Of a stretch of 47,048 nucleotides of DNA, positions 1 to 47,048 are shown one piece after another. Where the stretch lies: the sequence record DRR723986_4087; one strand, 5' to 3'. How positions within the stretch are numbered: position 1 is the first letter of the stretch; each line of letters starts with the position of its first letter. The position numbers were made by a program, and so were the translations under genes. Below the pieces are notes generated by a model. It saw nothing but the letters and a program-made list of their open reading frames with translations, was not told the DNA's origin and made no database searches.

Positions 1-1
1 C

Positions 2-835
2 TGCTGCACCGTGGCCGACGATTTCATCCCCACCATCGAGGCTCTGATGGCGCTGGACCCACGCCCCGAGCACATCCTAATCGAAACCTCAGGCCTCGCG
101 CTGCCTAAGCCGTTGCTCAAGGCGTTTGACTGGCCCGATATCCGCTCCAAGATCACCGTAGATGGCGTGATTGCACTGGCAGATGCCGAAGCTGTGGCCG
201 CAGGCCGCTTTGCCCCCAACGTGGCCGCCGTCGATGCACAGCGTCTTGCAGATGACTCCATCGATCACGAAACCCCCTTGAGCGAAGTGTTCGAAGACCA
301 AATTTCCTGCGCCGACATCATCCTGTTGACCAAACCCGATCTGGCTGGCCCCGAAGGCATCGCCAAAGCCAAAGAAATCATCGCCGCCGAGGCCCCCCGC
401 CCCCTGCCGGTGGTCGAAGTTGCCGAAGGCGTCGTAGACGTGCGCGTTGTGCTGGGTCTAGAAGCCGCCGCCGAAGACGACATGGATGCGCGCCCCAGCC
501 ATCACGACGGTCACCACGACCACGAACACGACGATTTTGAATCCATCGTTGTTGAGCTGCCCGAACTAACCGATCCGCTGGAACTGGTTTCGCGCATCGA
601 ACGTCTGGCGAACGAGCTGAACATTCTGCGCGTCAAAGGCTATGCTGCGGTTGCTGGCAAACCCATGCGCCTGCTGGTTCAGGCCGTTGGCGCCCGTGTC
701 CGTCATCAGTTCGACCGCCCATGGAAGCCCGAGGAAAATCGTCTGGGCCGCGTCGTGGTCATCGCAGAACATAATGACATCCAAGAAGCCAAGATCCGCG
801 ACATCCTCGCCGGTGTCACCGAACCTGCCGAGTAA
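2..835 (+). CDS. cobW: Cobalamin biosynthesis GTPase/metallochaperone CobW (COG0523), 5'-truncated by the window edge
   Basis: Frame from base 2 reads CCTVADDF (end of the GCxCC motif), then IETSGLALP, a His-rich HHDGHHDHEH linker and LRVKG; lies directly upstream of cobN. Confidence 0.95.
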   Translation, partial: CCTVADDFIPTIEALMALDPRPEHILIETSGLALPKPLLKAFDWPDIRSKITVDGVIALADAEAVAAGRFAPNVAAVDAQRLADDSIDHETPLSEVFEDQISCADIILLTKPDLAGPEGIAKAKEIIAAEAPRPLPVVEVAEGVVDVRVVLGLEAAAEDDMDARPSHHDGHHDHEHDDFESIVVELPELTDPLELVSRIERLANELNILRVKGYAAVAGKPMRLLVQAVGARVRHQFDRPWKPEENRLGRVVVIAEHNDIQEAKIRDILAGVTEPAE

Positions 836-849
836 GGGCTGAACCACCA

Positions 850-3800
850 ATGCATGTCGTCTTTCGCGAAAGCCACGGGTTAGAAGAATCCGAAACCCCA
901 ACCGATCTGGGTCAAAGCCCGGCGGATCTGGTGGTGCTGTCTTATTCAGACAGCGACCTTGGCGCTTTTGCGGCAGGCTGGCATCGCGGTGGTGGGCCAG
1001 ATGGGAACATGCCCACCTTGCGGCTGGCCAATCTGACCGCGCTCAAACACCCCCTGTCTGTCGACACTTATGTGGAACAGACGCTAGAGGGGGCCAAAGG
1101 CATCCTGATCCGTCTCATCGGCGGGGTGCCCTATTGGTCTTACGGGTTGCAGCAGGTCCTCAGCCTCGCCCAATCCAAAGGGCTGGCGCTGGCGGTTCTG
1201 CCAGCGGATGGGCGCGAAGACACTCGTCTGGATGACTATTCGACCCTTCCCGTCTCGACCCTGCGACGTCTGGCGCATCTGTGCGACACAGGCGGCGAAG
1301 TCGCGGCACAGGCTGCACTGGCGCAAATGGCGCTTGCGACCGGGTTTTATGCCAAGCCTGTGATGGGGTCTAAATCCTTGCCAGAATCTGGCGCTTGGTG
1401 CCCGGATCGGGGTGTAATTGCCCCCGAAACTGCATTTCAGGGCGACAAACCCCGCGTGTTGGTCAGCTTTTACCGGGCCTATTTAACTGCTGCGGATACC
1501 GCGCCAATTGCCGCCGTCATTCGTGCCTTTCGGGCCCGCGGGTACGACGCGGTTGGCCTGTTTGCTCCCTCCCTCAAAGCACCCAAATCAGCCAAATGGT
1601 TGGCGGAACAAGTTGTTGCCCTGTCCCCTGCGGCGATCGTCAATGCCACAGCATTCTCTGGCAAAGGGGCCAAGGGAACATCTCCGCTAGATGCGGCTGG
1701 CGTCCCTGTATTTCAGGTCGCGCTCGCCACGTCACGCCGCAAAGCCTGGGCCGAAGCGGAACGCGGCCTGTCCCCGGCAGATCTGGCTATGCACGTGGTC
1801 TTACCCGAGGTCGACGGCCGCATCGCTGCTGGTATCGTGTCGTTCAAGGAACCCGGTAAGCGCGACCCCCAGCTGGAATACTCTCGCTTTGCGCACCGCC
1901 CAGAACAGGAACGCATTGAAACGGTTGTGAACCGGGTGTCCGGCTGGATACGGCTTGCCATCAAACCCAAAGCCGATGTCACCCCAGTGCTGGTCCTTTC
2001 GACCTACCCCGGCAAAGACTGGCAGATGGCCCACGCGGTGGGTTTGGATGCCTTGGCATCAGCCGAAGCCGCCCTGACAGACCTGCAAGAAAAAGGGTAC
2101 AAAACCCACCCAGATGGCGCACTCCACGAAGAACTGCAAAATAAGACTATTTCATGGTCCGCAGAAGAATACGGCCAAGCTCTTGCCACATTGCCGCCAC
2201 AGTTACGCCAAAATCTGCACGATGCATGGGGTGTTTTTCGCGACGACCCTGCGTTTTCGCAAGGGGCATTCCACTTCAACGCGACCCTACGTGGCAAAGC
2301 CATCGTGGCACTGCAACCCGAACGCGGCACGCTAAAATTGCGCGAGGATGAATATCACGACCTGTCGCGCACGCCCCGTCATGGATACGTCGCGTTTTAC
2401 CTGTGGCTCCGGCATGCGCAGCACGCAGACGCCCTGATCCACATGGGCGCACATGGCACATTGGAATGGCTGCCGGGTAAATCCGTTGCGCTGTCAAACG
2501 ATTGCTGGCCCGAGGCGCTGATTGGCGACTTGCCCGTTATCTATCCCTTTATCGTCAATGACCCCGGCGAGGCCGCGCAAGCCAAACGCCGCATTGGTGC
2601 CGTGACCTTGGGACATATTCCACCGGCCCTGCGCGAAAGCGGTACACCCGACAAGATGGTGCGGCTCGAAACGCTGCTAGACGAATTCTCAAACGCGGAT
2701 GGTCTGGATCCCAAGCGGCGCGACCGCCTGCAAGCCGACATCCGAAGCGAAGCCCAAGCCATTGGCTTGGAGCAGGATCTGGGATTGGACAGCGCAACGT
2801 CCTTGGCCGAGGCACTGACACGCATCGACCGGTTTGTCTGTGATATCAAGGAAAGCCAGTTCGGCGATGGCCTGCACATTTATGGCCGCGTCCCCGAGGT
2901 TGTTGGCAATTTTGACCCCACCCCGTCGGCCCATGCCGAACGCTCAGGGCTATTGAATGCCCTCGCCGGGAAGCGGATCGAGGCTGGCCCCTCGGGCTCT
3001 CCCTATCGGGGGCGCAGCGACGTGCTGCCAACCGGGCGCAATCTGTTCACCACCGACCCACGATCCGTCCCGACACGTTCCGCCTATACCCAAGGTGTCA
3101 AACTGGCCGAAGAGCTGGTGCGTCGCCACCTGCAGGAAGAGGGCGATTACCCCAAGGGCTTGATTGTTGATCTCTGGGGGTCTGCAACCATGCGCACCGC
3201 TGGCGAAGAATTCGCGATGGCCTTGCATTTGCTGGGGGTCAAACCCGTCTGGGACAAAGGATCAGAACGTGTTTCAGGTATCGAGGTGTTGCCGATCACG
3301 GATCTGGATCGCCCCCGTTTGGATGTAACTCTGCGTGTGTCGGGCCTGTTCCGCGATGTATTCCCGACCTTGTCGGCCCTCTATGGTCGCGCCGTGCGCG
3401 CCCTGTGCGCCCGTGACGAAGCCGCAGATTGGAACCCTTACGCCGGGCAATCCCCTGCCGCGCGCGTCTACGGGCCTGCACCGGGCAGCTATGGCGTGGG
3501 CATGGGGGAACTCAGCGAGACATTCACCGAAGAGGCGCGCGTCGCCGCAGGACAAGCTTGGCTAAACGCCAGTTCCTTTGCCCTCGAAGGCGAGCATATC
3601 GCCCAAGATCTGGATGGTATCACCGATCGTGTCGCCAAAGCCGACAGTTTTGTCCACCTGCAAGACTTGAGTGAAACTGACCTTTTGCTGGCAAACGATT
3701 ATGCCACGCACGAAGCTGGATTTGCCGCCGCCAAGAACGTAACCGGTGGCAAAGCCCAGCTTTATCACTTGGACAATACCAACCCTGACACCCCGCGCGC

Positions 3801-4143
3801 CCGGACTTTGCCAGAAGAAGTCGCACGCGTTGTGCGTGCGCGCGCCGCCAACCCCGCTTGGATCGGTGGCATGCAACGCCATGGGTTCCGAGGGGCTGCC
3901 GAAATCGCCGCAACGTTGGACCACATGGCCTCGTTCGCGCATCTGTCCGGCACTGTCGCGCCGCATTTGTTCGATCTTTACCACGACGCCACCCTTGGCG
4001 ATCCAGAGGTCGAAGAGTTCCTGAAAAACGCCAATCCACAAGCCTTTGAAGCGATGCGGGATAAATTCCGCGCCCTGTACGAGGCCGGTTTGTGGGACAC
4101 ACGTCGCAATTCCCTGCGGGCCGAGATGGAGGGGTTGCTGTGA
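850..4143 (+). CDS. cobN: Cobaltochelatase subunit CobN
   Basis: 1097 aa; HMGAHGTLEWLPGK, NDPGEAAQAKRR, GPSGSPYRGRSDVLPTGRN and LWGSATMRT motifs. Confidence 0.97.
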   Translation: MHVVFRESHGLEESETPTDLGQSPADLVVLSYSDSDLGAFAAGWHRGGGPDGNMPTLRLANLTALKHPLSVDTYVEQTLEGAKGILIRLIGGVPYWSYGLQQVLSLAQSKGLALAVLPADGREDTRLDDYSTLPVSTLRRLAHLCDTGGEVAAQAALAQMALATGFYAKPVMGSKSLPESGAWCPDRGVIAPETAFQGDKPRVLVSFYRAYLTAADTAPIAAVIRAFRARGYDAVGLFAPSLKAPKSAKWLAEQVVALSPAAIVNATAFSGKGAKGTSPLDAAGVPVFQVALATSRRKAWAEAERGLSPADLAMHVVLPEVDGRIAAGIVSFKEPGKRDPQLEYSRFAHRPEQERIETVVNRVSGWIRLAIKPKADVTPVLVLSTYPGKDWQMAHAVGLDALASAEAALTDLQEKGYKTHPDGALHEELQNKTISWSAEEYGQALATLPPQLRQNLHDAWGVFRDDPAFSQGAFHFNATLRGKAIVALQPERGTLKLREDEYHDLSRTPRHGYVAFYLWLRHAQHADALIHMGAHGTLEWLPGKSVALSNDCWPEALIGDLPVIYPFIVNDPGEAAQAKRRIGAVTLGHIPPALRESGTPDKMVRLETLLDEFSNADGLDPKRRDRLQADIRSEAQAIGLEQDLGLDSATSLAEALTRIDRFVCDIKESQFGDGLHIYGRVPEVVGNFDPTPSAHAERSGLLNALAGKRIEAGPSGSPYRGRSDVLPTGRNLFTTDPRSVPTRSAYTQGVKLAEELVRRHLQEEGDYPKGLIVDLWGSATMRTAGEEFAMALHLLGVKPVWDKGSERVSGIEVLPITDLDRPRLDVTLRVSGLFRDVFPTLSALYGRAVRALCARDEAADWNPYAGQSPAARVYGPAPGSYGVGMGELSETFTEEARVAAGQAWLNASSFALEGEHIAQDLDGITDRVAKADSFVHLQDLSETDLLLANDYATHEAGFAAAKNVTGGKAQLYHLDNTNPDTPRARTLPEEVARVVRARAANPAWIGGMQRHGFRGAAEIAATLDHMASFAHLSGTVAPHLFDLYHDATLGDPEVEEFLKNANPQAFEAMRDKFRALYEAGLWDTRRNSLRAEMEGLL

Positions 4144-5267
4144 GCGCGCCTCTGGTTCGTGGCTGGTGCCCCAGCGCGCATAGACCGATGATGTCGGGCG
4201 ATGGATTGGTTGTCCGGGTGCGTCCGCGCCTGGCGCGCCTAACTGCGGATCAGATCCTTGGCCTGTGCACGGTGGCCAAAACATATGGCAACGGAACGAT
4301 TGATCTGACAAACCGCGCCAATCTGCAGGTGCGCGGTATTTCAGAGGACGATCATCAACCGATGTTGGCCGACTTGGCTGCGCTTGATCTGTTGGATCAA
4401 GAACCCGGGATCGAACGCAAACGCAACATTCTGGTCTCGCCACTTTACGACCAAGGGGATTTGACCGTCCAACTGAGTGCGGAATTGACTGATCGGTTGG
4501 CAGAACTGCCCGATATTCCAGCCAAATTTGGGTTTGCGGTGGATACTGGGCCCGCGCCTGTGATGACCGAATATTCAGCAGACATCCGCTTGGAACGCTC
4601 TGATGATGGACTGATCTTGCGGGCTGACGGAACAGACACCGGACGCCTAGTAAGCCAAGCCGAGGCAATCGATAAGCTGATAGAGTTGACCCATTGGTTT
4701 GCCCAAAATCACACCCAAGATGCCCGTCGCATGGTCCCTTTAGTGCGCAACATTACTCTGCCAAACATTTGGCAAGGCACCGCCCCCAATGCCCCCGACG
4801 CCCAGATGTCCCCCGGCATGACGACGCTAGGCCCAGTGTACGGCGCACCCTTTGGGGCATTGCCCGCACAGGCGCTAAGCGACCTCATACAACAAAGCGC
4901 TGCAAGCGCCCTGCGTGTCACCCCTTGGCGGCTTGTGTTGCTAGAAGGCGGCCAACCCGTTGATACAAATGCCTTTGTCTCGGCTCCAAACGATCCGCTA
5001 CTGACAACCGACGCCTGCCCCGGTGCGCCTTTCTGCCCGCAGGCCCAAGTCGCAACCCGCGACATCGCCAGCGCCCTTGCCAGCAAAACCACCGGTAGCC
5101 TGCACGTGTCTGGGTGTGTCAAAGGCTGCGCCCGACAATTGCCCGCTGATGTGACCCTTGTGGGCCATGCGGGACGATTTGACCTTGTAAAACATGGCCG
5201 CGCAGGGGATGAGCCCTGCCAACGTGGCCTAAGTCCCGAAACATTATTGAGCATGGATCTGACCTGA
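4140..5267 (+). CDS. cobG: Precorrin-3B synthase (monooxygenase) CobG
   Basis: GTG start overlaps the cobN stop (GTGA); RGWCP..MMSGDG N-terminus; Fe-S ligands CPGAPFC and HVSGCVKGC. Confidence 0.92.
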   Translation: MSAPLVRGWCPSAHRPMMSGDGLVVRVRPRLARLTADQILGLCTVAKTYGNGTIDLTNRANLQVRGISEDDHQPMLADLAALDLLDQEPGIERKRNILVSPLYDQGDLTVQLSAELTDRLAELPDIPAKFGFAVDTGPAPVMTEYSADIRLERSDDGLILRADGTDTGRLVSQAEAIDKLIELTHWFAQNHTQDARRMVPLVRNITLPNIWQGTAPNAPDAQMSPGMTTLGPVYGAPFGALPAQALSDLIQQSAASALRVTPWRLVLLEGGQPVDTNAFVSAPNDPLLTTDACPGAPFCPQAQVATRDIASALASKTTGSLHVSGCVKGCARQLPADVTLVGHAGRFDLVKHGRAGDEPCQRGLSPETLLSMDLT

Positions 5268-5896
5268 TGCCCTATGAATATGAAACCAACGGCGCAGCTA
5301 TCTATAAGCAGAGCTTTGCGACGATACGGTCCGAGGCAAACCTTGCCCGCTTTGACGCCGACGAAGAGCAAGTTGCCGTTCGCATGATCCACGCGGCGGG
5401 AATGGTCGGTCTCGAAGAATTCGTACACTTTTCCCCCAATTTCGTACAATCCGCGCGGGCGGCGATGGAAAACGGCGCGCCGATCTTTTGCGATGCGCGT
5501 ATGGTGTCCGAAGGCGTGACGCGGTTTCGCCTGCCCGCGGACAACGAAGTGATCTGCACCCTGCATGACGAGCGTGTGCGGCCTTTGGCAGAAAAGATGT
5601 CCAACACGCGGTCCGCCGCGGCTTTGGAATTGTGGCGGGACAAGCTGGAAGGGTCCGTTGTGGCCATCGGCAACGCGCCCACCGCTCTGTTCCACCTGCT
5701 GAACATGCTAGAAGACCCCGACTGTCCGCGCCCCGCCGCGATCATCGGCTGCCCTGTTGGGTTTGTCGGGGCCGTCGAATCCAAAGACGCCCTATGGGAG
5801 GCACAGCCAGTTCCCTCGGTCATCGTTCAGGGACGTTTGGGCGGTTCGGCCATCACCGTTGCTGCGATCAACGCCATCGCGAGCCGTGCGGAATGA
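5267..5896 (+). CDS. cobH: Precorrin-8X methylmutase
   Basis: IYKQSFATIRSEA, NTRSAAA, IGNAPTALF, PVGFVGA and GGSA motifs; TGATG coupling to cobG. Confidence 0.97.
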   Translation: MPYEYETNGAAIYKQSFATIRSEANLARFDADEEQVAVRMIHAAGMVGLEEFVHFSPNFVQSARAAMENGAPIFCDARMVSEGVTRFRLPADNEVICTLHDERVRPLAEKMSNTRSAAALELWRDKLEGSVVAIGNAPTALFHLLNMLEDPDCPRPAAIIGCPVGFVGAVESKDALWEAQPVPSVIVQGRLGGSAITVAAINAIASRAE

Positions 5897-6621
5897 GCAA
5901 CGGAACCATATACGGTCTGGGGCTTGGACCCGGCAATCCGGATTTGATGAGCGTCAAGTCTGACCGCCTGCTGCGCAACGCGCGCCACGTCGCGTATTTT
6001 CGCAAAGCGGGGAAGTCGGGTCAGGCGCGTCGCATTGTCGATGGTATCCTACCCGAGAATGTAATTGAATTTCCGATGGAATACCCGGTTACAACCGAAA
6101 TTCCACTGACAGACCCGCGCTATAACGAAGTGCTCGCCGCGTTTTACGCCGATTGCACCGTGCGATTGAAAGAACTGTCCGATCAGGGCGAGGATGTGGT
6201 TGTTCTGTGCGAAGGTGATCCGTTCTTTTACGGGTCATTCATGCACCTCTACACGCGTCTCAAGGATCACGCCCCCGTCGACGTCGTGCCAGCGATCACG
6301 GGCATGTCCGGTGCATGGACCGCCACTGGCGATCCGATCACATGGGGCGATGATGTTCTGACCGTATTGGTTGGCACGCTCTCCGAAGAAGAGCTGACCC
6401 GGCGCATGTCGGACACCGACGCACTGGTGGTGATGAAGATTGGGCGCAATATTGATAAGGTAAAGCGATCCCTGACAGCTGCTGGTCTGTATGATCGTGC
6501 GTGGATCGTGGAATACGCGCAAATGCCGAACCAGACTGTGACAAAGCTGTCCGAAGCGGCAAACGGTGTAACGCCCTATTTTTCGATCATCATCGTGCAT
6601 GGACAGGGTCGGCGACCATGA
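5893..6621 (+). CDS. cobI: Precorrin-2 C20-methyltransferase
   Basis: ATGA overlap with cobH; GLGPGNPDL, EGDPFFYGS, VMKIG and PYFS motifs. Confidence 0.95.
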   Translation: MSNGTIYGLGLGPGNPDLMSVKSDRLLRNARHVAYFRKAGKSGQARRIVDGILPENVIEFPMEYPVTTEIPLTDPRYNEVLAAFYADCTVRLKELSDQGEDVVVLCEGDPFFYGSFMHLYTRLKDHAPVDVVPAITGMSGAWTATGDPITWGDDVLTVLVGTLSEEELTRRMSDTDALVVMKIGRNIDKVKRSLTAAGLYDRAWIVEYAQMPNQTVTKLSEAANGVTPYFSIIIVHGQGRRP

Positions 6622-7385
6622 GCGGCTGGGTCAAAATCGCGGGCCTTGGCCCAGGAAAAGAGGCATTGGTCACCCCTGAGGTAACCGAGGCCCTGAGCCA
6701 AGCCACCGATATTGTTGGCTATATTCCCTATGTGGCCCGGATTGCCGAACGCCCCGGATTGACGCTGCACGCCAGCGACAACCGAGTTGAAATTGACCGA
6801 TCCCAGCACGCATTGCAAATGGCCAGCGAAGGCAAACGCGTCGTTGTCGTCTCGTCAGGTGATCCCGGTGTTTTTGCAATGGCATCAGCCGTTTTCGAGG
6901 CCGTGGACAATGGCCCCGCTGAATGGCGCGATCTGCAGATTGATGTCTTGCCCGGTATCACCGCCATGCTGGCCGCAGCTGCGCGCGCCGGTGCGCCTTT
7001 GGGGCACGATTTCTGCACCATCAATCTGAGCGATAACCTAAAGCCTTGGGAGGTCATCGAAAAACGTCTGCGTCTTGCGGCGCAGGCCGATTTTGCCATG
7101 GCATTCTACAATCCCCGCGCTAAATCCCGCCCCGGTAAATTTGAACGGGTGCTAGAGATCCTGCGCGAAGAATGTGAGCCAGAGCGGTTGATCCTGTTCG
7201 CCCGCGCCGTGTCCACGGATGAAGAAGCCCTGCGCATTTCACCCCTATCCGAGGCAACGCCAGAGATGGCGGACATGCGCACGATGGTTATTGTCGGCTC
7301 GTCGCTGACCCGGGTGATCGAACGCAAAGGCGATCCGATCCTCTACACCCCTCGGTTCATCGCCAAAGATCAGGCTCAGGAATGA
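6618..7385 (+). CDS. cobJ: Precorrin-3B C17-methyltransferase
   Basis: ATGA overlap with cobI; SSGDPGVFAMA, GAPLGHDF, YNPR and YTPR motifs. Confidence 0.95.
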   Translation: MSGWVKIAGLGPGKEALVTPEVTEALSQATDIVGYIPYVARIAERPGLTLHASDNRVEIDRSQHALQMASEGKRVVVVSSGDPGVFAMASAVFEAVDNGPAEWRDLQIDVLPGITAMLAAAARAGAPLGHDFCTINLSDNLKPWEVIEKRLRLAAQADFAMAFYNPRAKSRPGKFERVLEILREECEPERLILFARAVSTDEEALRISPLSEATPEMADMRTMVIVGSSLTRVIERKGDPILYTPRFIAKDQAQE

Positions 7386-8107
7386 GTCAGCCAGTCCAAG
7401 ACTTGCGCGGTGGTTGCCAGCTCGGTCCTTTGCGGGACAACGGGTCGGTCAATCATCAGCACGGGCAGCCCAAGATGGCGCGCGGCGTCCAGCTTGGCGC
7501 GTGCACCTATGCCACCCGCATTCTTGGACACAACCAGTTCGGTTTTATGCGCCTGCATCAGGGCGACATCATCGTCCAGCGTGAACGGGCCGCGCGCGAC
7601 AACAACCTGCGCCTTGGGCATCGGGACACTGTCGGGTTCATCCACCAGACGCAGCAGATAGTCATGCTGGGGCTGCGCGGCAAACTCTTGCAAATGCATG
7701 CGGCCAACAGCAAGGAACACCCGCTGGGACGCGCCCTGCAACGCCGTAACCGCAGCCGAAATATCCGCCACATGATGCCAAGTGTCTCCGGCACGACTTT
7801 GCCATGCGGGACGGGTCAACGCAGCGAGCGCAATTCCCGTCTGGGCACAAGCTTTGGCCGCGTTCCGGCTCATTTGCGCGGCAAAGGGATGGGTCGCGTC
7901 AACGACATGGGTCACCGCGTTTTCAGTGATGTAGTGTGCCAGCCCATCGGCCCCGCCAAACCCGCCAACCCGCGTTGGCAGGGGTTGGGGGCGCGGATTT
8001 TCCACCCGACCCGCGTAGGAATATGTGGCATTCACCCCCTGTTCGCACACAGCTTTGGCCAAGGCGTTGGCCTCGGTGGTGCCGCCAAGAATCAGGAGAT
8101 GGGACAT
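7376..8107 (-). CDS. cobK: Precorrin-6A (6X) reductase
   Basis: LILGGTTEA, GGFGG, VDATHPFA, RGPF and SKNAGG motifs; GGAG SD 8 nt upstream, inside cobL. Confidence 0.95.
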   Translation of the reverse strand: MSHLLILGGTTEANALAKAVCEQGVNATYSYAGRVENPRPQPLPTRVGGFGGADGLAHYITENAVTHVVDATHPFAAQMSRNAAKACAQTGIALAALTRPAWQSRAGDTWHHVADISAAVTALQGASQRVFLAVGRMHLQEFAAQPQHDYLLRLVDEPDSVPMPKAQVVVARGPFTLDDDVALMQAHKTELVVSKNAGGIGARAKLDAARHLGLPVLMIDRPVVPQRTELATTAQVLDWLTHS

Positions 8108-9305
8108 GGGTAACGCTCCGTGGCTGACCGTAATTGGGTTGGGCGAAGATGGACTGGATGGCCTGTCCCCCGCAAGCCGTCAAGTGCTGGACGACGCAGA
8201 GGTCATCATGGCCCCGCCCCGGCATCTGTCTCTGGTTCCGCAAGGGACACAGGATCGGATTGAATGGCCTGTTCCCTATGTGGACGGGTTCGCCCGGCTG
8301 CTGGATCTGCGGGGAAAAAAAACCGTTGTTTTGGCGTCAGGCGATCCGTTTTGGTTTGGCGCGGGGTCTGTGATTGCGCGCAATCTGGCGCCCGAGGAAT
8401 GGACCGCCCTGCCTGGTCCATCGACCTTTTCGTTGGCGGCGGCTCGTCTGGCTTGGCCGTTGGAACAAACGCTGACGATGGGATTGCACGCCGCCCCCTT
8501 AGCGCGTTTGCGGCCCCATCTTGCGCGCAGTGTTCGGGCGATTGTATTGCTGCGGGATGGCACTGCGGTGCTTGATCTGGCGGAATGGCTGACGGCGTTG
8601 GGGTTTGGCGACACCACGCTGCACGTGATGGAGGCCCTCGGTGGGCCACGTGAACGTGTGCGGCAGGGGACAGCGCAAGCCCTTGGGTTTGATGACATCG
8701 CCCATCCTGTGTGCGTCGGATTGAACATCGCTGGGGACGGGGCAAGCATCCCCAAAGCCAGCGGCATACCGGACACTTTGTTTGAAACGGACGGGCAGAT
8801 CACCAAACGGCCCATCCGCGCGCTGACCCTGTCGGCCTTGGCCCCGCAGCAAGGCGAGCATTTGTGGGATATCGGTGGCGGCACCGGGTCTATCGGCATC
8901 GAATGGCTGATGAGCCATCCCAGTGTGACGGCCACCACTATCGAGCCTCGTGCGGATCGCGCCGAACGCATTCGGCGAAATGCCGATGCGTTTGGGCAGG
9001 ATCGTTTGGAAATCGTGCACGGCCTGGCCCCGGATGCGTTGGTTGGGCTCACGGCCCCGGATGTTGTTTTCATCGGCGGCGGGTTCAGCGAAACCTTGAT
9101 GTGTTGGCTGCACGAAACGCTGCCTGCGGGAACGCGATTGGTCGCCAATGCTGTCACTTTGGAAAGTGAGGCGGCGCTGGCTGTGTGGCACGGTAAACTT
9201 GGCGGGGACTTGTTGCGGATCGAACTGGCGCACTCTGCACCCTTGGGTCCACGGCGCGGCTGGAAATCCGCCTATCCGGTGGTGCAGTGGAGCGTGACGC
9301 TATGA
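8106..9305 (+). CDS. cobL: Precorrin-6B C5,15-methyltransferase (decarboxylating), CbiE/CbiT two-domain protein
   Basis: ASGDPFWFG, GQITK, WDIGGGTGS, FIGGG and NAVTLE motifs; AGGAG SD at 8094-8098. Confidence 0.95.
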   Translation: MGNAPWLTVIGLGEDGLDGLSPASRQVLDDAEVIMAPPRHLSLVPQGTQDRIEWPVPYVDGFARLLDLRGKKTVVLASGDPFWFGAGSVIARNLAPEEWTALPGPSTFSLAAARLAWPLEQTLTMGLHAAPLARLRPHLARSVRAIVLLRDGTAVLDLAEWLTALGFGDTTLHVMEALGGPRERVRQGTAQALGFDDIAHPVCVGLNIAGDGASIPKASGIPDTLFETDGQITKRPIRALTLSALAPQQGEHLWDIGGGTGSIGIEWLMSHPSVTATTIEPRADRAERIRRNADAFGQDRLEIVHGLAPDALVGLTAPDVVFIGGGFSETLMCWLHETLPAGTRLVANAVTLESEAALAVWHGKLGGDLLRIELAHSAPLGPRRGWKSAYPVVQWSVTL

Positions 9306-9670
9306 TTGTTGCGGGCCTAGGGTTTTCCTCAACCGCCAGCGCTGACAGCCTGCGAGCGGCCTATGATCTGGCCAGCGCGAACCATGTCGTAACCGATTTA
9401 GCGACTGTTGCAGACAAAGACGGGCATCCTGCCCTATCCGATTTTGCACGCTCCCTGAACCTGCCACTCCATCTTATTGCTGCTGACGACCTTTCAGGGC
9501 AGCGCACCCTCACCTGCTCTCCGCTTAGCCGTGCCGCATATGGCACCGGCAGCGTCGCCGAAGCTGCGGCCCTTGCGGCCGCGGGATCTGGCGCGCGGCT
9601 GCTTTCCCCCAGACACATCTCGACCGACCGCCTTGCCACTTGTGCGGTCGCAATTGGAGCCCCTTCATGA
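9302..9670 (+). CDS. cobE: CobE / CbiG C-terminal-like protein
   Basis: ATGA overlap with cobL; MIVAGLG start, GSVAEAAAL motif, ATCAVA near the end. Confidence 0.85.
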
Positions 9671-10461
9671 CTGTTCATTTCATTGGTGCCGGACCCGGTG
9701 CCGCCGATCTTTTGACCCTGCGTGGGCGTGATATCATCGCGGCGTGTCCCGTGTGTTTGTATGCTGGATCTTTGGTTCCTGATGAAATCCTGAGCCATTG
9801 CCCCGATGATGCGAAAATCATCAACACAGCAGCTATGGATTTGGACGCAATCGTGGCCGAGATCAAAGCCGCTGATGCCGCTGGCCAAGACATTGCGCGC
9901 CTGCATTCCGGCGATCTGTCGGTCTGGTCTGCGATGGGCGAACAGATCCGTCGGCTCAAAGCTGAAGGCATTGCGGTCAGCGTCACACCCGGCGTGCCCT
10001 CCTTCGCTGCCGCCGCAGCCGCATTGGGCACCGAGTTGACCCTGCCCGGTTTGGCGCAATCCGTCGTCCTGACACGTACCCCGGGGCGCGCGTCATCTAT
10101 GCCCGAGGGCGAAACCCTGACCAACTTTGCGGCAACGGGCGCAACACTGGCGATCCACCTGTCGATTGGCAATCTGGACACAGTGATTGCAGATTTGACC
10201 CCTGCGTATGGCGCGGACTGCCCGGTAGCCGTGGTCTATCGTGCCAGCTGGCCAGATGAACAGATCATCCGGGCCACATTGGAGACATTGAAAGACTCAC
10301 TTGACGAAAGTATCTCGCGCACCGCGCTGATCCTTGTTGGTCCTGCCTTGGCAGGCGAAGGGTTCACCGAGAGCTGTTTATATTCAAAAGATTATGACCG
10401 TCGGTATCGCCCGCAAAGCGCCGAGAGCCCTTGGTCGAGCTGGAGCCATGGCGATGACTAA
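9667..10461 (+). CDS. cobM: Precorrin-4 C11-methyltransferase
   Basis: [27 protein letters not shown] and RASWPDE motifs. Confidence 0.96.
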
Positions 10462-11770
10462 CCCTCCTGGAGTATTGATTTCAGCGCCGTCCTCGGGGAC
10501 GGGAAAAACAACCGTGATGCTGGGCCTGTTGCGGGCTTTGGCCGAAGATGGGATGACCGTGCAGCCATTCAAAAGCGGCCCGGATTACATTGACCCTGCG
10601 TTCCATCTGGCCGCAGCCAAACGGCCGTCGTTTAACATCGACAGCTGGGCGATGGGCGAGGACTTGCTGAACGCGATTTCTGCACAGGCCGCTGGCGCAG
10701 ACATCGTTGTGGCCGAAGGATCCATGGGGCTGTTTGACGGGGTCGCTAAACCCGGCGCAGTGGGCCATGGCACCAGCGCTGAAACTGCTCTGCGCATGGG
10801 ATGGCCGGTTGTTCTGGTTCTGGACGTTGGTGGGCAAGCTCAATCAGCCGCCGCGACCGCGCTCGGGTTTCGGATGTACAACCCAGACCTGCCGTTTGCC
10901 GGTGTGATCCTGAACCGCTGCGCCAGTCCGCGCCACGAACGTCTGACCCGCTTGGGCATGGAACGCGCTGGCCTGCCTGTGTTGGGTGTGTTGCCCCGCC
11001 GTGGGGATCTGGCATTGCCGGAACGGCATTTGGGTTTGATTCAAGCTGTCGAACACCCCGATCTGGAAGCCGCCATCGCTGGGTATGCGACATTCCTGCG
11101 CGAACATGTTGATCTGGATGCGATCAAGGCGGCGGCCTCCTCAGGCCCTGTAGGGCTATCGTCGGCCGCGCTGCCGCGCCCACCCGCGCAACGGATCGCT
11201 TTGGCGCGCGATGCTGCATTCTCTTTCACCTACCCGCATTTGCTTAAGGGATGGCGCGACGCCGGGGCCGAGATCCTACCGTTTTCGCCTTTAGCTGATG
11301 AGGCCCCAGACGCAGATGCCGATCTGGTATGGTTGCCCGGTGGCTATCCCGAACTTCACGCCGGGACATTGGCGGCCGCAGAAACATTCTTGACCGGGTT
11401 GCGCACACATGCCGAAACCAAACCCGTACACGGCGAATGTGGGGGGTATATGGCCCTTGGCGAAGGGCTGGTAGACAAGGACGGCACACGTCATCGGATG
11501 GCGGGTCTGTTGGGCTTGGTCACCTCTTATGAAAAGCGCAAATTCAATCTGGGGTATCGCAAGGCCGAATTGATCGCGCCGATGCCCGGATTTTCCGTTG
11601 GTGCTGCTTTGCGTGGTCATGAATTCCACTATTCCTCGATCTTGGAACAGCCCGATCCGCCACTGGCCCGCGTCTTTGACGCGGAAGGGGCCGAAGGTCC
11701 GCAAACCGGATCTGTTCGGGGCCATGTCACCGGCACATTTTTCCATCTGATCGCAGAGGCCGAGGCATGA
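10454..11770 (+). CDS. cobB: Hydrogenobyrinate/cobyrinate a,c-diamide synthase
   Basis: SGTGKTT P-loop, [28 protein letters not shown] and HEFHY motifs; start at 10454 (GGAG SD) or 10448. Confidence 0.95.
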
Positions 11771-12495
11771 CCGGATTTGTCTCCTTTATCGGGTCAGGCC
11801 CCGGTGATCCTGAACTGTTGACGTTGAAAGCCGTTGATCGGTTGGGCAAGGCTGATGCAGTTCTGTTTGACGATCTCAGCAGTGGTCCAATCCTGACCCA
11901 CGCACATCCTGAGGCGGATATGGTTGGGGTTGGCAAACGTGCTGGACGCCCCTCGCCCAAGCAAGACCATGTGAGCCGTTTGTTGGTGGATTACGCCGAG
12001 ACGGGTGCCCACGTTGTGCGATTGAAATCCGGTGACGGGGGTATGTTTGGCCGACTGGAAGAAGAGCTGGTCGCGTTGCGCGCAGCTGGCATTGGATATG
12101 AGATCATTCCGGGCATTCCGTCCGCCGTTGCAGCAGCTGCCGCTGCAGGCATTCCCTTGACCCGACGCCTGACAGCCCGGCGAGTTCAGTTTGTGACCGG
12201 TCATGACGTCAGTGGCGCATTGCCAGACGATCTGAACCTGACCGCCTTGGCGGATTCACAAGCCACCACGGTGGTATTCATGGGCAAGCGCACGTTTCCA
12301 TTGTTAGTAGAGGCGTTGCATGCGCATGGGCTGCCGTTGGATACGCCTGCAATGTTGGCCGAGGCGGTTTCGACCCCCGATCAAGCCTTGCATCGGACCA
12401 CGATGGGGAATTTGGCCAAGCGGTTAGAGGCCGAAATCGGCACTGCACCTGCGTTGATCTTGTACGGTCCTTTGGCGGAATTTGACGATGTTTGA
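11767..12495 (+). CDS. cobA: Uroporphyrinogen-III C-methyltransferase (SUMT)
   Basis: GSGPGDPELLTLKA, VRLKSGD..MFGR..EE and VTGH motifs. Confidence 0.93.
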   Translation: MTGFVSFIGSGPGDPELLTLKAVDRLGKADAVLFDDLSSGPILTHAHPEADMVGVGKRAGRPSPKQDHVSRLLVDYAETGAHVVRLKSGDGGMFGRLEEELVALRAAGIGYEIIPGIPSAVAAAAAAGIPLTRRLTARRVQFVTGHDVSGALPDDLNLTALADSQATTVVFMGKRTFPLLVEALHAHGLPLDTPAMLAEAVSTPDQALHRTTMGNLAKRLEAEIGTAPALILYGPLAEFDDV

Positions 12496-13231
12496 ATTGA
12501 ACCTGATCGGTATCGGCACTGGGAACCCGGATCACGTGACCTTTCAGGGGGCACAGGCAATCCGTGATGCGGATTTGATCCTGATCCCGCGCAAGGGGAA
12601 CAACAAGGCAGACCTTGCTGGCATTCGGGAACACATCATCGAACAGGTGAGCGACACACCTGTAAAGATTGCTTATTTTGATATTCCCGAGCGTAAATCT
12701 GCAGATGGGTATCTGCGGGGAGTCGACGAGTGGCACGATGCGATTGCATTGCGGTGGCAGGACACCATCGCGGCACATGCCGGGGTGCAACAAGTGGCCT
12801 TGCTGATTTGGGGCGATCCATCGCTATACGACAGTTCTTTGCGTATCGCGTCCCGGCTTACGCCTGCCCCGACACTTCGGGTTATTCCCGGTATCACGGC
12901 CTTGCAGGCGCTGACGGCTGCCCACGCGATCCCGATCAACGATATTGGTGCGCCTTACGTTGTCACGACCGGCCGGCGAATCCGCGATGAAGGCTGGCCA
13001 GCGGGTGTCGAAAAGGTTGCGGTCATGCTGGATGGGGAGTGTTCGTTTCAGCACCTTCCCATGGGCGATTATCACATTTGGTGGGGCGCTTACGTCGGCA
13101 TGAAGGAACAGATTCTCATCCAAGGCCCACTGGATGACGTTGCCCAAAGTATTTTGGACACGCGCGCAGCCGCCCGGGCGGATCATGGCTGGATCATGGA
13201 CATCTATTTGCTCAAAAAGCGCGCAAACTGA
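12488..13231 (+). CDS. cobF: Precorrin-6A synthase (deacetylating)
   Basis: IGIGTGNPDHVT, WGDPSLYDS, TTGRR, WWGAY and HGWIMDIY motifs. Confidence 0.95.
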   Translation: MFELNLIGIGTGNPDHVTFQGAQAIRDADLILIPRKGNNKADLAGIREHIIEQVSDTPVKIAYFDIPERKSADGYLRGVDEWHDAIALRWQDTIAAHAGVQQVALLIWGDPSLYDSSLRIASRLTPAPTLRVIPGITALQALTAAHAIPINDIGAPYVVTTGRRIRDEGWPAGVEKVAVMLDGECSFQHLPMGDYHIWWGAYVGMKEQILIQGPLDDVAQSILDTRAAARADHGWIMDIYLLKKRAN

Positions 13232-13288
13232 CCTGAAGTGTCGCGAATCGTGATTGCGTCACCATCGCGATCACGGTTAGATGGAGAG

Positions 13289-13470
13289 GCTTGGTCCTGC
13301 TGGAGCAATCTGGATGCTAAGAGGGAATTGGGTGCGACCGCAAATGCGGACAATGCCCAAGCCGCCCCCGCGACTGTAAGCGGCGAGCGTCTGTCCATAC
13401 AGCCACTCATGGGGTTCCATGGGGAAGGCGGACAGACGCAGCGACCCGTGAGCCAGGAGACCTGCCAGGC
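13289..13470 (+). promoter_or_regulatory. Cobalamin riboswitch (B12 element), long AdoCbl-type form
   Basis: Conserved blocks AAGAGGGAA, GCCCCCGCGACTGTAA, GCCACT, GGGAAGG and B12 box GAGCCAGGAGACCTGCC; P1 pairing GCTTGGT/GCCAGGC; upstream of cobalt transporter genes. Confidence 0.95.
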
Positions 13471-13519
13471 AAAAACTGTAACACCGGCCGTCGGGTGCGA
13501 CGGCTTAGGAGGATAGAAT

Positions 13520-13690
13520 ATGACGACGAAGACACTTAAGGCATCTGCCGCTGGTTTTGGTTTCGCCCCAGCACTGTTCGCTGTTGTTCTGGGTCTGGGT
13601 ATTGTGACCCTGACTGGACACGTACAGGCATCTGCCCTGCATGACGCCGCACATGACGTGCGTCACGCAACTGGCTTCCCCTGCCACTAA
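13520..13690 (+). CDS. cbtB: Cobalt transporter small subunit CbtB (56 aa; absent from the ORF track)
   Basis: AGGAGG SD; manual translation gives one TM helix then HDAAHDVRHATGFPCH. Confidence 0.93.
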   Translation: MTTKTLKASAAGFGFAPALFAVVLGLGIVTLTGHVQASALHDAAHDVRHATGFPCH

Positions 13691-13694
13691 GCAC

Positions 13695-14381
13695 ATGTTT
13701 TCCCGCATTTTAACCAGCGCGTTGTTCGCTGGTGCTGCAGCAGGGCTGATTGCCGCCTTGCTGCAGTTGGTGTTTGTGCAACCTGTTTTGTTGCACGCCG
13801 AGCTCTATGAGTCCGGGGAGTTGGTGCATTTCGGGGCTGACGCTGTCAGTGCCCATCCGGATCTGCCCGGCATCGATCTGATGCGCGACGGGCTGAGTAT
13901 CGTGTTCACGATGCTTACTTACACCGGATATGCACTTGTGATGGTTGCACTGATGGCCATGGCCGAAGGTCAGGGACACACGATCAATGGTCGCACAGGT
14001 TTACTGTGGGGGATGGCCGGGTTTATCGCCTTCCATTTCGCCCCCGGTTTAACGCTAGCACCCGAGGTTCCTGGTGTTGCCGCAGCCGATGTTGGCGCGC
14101 GCCAGATCTGGTGGACTGGGACCGTAGCCTCGGCCGCTGTTGCCATGTGGTTGATCGCATTTGCCCGGTCTTGGATGCTGTGGGGTGTTGCGGCGGTCTT
14201 GCTGCTTGCGCCGCATGTTATCGGGGCCCCGGAACCAGCGGTCTTTACTGGTCCGGTTCCAACCGAAATCGGCGCGTTGTTTGCAGCGCGTGCATTTGGT
14301 GTTGGCATGGCTGCTTGGGTCCTTGTTGGGTGCTTTGCAGGCTATTTCTGGAACACCGAAGGCGCTCGCGCAGACGCTTAA
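13695..14381 (+). CDS. cbtA: Cobalt transporter subunit CbtA
   Basis: Multi-TM protein; AELYE, LAPEVPG, RQIWW and APH.IGAP motifs; follows cbtB. Confidence 0.92.
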   Translation: MFSRILTSALFAGAAAGLIAALLQLVFVQPVLLHAELYESGELVHFGADAVSAHPDLPGIDLMRDGLSIVFTMLTYTGYALVMVALMAMAEGQGHTINGRTGLLWGMAGFIAFHFAPGLTLAPEVPGVAAADVGARQIWWTGTVASAAVAMWLIAFARSWMLWGVAAVLLLAPHVIGAPEPAVFTGPVPTEIGALFAARAFGVGMAAWVLVGCFAGYFWNTEGARADA

Positions 14382-14399
14382 GTCACCTATTAAACCTCT

Positions 14400-14431
14400 C
14401 CCCCGCCAAAGTATTCTTTGGCGGGGGTTTT
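14400..14431 (+). terminator. Rho-independent terminator after cbtA
   Basis: CCCCCGCCAAAG-TATT-CTTTGGCGGGGG perfect 12-bp stem followed by TTTT. Confidence 0.8.
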
Positions 14432-14450
14432 CATTATCTGAGGAAGTCTC

Positions 14451-14945
14451 ATGTCTCGTTCACTTGCATTGTTTGGAATTGGCTTGATCTTTGGGGGCGG
14501 CGCCGGGTTTGTTTTGGCGGCAGCCAATGGCGTCACATTCACGGGTCACGACCACGCGGACCCGGCGCAGCACGGGTCAAGCGCTGCGGAAATGGCGGCG
14601 CATGATCATTCTACCCCGGTCAACGTGCCAGCCGGGTCAGATGCGCCCAGCCTTTCGATTGCGGTTCACAAAGACCCAATGGCGGGTTGGAATTTGCATG
14701 TCATGCCAAAGAACTTTCGCTTTGCGCCTGAGAATGCATCAGCACAGGATATCGTGGGCGAAGGTCACGCCCACGTTTATGTGAATGGCGCCAAACTCTC
14801 GCGTCTCTATGGCAATTGGATGCATCTGACCAATTTGCCAAAGGGGGATGTTGAGATCAAAGTGTCCCTCAACGCCAACAGCCACAGCCCGCTGATGGTT
14901 GAAAGCGTTCCGGTGAGCGCCTCGGCGACCATTCAGGTCGACTGA
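14451..14945 (+). CDS. His-rich exported or membrane-anchored hypothetical protein, probable metal binder
   Basis: GAGGAAG SD; hydrophobic N-terminus; two HDH motifs and GEGHAHVYVNG. Confidence 0.75.
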   Translation: MSRSLALFGIGLIFGGGAGFVLAAANGVTFTGHDHADPAQHGSSAAEMAAHDHSTPVNVPAGSDAPSLSIAVHKDPMAGWNLHVMPKNFRFAPENASAQDIVGEGHAHVYVNGAKLSRLYGNWMHLTNLPKGDVEIKVSLNANSHSPLMVESVPVSASATIQVD

Positions 14946-15041
14946 AAAACCGGCTGCACGTCTTCTCCGCCACGCCCCTAGAAATGGGTAGCACTCTGGC
15001 GGTCGTGAAGCGCTTTCAGAAAAGTGCGCTGTTCCCTGTCG

Positions 15042-15398
15042 CTAAAGTGCAGGCAGTCGCGCTTTTAAACACAGCCTGAGACGCCCGCAGGATCGGGCGT
15101 CTTCGATCCAGCCTTTTGGGCTGTCGAGATAAGACTGGCACGTCGCCGCGATATCGGCCGCGTCTGCGATAGGCTCAACATCAGAAAAAATATAAGTGGC
15201 CCGCCCTGCCCCTTGCAGCCCAACAGTCACCGGCGCGCCACAGGCATTGAGGCAGGCATGTTCTGCCAGTTCAACACACGACTGTAGCCCGGCCTGGTGC
15301 AAAGCCTCTTGAACCGCGTCGATGTGCGCATCCGATGTGGCACCGCTTTGACATGTCGAACAAAACACGAGACGGATCTGATCACTGGAGGTCTGCAT
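15042..15398 (-). CDS. DUF1636-like thioredoxin-fold metal-binding protein
   Basis: CSTC and CLNAC cysteine motifs; C-terminal ARLPA; next to cob/cbt genes. Confidence 0.75.
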   Translation of the reverse strand: MQTSSDQIRLVFCSTCQSGATSDAHIDAVQEALHQAGLQSCVELAEHACLNACGAPVTVGLQGAGRATYIFSDVEPIADAADIAATCQSYLDSPKGWIEDARSCGRLRLCLKARLPAL

Positions 15399-15497
15399 AA
15401 ACCGGGTTACCTAAGCTCTGATTTGGCTCTTTTGTCGCCAAACCGAGACTGTGACAAGCGCGTTTCCTTGGCCAATCCGGTTTTCAGTCCCCTGCGC

Positions 15498-15620
15498 GGC
15501 CATTGGCCTTGCGTCCTGCGGACGGCGGGCAAGGCGTAGCCCAGAGCGGCTGTGCCGCTCTGGGCTACGCCCAACGGGAGGAGATGTTCCGCATGGAACA
15601 GCGACGACGGGCGGGAGGGC
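15498..15620. repeat. Multi-hairpin palindromic intergenic element (REP/MITE-like)
   Basis: Perfect 18-bp inverted repeat 15533-15550/15554-15571, plus smaller hairpins CGTCC-TGC-GGACG and TGTTCC-GCAT-GGAACA. Confidence 0.6.
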
Positions 15621-15627
15621 TTTGAGA

Positions 15628-17178
15628 TCAAAGGAGAACCTCGATCAAATGTGGTCCGGGGGCCGCTTGTGCACGCAGCAATTCCGCTTCCAGGTCCTCT
15701 GCTGTTTCGACACGGCAGCCGGGCACGCCCATCCCTTTGGCTTGGGAAACCCAATCTATATGTGGGTTCTGCAGTGTCAGCATGTCGACAGCCCGCGGTC
15801 CGGGATTTTGGACGCCTACGTTTGTGAGTTCTCCACGCAAGATTTCGTAGGTTCGGTTCGCAAAGATCACGACGGTGATGTTCAGTTTTTCACGGGCCAT
15901 CGTCCAGAGCGCTTGTGGCATATAAAGCGCAGAGCCATCCCCTGTCAGCGTCAAAACGGGGCGATCCGGGCAAGCAACGGCTGCGCCGATCGCCGCGGAA
16001 AGCGAGTATCCAATCGAGCCCCCACAATTGTTGAGCCAGGTATGTGGCGCCGCCCCCACAGTTGCGGGGTGAAACGCGCGCCCCGTGGTGATTGATTCAT
16101 CCACCACAATTGCATTGTACGGAATTGTCTGTCCGATCACTGTTGCAATGGTTTCTGGTGTTGCAGGGCCAGTGACGTCAAACCTTGTGAGCGGTTTAGC
16201 GAGGTCCGGAGAGGCGTTCTGCGCTCCGACACGCGCGCATAGGATTTGAAGAACTGAGTACAGGTCCATATCCGCGCCAGCCAAGGCGGTGATCTCGGCC
16301 TCAGGGTTTGTCAAAACTGCTGGCTTTCCCGGATAGGCAAAGAACCCAATCGGAGCCTGCGCACCAACCAGCACAATTCGCTTGAATTGGTTTAAACGCT
16401 CAACCGCCTGATCAATTGGATAGGGTACCCGGGCAACAGGAACGCGCCCGGCCCCCCGTTCCATTCGCGCATTCGACCATTCTGACAAAAGGGCGCATCC
16501 CGTATGTGCAGCAATCTTACCCGCCAGCAGCAACGCATCTTCGGTCAGCGCCTGCCCCCCCAACAACAGCAACGTATCCGGTCCTGCTAATGCAGCAGCG
16601 GCTTGATCCAACACCTCGCTGTTGTAGCCCTCAAGATCCGGGTCCGGCAAGGCAGGGCCGATTTCCCCTCCTGAGGTCCATGCGGTGTCACTTGGCAGCA
16701 CCAGCGTTGCAATTTGCCCGGGCGCAGTTCTTGCCGCCTGCACTGCACCAGCCGCATCGGCCCCGACCTCAGCCGCCGATGTCGAGGTATGCACCCAATG
16801 GGACACCGGCCGCGCAAGCCCCTCGATATCCGCGGTCAAAGGCGCATCCAATTCGATATGCGTAGACGCGTGTTCGCCAACGATATTTATGATCCCCGAC
16901 CCGGCCTTTTTGGCATTGTGCAAATTCGAAATTCCGTTGGCCAATCCCGGACCAAGGTGCAAGAGCGTCGAAGCGGGTTTCCGGGCCATTCGCCAATACC
17001 CATCTGCCGCACCTGTGGCCACCCCTTCAAACAGAACGAGGATTGAGCGCATCCCGGGGATATGATCCAAGGCCGCGACAAAGTGCATTTCAGACGTGCC
17101 GGGGTTGGTGAAACAGACCTCGACCCCGCTTTCGATCAAGGAATGCACTAGGCTTTCGGCCCCATTCATTTCAGACAT
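15628..17178 (-). CDS. ThDP-dependent enzyme, acetolactate-synthase-large-subunit-like / decarboxylase family
   Basis: CFTNPGTSEMHFV, LFEGVATGAADG, HLGPG and GDGSALY...FANR ThDP motif; GGGGAG SD before ATG 17178. Confidence 0.88.
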   Translation of the reverse strand: MSEMNGAESLVHSLIESGVEVCFTNPGTSEMHFVAALDHIPGMRSILVLFEGVATGAADGYWRMARKPASTLLHLGPGLANGISNLHNAKKAGSGIINIVGEHASTHIELDAPLTADIEGLARPVSHWVHTSTSAAEVGADAAGAVQAARTAPGQIATLVLPSDTAWTSGGEIGPALPDPDLEGYNSEVLDQAAAALAGPDTLLLLGGQALTEDALLLAGKIAAHTGCALLSEWSNARMERGAGRVPVARVPYPIDQAVERLNQFKRIVLVGAQAPIGFFAYPGKPAVLTNPEAEITALAGADMDLYSVLQILCARVGAQNASPDLAKPLTRFDVTGPATPETIATVIGQTIPYNAIVVDESITTGRAFHPATVGAAPHTWLNNCGGSIGYSLSAAIGAAVACPDRPVLTLTGDGSALYMPQALWTMAREKLNITVVIFANRTYEILRGELTNVGVQNPGPRAVDMLTLQNPHIDWVSQAKGMGVPGCRVETAEDLEAELLRAQAAPGPHLIEVLL

Positions 17179-17357
17179 GTCCAATCTCCCCCTCTGGCAT
17201 GTATGGGCGACCATAAGCTGCCAATCCCAAGCGGGTAAATGGGGGGAATGCACGTGATCGTGACCCTGCACCCTGTGATCGTGACCTCGATGCCCCTGCC
17301 GCTTGAAACAATTGGAGGTTAGAACTGGCTCAGTTTTCTCAGAAAGTGAGCTTTGAT

Positions 17358-17828
17358 ATGAAACATCTCCCGCTTCAACTTGCCTTTCTTGTGGCGTCGA
17401 TGCCTGCCCTCGCACAAGATGCAACGCCTCGGGATGGGTGGGCGATTCACCCTACCGATAAGCCCTATGCAGAACTGGTACAGGCGGTGAAATCGGCTGT
17501 GAAAGCCAACGGTATGGCTGTGGTGACCGAGGCTGGGCCAACCGGCGCAGCGGCGAGCCGAGGCATCATCATTCCCGGAAATCGGGTGATTGGCGCCTTT
17601 AACAACGACTTTGCCGTGCGCATCCTCGCGCTTTCGACATCGGCAATGATTGAGGCCCCCGTTCGTTTCTATGTGACTGAAAACGAGGACGGCACCGCGA
17701 CCCTATCGTACAAGAAACCCAGCTTTGTTTTCGCACCCTATGTGGATGAAGGCGGCACAACTCTGACCGAAATCGCGGCTGAATTGGATGCTCGGTTCGA
17801 AGCCGTCGCAACCACTGTGAACAAATAA
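17358..17828 (+). CDS. Exported DUF302-like protein
   Basis: Signal peptide ending ALA-Q; EAPVRFYVTE..GTATLSY pattern. Confidence 0.75.
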   Translation: MKHLPLQLAFLVASMPALAQDATPRDGWAIHPTDKPYAELVQAVKSAVKANGMAVVTEAGPTGAAASRGIIIPGNRVIGAFNNDFAVRILALSTSAMIEAPVRFYVTENEDGTATLSYKKPSFVFAPYVDEGGTTLTEIAAELDARFEAVATTVNK

Positions 17829-17919
17829 GGTCCATCGGTAAGTCACACTGCCGTGAGAGGTCTTGCGCCCATGGTCACACTCCGCATGCTCCGCAACACA
17901 CAGACTCGGAGCCTCGATC

Positions 17920-19539
17920 ATGCAAGACCTTTCCCCACGCGCAGCGGATCTGCTCGCTCAGCGGCTTTTTGAAGCCGGTTGCCGTCACGCATTCGGAATG
18001 CCCGGCGGCGAAGTTCTGACGCTGGTCGATGCGTTGGAACAGGCGGGGATCGCATTCCATTTGGCAAAGCACGAAAACGCCGCCGGGTTTATGGCCGAGG
18101 CGGTGCATCACCGCGATGGCGTGCCTGCCATTTTGGTGGCGACGCTTGGTCCCGGTGCGATGAACGGGATCAACGTTGTGGCGAATGCGTTCCAGGATCG
18201 TGTGCCCATGATCGTGCTGACCGGCTGTGTCGATGCGGATGAGGCGCTGACCTATACGCATCAGGTTATGGATCATGCGCAAGTCTACCGCTCGATCACC
18301 AAGGGCACATTCTGCCTGACGGCCAAGGGTGCAGACACCGTCGCTGACAAAGCCGTTTCATTGGCAACCCAACAACGCCCCGGCCCGGTCCACATCGACG
18401 TGCCGATTTCGGTGGCGGACACCACGGTCATCGCCCCGCGTTTGCGACGCTTGGAGCCAGCGGCCAAGGTCGCCCCTTGCGGTGCAGGTCTGGAGAAGGC
18501 CCGCGACTGGGTGGAACGGTCGGAACGCCCCATCGCGATTATTGGACTGGATGTTCTAAGCGACGGTTCGGCCCCAATTGTTCAGGCCTTTCTTGAACAC
18601 TTTTCTATTCCTTTCGTGACCACATACAAAGCCAAAGGGATCATCGCCGAAGATCACCCGCTGTGTCTGGGTGGCGCTGGATTATCCCCGTTGGCCGACA
18701 AGCACTTGATCCCGTTGATTGAGCAATCTGATCTGGTTCTTTGTCTCGGGTATGATCCCATCGAAATGCGCCCCGGTTGGCGTGACATTTGGGACCCGGC
18801 GAAAACGCGCGTCATTGATATCGCTGCGGTGGAAAACGACCACTACATGCATCAGGCGGGGTTGAATATCGTCGCCAATACGGGCGCTACGTTAGAGGCC
18901 ATCGCCAAGGGCGTCGCAGCCCGTTCGACTTGGACCAATGGTGCGCCGATGGCTGTGAAGGAAGAGTTGGCAAAAGCCTTTCCACATGATGATGAGTGGG
19001 GGCCGGCTGCGGTCATCGCTGAAACTCGCGCCGCCCTGCCCGCAAATACTCTGGCCACGGCTGACAGTGGGGCGCATCGCATTCTGTTGTCTCAGATGTG
19101 GAGTTGCTCTGAGCCTCGTGGGCTTATTCAATCCTCTGCCCTGTGCACCATGGGTTGTGCTGTCCCGATGGCGATTGGCCTGCAACTTGCTGAACCCAAC
19201 CGCCCTGTCATCAGCTTTTCGGGTGATGCTGGGTTCTTGATGGTTGCCGGTGAACTCGCAACGGCAGCCGAGCTGGGGGGCAACCCGGTCTTTCTGGTAT
19301 TCGTTGATGCCAGCTTAGCCCTGATCGAACTGAAACAACGCCAGCGGCAGATGAAGAATCGCGGTGTTGATTTTGGCCACCACGATTATGCTGCCATGGG
19401 CCGCGCCTTTGGCGGCCAAGGACACACCGTCCGCAACCGGTCCGAATTGCGGGCCGCCCTGAACGCGGCGCAAACCGCAGACACATTTACCGTGATTGCT
19501 GCAGAAATTGATCGGGAGGGGTACGATGGTCGTATCTAA
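17920..19539 (+). CDS. ThDP-binding enzyme (acetolactate synthase-like, substrate unknown)
   Basis: FGMPGG, KHENAAGFMA, TLGPG, RPGPVHIDVP and GDAGFLM motifs; GGAG SD. Confidence 0.9.
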   Translation: MQDLSPRAADLLAQRLFEAGCRHAFGMPGGEVLTLVDALEQAGIAFHLAKHENAAGFMAEAVHHRDGVPAILVATLGPGAMNGINVVANAFQDRVPMIVLTGCVDADEALTYTHQVMDHAQVYRSITKGTFCLTAKGADTVADKAVSLATQQRPGPVHIDVPISVADTTVIAPRLRRLEPAAKVAPCGAGLEKARDWVERSERPIAIIGLDVLSDGSAPIVQAFLEHFSIPFVTTYKAKGIIAEDHPLCLGGAGLSPLADKHLIPLIEQSDLVLCLGYDPIEMRPGWRDIWDPAKTRVIDIAAVENDHYMHQAGLNIVANTGATLEAIAKGVAARSTWTNGAPMAVKEELAKAFPHDDEWGPAAVIAETRAALPANTLATADSGAHRILLSQMWSCSEPRGLIQSSALCTMGCAVPMAIGLQLAEPNRPVISFSGDAGFLMVAGELATAAELGGNPVFLVFVDASLALIELKQRQRQMKNRGVDFGHHDYAAMGRAFGGQGHTVRNRSELRAALNAAQTADTFTVIAAEIDREGYDGRI

Positions 19540-20710
19540 AGGTGCCTTGGATGGTGTCAAAGTTCTGGACCTGACCCGCATTCTGGCAGGGCCAACCTGC
19601 ACGCAGTTGCTGGGGGATCTCGGGGCATCGGTGCTGAAAATCGAAAACCCTGGAACGGATGGGGATGACACCCGCCAGTGGGGCCCGCCCTATGTCACAG
19701 ATGCAGAGGGCAACCCCAGCGACCTGAGCGCGTATTTTATGTCGGCCAATCGCAATAAGCGCTCGGTCGCAATCGATATCACCACGACCAAAGGTCAGGA
19801 CATCATCCGTCAATTGGCGGCCAAGGCGGACATTCTGGTCGAAAACTTTAAACCCGGTGGATTGGCGAAATACGGGTTGGACTTTGATACGTTATCAAAG
19901 GACCTGCCCCGTCTCGTGTACTGCTCTATCTCAGGATATGGGCAAACCGGTCCCAATGCCTCTAAGCCCGGGTATGATTTGATGGCGCAAGGCTATGGCG
20001 GGATCATGTCTCTGACGGGCGACCCCGAGGGGGCCCCGATGAAGGTTGGCGTTGGCATCGCGGATGTGATGTGTGGAATGTACGCAACCGTGGGCATTCT
20101 TGCAGCGCTGCGCCACGCCGAGCGCACTGGAGAGGGCCAGCAGATCGACATCGCATTGGTTGATTCTCAGGTGGCGTGGCTGATCAACGAGGGAACGAAC
20201 TATCTAACCTCAGACACCCTGCCGCAACGCCGTGGCAACGGACATCCGAACATCGTGCCCTATGATGTCTATGAAACCAATGATGGGCACGTCATTCTTG
20301 CGGTTGGGAACGATGCGCAGTTCCGGCGGTTTTGTGATTTTGTCGGCCTTAGGGCCCTGCCGGGCACCCCTGAATATGCTACGAATCCCGCCCGTCTGGA
20401 AAACCGCGATAGCCTGAATGCACAGCTGCGCCCGGCGATTGCACAGTTTACCACGGCTGACGTGATTTCTGGCTTAGAGGCGCGCAAGGTTCCCGTTGGC
20501 CCGGTCCAGACCTTGGATCAGGTGTTTGACAGCGACCAAGTCAAAGCGCGCGACATGAAAATCGCCATGCAAACCGACCCCGGAGCGGTCCATCTGATTG
20601 GCAATCCACTGAACCTGTCACGCACACCTGTAACATATCGACGTCCCCCTCCGACCTTTGGGAAGGATACCGAGTCAGTGTTACAGGCCCAAAACCCCTT
20701 TGAAGATTGA
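19526..20710 (+). CDS. CaiB/BaiF family (family III) CoA-transferase
   Basis: LDLTRILAGP, NRNKRS, ENFKPG, SISGYGQTGP and GIADVMCG motifs; overlaps the upstream gene by 14 nt. Confidence 0.93.
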   Translation: MVVSKGALDGVKVLDLTRILAGPTCTQLLGDLGASVLKIENPGTDGDDTRQWGPPYVTDAEGNPSDLSAYFMSANRNKRSVAIDITTTKGQDIIRQLAAKADILVENFKPGGLAKYGLDFDTLSKDLPRLVYCSISGYGQTGPNASKPGYDLMAQGYGGIMSLTGDPEGAPMKVGVGIADVMCGMYATVGILAALRHAERTGEGQQIDIALVDSQVAWLINEGTNYLTSDTLPQRRGNGHPNIVPYDVYETNDGHVILAVGNDAQFRRFCDFVGLRALPGTPEYATNPARLENRDSLNAQLRPAIAQFTTADVISGLEARKVPVGPVQTLDQVFDSDQVKARDMKIAMQTDPGAVHLIGNPLNLSRTPVTYRRPPPTFGKDTESVLQAQNPFED

Positions 20711-20888
20711 AATACGCCCCCTTTTGCGCGGGGAATAGCTGAAACATCCCGTTGAATAAGCGGATTTTCTCGCGCAAACGCACACATCCTTTCACCAATT
20801 CGCGAGCGGCGTCGATCCTCACGCCCACCTCCCATAGAGTTAGGTAAGGCATTGATAGCCAGCACTCACAAACGGATTGGAATTTGGC

Positions 20889-22256
20889 ATGAAACAGGAC
20901 ATTTTTGGACAGATGAACAGCCTGACCCGCGCAGACAGCGTCGCGGCGTGGGACGGGGTGTTGCTCGGGTTCATGGCCCATTCTGCCGTGACGCCCCAGC
21001 ATCTGGCCACAGTGTTACAGGCCGAACCCAATTTCGCATTGGGTCATGCAATCAAAGGGATCTTTACCATCCTGCTGGGCCGCCGCGAGCTATACGCCAC
21101 AGCGGCCGAGGCTTTGGCCACGGCAGAGCGCGCAATGCAGGAGCACCCGATTTCCGAGCGCGAGAAACTTTATGTTGATGCCCTGCGGATCTGGCTTGCC
21201 GGGCACCCCACCGCGGCTTTGATGCGGTTCGAAAAGATTTTGGTTGATCATCCCGAGGACACCCTTGCGATGAAGCTCAGCCATGCCACCCGCTTTGTGT
21301 TGGGCGATTGCCAAGGCATGCGCCGCTCGATTGAACGTGTCATGCCTGCATATGCCCCAGATCACCCGGGACGTGGATATCTTCTGGGCTGTCACGCCTT
21401 TTCGCTGGAGGAAACCGGGGCTTATGAAAAAGCGGAAATCGCCGGGCGACAGGCGTTGTGGATGGTTTCAGATGATGCGTGGGGCTTGCATGCGGTGGCG
21501 CACGTCCATGACATGACGGGCAACGCGGCACAGGGGCTCGACTGGTTGGCCGGGCGTGAAGAGGCTTGGACCCATTGTAACAATTTCCGCTACCACGTTT
21601 GGTGGCACAAAGCGTTGATGCATTTGGACCTTGGCCAGATTGATCAGGTGCTCGAGCTTTACGATGTCGAAATTCGCAAAGACAAAACTGACGACTATCG
21701 CGACATTTCAAACGCAACATCCCTGTTGTCCCGGCTCGAACTAGAGGGCGTGAACGTTGGCGCACGCTGGGAAGAGCTGGCCGATTTCAGTGCTGCACGA
21801 ACAGAAGACGGCTGTCTGATTTTCGCTGATCTGCACTATCTTTTGGCTTTGACCGGCGACAACCGCGAAGACGCAACCGCAAAAATGTTGCAACGCATCC
21901 ATCGTGACACCAAGCAGACCGACGATATGAGCCGTCGTATGGCGGATCCCGGCCTAGCTGCGGCACAGGGGCTTGAGGCCTTTGGCGATGGTCAATATGG
22001 CGTGGCATTCGACCACCTGCTGACGGTTCGCGGGTCAATGCATCTGGCAGGCGGAAGCCACGCGCAACGTGATGTATTTGAACGCATTACCATCGACTCG
22101 GGTCTGCGCGCAGGTCGACTGGATGCCGTGGAACGGATCCTTGATGACCGTCGTGCGAAACGGGCGGGTGGAGAAGACAATTATGCGCTTGCGCGCCGCG
22201 CCCTTATTGCAACCGGGCGTGATCAGGATGGCGCACAGAGCGTCCCTGCCGAATAA
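20889..22256 (+). CDS. TTC38-like tetratricopeptide repeat protein
   Basis: AFSLEE, DAWGLHAVAHV, HVWWHKAL and GGSHAQRDVF motifs. Confidence 0.8.
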   Translation: MKQDIFGQMNSLTRADSVAAWDGVLLGFMAHSAVTPQHLATVLQAEPNFALGHAIKGIFTILLGRRELYATAAEALATAERAMQEHPISEREKLYVDALRIWLAGHPTAALMRFEKILVDHPEDTLAMKLSHATRFVLGDCQGMRRSIERVMPAYAPDHPGRGYLLGCHAFSLEETGAYEKAEIAGRQALWMVSDDAWGLHAVAHVHDMTGNAAQGLDWLAGREEAWTHCNNFRYHVWWHKALMHLDLGQIDQVLELYDVEIRKDKTDDYRDISNATSLLSRLELEGVNVGARWEELADFSAARTEDGCLIFADLHYLLALTGDNREDATAKMLQRIHRDTKQTDDMSRRMADPGLAAAQGLEAFGDGQYGVAFDHLLTVRGSMHLAGGSHAQRDVFERITIDSGLRAGRLDAVERILDDRRAKRAGGEDNYALARRALIATGRDQDGAQSVPAE

Positions 22257-22278
22257 GACCGAGAAGGACACAGAATTT

Positions 22279-23496
22279 ATGGCGACCATTTCGCCCACAT
22301 CCGATTTTGTCCCCCCCACCGCTGCTCCGGCGGCGGTGCCGCGTGTGCGTGATCCGCGATTGGATTTCTATCGCGGCATTGCGATGTTCATTATCTTGAT
22401 CGCCCACATTCCCAACGATCCCTGGGCCCGCTGGATTCCCGCCCGGTTTGGGTTCTCGGATGCGACTGAAATCTTTGTGTTCTGTTCTGGCATGGCGTCG
22501 GCCATTGCCTTTGGCGGCGCTTACCTAAAACGGGGCTGGTGGATGGGGACGGCCCGCGTGTCTTACCGCATTTGGCAGGTCTATTGGGCGCACATCGCTT
22601 TATTCTTTTTCGTGGCAACGTCGATGGCGGCACTGGATCTGAGCGGGGCGTTCGACAAGAGCTATGTGTCGTCCTTGAACTTGCAACACTTCTTTAACGA
22701 CCCGATGCCGCAAATGTTGGGCCTCTTTACGCTGACCTATGTGCCAAATTATTTCGATATTTTGCCCATGTATCTGGTGGTGCTTGCGCTGATGCCGCTG
22801 TTTTTGGGTCTTTATACTGTTGGATTCTGGGCTGTAGCACTTGCCTCTGTTTCGATCTGGGCTGTCGCGCAAACCGGTGTCTTAGCACTGCCGGCTGAGC
22901 CATGGTCGCAACGACAGTGGTTCTTTAACCCGTTTGGGTGGCAATTGCTGTTTTTCACCGGATTTGCGTTTATGCGCGGCTGGATTCCAGCCCCGCCTGT
23001 GTCCAAAACCCTGATGTGGATCGCAGCACTGTTTTTGGTTCTTTCCGCGCCCTTTGGATCATGGAAAGTGTTCTTGTGGGTCGACGCATGGAATACAGAT
23101 GTCGCCGCCGAAGTTCGCAAAGTCTGGCCTTTGACCGCTGAATTGCGTGAAAAGACCGATTTTGGCCTGTTTCGTTACATGCACTTCCTTGCCTTGGCCT
23201 ATCTCGGGTGGGTGATTGCGGGGGACAAAGGTGAACGTCTTGTTGCAACTGGCACCGGCTGGATGGCGCACATCTGGCAAGTCACCCTAACCCTGATCAC
23301 CAAGGTAGGTCAGCAATCGCTGGCAGTCTTTGTGTTTTCAATGGCCGCCGCGCGTTTGATTGGTGTGGCCTTGGACCAAACAGGGCGCACAACAGGTGCG
23401 GTGCTCGCCGCGAATCTGATCGGTTTTGCAATGATTATTGGTGTGGCCTATTTGGCCGCATGGTTCAAGTCGCAGCCCTGGAAGGCCCAGAAATGA
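22279..23496 (+). CDS. opgC: OpgC-family periplasmic glucan acyl(succinyl)transferase
   Basis: RDPRLDFYRG, GFSDATEIFVF, DILPMY, FNPFGWQ and GQQSL motifs; multi-TM. Confidence 0.88.
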   Translation: MATISPTSDFVPPTAAPAAVPRVRDPRLDFYRGIAMFIILIAHIPNDPWARWIPARFGFSDATEIFVFCSGMASAIAFGGAYLKRGWWMGTARVSYRIWQVYWAHIALFFFVATSMAALDLSGAFDKSYVSSLNLQHFFNDPMPQMLGLFTLTYVPNYFDILPMYLVVLALMPLFLGLYTVGFWAVALASVSIWAVAQTGVLALPAEPWSQRQWFFNPFGWQLLFFTGFAFMRGWIPAPPVSKTLMWIAALFLVLSAPFGSWKVFLWVDAWNTDVAAEVRKVWPLTAELREKTDFGLFRYMHFLALAYLGWVIAGDKGERLVATGTGWMAHIWQVTLTLITKVGQQSLAVFVFSMAAARLIGVALDQTGRTTGAVLAANLIGFAMIIGVAYLAAWFKSQPWKAQK

Positions 23497-24998
23497 CCCT
23501 GACGCGTCGCACATTCCTGACTTCGGTATCGGCTCTTGCCCTTGCACCCGCCGCTTTTGCCACGGGTGCTGGGGCCGGCACCCCATTTGACCGGGATACG
23601 GTGATCGCCGAAGCACGTGATTTGGCCAGCCGCCCCTATGCCCCGCGCCCTAGCGTGCCGCAGGCCTGGCAGGATCTGTCATACGAACAGTACCGCGAGA
23701 TCCGGTTTCGGTTGGATAAGGCGCTGTGGTTTGGAACGGAGACGCCCTATAACGTCGATTTCTTCACGCCCGGCTTGTACTTTCCGCAGGCGGTCAAAGT
23801 GTTTGAGGTCGAAAACGGGCTGTCCAAGCCGGTTGGTTTTGATTTGTCGATGTTCAAGATTTCAGACAAAGTTCCAGAACTGCCTGTCGATGAAACCCTT
23901 GGCTTTTCAGGCCTACGACTGCGCACCGAAATGCACCGCCCTGGCAAAACGGATGAGTTCTGCGTCTTTCAAGGGGCCAGCTATTTCCGCGCAATTGGTC
24001 TGAGCGAGGCCTATGGCCTGTCTGCCCGTGGTTTGGCGCTGAAAACTGCCGATCCTGATGGCGAAGAATTCCCCGACTTTATCCGGTTTTGGTTAGAGCG
24101 CCCTGCCCCCGGACAACGCAACATGATCGTTCATGCGTTGATGGACAGCCCAAGCGTCACCGGGGCCTATCGGTTTGATGTGACGCCCGGCGACGACTGC
24201 GTGATGGAGGTCGAGGCCACCCTGTTCGCCCGCGAAGAGCTGGACCACGTCGGGCTGGGGCCGTTGACCTCAATGTTTCTTTACGATCAGACCAACCGCA
24301 CACGGTTTGATGATTTTCGCCCAGCAGTCCATGACAGCGATGGGTTGATGATCCGCAACGGCGCAGGAGAGGTGATTTGGCGCCCCCTGGCCAATCCCAA
24401 AACGTTGCAAGTGTCATCTTTTGTGGACACAAACCCACGCGGATTTGGGTTGATGCAACGGGCCCGTGAGTTTGCCGATTTTGCAGATCTGGAAGCGCAT
24501 TACCACAGACGCCCCGGTCTTTGGGTTGAGCCAATGGGCGATTGGGGCAAAGGCACCGTCACGCTTGTCGAAATCCCGGCGGATCAAGAAATTTATGACA
24601 ACATCGTCGCCTATTGGCGACCCGCGACGCCCTATGCCGCTGGTAGCGAAGTCACGATTGGCTATCGCCTCACTTGGGGCGCGGAGCCAGAACGCACCGC
24701 GATGCCCCGCGTGATCAACACTGCGATGGGGGATAAAACCTTTGGCGACGGTCGGGTGGCTGTCATCGATTTTGAAGCGGATGAAATGCACGATGATATC
24801 GAGGAACTCGATATTTTTGTCCAATCCCCTCATGCTGAAACGACCAAGGGCGTTCTGCAACGCAATCCCGAAACCGGCGGCCTAAGGCTCGCGTTTTCCT
24901 TCCAACCCGGCGATCATCAACTGGTCGAACTACGAGCGCAGTTGCGCAAAGGGGTTGCGCCCGCGTCCGAAGTATGGCTCTATCGGTGGACTGCATGA
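23493..24998 (+). CDS. opgG: Periplasmic glucan biosynthesis protein OpgG/OpgD family
   Basis: Tat signal TRRTFL; FQGASYFRA, YGLSARGLA, EEFP, RPAVHDSDGL, DNIVAYW and SEVWLYRW motifs. Confidence 0.92.
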   Translation: MTLTRRTFLTSVSALALAPAAFATGAGAGTPFDRDTVIAEARDLASRPYAPRPSVPQAWQDLSYEQYREIRFRLDKALWFGTETPYNVDFFTPGLYFPQAVKVFEVENGLSKPVGFDLSMFKISDKVPELPVDETLGFSGLRLRTEMHRPGKTDEFCVFQGASYFRAIGLSEAYGLSARGLALKTADPDGEEFPDFIRFWLERPAPGQRNMIVHALMDSPSVTGAYRFDVTPGDDCVMEVEATLFAREELDHVGLGPLTSMFLYDQTNRTRFDDFRPAVHDSDGLMIRNGAGEVIWRPLANPKTLQVSSFVDTNPRGFGLMQRAREFADFADLEAHYHRRPGLWVEPMGDWGKGTVTLVEIPADQEIYDNIVAYWRPATPYAAGSEVTIGYRLTWGAEPERTAMPRVINTAMGDKTFGDGRVAVIDFEADEMHDDIEELDIFVQSPHAETTKGVLQRNPETGGLRLAFSFQPGDHQLVELRAQLRKGVAPASEVWLYRWTA

Positions 24999-26866
24999 GC
25001 ACCGATCTGCATATCATGCCGCCAGAACGGCCCTTAGCGATGCCAGCGCAGAACTTTAGCGCCGGGTTTCGCGATGCAGACGCCCCTCGTAATGCCCCCC
25101 CGGAACAGACCATGGTTTGGCGCCTGCTGGCGTTTTGTCCGTCTGTTGCCGCGACCATCGGGTTGTGGTGGATCATGCAGAATTGGTTTTCCGACGAAGG
25201 GATCAGTTGGATCGAGGGCCTGTTGCTGGCGCTGATTTCGTTTAACTTTTTCTGGATCACCTTCACAGTCTGCACTGTATTGTTGGGTTTGTTTTCTCTG
25301 TCACAGCAACATCCGCCCAAACGACCAACCCGAGCCGAGCCGCTCAACGTGGCCTTGGTGATGCCGATCTATAACGAGGTTCCGTGGTATGTGATGGGCA
25401 ATGCCCGGTCGATGCTGGAAGAGCTACGCGCGCGCGGCGGGGTGCATGAATATTCGGTGTTCATTCTGTCAGACACACGCGACGATATCATCGCAGCGCA
25501 GGAACAAGCCAGCATCATGGCTTTGAGAGCCTCCTTACCACCAGATCTCAAGTTGTTTTACCGCCGGCGCCCTGAAAACACAGACCGCAAGGTGGGCAAC
25601 ATTGCCGATTGGGTCAGCCGCTGGGGTGGCGCATATGAGGCGATGTTGGTCTTGGATGCCGACAGCCTGATGACCGGACGTGCCATTGCGCGATTGACCG
25701 ACGCCTTAGCGCGGGATGCCGGTGCCGGGCTCATCCAAAGCTTTCCCCAACTTATTGGCGCACAATCTGTCTTTGCCCGGATGCAGCAATTTGCGAACGG
25801 TGTTTATGGTGCAGCGCTTGCCGAAGGAGTGGCGCGCTGGTGTGGGCACGAAGGCAACTATTGGGGGCATAACGCGATCATTCGCACAGCGGCCTTTGCC
25901 AATTGTGCTGGATTGCCACGCCTGCGGTCCCTGACAGGCCGCGAGCAGTTGATCATGAGCCATGATTTTGTTGAGGCAGGCCTGTTGCGACGGGCGGGGT
26001 GGTCCGTTCGTTTCCTGCCACGTATCCGTGGATCGTACGAGGAAACCCCAGCGACCCTGATTGACCACATCCTGCGAGATCGCCGCTGGTGTCAGGGCAA
26101 TCTGCAACACCTCAAACTGCTGCGATCCAAGGGCTTTCAGTCGATTTCTCGGTTCCATCTCTTTCACGGGGCAATTGGCTATCTGATGTCGCCAATCTGG
26201 TTTGCCTTGCTGGTGATGTGGGCCTTGATTGGTCGGGGGGAAGACGCCAGTGTTCTACACTATTTCGACCCCGATAATCCGCTGTTCCCACAATGGCCTG
26301 AAATGACCGAAGGGCGGCATGTTCTTATCATTGTTTTGATGTATGCGATGCTTTTGGTGCCAAAGTTGATGGGCGTTGCTGCCCTCCGTCTAACCGGCGC
26401 GCGTTACTCTGAATTCGGCGGCGGGGTCCGCTTTGCGCTCTCGTTCATGTCAGAGCTGGTGTTGTCGATCATCTATGCACCGATTTTGATGGTTCAACAG
26501 ATGATTGCTGTGTTTCGAACCGCCTTTGGCCTGCAAAAGGGATGGAATCCGCAAGCCCGCGATGGTGGGACTTATGGGTTGAAGACCTTGATGATCTGTC
26601 ATGCTTTGGAAACCGTCAGCGGTGTCGCCCTAACAGTTGGCATCTTATTGGGTCTGATTTCAGCTTGGCTGGCCCCGATCGCGTTGAGCCTTGCGTTTGC
26701 CATTCCGCTATCTGCCCTAAGTGGTGTGACAGCAGGCACCGCGCGCCGGTTGATGGGGCTGCGCGAAGATTACCGCGAACCTGCAATCACGCAGGCCGCG
26801 CGCCATTATCGCAATGAACTGAAATCTATGATCGAAGGGCAAAGCAGTGTGACGCCTGCGGAATGA
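24995..26866 (+). CDS. opgH: Glucans biosynthesis glucosyltransferase (GT2) OpgH/MdoH
   Basis: PIYNE, VLDADS, NYWGHNAIIR, SHDFVEA and RDRRWCQGN motifs. Confidence 0.95.
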   Translation: MSTDLHIMPPERPLAMPAQNFSAGFRDADAPRNAPPEQTMVWRLLAFCPSVAATIGLWWIMQNWFSDEGISWIEGLLLALISFNFFWITFTVCTVLLGLFSLSQQHPPKRPTRAEPLNVALVMPIYNEVPWYVMGNARSMLEELRARGGVHEYSVFILSDTRDDIIAAQEQASIMALRASLPPDLKLFYRRRPENTDRKVGNIADWVSRWGGAYEAMLVLDADSLMTGRAIARLTDALARDAGAGLIQSFPQLIGAQSVFARMQQFANGVYGAALAEGVARWCGHEGNYWGHNAIIRTAAFANCAGLPRLRSLTGREQLIMSHDFVEAGLLRRAGWSVRFLPRIRGSYEETPATLIDHILRDRRWCQGNLQHLKLLRSKGFQSISRFHLFHGAIGYLMSPIWFALLVMWALIGRGEDASVLHYFDPDNPLFPQWPEMTEGRHVLIIVLMYAMLLVPKLMGVAALRLTGARYSEFGGGVRFALSFMSELVLSIIYAPILMVQQMIAVFRTAFGLQKGWNPQARDGGTYGLKTLMICHALETVSGVALTVGILLGLISAWLAPIALSLAFAIPLSALSGVTAGTARRLMGLREDYREPAITQAARHYRNELKSMIEGQSSVTPAE

Positions 26867-27691
26867 TTAAGACCCCGGCAGGCCTTCGTACCAGTCGACC
26901 ATCATATAGGCCCACCCCTGCGGTACTTGGTGACCGCCGGGAAACAAAGCCAGTTCCAGAGCCGAACCATCCGCGCACCCGGCCCATTTGCGCCGCATAA
27001 ACGGACCCGTGTTGGAAAAACTGGTGGGGCGATTGTCAGAACAGGCATTGGCCGTACGCCAAATTTCCAATCCCGCAAAAATATCCCCCTGCTGAAACCG
27101 ACCACCACCCAGCTTGCGCCCCTCGAGCGGGACAACGTTGTCGGTCCAGCCGTGGGTGTGGAACATGCGAACCGGTCCAGAGCAGGCGGTGGGATGGGGC
27201 CGCCAAAAGCCGCCAGAAACCGGTGTATAGGCTGAAAACATGTCCGGAGTGGCACAGGCAAGATACGACACCATAAATCCGCCGGCAGAGAACCCGCCCA
27301 GAATAACCCGTTCGGGATCAACATCAAACCGGGTGACTGCGTCGGCGACGGCATCACTCAGAAAGGCGCTTTCGTCGCGCCCGTCCCATCCCGGGAAAAA
27401 GTTCCAACTTAGACCGCGCCCTTCGCCAACCTGTTGCGAGCCGTTGGGGGCCATCACGGCATATCCCCGCGCGATCAGTCCGTCCCGCATGTTTTTGTTT
27501 CGCATCGTTGCGGCCCCGTTGCCGCCATAACCGTGCAGGAACACCACCATCGGCGGAGATTTAGCTTGTGGCAGGTCGATGTGATAGCTGCCCGTTTCGA
27601 TGTCGCAAGCCCCAGCTGCATCGCCGCAGTCAGCCTGTGCAGCCCCCGCGAAACCAACGAAACCCAAAGACGCAAGTAAAGCTCGGATCAC
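26867..27691 (-). CDS. Exported alpha/beta-hydrolase esterase (PHB depolymerase/LpqC-like)
   Basis: GTG start coupled to the rhodanese stop; signal peptide AQA-D; LHGYGG, GFSAG nucleophile elbow, D.VVP and GGH. Confidence 0.82.
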   Translation of the reverse strand: MIRALLASLGFVGFAGAAQADCGDAAGACDIETGSYHIDLPQAKSPPMVVFLHGYGGNGAATMRNKNMRDGLIARGYAVMAPNGSQQVGEGRGLSWNFFPGWDGRDESAFLSDAVADAVTRFDVDPERVILGGFSAGGFMVSYLACATPDMFSAYTPVSGGFWRPHPTACSGPVRMFHTHGWTDNVVPLEGRKLGGGRFQQGDIFAGLEIWRTANACSDNRPTSFSNTGPFMRRKWAGCADGSALELALFPGGHQVPQGWAYMMVDWYEGLPGS

Positions 27692-28176
27692 CCTGTTGGC
27701 CCCTTGTATGACACGACTGGTAAGCCCGTTGCCAACCACCCCGGCCCTGCGCGCGATCCCAGCATCCCTTCGGGCACATCGATGATGTTGCTGAACCCCG
27801 CCTTGGTCAGTACCAAACTCAGGCGTGCAGAGCGCACCCCACGGGCACAAATCAGGGCAATGGGTTGGCTCCGGTCTGATCCGACAATCGCGGTCAGCGC
27901 CTGAATAAAATCAGCGCGCCGCAAATCCAGCGGATGCGCGCCCGCCCCCACCCCTGAGGATGTCCATTCCCCCGGCGTGCGAATGTCGATCAACGTCACC
28001 GCGCCTGATGCGGCGGCCTGATGCGCCTGTTCAGCACTGAGCTTGTCGCCTGCGTAATCTGGTGGAATCAGGCGATACTCCCGCACCGCAAACCCACCAG
28101 CCACTGCGGCAACAGCGCCAGCCAACACCCAACGGCGTGAAAATCTGGGTAAACCTGCTTGCTGCTTTTCCGCCAA
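27688..28176 (-). CDS. Rhodanese-like single-domain protein with Tat-like N-terminus
   Basis: TTG start after AAGGAG; SRRWVL then a hydrophobic helix; IDIRTPGEW, ICARGVRS active loop, W...GLP. Confidence 0.85.
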   Translation of the reverse strand: MAEKQQAGLPRFSRRWVLAGAVAAVAGGFAVREYRLIPPDYAGDKLSAEQAHQAAASGAVTLIDIRTPGEWTSSGVGAGAHPLDLRRADFIQALTAIVGSDRSQPIALICARGVRSARLSLVLTKAGFSNIIDVPEGMLGSRAGPGWLATGLPVVSYKGPTG

Positions 28177-28391
28177 AATCTTCTCCTTGTGCTTCAAACT
28201 GGTTCTATCACGTAAGGCCAGAGATGCCCCCCCTTTGGGGTTCACCTTCGCGTCAGACGATAAATTTTCGGAAAATGAGTGTTTCAGATGCCTCTAGGAA
28301 AAATTTGCAAACTTGCAATGGCTGGACAGGACGGAAATTATCCTTACTCAAAGGTATAGACCTACGACGTTGTTAAACTGGAGTACTGCTG

Positions 28392-31274
28392 GTGTCCCTA
28401 TTCCTGATTGCGGCCCTTCCCTTTCTTGGCGCGGTATTCCCGGCATTGCTGATCAGAGCGGGTCGAAACGCATCCGCTTCTGCTGCTGGCATGACGACTT
28501 TTCTGGCCTTCGTTGGGTTGCTAATCAACGCACCAGCCGTGATGCGTGGCGAGGTCGTGACCGCCCGTGTGGACTGGCTGCCGGGTCTGGGTCTGAACGC
28601 AAACTTCTACCTTGATGGCCTTGGCTTTCTGTTCGCAGGTCTCATTCTTGGGATCGGGTTGCTGATCATACTGTATGCCCGGTTCTATCTGTCCCGACAG
28701 GATCCAATGGGGCAATTCTACACCTATCTCTTGCTGTTTCAGGGCGCGATGGTGGGTATTGTACTGTCAGATAACATCTTGCTTTTGCTTGTGTTTTGGG
28801 AACTCACCTCACTCAGCTCGTTCCTATTGATCGGCTATTGGAAACACCTACCCGAAGGGCGCCAGGGCGCGCGTATGGCCTTGGCTGTCACCGGTTCAGG
28901 TGGTCTGGCCATGATCGGTGGCATGTTGATCCTTGGCAACATCGTGGGCAGCTATGATCTAACGGTGATTTTGCAGAACAAAGAGCTGATCCAAGCCTCG
29001 CCCCTGTACCTGCCCGCGTTGATCCTGATCCTGTTGGGTGCGTTCACCAAGTCAGCGCAGTTTCCGTTCCACTTCTGGTTGCCGCACGCCATGGCTGCCC
29101 CGACCCCTGTTTCGGCCTATCTCCACTCGGCCACGATGGTAAAAGCCGGTTTGTTCCTAATGGCCCGGATGTGGCCAGTTTTGGCGGGAACAGATGCCTG
29201 GTTTTATATTGTAGCCACAACTGGTCTTATCACGATGGTCCTTGGCGCGGTGATCGCGCTATTCAAAGATGACCTGAAGGCGCTGCTTGCCTTTTCCACC
29301 GTCAGCCATCTGGGGCTGATCACGATGTTGCTCGGCTTTGGCACCAAGATTGCCGCAGTGGCCGCGATTTTCCACATCATCAACCACGCCACCTTTAAGG
29401 CGGCGCTGTTCATGAGCGCGGGTATCATCGATCACGAGACCCACACCCGCGATATCAAGCGGCTGGGTGGCTTGCGTCATCTGATGCCGATCACGTTTGG
29501 GATCGCCGCCATCGCCGCCCTGTCGATGGCGGGTCTGCCGCCGCTGAACGGGTTCTTGTCCAAAGAGATGATGCTGGAGGAGACGGTTCACACGACCTGG
29601 CTCAACTCGCCCTATCTGGTGCCGGGATTTGCACTGTTGGGCGCACTGTTTTCTGCCGCCTACTCGTTTCGATATATCGGGCACGTTTTCCTTGGGCCAG
29701 AACGCGGTGACTACCCCGCGCATCCACATGATCCGCCTGTAGGCTTGTGGCTGGCCCCGGCGTTTCTGGTGTTGCTCGTCGTGCTGATCGGTTTGAATTC
29801 GGCCACCATAGTGGGGCCTTTGGTCGCCGTCGCATCAGACGCGGTCTTTGGCGGCGGAAAGGCCCCCTATTACTCTCTCAAAATCTGGCACGGATTTACG
29901 CCTGCGCTCTACATGTCCATGGTTGCTACGCTTGGTGGGATCGTGCTTTTGATGGGGCATCAGCGGCTTGAACGTATCTGGAACGCGATGCCACGCCCTG
30001 AGGCCAAAGTGATCTTTGACAGCGTGATCCGGGCGCTCACCGGGCTGAGCCAAGCGATCACCAACAGTCTGCACAACGGGGTTGTCAGCCGATATGGCAT
30101 GATCTTTGTCGTGTTCACGGTTGGCCTTGCCTATTACGCCTACGCGACAGGCACGATTGGCCTGCCGACGCGCATTTCGCTCGAGGCGCCTTTGCTGCCC
30201 ATCATCGGCTGGATCTGCTTGGTTGGCGCGACCTTGGCCACAGTTTACTTCCACCGCAATCGGCTTTTGGCACTGGTATTGATCGGCGTTGTTGGCTTGA
30301 TTGTATCTATGGCCTTCAACTACTTGTCCGCCCCGGATCTGGCGCTGACCCAGATTTCGGTCGAAGTCGTGACCATGATTTTGTTGCTGTTGTCGCTGAA
30401 TTTTTTGCCGACCCAGACGCCCGTCGACAGTTCGATGGCCCGCAAAGTGCGGGATACGGTGATTTCGATTGTTGCCGGTTTGGGCACTGGCGCGCTGGTC
30501 TATGCGCTGATGATGCGGGATTTTGCCTTTCCCTCGATATCCGAGTTCCATCTTGCGAATTCGTACAAGGGCGGTGGCGGCACCAATGTGGTGAACGTCA
30601 TTCTTGTCGATTTCCGGGGCTTTGATACTTTTGGGGAGATCATCGTGCTTGGCATCGCCGCCTTAGTGATCTTTGCCCTGACTGAAAGCGTGCTGGGCAC
30701 CAGCGTTCGGGCGCGATTGTTGAACCGCAAACCCAACTGGCCGCAATCCGGTGATGCCCACCCAATGATGATGGTGGTGGTCACGCGTGTGATGATGCCG
30801 ATGGCGCTGATGGTGGCCGCTTACATCTTTTTCCGGGGTCACAACCAACCCGGAGGCGGATTTATCGCCGGTCTGATCGCTGCAATCGCCTATTTGATGC
30901 AGTACATGGCCAGCGGCTTTACCTGGGCGGCTGAACGCCAACGGTTCTATTATCACGCGACCATCGGATGGGGGGTTCTGATTGCTGCCGCCACCGGATT
31001 GGGCGCTTGGTTCAACAAGGTTCCGTTCTTGACCAGCGACTATGGCTACATCCACATTCCTCCGTTCGAGGAGTTCGAATGGGCCACAGCAATGTTGTTT
31101 GATACCGGCGTGTTCCTCGCCGTTCTCGGCGCTGTCATGCTCGCGTTGGAAAGCCTGTCGCGCTTTGCATGGCGTCCCGGTATCGCGTCAGAACACCCGA
31201 TGGATATCAACCCGGCCCGGGATGACCCACCCGAAGAAACCGCATCTGTGAACACGCAAGAGAAGGAAGGCTGA
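28392..31274 (+). CDS. phaA: Monovalent cation/H+ antiporter subunit A (fused MrpA-MrpB)
   Basis: FWELTS, KSAQFPFHFWLP, APTPVSAYLHSA, DFRGFDT and the MrpB-type GHNQPGGGF in the same ORF. Confidence 0.95.
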   Translation: MSLFLIAALPFLGAVFPALLIRAGRNASASAAGMTTFLAFVGLLINAPAVMRGEVVTARVDWLPGLGLNANFYLDGLGFLFAGLILGIGLLIILYARFYLSRQDPMGQFYTYLLLFQGAMVGIVLSDNILLLLVFWELTSLSSFLLIGYWKHLPEGRQGARMALAVTGSGGLAMIGGMLILGNIVGSYDLTVILQNKELIQASPLYLPALILILLGAFTKSAQFPFHFWLPHAMAAPTPVSAYLHSATMVKAGLFLMARMWPVLAGTDAWFYIVATTGLITMVLGAVIALFKDDLKALLAFSTVSHLGLITMLLGFGTKIAAVAAIFHIINHATFKAALFMSAGIIDHETHTRDIKRLGGLRHLMPITFGIAAIAALSMAGLPPLNGFLSKEMMLEETVHTTWLNSPYLVPGFALLGALFSAAYSFRYIGHVFLGPERGDYPAHPHDPPVGLWLAPAFLVLLVVLIGLNSATIVGPLVAVASDAVFGGGKAPYYSLKIWHGFTPALYMSMVATLGGIVLLMGHQRLERIWNAMPRPEAKVIFDSVIRALTGLSQAITNSLHNGVVSRYGMIFVVFTVGLAYYAYATGTIGLPTRISLEAPLLPIIGWICLVGATLATVYFHRNRLLALVLIGVVGLIVSMAFNYLSAPDLALTQISVEVVTMILLLLSLNFLPTQTPVDSSMARKVRDTVISIVAGLGTGALVYALMMRDFAFPSISEFHLANSYKGGGGTNVVNVILVDFRGFDTFGEIIVLGIAALVIFALTESVLGTSVRARLLNRKPNWPQSGDAHPMMMVVVTRVMMPMALMVAAYIFFRGHNQPGGGFIAGLIAAIAYLMQYMASGFTWAAERQRFYYHATIGWGVLIAAATGLGAWFNKVPFLTSDYGYIHIPPFEEFEWATAMLFDTGVFLAVLGAVMLALESLSRFAWRPGIASEHPMDINPARDDPPEETASVNTQEKEG

Positions 31275-31275
31275 T

Positions 31276-31626
31276 ATGGAACTCCTTCTAGCCACCGCCG
31301 TTGGCGTCCTGACCGCCGCTGGGATTTTCCTGATCCTGCGCCGCCGTACATTTCCGGTCATCCTTGGCCTGTCCTTGCTGACCTATGCAGTGAACGTCTT
31401 TCTGTTTGCGACCGGGCGCTTGGCCGTCAATGCCCCTGCTGTCCTGAACAAATACGAAGACGTCGCGTATACAGATCCCTTGCCACAGGCATTGGTTCTG
31501 ACGGCCATTGTGATTTCTTTTGGTATGACAGCCGTCATCGTGATGATTGCCCTCAGCGCCTATTTATCCTCGGACGATGACCGGATCGACATGACCGCCC
31601 AAGACGATGCGGGAGATGACGCATGA
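31276..31626 (+). CDS. phaC: Cation/H+ antiporter subunit C
   Basis: DPLPQALVLTAIVI motif. Confidence 0.95.
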   Translation: MELLLATAVGVLTAAGIFLILRRRTFPVILGLSLLTYAVNVFLFATGRLAVNAPAVLNKYEDVAYTDPLPQALVLTAIVISFGMTAVIVMIALSAYLSSDDDRIDMTAQDDAGDDA

Positions 31627-33170
31627 ACCACTGGATCGTAGCCCCGATCATTCTGCCCGCTCTGGTCGCTCCGTTCATCATTATGGTGTTGCGGTATCAT
31701 CTGGATCTGCAGCGCATTTTCTCTGTCGCCGGCACCGTTGGGTTGCTGGGCATTGCGCTGACCCTCTTGGCGCAAGCGTCAGGTGGCGAGGTGCTGATTT
31801 ACGAGCTTGGCAATTGGCAGGCCCCATTCGGAATCGTGCTGGTGTTGGACCGTTTGTCAGCCATGATGGTTCTTATTACCGCCCTGCTCGCTTTGCCCGT
31901 GGTGCTTTATGCAATCGGGTCAGGTTGGGACACACGCGGACGACATTTCCACGCCCTATTCCAATTCCAGCTGATGGGGGTCATCGGGGCCTTTCTCACC
32001 GGGGATGCGTTTAACCTGTTTGTGTTTTTCGAAGTGCTGCTGATCGCGTCTTATGGGTTGATGACCCATGGTGGCGGGGCCGAGCGGCTCAAGGCAGGCG
32101 TGCAATACGTGGTTTACAACTTGCTGGGGTCCACGTTGTTCTTATTTGCGCTTGGGACGCTGTACGCCGTCACCGGGACGCTGAACATGGCGGACCTCGC
32201 GGTTCGTGTCGCCGAAATCCCTGCCGAAGATACCGCCCTGTTGCGCGTTGGGGCCGTGTTGCTGTTGTTGGTGTTTGCCATCAAAGCCGCGGTATTGCCT
32301 TTGCATTTTTGGTTGCCAGCCAGCTATGCAAACGCGCCGCTTCCGGTGGCCGCCCTATTTGCGATTATGACCAAGGTTGGTGCTTACGCGATCTTGCGCA
32401 TGTACACGTTGGTGTTTGGGCCTGATGTCGAGAACACAGCGGGTCTGGCCAGCGATTGGTTGCCAATTGCAGCTATGGCAACCTTGGCCATTGGGGCCTT
32501 GGGCATCTTGGGCTCACGACAAATCGGACGCCTTGTTGCCTTTGGCGCCATCGCATCGATGGGCACACTGCTGATTTCAATCTCACTGTTCACACCCCAA
32601 GCAACCAGCGCCGCGCTGTATTATATCGTGCATTCGACCTTTGCCACGGCGCTGCTGTTCTTGGTCGCGGATCTGGTGATGGAGCGTCAGGGGCGCGATA
32701 TTTCTGCCCTCAAACCCATGCCGCAAACCGGCTTGATCGCTGCCTTGTTTTTTGTTGGGGCCATTGCAATGGCCGGGATGCCGCCGCTTTCAGGGTTTAT
32801 CGGAAAATTGTTGGTGATGGATGCGGCGCGCAGCTCGACCGAATATGCGTTTATTTGGGCTGTCATTTTGATCAGCTCTTTCATCACCATCGTGGGTTTT
32901 GCCCGCGCAGGCACGGTGATCTTCTGGAAAAGCCATGACGCCGCTTACAACCCAGAGCCAGACCCCGACAACGACGATGAAATCGTGAAAGAGCCCGCAC
33001 CTGAGCCCTATCCAATTGTTGCCTTTGCCTCGATCTTTCTACTGGGCATTGGGCTTGCGGCCCTCACGCTCTTTTCTGGTCCGATGATGGAATATGCGCA
33101 GCAAACAGCAGAACAGCTGTATAATCCCGCTGAGTACATCAATGCGGTTCTCAAAGGGGGACAAGAATGA
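31623..33170 (+). CDS. phaD: Cation/H+ antiporter subunit D
   Basis: GDAFNLFVFFE, TKVG and GMPPLSGF motifs. Confidence 0.95.
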   Translation: MNHWIVAPIILPALVAPFIIMVLRYHLDLQRIFSVAGTVGLLGIALTLLAQASGGEVLIYELGNWQAPFGIVLVLDRLSAMMVLITALLALPVVLYAIGSGWDTRGRHFHALFQFQLMGVIGAFLTGDAFNLFVFFEVLLIASYGLMTHGGGAERLKAGVQYVVYNLLGSTLFLFALGTLYAVTGTLNMADLAVRVAEIPAEDTALLRVGAVLLLLVFAIKAAVLPLHFWLPASYANAPLPVAALFAIMTKVGAYAILRMYTLVFGPDVENTAGLASDWLPIAAMATLAIGALGILGSRQIGRLVAFGAIASMGTLLISISLFTPQATSAALYYIVHSTFATALLFLVADLVMERQGRDISALKPMPQTGLIAALFFVGAIAMAGMPPLSGFIGKLLVMDAARSSTEYAFIWAVILISSFITIVGFARAGTVIFWKSHDAAYNPEPDPDNDDEIVKEPAPEPYPIVAFASIFLLGIGLAALTLFSGPMMEYAQQTAEQLYNPAEYINAVLKGGQE

Positions 33171-33664
33171 AACTGCTCCGCCGTATTTTCCCACACCCAC
33201 ACATGAGCGTTTTGTTGACGCTGGTCTGGATGCTGTTGGCCAATTCAATCTCTTTGAATTCGCTGGTGTTTGGGCTGTTGCTGGGGATCGTGATCCCCTT
33301 TGTCACCCAACCCTATTGGCCAGATCGCCCAAAGCTGCGCAACTGGCCGATGGTTGTGTCGTATATTCTGATCGTGCTGTGGGATATCGTGGTCGCCAAC
33401 GTGACTGTTGCCATGATTATCCTGTTCAAACGAGACGCAGATCGACAGCCCAATTGGGTCTGCGTTCCGCTGGATCTGCGCAGCCCCGAGGCCATCACAG
33501 TTCTTGCCGGAACCATCACCATGACCCCCGGCACTGTCAGTGCGGACTTGTCCTCGGGCGGGCACAATCTGTTGGTGCATTGCCTGGACGCCCCCGATCC
33601 TGAGGCCGTGCGCGATGAGATCAAGCAACGCTACGAACGCCGCCTCAAGGAGATTTTCGAATGA
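33167..33664 (+). CDS. phaE: Cation/H+ antiporter subunit E
   Basis: ITMTPGT motif; IKQRYERRLKEIF end. Confidence 0.93.
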   Translation: MKLLRRIFPHPHMSVLLTLVWMLLANSISLNSLVFGLLLGIVIPFVTQPYWPDRPKLRNWPMVVSYILIVLWDIVVANVTVAMIILFKRDADRQPNWVCVPLDLRSPEAITVLAGTITMTPGTVSADLSSGGHNLLVHCLDAPDPEAVRDEIKQRYERRLKEIFE

Positions 33665-33930
33665 TCAGCATTGCTATTTACTTCGCTTTCGCCTGCTTTG
33701 GGGCGGCTATCATGATGTGTTTATGGCGGATCATTACCGCCGAAGGTGTCGGAACCCGAGTGCTCGCGCTGGATACGATGGTGATCAACACGATTGCCCT
33801 GATGATCCTTTATGGTCTGAACATCGGCACCGAGATCTTTTTTGAATCCGCAATGATCATCGCCATGCTCGGCTTTGTGTCCACGGTTGCCTATGCGCGC
33901 TTTATGCTGCGCGGCAATATCATCGAGTGA
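33661..33930 (+). CDS. phaF: Cation/H+ antiporter subunit F
   Basis: RVLALD and GFVSTVA motifs; 89 aa, hydrophobic. Confidence 0.93.
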   Translation: MISIAIYFAFACFGAAIMMCLWRIITAEGVGTRVLALDTMVINTIALMILYGLNIGTEIFFESAMIIAMLGFVSTVAYARFMLRGNIIE

Positions 33931-33939
33931 GGGTCCCCA

Positions 33940-34326
33940 ATGCAGATGTTTTTTGAGATCCTCATTGCTTTCTTTCTCATCGTGTCAGGTATTTTTGGGT
34001 TTGTGGGGTCTTTTGGGATGATCAAGCTCAAGGACCCGATGTCGCGCCTACATGCCCCGACCAAAGCGACCACTTTGGGTGTGGGTGGGGTCCTGCTGGC
34101 GTCAATCCTGCATTCCTTTGCGATTGAAGGGCATTTGTCGCTGCATGAGCTATTGATCACGCTGTTTTTGTTTCTAACCGCGCCGGTCACGGCTCTGTTC
34201 ATTGCCAAATGGCACATTCACCGTCATGAAAGCCCCGAGACTCTCCCCCCCACTGGGGAAGACGACAGTTGGGCCACCCACGCGGTCGAACAAGAAGAAG
34301 ACGTTCCTGACCACACGGCGACCTGA
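33940..34326 (+). CDS. phaG: Cation/H+ antiporter subunit G
   Basis: RLHAPTKATTLG and TAPV motifs. Confidence 0.93.
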   Translation: MQMFFEILIAFFLIVSGIFGFVGSFGMIKLKDPMSRLHAPTKATTLGVGGVLLASILHSFAIEGHLSLHELLITLFLFLTAPVTALFIAKWHIHRHESPETLPPTGEDDSWATHAVEQEEDVPDHTAT

Positions 34327-34332
34327 CAAACC

Positions 34333-36486
34333 ATGCACACACCTCCGCTGCCCCTAACCCAAGATCTGGTTCTGATTGGTGGGGGTCATACCCATGCCTT
34401 GGTGTTACGAAAATGGGGCATGTCGCCCCTGCCCGGTGCACGGCTTACCGTGATCAATCCCGGCCCAACCGCCCCCTATTCAGGAATGTTGCCGGGGTTT
34501 GTTGCAGGACATTATGCGCGCGAAGAGCTGGACATTGATCTTGTCCGCCTCGCCCGTTTTGCAGGCGCCAGAATCATCGTCGGCAGCGTGCAAGGTATCG
34601 ACACGGAGGCACGGCTTGTGCACGTCCCGGGACGGCCACCGATCTCTTTTGACGTGGCATCAATCAATGTCGGGATCACATCGGATATGCCGACCCTGCC
34701 CGGCTTTGCTGAACACGCTATTCCGGCCAAGCCGCTGGGCCCGTTTGCGACGCGGTGGAGCGGTTATCTTGCGAAATCAGGGCCCGCACATGTGGCCGTG
34801 ATCGGAGGCGGTGTGGCCGGTGCAGAGCTGGCGATGGCGATGGCTCATGCCCTCAGAACCCGTCAGCGGCCAGCCGTTGTGTCTTTGATTGATAGCGCCC
34901 GCGCCCTGACAGCACTTGGCGCCAAAGCCGCAATGCGCATCCGTGCCGCCATGTCTGACTTAGGTGTTGATTTGATCGAACAAGCCCAGATCACTCAGAT
35001 TGAGCCCACGCACATAAAGCTGTCAGACGGGCGTCAGATTGTTGCCGACTTTACTACGGGGGCCGCGGGGGCGCGTCCTTATGATTGGATGGCCCAGACC
35101 GGGCTTGACCTGCACGAGGGGTTCATTGCGGTGAGCCGCCATTTGCAATCCAGCGATCCTGCCCTCTTTGCGGCTGGGGATTGTGCCCATTTGACGGAAA
35201 ACCCACGCCCCAAAGCGGGTGTATATGCAGTGCGCGAAGCCCCGGTTTTGTTCAACAATCTGCGGGCGGCGTTGGGGGCTGGTAAGATGCGGCCCTATAT
35301 CCCGCAAAAAGATTACCTAAAACTGATCTCGCTTGGGCAAAAATCAGCCTTGGGGGAGCGGTTTGGAACACCGCTCAGCGGTGGGATGATGTGGAAATGG
35401 AAAGATCACATCGATCAGACCTTTATGAACAAATTCCGCACCTTACCGCAAATGCCCTCGCCTGCCCTGCCTAAAGAACGCGCATCCGGCGTGGCCGAAG
35501 CTGTCGGGGATAAGCCCCTGTGTGGAGGATGCGGGGCCAAGGTCGGGCGCGCAACATTGCAAGGGGCGCTGCGAACATTGCCCACAGTGTCACGGGCTGA
35601 CATCACGCCGCTCCCTGGTGATGATGCAGCTGTGATGACAACAGGGGGTGTGCAGCAGGTTCTGACCTCGGACCATCTGCGCAGCTTGACCGAAGATCCC
35701 GTTGCCATGACCCAGATCGCCGCGATCCACGCATTGGGCGATATCTGGGCGATGGGGGCCGAGCCTCAGGCCGCGACCGCAACTCTTATCCTGCCGCGTC
35801 TATCCCCCACGCTACAGCACCGGACCTTGAACGAAATCATGACAACCGCCACCGATGTGATGCGGGAGGCCGGGGCCGAAATCGTTGGGGGCCACACGTC
35901 AATCGGGGATGAATTGACCATTGGGTTTACGCTGACCGGCCTATGTTCTCAGGATCCCATTACATTGGCCGGAGGGAGGTCCGGCGACGTGTTGATACTG
36001 ACCAAGCCATTGGGCAGTGGCGTCATCATGGCCGCCGAAATGGCTGGTGCGGCGAACGGGGAATGGGCCGCTGCCGCGTTGGATCAGATGATGCAGCCGC
36101 AAGGCCAGGCATCCCGCATTCTAAAGGATGCCCACGCGATGACCGACGTGACCGGGTTTGGCCTTGCGGGTCACCTTGTAGGTCTGTGTGAGGCCTCTGG
36201 ATGTGGCGCCAAACTGGATCTGGATGCAATCCCCGTGATGCAGGGCGCAGTAGAGCTGGCTGACGCAGGCATCCAATCCAGCCTGTTCTTAGAAAACCGC
36301 ATGATCGCCAAGGACCTGCCCCAAGGCGGCAAGTCCGATCTTTTGTTTGATCCACAGACTGCAGGCGGATTGCTGGCCGCCGTCCCTGCTGATCATTCAG
36401 AGGTGATCTTGTCCCAGTTGCAAGCCGCCGGATATCCAGCTGCCCGTATTGGTGTGCTGACTGAAGCCTCAGGATTGACGCTCTAG
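34333..36486 (+). CDS. selD: Selenide,water dikinase fused to an N-terminal pyridine nucleotide-disulfide oxidoreductase domain
   Basis: N-domain LIGGGHTH, IGGGVAG, AAGD, KAGVYAVR; C-domain CGGCGAK, DDAA, GGHT, LTKPLG, TDVTGFGL, DPQTAGGLL. Confidence 0.93.
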   Translation: MHTPPLPLTQDLVLIGGGHTHALVLRKWGMSPLPGARLTVINPGPTAPYSGMLPGFVAGHYAREELDIDLVRLARFAGARIIVGSVQGIDTEARLVHVPGRPPISFDVASINVGITSDMPTLPGFAEHAIPAKPLGPFATRWSGYLAKSGPAHVAVIGGGVAGAELAMAMAHALRTRQRPAVVSLIDSARALTALGAKAAMRIRAAMSDLGVDLIEQAQITQIEPTHIKLSDGRQIVADFTTGAAGARPYDWMAQTGLDLHEGFIAVSRHLQSSDPALFAAGDCAHLTENPRPKAGVYAVREAPVLFNNLRAALGAGKMRPYIPQKDYLKLISLGQKSALGERFGTPLSGGMMWKWKDHIDQTFMNKFRTLPQMPSPALPKERASGVAEAVGDKPLCGGCGAKVGRATLQGALRTLPTVSRADITPLPGDDAAVMTTGGVQQVLTSDHLRSLTEDPVAMTQIAAIHALGDIWAMGAEPQAATATLILPRLSPTLQHRTLNEIMTTATDVMREAGAEIVGGHTSIGDELTIGFTLTGLCSQDPITLAGGRSGDVLILTKPLGSGVIMAAEMAGAANGEWAAAALDQMMQPQGQASRILKDAHAMTDVTGFGLAGHLVGLCEASGCGAKLDLDAIPVMQGAVELADAGIQSSLFLENRMIAKDLPQGGKSDLLFDPQTAGGLLAAVPADHSEVILSQLQAAGYPAARIGVLTEASGLTL

Positions 36487-37535
36487 ATCCCGGCCACGAT
36501 CTCTTTGATCTGTTCTGCAATCGTGTCCAAGCCGCTTGGCTCTAAGCTTTGGGCCTCGACACGCGCTTGGATAGGTACATCATGGGCTTTGCGGGATTTC
36601 TGATAGGCCAGATCATAATGCTGCTCCATCAAAGCCCCTGTCACCGCCTGCTTGTCGCCCGCATCAATCAAGGCAAACCAACCATCGACAATTTCGTGCC
36701 CCCGATGTTGCCGCAGCGGGTCGAGGCGTTGTTTCAAGCGGGGTTCGTCCGACAAAATGTCGTCATAAGCCGCCGCAAGATACGGGATGCGCGCTGCAAG
36801 CGGTGCGCCGATTTCAATCCGAGGCGCTGTTTTCAGCGCATTCCACACCATCGGTGGAACGATCCGCGCGCCAATCTTGCTGGATTCCGCTTCGACAACG
36901 ACGGGCAAGTTTGGATCAAGCTGGCACAGGGCCCCTGCCAAGGCGGATTCAAACGCCTTTTGGCTGGGTTGCCCCCCTGGCATCGCCCCCAAAAGGGAAC
37001 CGCGATGATTGGCCAGCCCCTCCAAATCCAAAACTTGCACACCGCGCGCGCGCAAGAGTGACAGAATGTCAGTCTTGGCTGTGCCGGTATACCCATCCAA
37101 CGCAATCAAACGATGGGGCAAGCTCTCTTTGTAGAGGTATTTGTACACCAACCGTCGATAGGTTTGGTATCCACCGGTAACGATGTCAGCCCGCCACCCA
37201 ATCTGTTGCAGCATCCATGTAAACGATCCAGATCGCTGACCGCCGCGCCAACAATAGACCAATGGCTTCCACCCGCCCTCATGCTGGGACAGGCTTGCCT
37301 CGATATGGTTCGCGGCATTGCGAAACACCAAGGCAGCGCCAAGTTTGCGCGCCAAAAATGGGCTTTCCTGCACATACATTGTACCGACTTTGGCCCGCTC
37401 TTCGTTGTCCAGAACCGGCAGGTTTATCGCACCGGGCAGATGGTCCTCGGCGTATTCAGCCGGGCTGCGGACATCGATCACGGTGTCAAACCCATGATCA
37501 TAAAGCGATTGAAGCGAGGAAAAGTCTAAAGCCAT
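36483..37535 (-). CDS. mnmH: tRNA 2-selenouridine synthase
   Basis: DVRSPAE rhodanese domain, YCWRGGQRS, GYTGTAKT, DLEGLANHRGS and EAESSKIG motifs. Confidence 0.95.
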   Translation of the reverse strand: MALDFSSLQSLYDHGFDTVIDVRSPAEYAEDHLPGAINLPVLDNEERAKVGTMYVQESPFLARKLGAALVFRNAANHIEASLSQHEGGWKPLVYCWRGGQRSGSFTWMLQQIGWRADIVTGGYQTYRRLVYKYLYKESLPHRLIALDGYTGTAKTDILSLLRARGVQVLDLEGLANHRGSLLGAMPGGQPSQKAFESALAGALCQLDPNLPVVVEAESSKIGARIVPPMVWNALKTAPRIEIGAPLAARIPYLAAAYDDILSDEPRLKQRLDPLRQHRGHEIVDGWFALIDAGDKQAVTGALMEQHYDLAYQKSRKAHDVPIQARVEAQSLEPSGLDTIAEQIKEIVAGI

Positions 37536-37667
37536 GGGGTTGGACCTATCCCGTCTGCCGCCTAAGGGGAAGAGACATCAGAAAACTGACACATCTACAC
37601 CAATCATATCTTGTCAAAATTGACGACATTATTAAATTGACCCGGCAACAACTGAAAGACGCGCCGT

Positions 37668-38138
37668 ATGTGCATTTACCATCTTGCTGGCCACCTAATC
37701 CGACGTGTCAATCAAATCTCGGTCGCGACGTTTCTGGACAGCATGGCCCATGCCGGTGTGCCGCTGACCCCTGTTCAGTATTCTGCCCTTGCAACCGTCC
37801 AATCCACCCCCGGAATTGATCAGGCAACATTGGCCGGACTGATCGCTTATGATCGTGCTACGTTGGGCAAAGTCATTGACCGCCTAGAAGAACGCGCGCT
37901 GGTGGAAAGATCCGTATCCCCAAGAGACCGGCGTGCAAAGTGTTTGCACCTGTCCCCCCTTGGTCAGGAGATTTTGACCAAGGCCCAGCCACATGTGGAT
38001 TCAGCACAGCCCAAGATGATGGCAGGATTAACGGAAACCGAGCAAACCCAGCTTCTTGAATTGCTGCACAAAATCACGGTTTCCGGCAACAATCAAAGCC
38101 GGGCGCCGCTGGTTTTGAACACCAGCAAAACCGATTAA
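37668..38138 (+). CDS. MarR family transcriptional regulator
   Basis: GHLIRR, LTPVQY, DQATLA..DRAT and DRR wing motifs; start codon uncertain. Confidence 0.9.
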   Translation: MCIYHLAGHLIRRVNQISVATFLDSMAHAGVPLTPVQYSALATVQSTPGIDQATLAGLIAYDRATLGKVIDRLEERALVERSVSPRDRRAKCLHLSPLGQEILTKAQPHVDSAQPKMMAGLTETEQTQLLELLHKITVSGNNQSRAPLVLNTSKTD

Positions 38139-38800
38139 TCCTCGAAGAGTTCGATCAACTCTGGACCACTGGACCGGTTCGAATTCACCTTTGGGTCGAC
38201 GCGGTGATAGATCAGCGTGTCATCGGGTGCGGCCTGCATCAATCGCGCCGCGCCTTTGCCCTCTTCGCCCAGCCACAAAGACCACTGTTCGGGTTCCAGA
38301 ATGACAGGCATGCGGTGATGGATGTTCGATATGCTTTCATTCGCACCGGTGGTCACAATGGCGCAGGTGGGCTGACGCTGCTCACCGCCCCCCCAATCCT
38401 GCCAAATTCCTGCAAAAGCGATCGGGGCACCGTCCTGACGATGGATGTACCATGGCAGGCGCGTTTCTTGGGCGGACTTGGTCCATTCATAAAACCCTGT
38501 GGCCATCATCAGACACCGCCGCATCCGGCATGCCTCACGAAAGGCGGGTTTTTCAGCCAGGGTTTCGCTGCGCGCATTGATCAACAACGGCCCCGCATTT
38601 TCGGCTTTGTACCAATGCGGGATAAATCCCCAGCGCATCGGTAAGAGCTGACGTCCGGTTTCCCCGCTGCGCACAACATGCACTTGATTGGTGGGGCAGA
38701 CGTTAAAATTCGGGACCTCAGGCAGGGTGTTCGCGGGCTGGGCCGCAAACAGTTGCGCCATCGCATCATTGGGCAGGGTTACAGCAAAGCGTCCACACAT
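38135..38800 (-). CDS. SOS-response-associated peptidase (SRAP/YedK, abasic-site processing)
   Basis: MCGRF N-terminal Cys; WG, NARSE, FYEW and HHRMPVIL motifs. Confidence 0.95.
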   Translation of the reverse strand: MCGRFAVTLPNDAMAQLFAAQPANTLPEVPNFNVCPTNQVHVVRSGETGRQLLPMRWGFIPHWYKAENAGPLLINARSETLAEKPAFREACRMRRCLMMATGFYEWTKSAQETRLPWYIHRQDGAPIAFAGIWQDWGGGEQRQPTCAIVTTGANESISNIHHRMPVILEPEQWSLWLGEEGKGAARLMQAAPDDTLIYHRVDPKVNSNRSSGPELIELFED

Positions 38801-38846
38801 TCCTAAACCTAGACTTGGGGCTGCACTGATGGCCAGACCCCAAATG

Positions 38847-38876
38847 AAAACGGTCGCGCCCTTTTTGGCACGACCG
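38847..38876 (-). terminator. Probable terminator of the nucleotidase gene
   Basis: Minus strand reads CGGTCGTGCC-AAAAAG-GGCGCGACCG followed by TTTT. Confidence 0.6.
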
Positions 38877-38901
38877 CTGTTCTAACGTTCAAAGAATACG
38901 C

Positions 38902-40479
38902 TTATTTCTGGACGATACGACCGTCCACATAGGGTTGATAAGGGGCATGTTCCGCTAAATACTCGGCTGTGACATCCGCCAGATCCGGACCAAAGTCATA
39001 GGCGTTTTTGTCATCGCCCGCGAACATTTTGAAACCATCGCCACCGTTGCGCACATAATCATTGGTGACAACCATATAGGTCTGCGCCAAATCAATCGGC
39101 ACATAGCCGTCTTCGCTGGCCACCATGACGTCAGATACGCGCCCTTCGTTCGGAGCAACGGATTGATCCCATGCAAAGCTCAGACCTGCCACCTGTGGAA
39201 ATCGGCCTTTGGATTCTTCGACCTGGCTCACGCCATTTTCCAGCGCTTCAACGATCACCTTGCCGCTGACTTCAAACGTCGAGAGCGTATTTTGGAACGG
39301 CAATACGGTCAGCACCTCGCCCATGGTGACATCACCCGCATCAATCGACGCGCGAATGCCGCCTGAATTGGCGATTGCGATGGTCACGCCCTGATCCGCC
39401 ACGCGCTCTAACATCGCGTCGGCGACCAGATTGCCCATCTGACATTCCACCGCACGACAGACGGCGCGGTCCCCTTCAATTGCTGTGGCGGCGCTGGCAA
39501 CGATCTTGTTGCGGATTTCATCCAAGGGCTTGGCCAATTCAGCGATGCGAGCAACGGTGTCGTCATCCTCGGAGACCGTGCCATCCATGACGAGAGGTTC
39601 ACCAGATGCCGCCGTCACGTTGCCGTCATCGTCAAACGTCACATTCAATTCGCCCAGAAACTTGCCATACGCATAGGCCTGAACAATCTGCACGTCGTTC
39701 ACGACCGTTGGGTATGGCCCCACTGCTTTTTCAGCGACGTTGGACAAATAGGTGTTGGAATGCCCGCCGACGATCACATCAACACCTGTGGTTCCGGCAG
39801 CGACCCGTTGGTCCACCGCATATCCCGAGTGGCTGAGCACAATGATCTTGTTCACCCCCTCAGCCGTCAACCTGTCCACTTCGCCTTGTACCGCAGCGAT
39901 TGGATCACCAAAGGTGATATTGGGCCCCGGTGAAGCCAATTCATGCGTGTCTTCGGGGGTGAGACCAATCAGACCGATCTTTTCGCCGCCCTTTTCGATC
40001 ACCGTCGATTTCTTGAGCGTATCCGCGAGCTGAGGTTCCTGGCTGACGTCCGCATTGGACATCAGAACCGGAAACCCAACCGCATCCATAAACCCGCGCA
40101 GGACTTCGGGGCCGTCGTCAAACTCGTGGTTGCCGACGGTCATCCCATCGTAGCCGAGCTTGTTCATCATTTCGGCCGCCATCTTGCCCTTGTAGTAGGT
40201 GTAGAACAATGAGCCCTGAAATTGGTCACCGCCGTCCACAAGTACGGAATTTCCGGCCCGGGCCCGTGCGTCTGCAATGGCTGTTACCAAGCGCGCCGAT
40301 CCACCAAAACATTTGCCCTCGGCATTGTCGCCATCCCGGCAACCGCTGTCGTATTTGCTGATCGGTTCAAATCGTGCGTGAAAATCATTGGTGTGCAAAA
40401 TGGTTAGCTTATATTCAGCCGCCGCCATGCCAGCCGTCAGGCCCAACGCAGCAACCGAAGTTAGAAATCGGGTCAACAT
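38902..40479 (-). CDS. Periplasmic bifunctional metallophosphatase/5'-nucleotidase
   Basis: Signal peptide; HTNDFH, DGGD, GNHEFD, GGHSN, NSGGIR and PFQN motifs. Confidence 0.93.
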   Translation of the reverse strand: MLTRFLTSVAALGLTAGMAAAEYKLTILHTNDFHARFEPISKYDSGCRDGDNAEGKCFGGSARLVTAIADARARAGNSVLVDGGDQFQGSLFYTYYKGKMAAEMMNKLGYDGMTVGNHEFDDGPEVLRGFMDAVGFPVLMSNADVSQEPQLADTLKKSTVIEKGGEKIGLIGLTPEDTHELASPGPNITFGDPIAAVQGEVDRLTAEGVNKIIVLSHSGYAVDQRVAAGTTGVDVIVGGHSNTYLSNVAEKAVGPYPTVVNDVQIVQAYAYGKFLGELNVTFDDDGNVTAASGEPLVMDGTVSEDDDTVARIAELAKPLDEIRNKIVASAATAIEGDRAVCRAVECQMGNLVADAMLERVADQGVTIAIANSGGIRASIDAGDVTMGEVLTVLPFQNTLSTFEVSGKVIVEALENGVSQVEESKGRFPQVAGLSFAWDQSVAPNEGRVSDVMVASEDGYVPIDLAQTYMVVTNDYVRNGGDGFKMFAGDDKNAYDFGPDLADVTAEYLAEHAPYQPYVDGRIVQK

Positions 40480-40620
40480 GTTAACTCTCCCAGTTGTTTC
40501 TTTTTTCCTAGATCGTGCGCCGCCAAGCCTGCGGAGTCAAAGGTCCTGTCAAGCGACGTAGGGGGAATTGGGGATGGATTGGCGCTTGATTCCCCTGCCC
40601 GGCCAAGGCATCACCGCCAT

Positions 40621-40959
40621 ATGCTGATCTATAAAATCTTTCGCGCGGACGAATGGGCCGCGCTGCAGGCCGAGGGCGAAACCAGCGGGGCTCCGATTGA
40701 TCTGAGCGACGGGTTTGTTCATTTTTCAACTGCGACGCAGGCTGCGGAAACTGCTGCCAAGCATTTCGCTGGCGTCACAGGATTAACCCTGTTGGCCTGC
40801 GAAGGTGATTCAATGGGTGATGACCTGAAATGGGAAGTGTCCCGTGGAGGGGCGGAATTTCCGCACCTTTACCGCGTGTTGCGCATGTCAGATGTGCTAT
40901 GGGCGAAAGACTTGCCATTTGTAGATGGCATGCACCAGTTTCCAGAGGACATGGTATGA
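40621..40959 (+). CDS. DUF952 family protein
   Basis: IYKI, DGFVHFST and WE.SRGG..FPHLY motifs; upstream of pyrD. Confidence 0.88.
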   Translation: MLIYKIFRADEWAALQAEGETSGAPIDLSDGFVHFSTATQAAETAAKHFAGVTGLTLLACEGDSMGDDLKWEVSRGGAEFPHLYRVLRMSDVLWAKDLPFVDGMHQFPEDMV

Positions 40960-41387
40960 CCCGCTACATCGATCCGGATCGCGCCCAATTCGAAGCTTTC
41001 AAAAACTTGGACCGGGATCATCCGATCGAGATGCTCAATCTGGTTCGGTTCAAAGACACTGCGACCTATCCAGAGGGCCACGCCTTGGCGGGTCAAAAAT
41101 TGAGCGGCGCACAAGCCTATGCGAACTATGGGGCGGAAACCGGTCCGATTTTCGCGAACCTAGGCGGTAAGATCATCTGGCGTGGCGGGTTTGAAACAAC
41201 CTTGATCGGACCCGGCGACGAGGCATGGGACCAAGTGTTTGTAGCACGTTACCCTGACGCGCATGCCTTTCTCGCCATGGTCAGCGACCCAGACTATCAA
41301 AAAGCAGTTGTTCATCGCCAAGCCGCCGTTGAAACGTCGCGCCTGATCCGGTGCGGCGCGACTGAAACCGGGGGGACATTCGGATGA
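40956..41387 (+). CDS. DUF1330 family protein
   Basis: ATGA coupling; MLNLVRF, WD....RYP and HRQAAV motifs. Confidence 0.8.
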
Positions 41388-42442
41388 ACCTGACAGAACG
41401 ACTGGGCCTTGCTGCCCTGCACAAAGTTGATCCAGAGACAGCTCATAGTCTGTCAATCAAGGCGCTAAAATCTGGTTTGACGCCCACACCCGGCCCCGTG
41501 ACATCAGATCGTTTGCGCACAACTGTTGCGGGTTTGGAATTGCCAAATCCGGTTGGTCTAGCCGCTGGGTTTGACAAAAACGCCGAGGCGCTTGCGCCGC
41601 TTTCGCAATCTGGATTCGGGTTCATTGAGGTCGGTGCCGCAACCCCGCGCCCGCAACCCGGCAACCCAAAACCGCGCCTATTTCGCCTGACCGAAGACAA
41701 GGCTGCGATCAACCGGTTCGGGTTCAATAACGAAGGCATGGAGGCCATAGGTGCCCGTCTAGCACAGCGCCCAAATAACGCCGTGATCGGCCTGAACTTG
41801 GGGGCCAACAAAGACAGCACAGATCGCCCCGCCGATTTCGCACGTGTTCTGGCGCATTGCGCCGCGCATTTGGATTTTGCGACCGTTAACGTGTCATCAC
41901 CCAACACAGAAAAGCTGCGTGATTTGCAGGGTAAGGCCGCTTTGACGGCCCTGCTGGCTGGGGTTATCGAAACGCGGGATGCATTGCCACGCGCCCTGCC
42001 CGTCTTTCTAAAAATCGCGCCTGATCTGACCGACGAAGAGTTGGTCGATATTGCAGATGTTGCCCGTGATACAGGGGTGGATGCGGTCATCGCGACCAAC
42101 ACAACCCTATCGCGTGACGGCTTGCAAAGCCGCCACCGGGATCAGGCTGGTGGGCTTTCTGGTGCGCCGTTGTTTGAAAAATCGACCCGCGTCGTTGCAC
42201 GCCTGAGCAAGCTACTGGATGGCGATGTGCCTTTGATCGGTGTTGGTGGGATCAGCTCCCCCGATCAGGCCTATGCCAAGATCTGCGCTGGGGCGTCAGC
42301 GGTTCAGCTTTATACTGCTATGGTGTTTGGTGGTCTGTCCCTTGCTGCGGATATTGCGCGCGGTCTGGACACACTGTTGGAACGCGACGGATTTGGATCG
42401 GTTGCAGAGGCTGTCGGTAGCAAACGCGAGGATTGGCTGTGA
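41384..42442 (+). CDS. pyrD: Quinone-dependent dihydroorotate dehydrogenase
   Basis: [29 protein letters not shown] and GGLSG motifs. Confidence 0.97.
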
Positions 42443-42783
42443 TTGAATATTGGCACAATCCACGGTGTTCGAAATCACGGGCCGGTCTGGCTCTGCTGGA
42501 AGAGCATGGTGCGGAGGTAACAGTCCGCAAATATCTGGAGGATGGCCCGGATCTGGCGACACTGAACGCCATACGGATCGCGCTTGGGAATCCTCCGGTG
42601 AGCGACATGATGCGAACCAAAGATGCGATTTTCAAAGAGTTGGGTCTGAGCAAAACAGATGCAGATGATACATTGCTTACTGCTATGGCGGAACACCCTG
42701 CCCTTATTGAGCGCCCAATTGCCATCAATGGGGATCGCGCCCGGATCGGGCGACCAACCGAAGCGCTGCTAGAGCTGCTTTAA
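42439..42783 (+). CDS. ArsC/Spx family reductase
   Basis: HNPRCSKSR and LIERPI motifs; GTG start overlaps the pyrD stop (TTG at 42433 is an alternative). Confidence 0.88.
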
Positions 42784-44102
42784 GCAGCGTTCACCCGTGC
42801 CTCTAAGGCCGGGTAGCGCAGGCCAAGTGTGATGCCGCGCGCGACAAAAGAAATCAACAAGGCCAACCACAAACCATGGTTGGCCAATGTTGGAACCAAG
42901 GCAGCGACCGCAACACAATAAACACCAAAGCTGATGACCATCATGTTGCGCATGTCACGCGTTGCAGTTGCGCCAATAAAGATCCCGTCGAGCATGAAGG
43001 CCGCCCAACCCACCAGTGGGGTTGCAATCAAGTAGGGCAAAAAGAGACGCGCAAACGCGCGCACATCTTCAGCGGTGGTCATGATATCGATGATCGCACC
43101 ACCCCAAATCGCGAACACGGCTGAAAGAAGGCCGGCCACAACAAGCCCCCAAAGGCTGCACATCCAAGCAGAGCGCCTGAGCACCGCCAATTGGCGCGCG
43201 CCCATGGCTTGGCCGACCAAAGCTTCGGCCCCAAAGGCAAAACCATCCATGGCATGGGCCGTGATCATCAAAAACTGCATCAGCACTTGATTGGCCGCCA
43301 GCGTGACGTCGCCAAACCCCGCACCAAACAGCATGAAAGACACGATCATCGCCTCTAACATCAGCGAGCGCACCATAATGTCCGCATTGACAGAAACCAT
43401 GTGTTTAAGACGCGCGGCATCAAACACTTGCCCCCAATGCCGCCAATCCGGCCGGGCAAACGTATCTCGGCAGAACCACAGCCCCAATGCAAGGCCGCTC
43501 CACTCTGCCAAGAACGTGGCAAACGCAACGCCGGAAACGCCCCAGCCCAACCCCAGCACGAACCAGAAATCCAGAGCGATGTTCAAGCCGTTCATCCACA
43601 ACTGAATGACAAGAACAGCGCGGGTGCGTTCTTGGGCAATCAGCCAGCCGGTGATGCCAAACATCGCAATGGCGGCAGGTGCGGACCAAATCCTGATCTG
43701 CATATAGTCACGGGTCAGATTTTCGACCTCGGCGCTTGCCGGGGATATCTGAAAAGCGGCCCAAAGTATCGGGATTTGCAAGGCGATGATCGCAACACCC
43801 GCGCTGCCACCAATCAACAGAGCACGGGTGAGCAAGGCGGCGACCTCGGCACGGTTGCCCGCCCCAAAGGCCTGACTGGTCAGACCCGTCGTTCCCATCC
43901 GCAAAAAGCCAAAGATCCAATAGACAGCCGACAAGACAATCGCACCAATGCCCACAGCCCCGATCGGGGCGGCAGCACCAAGCTGCCCCACCACGCCCGT
44001 ATCAACCGCCCCCAAGATGGGACCGGTTGCATTGGACAAGACAATGGGCACGGCAATGTACAACACGCGGCGGTGCGTTATCGGTGTCGGGGCAAGCGTC
44101 AC
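42780..44102 (-). CDS. MATE family efflux transporter (DinF-like)
   Basis: VDTGVVG, FLRMGTTG and NIALD motifs; highly hydrophobic. Confidence 0.92.
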   Translation of the reverse strand: MTLAPTPITHRRVLYIAVPIVLSNATGPILGAVDTGVVGQLGAAAPIGAVGIGAIVLSAVYWIFGFLRMGTTGLTSQAFGAGNRAEVAALLTRALLIGGSAGVAIIALQIPILWAAFQISPASAEVENLTRDYMQIRIWSAPAAIAMFGITGWLIAQERTRAVLVIQLWMNGLNIALDFWFVLGLGWGVSGVAFATFLAEWSGLALGLWFCRDTFARPDWRHWGQVFDAARLKHMVSVNADIMVRSLMLEAMIVSFMLFGAGFGDVTLAANQVLMQFLMITAHAMDGFAFGAEALVGQAMGARQLAVLRRSAWMCSLWGLVVAGLLSAVFAIWGGAIIDIMTTAEDVRAFARLFLPYLIATPLVGWAAFMLDGIFIGATATRDMRNMMVISFGVYCVAVAALVPTLANHGLWLALLISFVARGITLGLRYPALEARVNAA

Positions 44103-44109
44103 AACGAAA

Positions 44110-44631
44110 TCATTCCGTTTTGAGAGGTTTCACACTGGGCATCAGGAAGTGCCCGGTTGCCTGTGCGAACAGCTTGTCGTGATTGTCTTGCCAAGCTTCA
44201 ACCCGCACCGATGCATACCGCCGTCCTGACCGGCTGACGGTTGCACGCGCATAGGCGTCGCGCGGCAGGCCAGATCGCAGATAGTCCACGGTAAAATCAA
44301 TCGTTTTGGGGAAATCAGGCGCATCGCCGGTTTTCAGCTCTTCTGGGGTCAATTCCCCGGCTTCGATCAAGGGGTACAAATGCCACCAGCTGAGCGTGAT
44401 GATCGAGGTCACTTCGAGAAACGCGGCCGTGACGCCCCCGTGAAGGGCAGGCAAAAACGGATTTCCGATCAGTTTGTCGTCAAAGTTCAACACACCGGTC
44501 AGCTCATCCCCACGCCGATCAAACGTGATCCCTAGGAATTGAACGTATGGAATCCCTTGGACCAACGCGTTCAACGTTTCGTCGCGGCGTTTCTTGACCA
44601 CTTGCATCGGTTCGGGTTTGGAACGGGCCAT
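44110..44631 (-). CDS. PaaI family hotdog thioesterase
   Basis: LHGG...AFLE and TIDFTVDYLR motifs. Confidence 0.88.
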   Translation of the reverse strand: MARSKPEPMQVVKKRRDETLNALVQGIPYVQFLGITFDRRGDELTGVLNFDDKLIGNPFLPALHGGVTAAFLEVTSIITLSWWHLYPLIEAGELTPEELKTGDAPDFPKTIDFTVDYLRSGLPRDAYARATVSRSGRRYASVRVEAWQDNHDKLFAQATGHFLMPSVKPLKTE

Positions 44632-45050
44632 TAGCGGGACTCCACTGTGAATGCGCCCGTGGCTGTGGCGACGGGATTGTCTGTATCATCATCCGTGGCC
44701 GTTGCCCGGACAAAGGCAACATTTCGCGTAATGTGATAACACGTCGCCGTTGTAACAATGGCCTGTCCGGGCGTTGCGGCGCGCATGTAATCAATCCTCA
44801 GATCAATTGTCGCCGTTCCCGCAGGGGCTGCAGGGTGGCTCATGACAGCGGCGCCACAGCAGGTGTCCATCATCGCCGAAACCGCCCCCCCATGGATGAC
44901 ACCACTGCGCGGATCGCCCACCAGTTGATCGCTATAGGGCATTGAAATTGTTGCGATGCCGCCCTCGATATGAGTCAGTTCGAGGCCAAGCGCCTTTGCA
45001 TGGGGGATTGCCTGGATAAATTGTCGAGCCAATTTGACTTTGTCGATCAT
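44631..45050 (-). CDS. PaaI family hotdog thioesterase
   Basis: IHGG..SAMMD and TIDLRIDYMR motifs; TAATG coupling to the next gene. Confidence 0.88.
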   Translation of the reverse strand: MIDKVKLARQFIQAIPHAKALGLELTHIEGGIATISMPYSDQLVGDPRSGVIHGGAVSAMMDTCCGAAVMSHPAAPAGTATIDLRIDYMRAATPGQAIVTTATCYHITRNVAFVRATATDDDTDNPVATATGAFTVESR

Positions 45051-45165
45051 ACGCCGGGTCCTACCTTGGGATTGCTCCTTTATGACCAGCCATTCAACAA
45101 AAGGGCAAGCCCACCTGTTGCGCTTGACGGAACGACGCCATAGGTTGCGCGCAAGGAGATTGCTA

Positions 45166-45549
45166 ATGTCTGACACACGCCTGTCATTCAAGGAGATGTG
45201 CGCGGAATTTGACGTCACGCCGCGCACGCTTCGGTATTATGAATACATCGAGCTTTTGCAACCAGATCGCGAAGGCCGGTCTCGCTATTATGGCGCGCGC
45301 GAACGTGCCCGGATGAAATTGATCATGCGGGGGCGGCGATTCGGGTTTCCGCTGGAAGAGATTCGCCAGTGGCTGCTGATCTATGAACACGAAGGCAACC
45401 TTGCCCAAATGGAAGCATTTGTGCGCAATGCTGAGGTTCAACTGAGCGAGCTGGAATCCCAAAAACAGCAGCTCGAAGAAGCTATGAATGAGCTCATACA
45501 GCTTCGTGAAGAAACCAAGCACGATTTGGCAGCGGGTAAGATTTCTTGA
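45166..45549 (+). CDS. MerR family regulator (LiuR-like paralogue)
   Basis: [19 protein letters not shown] and LIMRGRRFGF.LEEI motifs. Confidence 0.9.
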   Translation: MSDTRLSFKEMCAEFDVTPRTLRYYEYIELLQPDREGRSRYYGARERARMKLIMRGRRFGFPLEEIRQWLLIYEHEGNLAQMEAFVRNAEVQLSELESQKQQLEEAMNELIQLREETKHDLAAGKIS

Positions 45550-45699
45550 AACTGCGGCGGCTTTCCCACCGCTGATCATCAGTGCACATTGTAGTGAGCC
45601 CTCGCTAAGCCAATTGTAACGCGACCGCTGCCGGGCCATTCTACCGTGGCAGCGGACTCTTTCTTGTAAGCTGCCAAGATCACGAGATCAGGAGCTAAC

Positions 45700-45891
45700 A
45701 TGAGACTTTCCCACATTGTGATTGTGTTAAGTGCGGCTGTTGCATTGTCAGCCTGTGACACGGGGCCGAACGGATATGGGACAGCACCGGCAGGTGTTTC
45801 GCAATCAGATTGGGACGCCAAAGTCGCAGCAGACCGTGACGCCCGGCGTCGCTATTACTCTGGCCCGCGCGGCGGTCATTCAGGCCGCTAG
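45700..45891 (+). CDS. Small lipoprotein, function unknown
   Basis: AGGAG SD; signal peptide with lipobox LSAC; 63 aa. Confidence 0.7.
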   Translation: MRLSHIVIVLSAAVALSACDTGPNGYGTAPAGVSQSDWDAKVAADRDARRRYYSGPRGGHSGR

Positions 45892-45970
45892 ATGAAAGAC
45901 CCGTGCAGACGCCCCCCTAAGAACATTCATTCGGGGCGAAATTTTCTTGCGTGGAATATGAGTTTTTCCG

Positions 45971-46025
45971 TTTGATCTTACGTCAGGAATTTCGTGACGC
46001 AGCGTTCGGCTTACGCGAACGTCAA
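45971..46025 (+). promoter_or_regulatory. Tandem LiuR-type operator candidates
   Basis: CTTACGCGAACGTCAA (46010-46025) and TTGATCTTACGTCA (45972-45985) resemble the LiuR palindrome TTTACGTWWACGTAAA. Confidence 0.65.
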
Positions 46026-46093
46026 CCAATGTTGTAAATTGAAAATCGAGACAACACCTCACCTACATGACGCATGTGATGAGAGTTCGAAAC

Positions 46094-46495
46094 ATGACTG
46101 ATGACACAATGACAATCCGCGAGATGTGCGACGCATATGATGTGACGCCGCGCACCCTGCGGTTTTACGAATCCAAGGAACTTTTGTTCCCATTTCGTGA
46201 GGGCCAAAAGCGCCTGTTCACGAAACGCGACCGTGCACGGTTAAAATTGATCCTGCGGGGCAAGCGATTTGGCTTTAGCCTCGAGCAAATTCGACAGCTC
46301 CTGGATCTATACAACACCGATGACCAGCAATTGACCCAGTATTCACGCACCTATGAAATTGCGCGTGAACGGCTGGCCGACATGGTTTCGCAACGTGATG
46401 AGCTCACTCAGGCGATCGAAGACCTGAAAGAGCAGCTCAAATGGGGCGAAAACATAATCGCCTCGATGGAAAAAACCGAAAAGGCTGCTGAATAA
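46094..46495 (+). CDS. liuR: MerR family regulator, LiuR type
   Basis: [11 protein letters not shown] and [17 protein letters not shown] motifs; LiuR-like boxes upstream; acyl-CoA dehydrogenase downstream. Confidence 0.8.
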
Positions 46496-46538
46496 GCGGC
46501 CTCCTCTCCTCTTCACCAAAATTTCAGGGATCCTCTTC

Positions 46539-47048
46539 ATGCCCATTTACAATGCCCCGACAAAAGACACTCAGTTCTTGCTGCACGATGTTCTCAAAAT
46601 CTCCCAATCGGATATCCCGGGATACAACGAGCTAGACGCAGATTTCACCGGCGCCATTCTCGAAGAAGCGGGTAAGATCAGCTCCAATGTTCTGCATCCG
46701 CTGAATGTCGTCGGAGACACCGAAGGGTGCCGTCTCGAAAATGGCGTCGTTCGCACTCCGACTGGCTTTAAAGAGGCATTCGAAGAGGTCAAAGCAGGCG
46801 GTTGGACCGGTCTGGACATGCCCGAAGAATTTGGCGGTCAGAATATGCCGTATGTGATGGGTACAGCGGTTGGAGAGATGTTCTCGGCATCGAACAGCGC
46901 ATTCACCATGTATCAGGGTCTTACCCACGGTGCTGCTTCGGCCATTCTGGCGCACGGCACCGACGAGCAGAAAAACACATACCTTCCCAAGATGGTCAGC
47001 TGTGACTGGACTGGCACAATGAACCTGACGGAACCGCATTGCGGCACC
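46539..47048 (+). CDS. Acyl-CoA dehydrogenase, 3'-truncated by the window edge (absent from the ORF track)
   Basis: Manual translation [10 protein letters not shown]...GGWTGL..PEEFGGQ...[23 protein letters not shown]. Confidence 0.93.

Follow-up and report, generated by a model that had tools for sequence, protein, structure and literature searches.

The stretch of the cob operon that lies antisense to the inverted gene cobK contains an open reading frame that begins on the stop codon of cobJ and ends just inside cobL. This frame is kept open, with both ends in place, across many genomes in which cobK is embedded between these two genes, and no added constraint on its peptide is seen in the loci compared. 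We propose that this frame, called here the bridge ORF, is probably a translated bridge within a noncontiguous cob operon, which would keep ribosomes on the mRNA all the way from cobJ to cobL.

The window, by which we mean the whole 47,048-nucleotide stretch of DNA analysed (record DRR723986_4087), carries on its + strand a cob cluster in the order cobW, N, G, H, I, J, followed by L, E, M, B and another two methylases. The sole inverted gene of the cluster is cobK, which fits between cobJ and cobL without any intergenic DNA (Table 1). The order cobJ-cobK-cobL is identical in 80 of 80 related loci, with cobJ upstream and cobL as the first gene downstream of the bridge ORF kept in every one of them. 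The assignment of cobK rests on a full-length match, residues 4-240 of its product aligning to positions 2-233 of the 234 in PF02571. The likely start of cobJ is the ATG at 6618, itself within an ATGA overlap with the cobI stop; its stop is the TGA at 7383-7385, and the 3' ends of cobJ and cobK overlap by 10 nt. At the opposite end the 2-nt overlap of the cobK and cobL starts (cobL start minus upper cobK coordinate of -1) recurs in 76 of the 80 related loci. The putative Shine-Dalgarno sequence of cobL lies antisense to the codons that specify the Leu-Leu at the N-terminus of CobK, and AGGAG-like sequences are found at the equivalent place in the junction sequences of most related loci. A scan of positions 3500-13500 for promoters and terminators gave sites no more numerous than in shuffled sequence.

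Table 1. Features of the cobJ-cobK-cobL region (positions are those of the window).
Feature	Position	Strand	Details
cobJ (precorrin-3B C17-methyltransferase)	6618..7385	+	Pfam TP_methylase, E 5e-29
cobK (precorrin-6A reductase)	7376..8107	-	243 aa, ATG; Pfam CbiJ PF02571, E 1.2e-73
Bridge ORF	7382..8113	+	243 codons, ATG, codon-for-codon antisense to cobK
ATGA junction, bridge ORF start on cobJ stop	7382-7385	+	Seen in the sequence
AGGAGA, Shine-Dalgarno-like (putative)	8094..8099	+	6 nt upstream of cobL ATG; inside bridge ORF
CATG	8105..8108	both	cobK start (8107-8105, -) and cobL start (8106-8108, +), 2-nt overlap
TAA, bridge ORF stop	8111..8113	+	Ends 7 nt past the A of cobL ATG
cobL (precorrin-6B C5,15-methyltransferase/decarboxylase)	8106..9305	+	Pfam TP_methylase; N-terminus MGNAPWLTVIGL

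An earlier note, made from the letters of the window, had described a 243-codon + strand ORF antisense to cobK that starts in an ATGA on the cobJ stop, ends at a TAA just inside cobL, shares its mode of coupling with other cob junctions and stays open through an avoidance of TTA, CTA and TCA codons in cobK that its neighbours do not share. All of this was borne out. The list of open reading frames gives 7382..8113 on the + strand and 7376..8107 on the - strand, and their codons are in phase, as 7382-7376 = 6. The geometry of a coupled ORF is found at both ends, as ATGA at 7382-7385 and as ATGGGTAA at 8106-8113; the TAA starts just inside cobL and ends 5 nt past the cobL ATG. ATGA overlaps occur at five further junctions (cobH/cobI, cobI/cobJ, cobL/cobE, cobE/cobM and cobB/next gene) and TGATG is used at cobG/cobH. 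None of the 243 cobK codons is TTA, CTA or TCA, whereas the window's 11 remaining cob genes hold 66 in 3,910 codons, from 1 to 21 each and never zero. In Pseudomonas denitrificans, cobK was reportedly first put on the sense-strand ORF and later moved to the opposite strand.

Taken alone, the window is only mildly unusual; it is the comparison between genomes that gives the evidence its weight. From the leucine and serine codon usage of its neighbours, the cobK of the window would be expected to contain 3.4 antisense-stop codons, and the probability of finding none is 0.027, which is not extreme. What is more, further antisense ORFs of about 240-370 aa, such as 8499-9233 (-), occur in the window, whose GC content is about 58-60%. 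These features are what would be expected of a chance, GC-driven shadow ORF whose start and stop positions follow from tight gene packing. Once genomic GC exceeds about 70%, an open frame is to be expected in any case (P0 0.6-1.0), and the stop-depletion test has low power.

The comparison was made with neighbouring cob genes as the codon background, and sums of observed over expected counts (O/E) exclude loci with fewer than 300 neighbour codons. The 80 related loci contain a single TTA, CTA or TCA in 19,339 cobK codons, against 0.51-1.22 per 100 codons in eight neighbouring cob genes. With the window added (n=81), one is observed where 142.2 are expected (Poisson P 2.6e-60), many of the loci in this comparison being related to one another; a shadow ORF, with antisense stops at the rate set by local codon usage, was rejected on this count. 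The depletion is specific to one frame: over 18,337 interior codons of the 80 loci the bridge frame has no stops, and the two remaining frames on that strand contain 396 and 356. Conservation of the open frame, which the earlier note had suspected, is seen in 80 of the 81 embedded loci against 24.4 expected. The comparison that it had suggested came out as foreseen, with inverted, embedded cobK genes open and end-coupled beyond what the codon usage of their neighbours predicts and non-embedded ones at the background rate.

Wider sampling gave a similar picture. In an even, class-wide sample, internal stops are absent from 16 of 17 embedded loci; leaving out one locus, L100, the sample holds four antisense-stop codons against 18.9 expected, all four of them at ORF ends. 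A further 19 embedded loci, from genera that include Rhizobium, Sinorhizobium, Nitratireductor, Methylorubrum, Sphingobium, Novosphingobium and Haematobacter, have no antisense stops against about 24.9 expected; six of these loci are from Rhizobium and seven were picked as relatives of two earlier loci. Order-level sampling around three genomes of the class sample, in small orders of 13, 11 and 1 genomes, added 9 new loci. An embedded cobK with a bridge ORF is common to Rhodobacterales, Hyphomicrobiales, Sphingomonadales and some Gammaproteobacteria.

The two ends of the ORF are as constant as its open frame. An NTGA in which the start codon and the cobJ stop overlap is found in 72 of 81 loci, and in 78 the ORF begins no more than 3 nt from that stop. 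Nine loci have a spacer of 49-132 nt between the cobJ stop and the end of cobK, and each of the nine keeps the ORF start at the cobJ stop and an open frame through the spacer. At the other end, the bridge stop (TGA in 73 loci, TAA in 6, TAG in 1) falls, in 78 of 81 loci, at the earliest possible stop codon after CAT-GNN, its end being at +7 from the A of the cobL ATG. In 78 of 80 loci cobL codon 2 ends in a synonymous T, the base that creates this stop. Other alphaproteobacteria have a cobK-cobL spacer of 33-100 nt, and there the ORF extends to end at or near the cobL start (ATGA, TTGA, GTGA or +7 to +17). In most loci the ORF has about 243-266 codons. A shadow ORF arising by chance does not explain the open antisense frame. 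The joint result, of the order of 1e-60 over the 81 loci, the frame specificity, the passage through non-coding spacers, the retained T and the lack of depletion in non-embedded cobK genes make that explanation exceedingly improbable.

The behaviour of cobK in other surroundings also bears on whether the gene avoids TTA, CTA and TCA for the sake of its own translation or mRNA structure, leaving the open antisense frame as a by-product. All three are rare, A-ending codons, and the sense-strand CAI of cobK, 0.693, is near the values of its neighbours. On the other hand, where cobK is not embedded it uses these codons at the rate of its neighbours. In cbiD-cobK units the O/E of antisense stops is 1.09 (n=34), the background rate, and CbiD was confirmed in four of the four units tested; other non-embedded arrangements give 1.2 (n=15) and co-directional cobK gives 1.04 (n=2). 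Avoidance intrinsic to cobK would also leave the open spacers, the NTGA start and the placed stop unexplained, and we regard it as very unlikely.

The bridge ORF is not universal among embedded cobK loci. Three exceptions, L100 (GC 0.47), L165 (GC 0.58) and L179 (GC 0.27), have 12, 10 and 15 antisense stops, respectively, which is the background rate, and in each the broken frame goes together with the absence of both start coupling and stop coupling. The embedded arrangement therefore works bridge-free in some genomes. The RNA-binding domain of Rho was found in five of five related genomes searched, including G291, one of the three exceptions.

The conserved frame, with its start codon and its length in most loci, could also mark a true antisense overlapping gene with a functional protein product, and 20 database entries indicate that gene callers sometimes predict it. 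These 20 proteins are all without a name or domain, and the product of the bridge ORF in the window has no match to a Pfam family. The synonymous sites of cobK, which are the first codon positions of the bridge ORF, were compared at four-fold sites in the 31 of the 80 loci whose tblastn match showed six genes with no asterisk. Third-base identity comes to 0.428/0.469 for cobK and ranges over 0.447-0.544 for cobH, J, L and M, and thus no excess constraint on cobK relative to these four genes was found in the 31 loci. Database relatives of the bridge peptide show 41-47% identity, compared with 58-78% for the best CobK matches, and in the spacer loci the added N- and C-terminal segments of the ORF are unrelated in sequence. 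A functional protein is thus an improbable explanation. Because the synonymous sites of cobK carry no extra constraint, these comparisons suggest that selection acts on the open, end-coupled frame rather than on the encoded protein. The claim of the earlier note that translation matters more than the peptide fits this result.

Since cobK is inverted and no intergenic DNA is present, the operon mRNA crosses about 730 nt antisense to cobK. Rho polarity is strong in Proteobacteria. In the mechanism that we propose, ribosomes finishing cobJ would restart at the overlapping ATG (ATGA), read the whole stretch antisense to cobK and terminate at the first possible stop past the cobL ATG (ATGnnTAA). 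cobL would then be initiated, with its own putative Shine-Dalgarno sequence inside the bridge ORF; as cobL has this sequence, coupling is not strictly required for its start. The mRNA would never be bare, and Rho-dependent polarity on cobL and the later genes would be prevented. We infer from the geometry and conservation of the frame that the bridge is translated, that ribosomes reinitiate at cobL and that Rho plays a part; the likely advantage is an mRNA that at no point lies bare. Ribosome cover may also block pairing with the complementary cobK mRNA and the cleavage that would result.

The available sections of PMC12360218 describe intragenic Rut sites shielded by translating ribosomes and the suppression of antisense transcription by Rho. 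The C/G ratio of the bridge RNA is 1.02, against 0.88-0.94 in the flanking genes, a slight excess without a strong Rut signature, and this ratio fails to separate the exception loci from the others. A weak excess of C over G would also suit a frame that is translated for some benefit other than the exclusion of Rho, either shielding the mRNA from pairing with cobK mRNA and from RNase III/RNase E, or setting the ratio of cobK to the operon in the manner of an excludon. Such a benefit would draw on the same sequence evidence, and noncontiguous operons are processed by RNase III across the overlap, according to the part of the review PMC7154746 at hand. It is compatible with protection from Rho, and the present data do not separate the two; as a replacement for that protection we think it rather unlikely.

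The CAI of the bridge frame exceeds that of the neighbours' antisense frames in 74 of 81 loci. It was considered as a signal of translation and rejected: the same excess is found for non-embedded cobK (mean difference 0.031 vs 0.037), and it is therefore an effect of cobK composition.

Several known systems resemble parts of this arrangement. The layout of a noncontiguous operon is found here, with cobJ (+), cobK (-) and cobL (+) overlapping at their ends and the flanking genes belonging to the same pathway. As in the S. aureus operon menE-menC-MW1733-ytkD-MW1731 (Saenz-Lahoya et al. 2019; reviewed in PMC7154746, with an atlas in PMC11034616, both drawn on in part), an interior gene lies on the opposite strand and the polycistronic mRNA is antisense to it. 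Cappable-seq in Ensifer adhaerens and S. meliloti, in the portion of the preprint available, gave a single cobHIJLM transcript that includes the cobK antisense, with cobK counter-transcribed separately (bioRxiv 10.64898/2026.09.15.751800). The antisense stretch described in the available text of PMC7154746 is an internal untranslated region, whereas that of the cob operon is a conserved, end-coupled ORF. Transcription across an untranslated antisense stretch is treated as a puzzle in PMC11034616, where the answer offered is uncoupled transcription in Gram-positives; the sections available offer none for Proteobacteria. The cob locus suggests one, in which the antisense stretch would be translated and its frame kept open at the cost of codon choice in cobK.

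The junctions themselves are of the familiar stop/start-overlap type (ATGA, TGATG): the bridge ORF has NTGA on the cobJ stop and an end overlapping or just past the cobL start, and junctions of this kind also join cob genes within the window. The difference is that the bridge ORF is the antisense of another gene, and its protein appears not to be under selection. In the leader ORFs of corA and topAI it is translation, not the product, that controls Rho termination, and the bridge ORF is proposed to matter in the same way, through ribosomes that occupy the RNA and block Rho. The principle that ribosome occupancy controls Rho termination is described in PMC12360218, again as far as its available sections go. 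Those leader ORFs are short, lie in the 5' leader and act conditionally, whereas the bridge ORF, of about 243 codons, lies within the operon, seems to be constitutive and shares its DNA with a functional gene on the opposite strand. Like shadow ORFs and antisense overlapping genes, it is a long ORF that runs codon-for-codon antisense to a known gene. Shadow ORFs, however, are no more conserved than composition predicts, and true overlapping genes constrain the synonymous sites of their host, whereas the bridge ORF is conserved as an open frame only. In the literature on cobK, on noncontiguous operons and on antisense ORFs, Rho and polarity, for the most part non-subscription texts available in part, we found no prior description of a conserved ORF antisense to cobK or of a translated bridge in a noncontiguous operon.

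If the proposed reading holds, the cob locus would illustrate clearly how an antisense frame can be under selection when its product is not, and it would bear on how conserved antisense ORFs are read and on the use of ORF conservation as evidence for a gene. It is possible, although we advance it with considerable doubt, that bridge ORFs are the rule wherever bacteria couple transcription to translation, the frame antisense to any operon-inverted gene being kept open and end-coupled, with cobK as the first and oldest case. Were this so, one class of long antisense ORFs that now pass for shadow ORFs would have a function, as conduits for translation and not as protein genes. The cob cluster is also engineered for vitamin B12 production, and a recoding of cobK could unknowingly break the bridge and reduce expression from cobL to cobM.

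The window sequence confirms the earlier note's description of a 243-codon + strand ORF (hereafter the bridge ORF) that starts as ATGA on the cobJ stop, runs antisense to cobK and ends with TAA just inside cobL. As the only inverted gene of the cob cluster, cobK has no intergenic DNA at either side. The ATGA junction is also used at cobH/I, I/J, L/E, E/M and cobB/next gene. The product of the bridge ORF gave no match in a Pfam search. In P. denitrificans, cobK was reportedly reassigned to the opposite strand in work of 1992.

Features of the cob cluster and its 3' flank in the window
Feature	Coordinates	Strand	Remarks
cobW	11-835	+	truncated by window edge
cobN	850-4143	+	
cobG, cobH, cobI, cobJ	after cobN, before cobK	+	
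cobK (CobK/CbiJ)	7376-8107	-	243 codons; same codon phase as bridge ORF; PF02571, E 1.2e-73
cobK stop	7376-7378	-	10 nt within cobJ 3' end
bridge ORF	7382-8113	+	243 codons, ATG start
bridge ORF stop TAA	8111-8113	+	
cobK ATG / cobL ATG	8107-8105 / 8106-8108	- / +	overlap CATG
cobL, cobE (CbiG_C-type), cobM, cobB, two more tetrapyrrole methylases	beyond cobK, end 13231	+	
cobalamin riboswitch	13275-13483	+	RF00174, 118 bits
cbtA	13641-14381		downstream of cobalamin riboswitch

Codons TTA, CTA and TCA in cobK would each read as a stop in the bridge frame, and we refer to them as antisense-stop codons. None occurs in the window cobK versus 66 in 3,910 codons of 11 other cob genes, each of which has some. 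With 3.4 expected, the probability of none is 0.027. By itself this is no more than suggestive, since further antisense ORFs of like length occur in the window.

The argument is carried by related loci. A CobK scan with one genome per species gave 514 relatives, and the best 80 of the 514 were taken; Rhodobacterales make up most of these, and Marinobacterium, Halomonas and Granulosicoccus are also represented. In all 80 loci cobJ and cobL are on the strand opposite to cobK. A single antisense-stop codon was found in 19,339 cobK codons, 79 of the 80 loci having none; cobG, H, I, J, L, E, M and B contain 0.51-1.22 per 100 codons and are each free of them in just 3-33 of 70-80 loci. When expected counts were derived from the Leu and Ser codon usage of each locus, 142.2 antisense-stop codons were expected in the 80 loci plus the window (n = 81) versus 1 observed, and the bridge frame is open in 80 of the 81 loci, with 24.4 expected. 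The one exception belongs to the related locus L002, where cobK is extended at its C-terminus; the codon is in this extension and precedes the ORF start. In the cobK interior (18,337 codons) there are 0 stops in the bridge frame and 396 and 356 in the other frames of the same strand. The further antisense ORFs of the window, all on the - strand (3562-4668, 368 aa, opposite cobN/cobG; 4709-5695, 328 aa, opposite cobG/cobH/cobI; 8499-9233, 244 aa, opposite cobL), look like ordinary shadow ORFs; in the 80 loci, antisense-stop codons number about 1 per 100 in cobL and cobG.

Both ends of the ORF are conserved in position. The start lies on the cobJ stop as NTGA in 72/81 loci (59 ATG, 12 GTG, 1 TTG), at +2 or +3 after this stop in 6 loci and at +11 or +18 in 3. 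In nine loci a non-coding spacer of 49-132 nt separates the cobJ stop from the end of cobK; the ORF of each nevertheless starts at the cobJ stop and is free of stops across the spacer, which is beyond explanation by cobK codon usage. The 90-132 nt spacers of three related loci (L036, L042, L044) contain GC-rich inverted repeats, e.g. GGGGGGCGCTGCCCCCC in L036, through which the bridge ORF reads; they may be terminators for cobK or REP-like elements, which translation would melt on the operon strand. At the other end, the stop codon ends 7 nt past the first base of the cobL ATG in 78/81 loci. The stop codons are TGA (73), TAA (6) and TAG (1), and codon 2 of cobL has T at its synonymous third position in 78/80. 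CAT, which is the cobK ATG read on the other strand, is followed by GNN, and since GNN is never a stop, the bridge stop occupies the earliest possible codon.

In the window, the putative cobL Shine-Dalgarno sequence AGGAGA (8094-8099) is the antisense of the N-terminal Leu-Leu codons of the cobK nucleotide-binding motif, and cobL codons 4-5 lie antisense to the likely cobK Shine-Dalgarno sequence GGAG (8115-8118, - strand); each gene thus encodes the ribosome-binding site of the other. The bridge start has no well-spaced Shine-Dalgarno sequence upstream in the window, so that initiation would depend on translation of cobJ.

Wider sampling comprised an even class sample (301 genomes, 96 with CobK, 89 of these retrieved) and a sample of the Marinobacterium class (400 genomes, 26 with CobK, 21 of these retrieved, all from genomes other than two unpublished and one limited). 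Seventeen alphaproteobacterial loci with an embedded cobK, i.e. a single inverted gene between cobJ and cobL, have 16 antisense-stop codons versus 33.9 expected, 12 of them in one locus, L100. The other four are at extreme ORF ends, and those of L099 and L129 are the stop codons of the ORFs themselves. Where cobK and cobL are separated by a 33-100 nt spacer, the ORF continues across it and ends as an ATGA/TTGA/GTGA overlap or at +7 to +17 of the cobL start. Nineteen additional embedded loci, with NTGA starts, have 0 antisense-stop codons versus about 24.9 expected. The 19 were not independently chosen; 7 are relatives of two sample genomes and 12 come from named plasmid or chromid sequences (Rhizobium (6), Sinorhizobium, Nitratireductor, Methylorubrum, Sphingobium, Novosphingobium, Haematobacter). 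In annotated records with a gene table, cobK is the sole gene annotated across the bridge stretch.

The controls were cobK genes in other arrangements. Observed/expected (O/E) antisense-stop codons were 1.09 where cobK lies 3' of cbiD on the same strand, convergent with cbiH-cbiF (n = 34; CbiD confirmed by Pfam in 4/4 tested), 1.04 for co-directional cobK (n = 2) and 1.2 for other arrangements (n = 15). With 2.4 and 2.5 stops expected, two extra loci of the cbiD type contain 3 and 5. The comparison proposed in the earlier note therefore came out in its favour, the embedded frame being open and end-coupled beyond codon-usage expectation and non-embedded cobK being at background (O/E 1.04-1.2). 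The cbiD-cobK unit, with cobK as its second gene, is found in many alphaproteobacteria (L085-L153, e.g. L098, 3719-4834, -). As this unit converges on cbiH-cbiF, cobK is counter-oriented to methylase genes in both cluster types; among the loci compared, only the cobG-type cluster has it as a single embedded gene.

The frame is broken in three of the embedded loci, L100 (GC 0.47, 12 stops), L165 (GC 0.58, 10 stops) and L179 (GC 0.27, 15 stops). They also lack the coupled start and the coupled stop, which argues that the bridge is widespread yet dispensable and that its features are lost jointly. In L137 and L161, where cobJ is followed by an inverted cobK that has no cobL after it, there are 5 and 3 stops, respectively. 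L100 retains the tight cobG-H-I-J>K<L-E-M-B order but has neither an NTGA start nor a placed stop, in a genome (G291) of about 2.1 Mb, GC 0.47, in which Rho is present; it is a natural bridge knockout in a small, low-GC genome with Rho.

Third positions of cobK are first positions of bridge codons. Third-base identity between loci, taken at four-fold sites where the amino acid is shared (31/80 loci usable), was 0.428 and 0.469 for cobK in two divergence bins and 0.447-0.544 for cobH, J, L and M; cobI gives a higher value owing to overlap of its match with cobH. Just 20 relatives of the bridge peptide turned up in a search of 5.8 billion proteins, all of 243-248 aa, unnamed and without a Pfam domain. 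Past the four closest, identity is 41-47%, compared with 58-78% for the CobK matches (best 80 of 514). Because cobK synonymous sites are not extra conserved and the peptide relatives have diverged, selection acts on openness and both ends, not on product sequence, in support of the view that translation matters more than the peptide. We also considered the class of antisense protein genes; the peptide constraint that defines it was absent at the four-fold sites of the 31/80 loci, and the bridge ORF was excluded from the class.

These data support interpretation of the bridge ORF as a putative translated conduit from cobJ to cobL. Ribosomes leaving cobJ would reinitiate at NTGA, cover the antisense stretch and terminate at the cobL start, where initiation would be aided by cobL's own AGGAG (8094-8099). 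The entire 0.73 kb is open, and not merely a short ORF beside cobL, which suggests that unbroken ribosome cover is the trait under selection. Such cover would be as compatible with shielding of the mRNA from Rho as with keeping it from pairing with cobK mRNA. Intragenic Rut sites are shielded by translating ribosomes, Rho polarity hits downstream genes once translation is lost, and antisense transcription is suppressed by Rho (PMC12360218). A preprint on Ensifer adhaerens and S. meliloti describes a transcript from the cobH promoter that includes cobH, J, L, M and cobK antisense, with cobK counter-transcribed separately (bioRxiv 10.64898/2026.09.15.751800).

The cobJ-cobK-cobL arrangement belongs to the noncontiguous operon type; the literature on that type calls the antisense stretch untranslated (PMC7154746), whereas the cob locus has a conserved bridge ORF there. 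Transcription without translation across such a stretch has been flagged as a puzzle, the Gram-positive answer being uncoupled transcription (PMC11034616). The bridge ORF would be a different answer, in Proteobacteria. Its logic is that of translational coupling and of leader ORFs that gate Rho; it differs in length, position and overlap with a functional gene. No earlier description was found in the literature searched, which covered few subscription journals.

No riboswitch was found within the window ahead of the cobW-cobN...cobF cluster; the cobalamin riboswitch lies directly 3' of the cob cluster, ahead of cbtA. Finally, a Ralstonia solanacearum megaplasmid (L202, CP022769.1) carries a co-directional cobJ-cobK fusion annotated as bifunctional precorrin-3 methyltransferase/precorrin-6x reductase, which is an alternative route to cobK beside cobJ. 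In a plasmid collection, 129 Ralstonia records (by first word of the organism name) were matched, and among the Ralstonia matches listed the annotation under the match is cobJ, bifunctional enzyme, hypothetical protein, or nothing.
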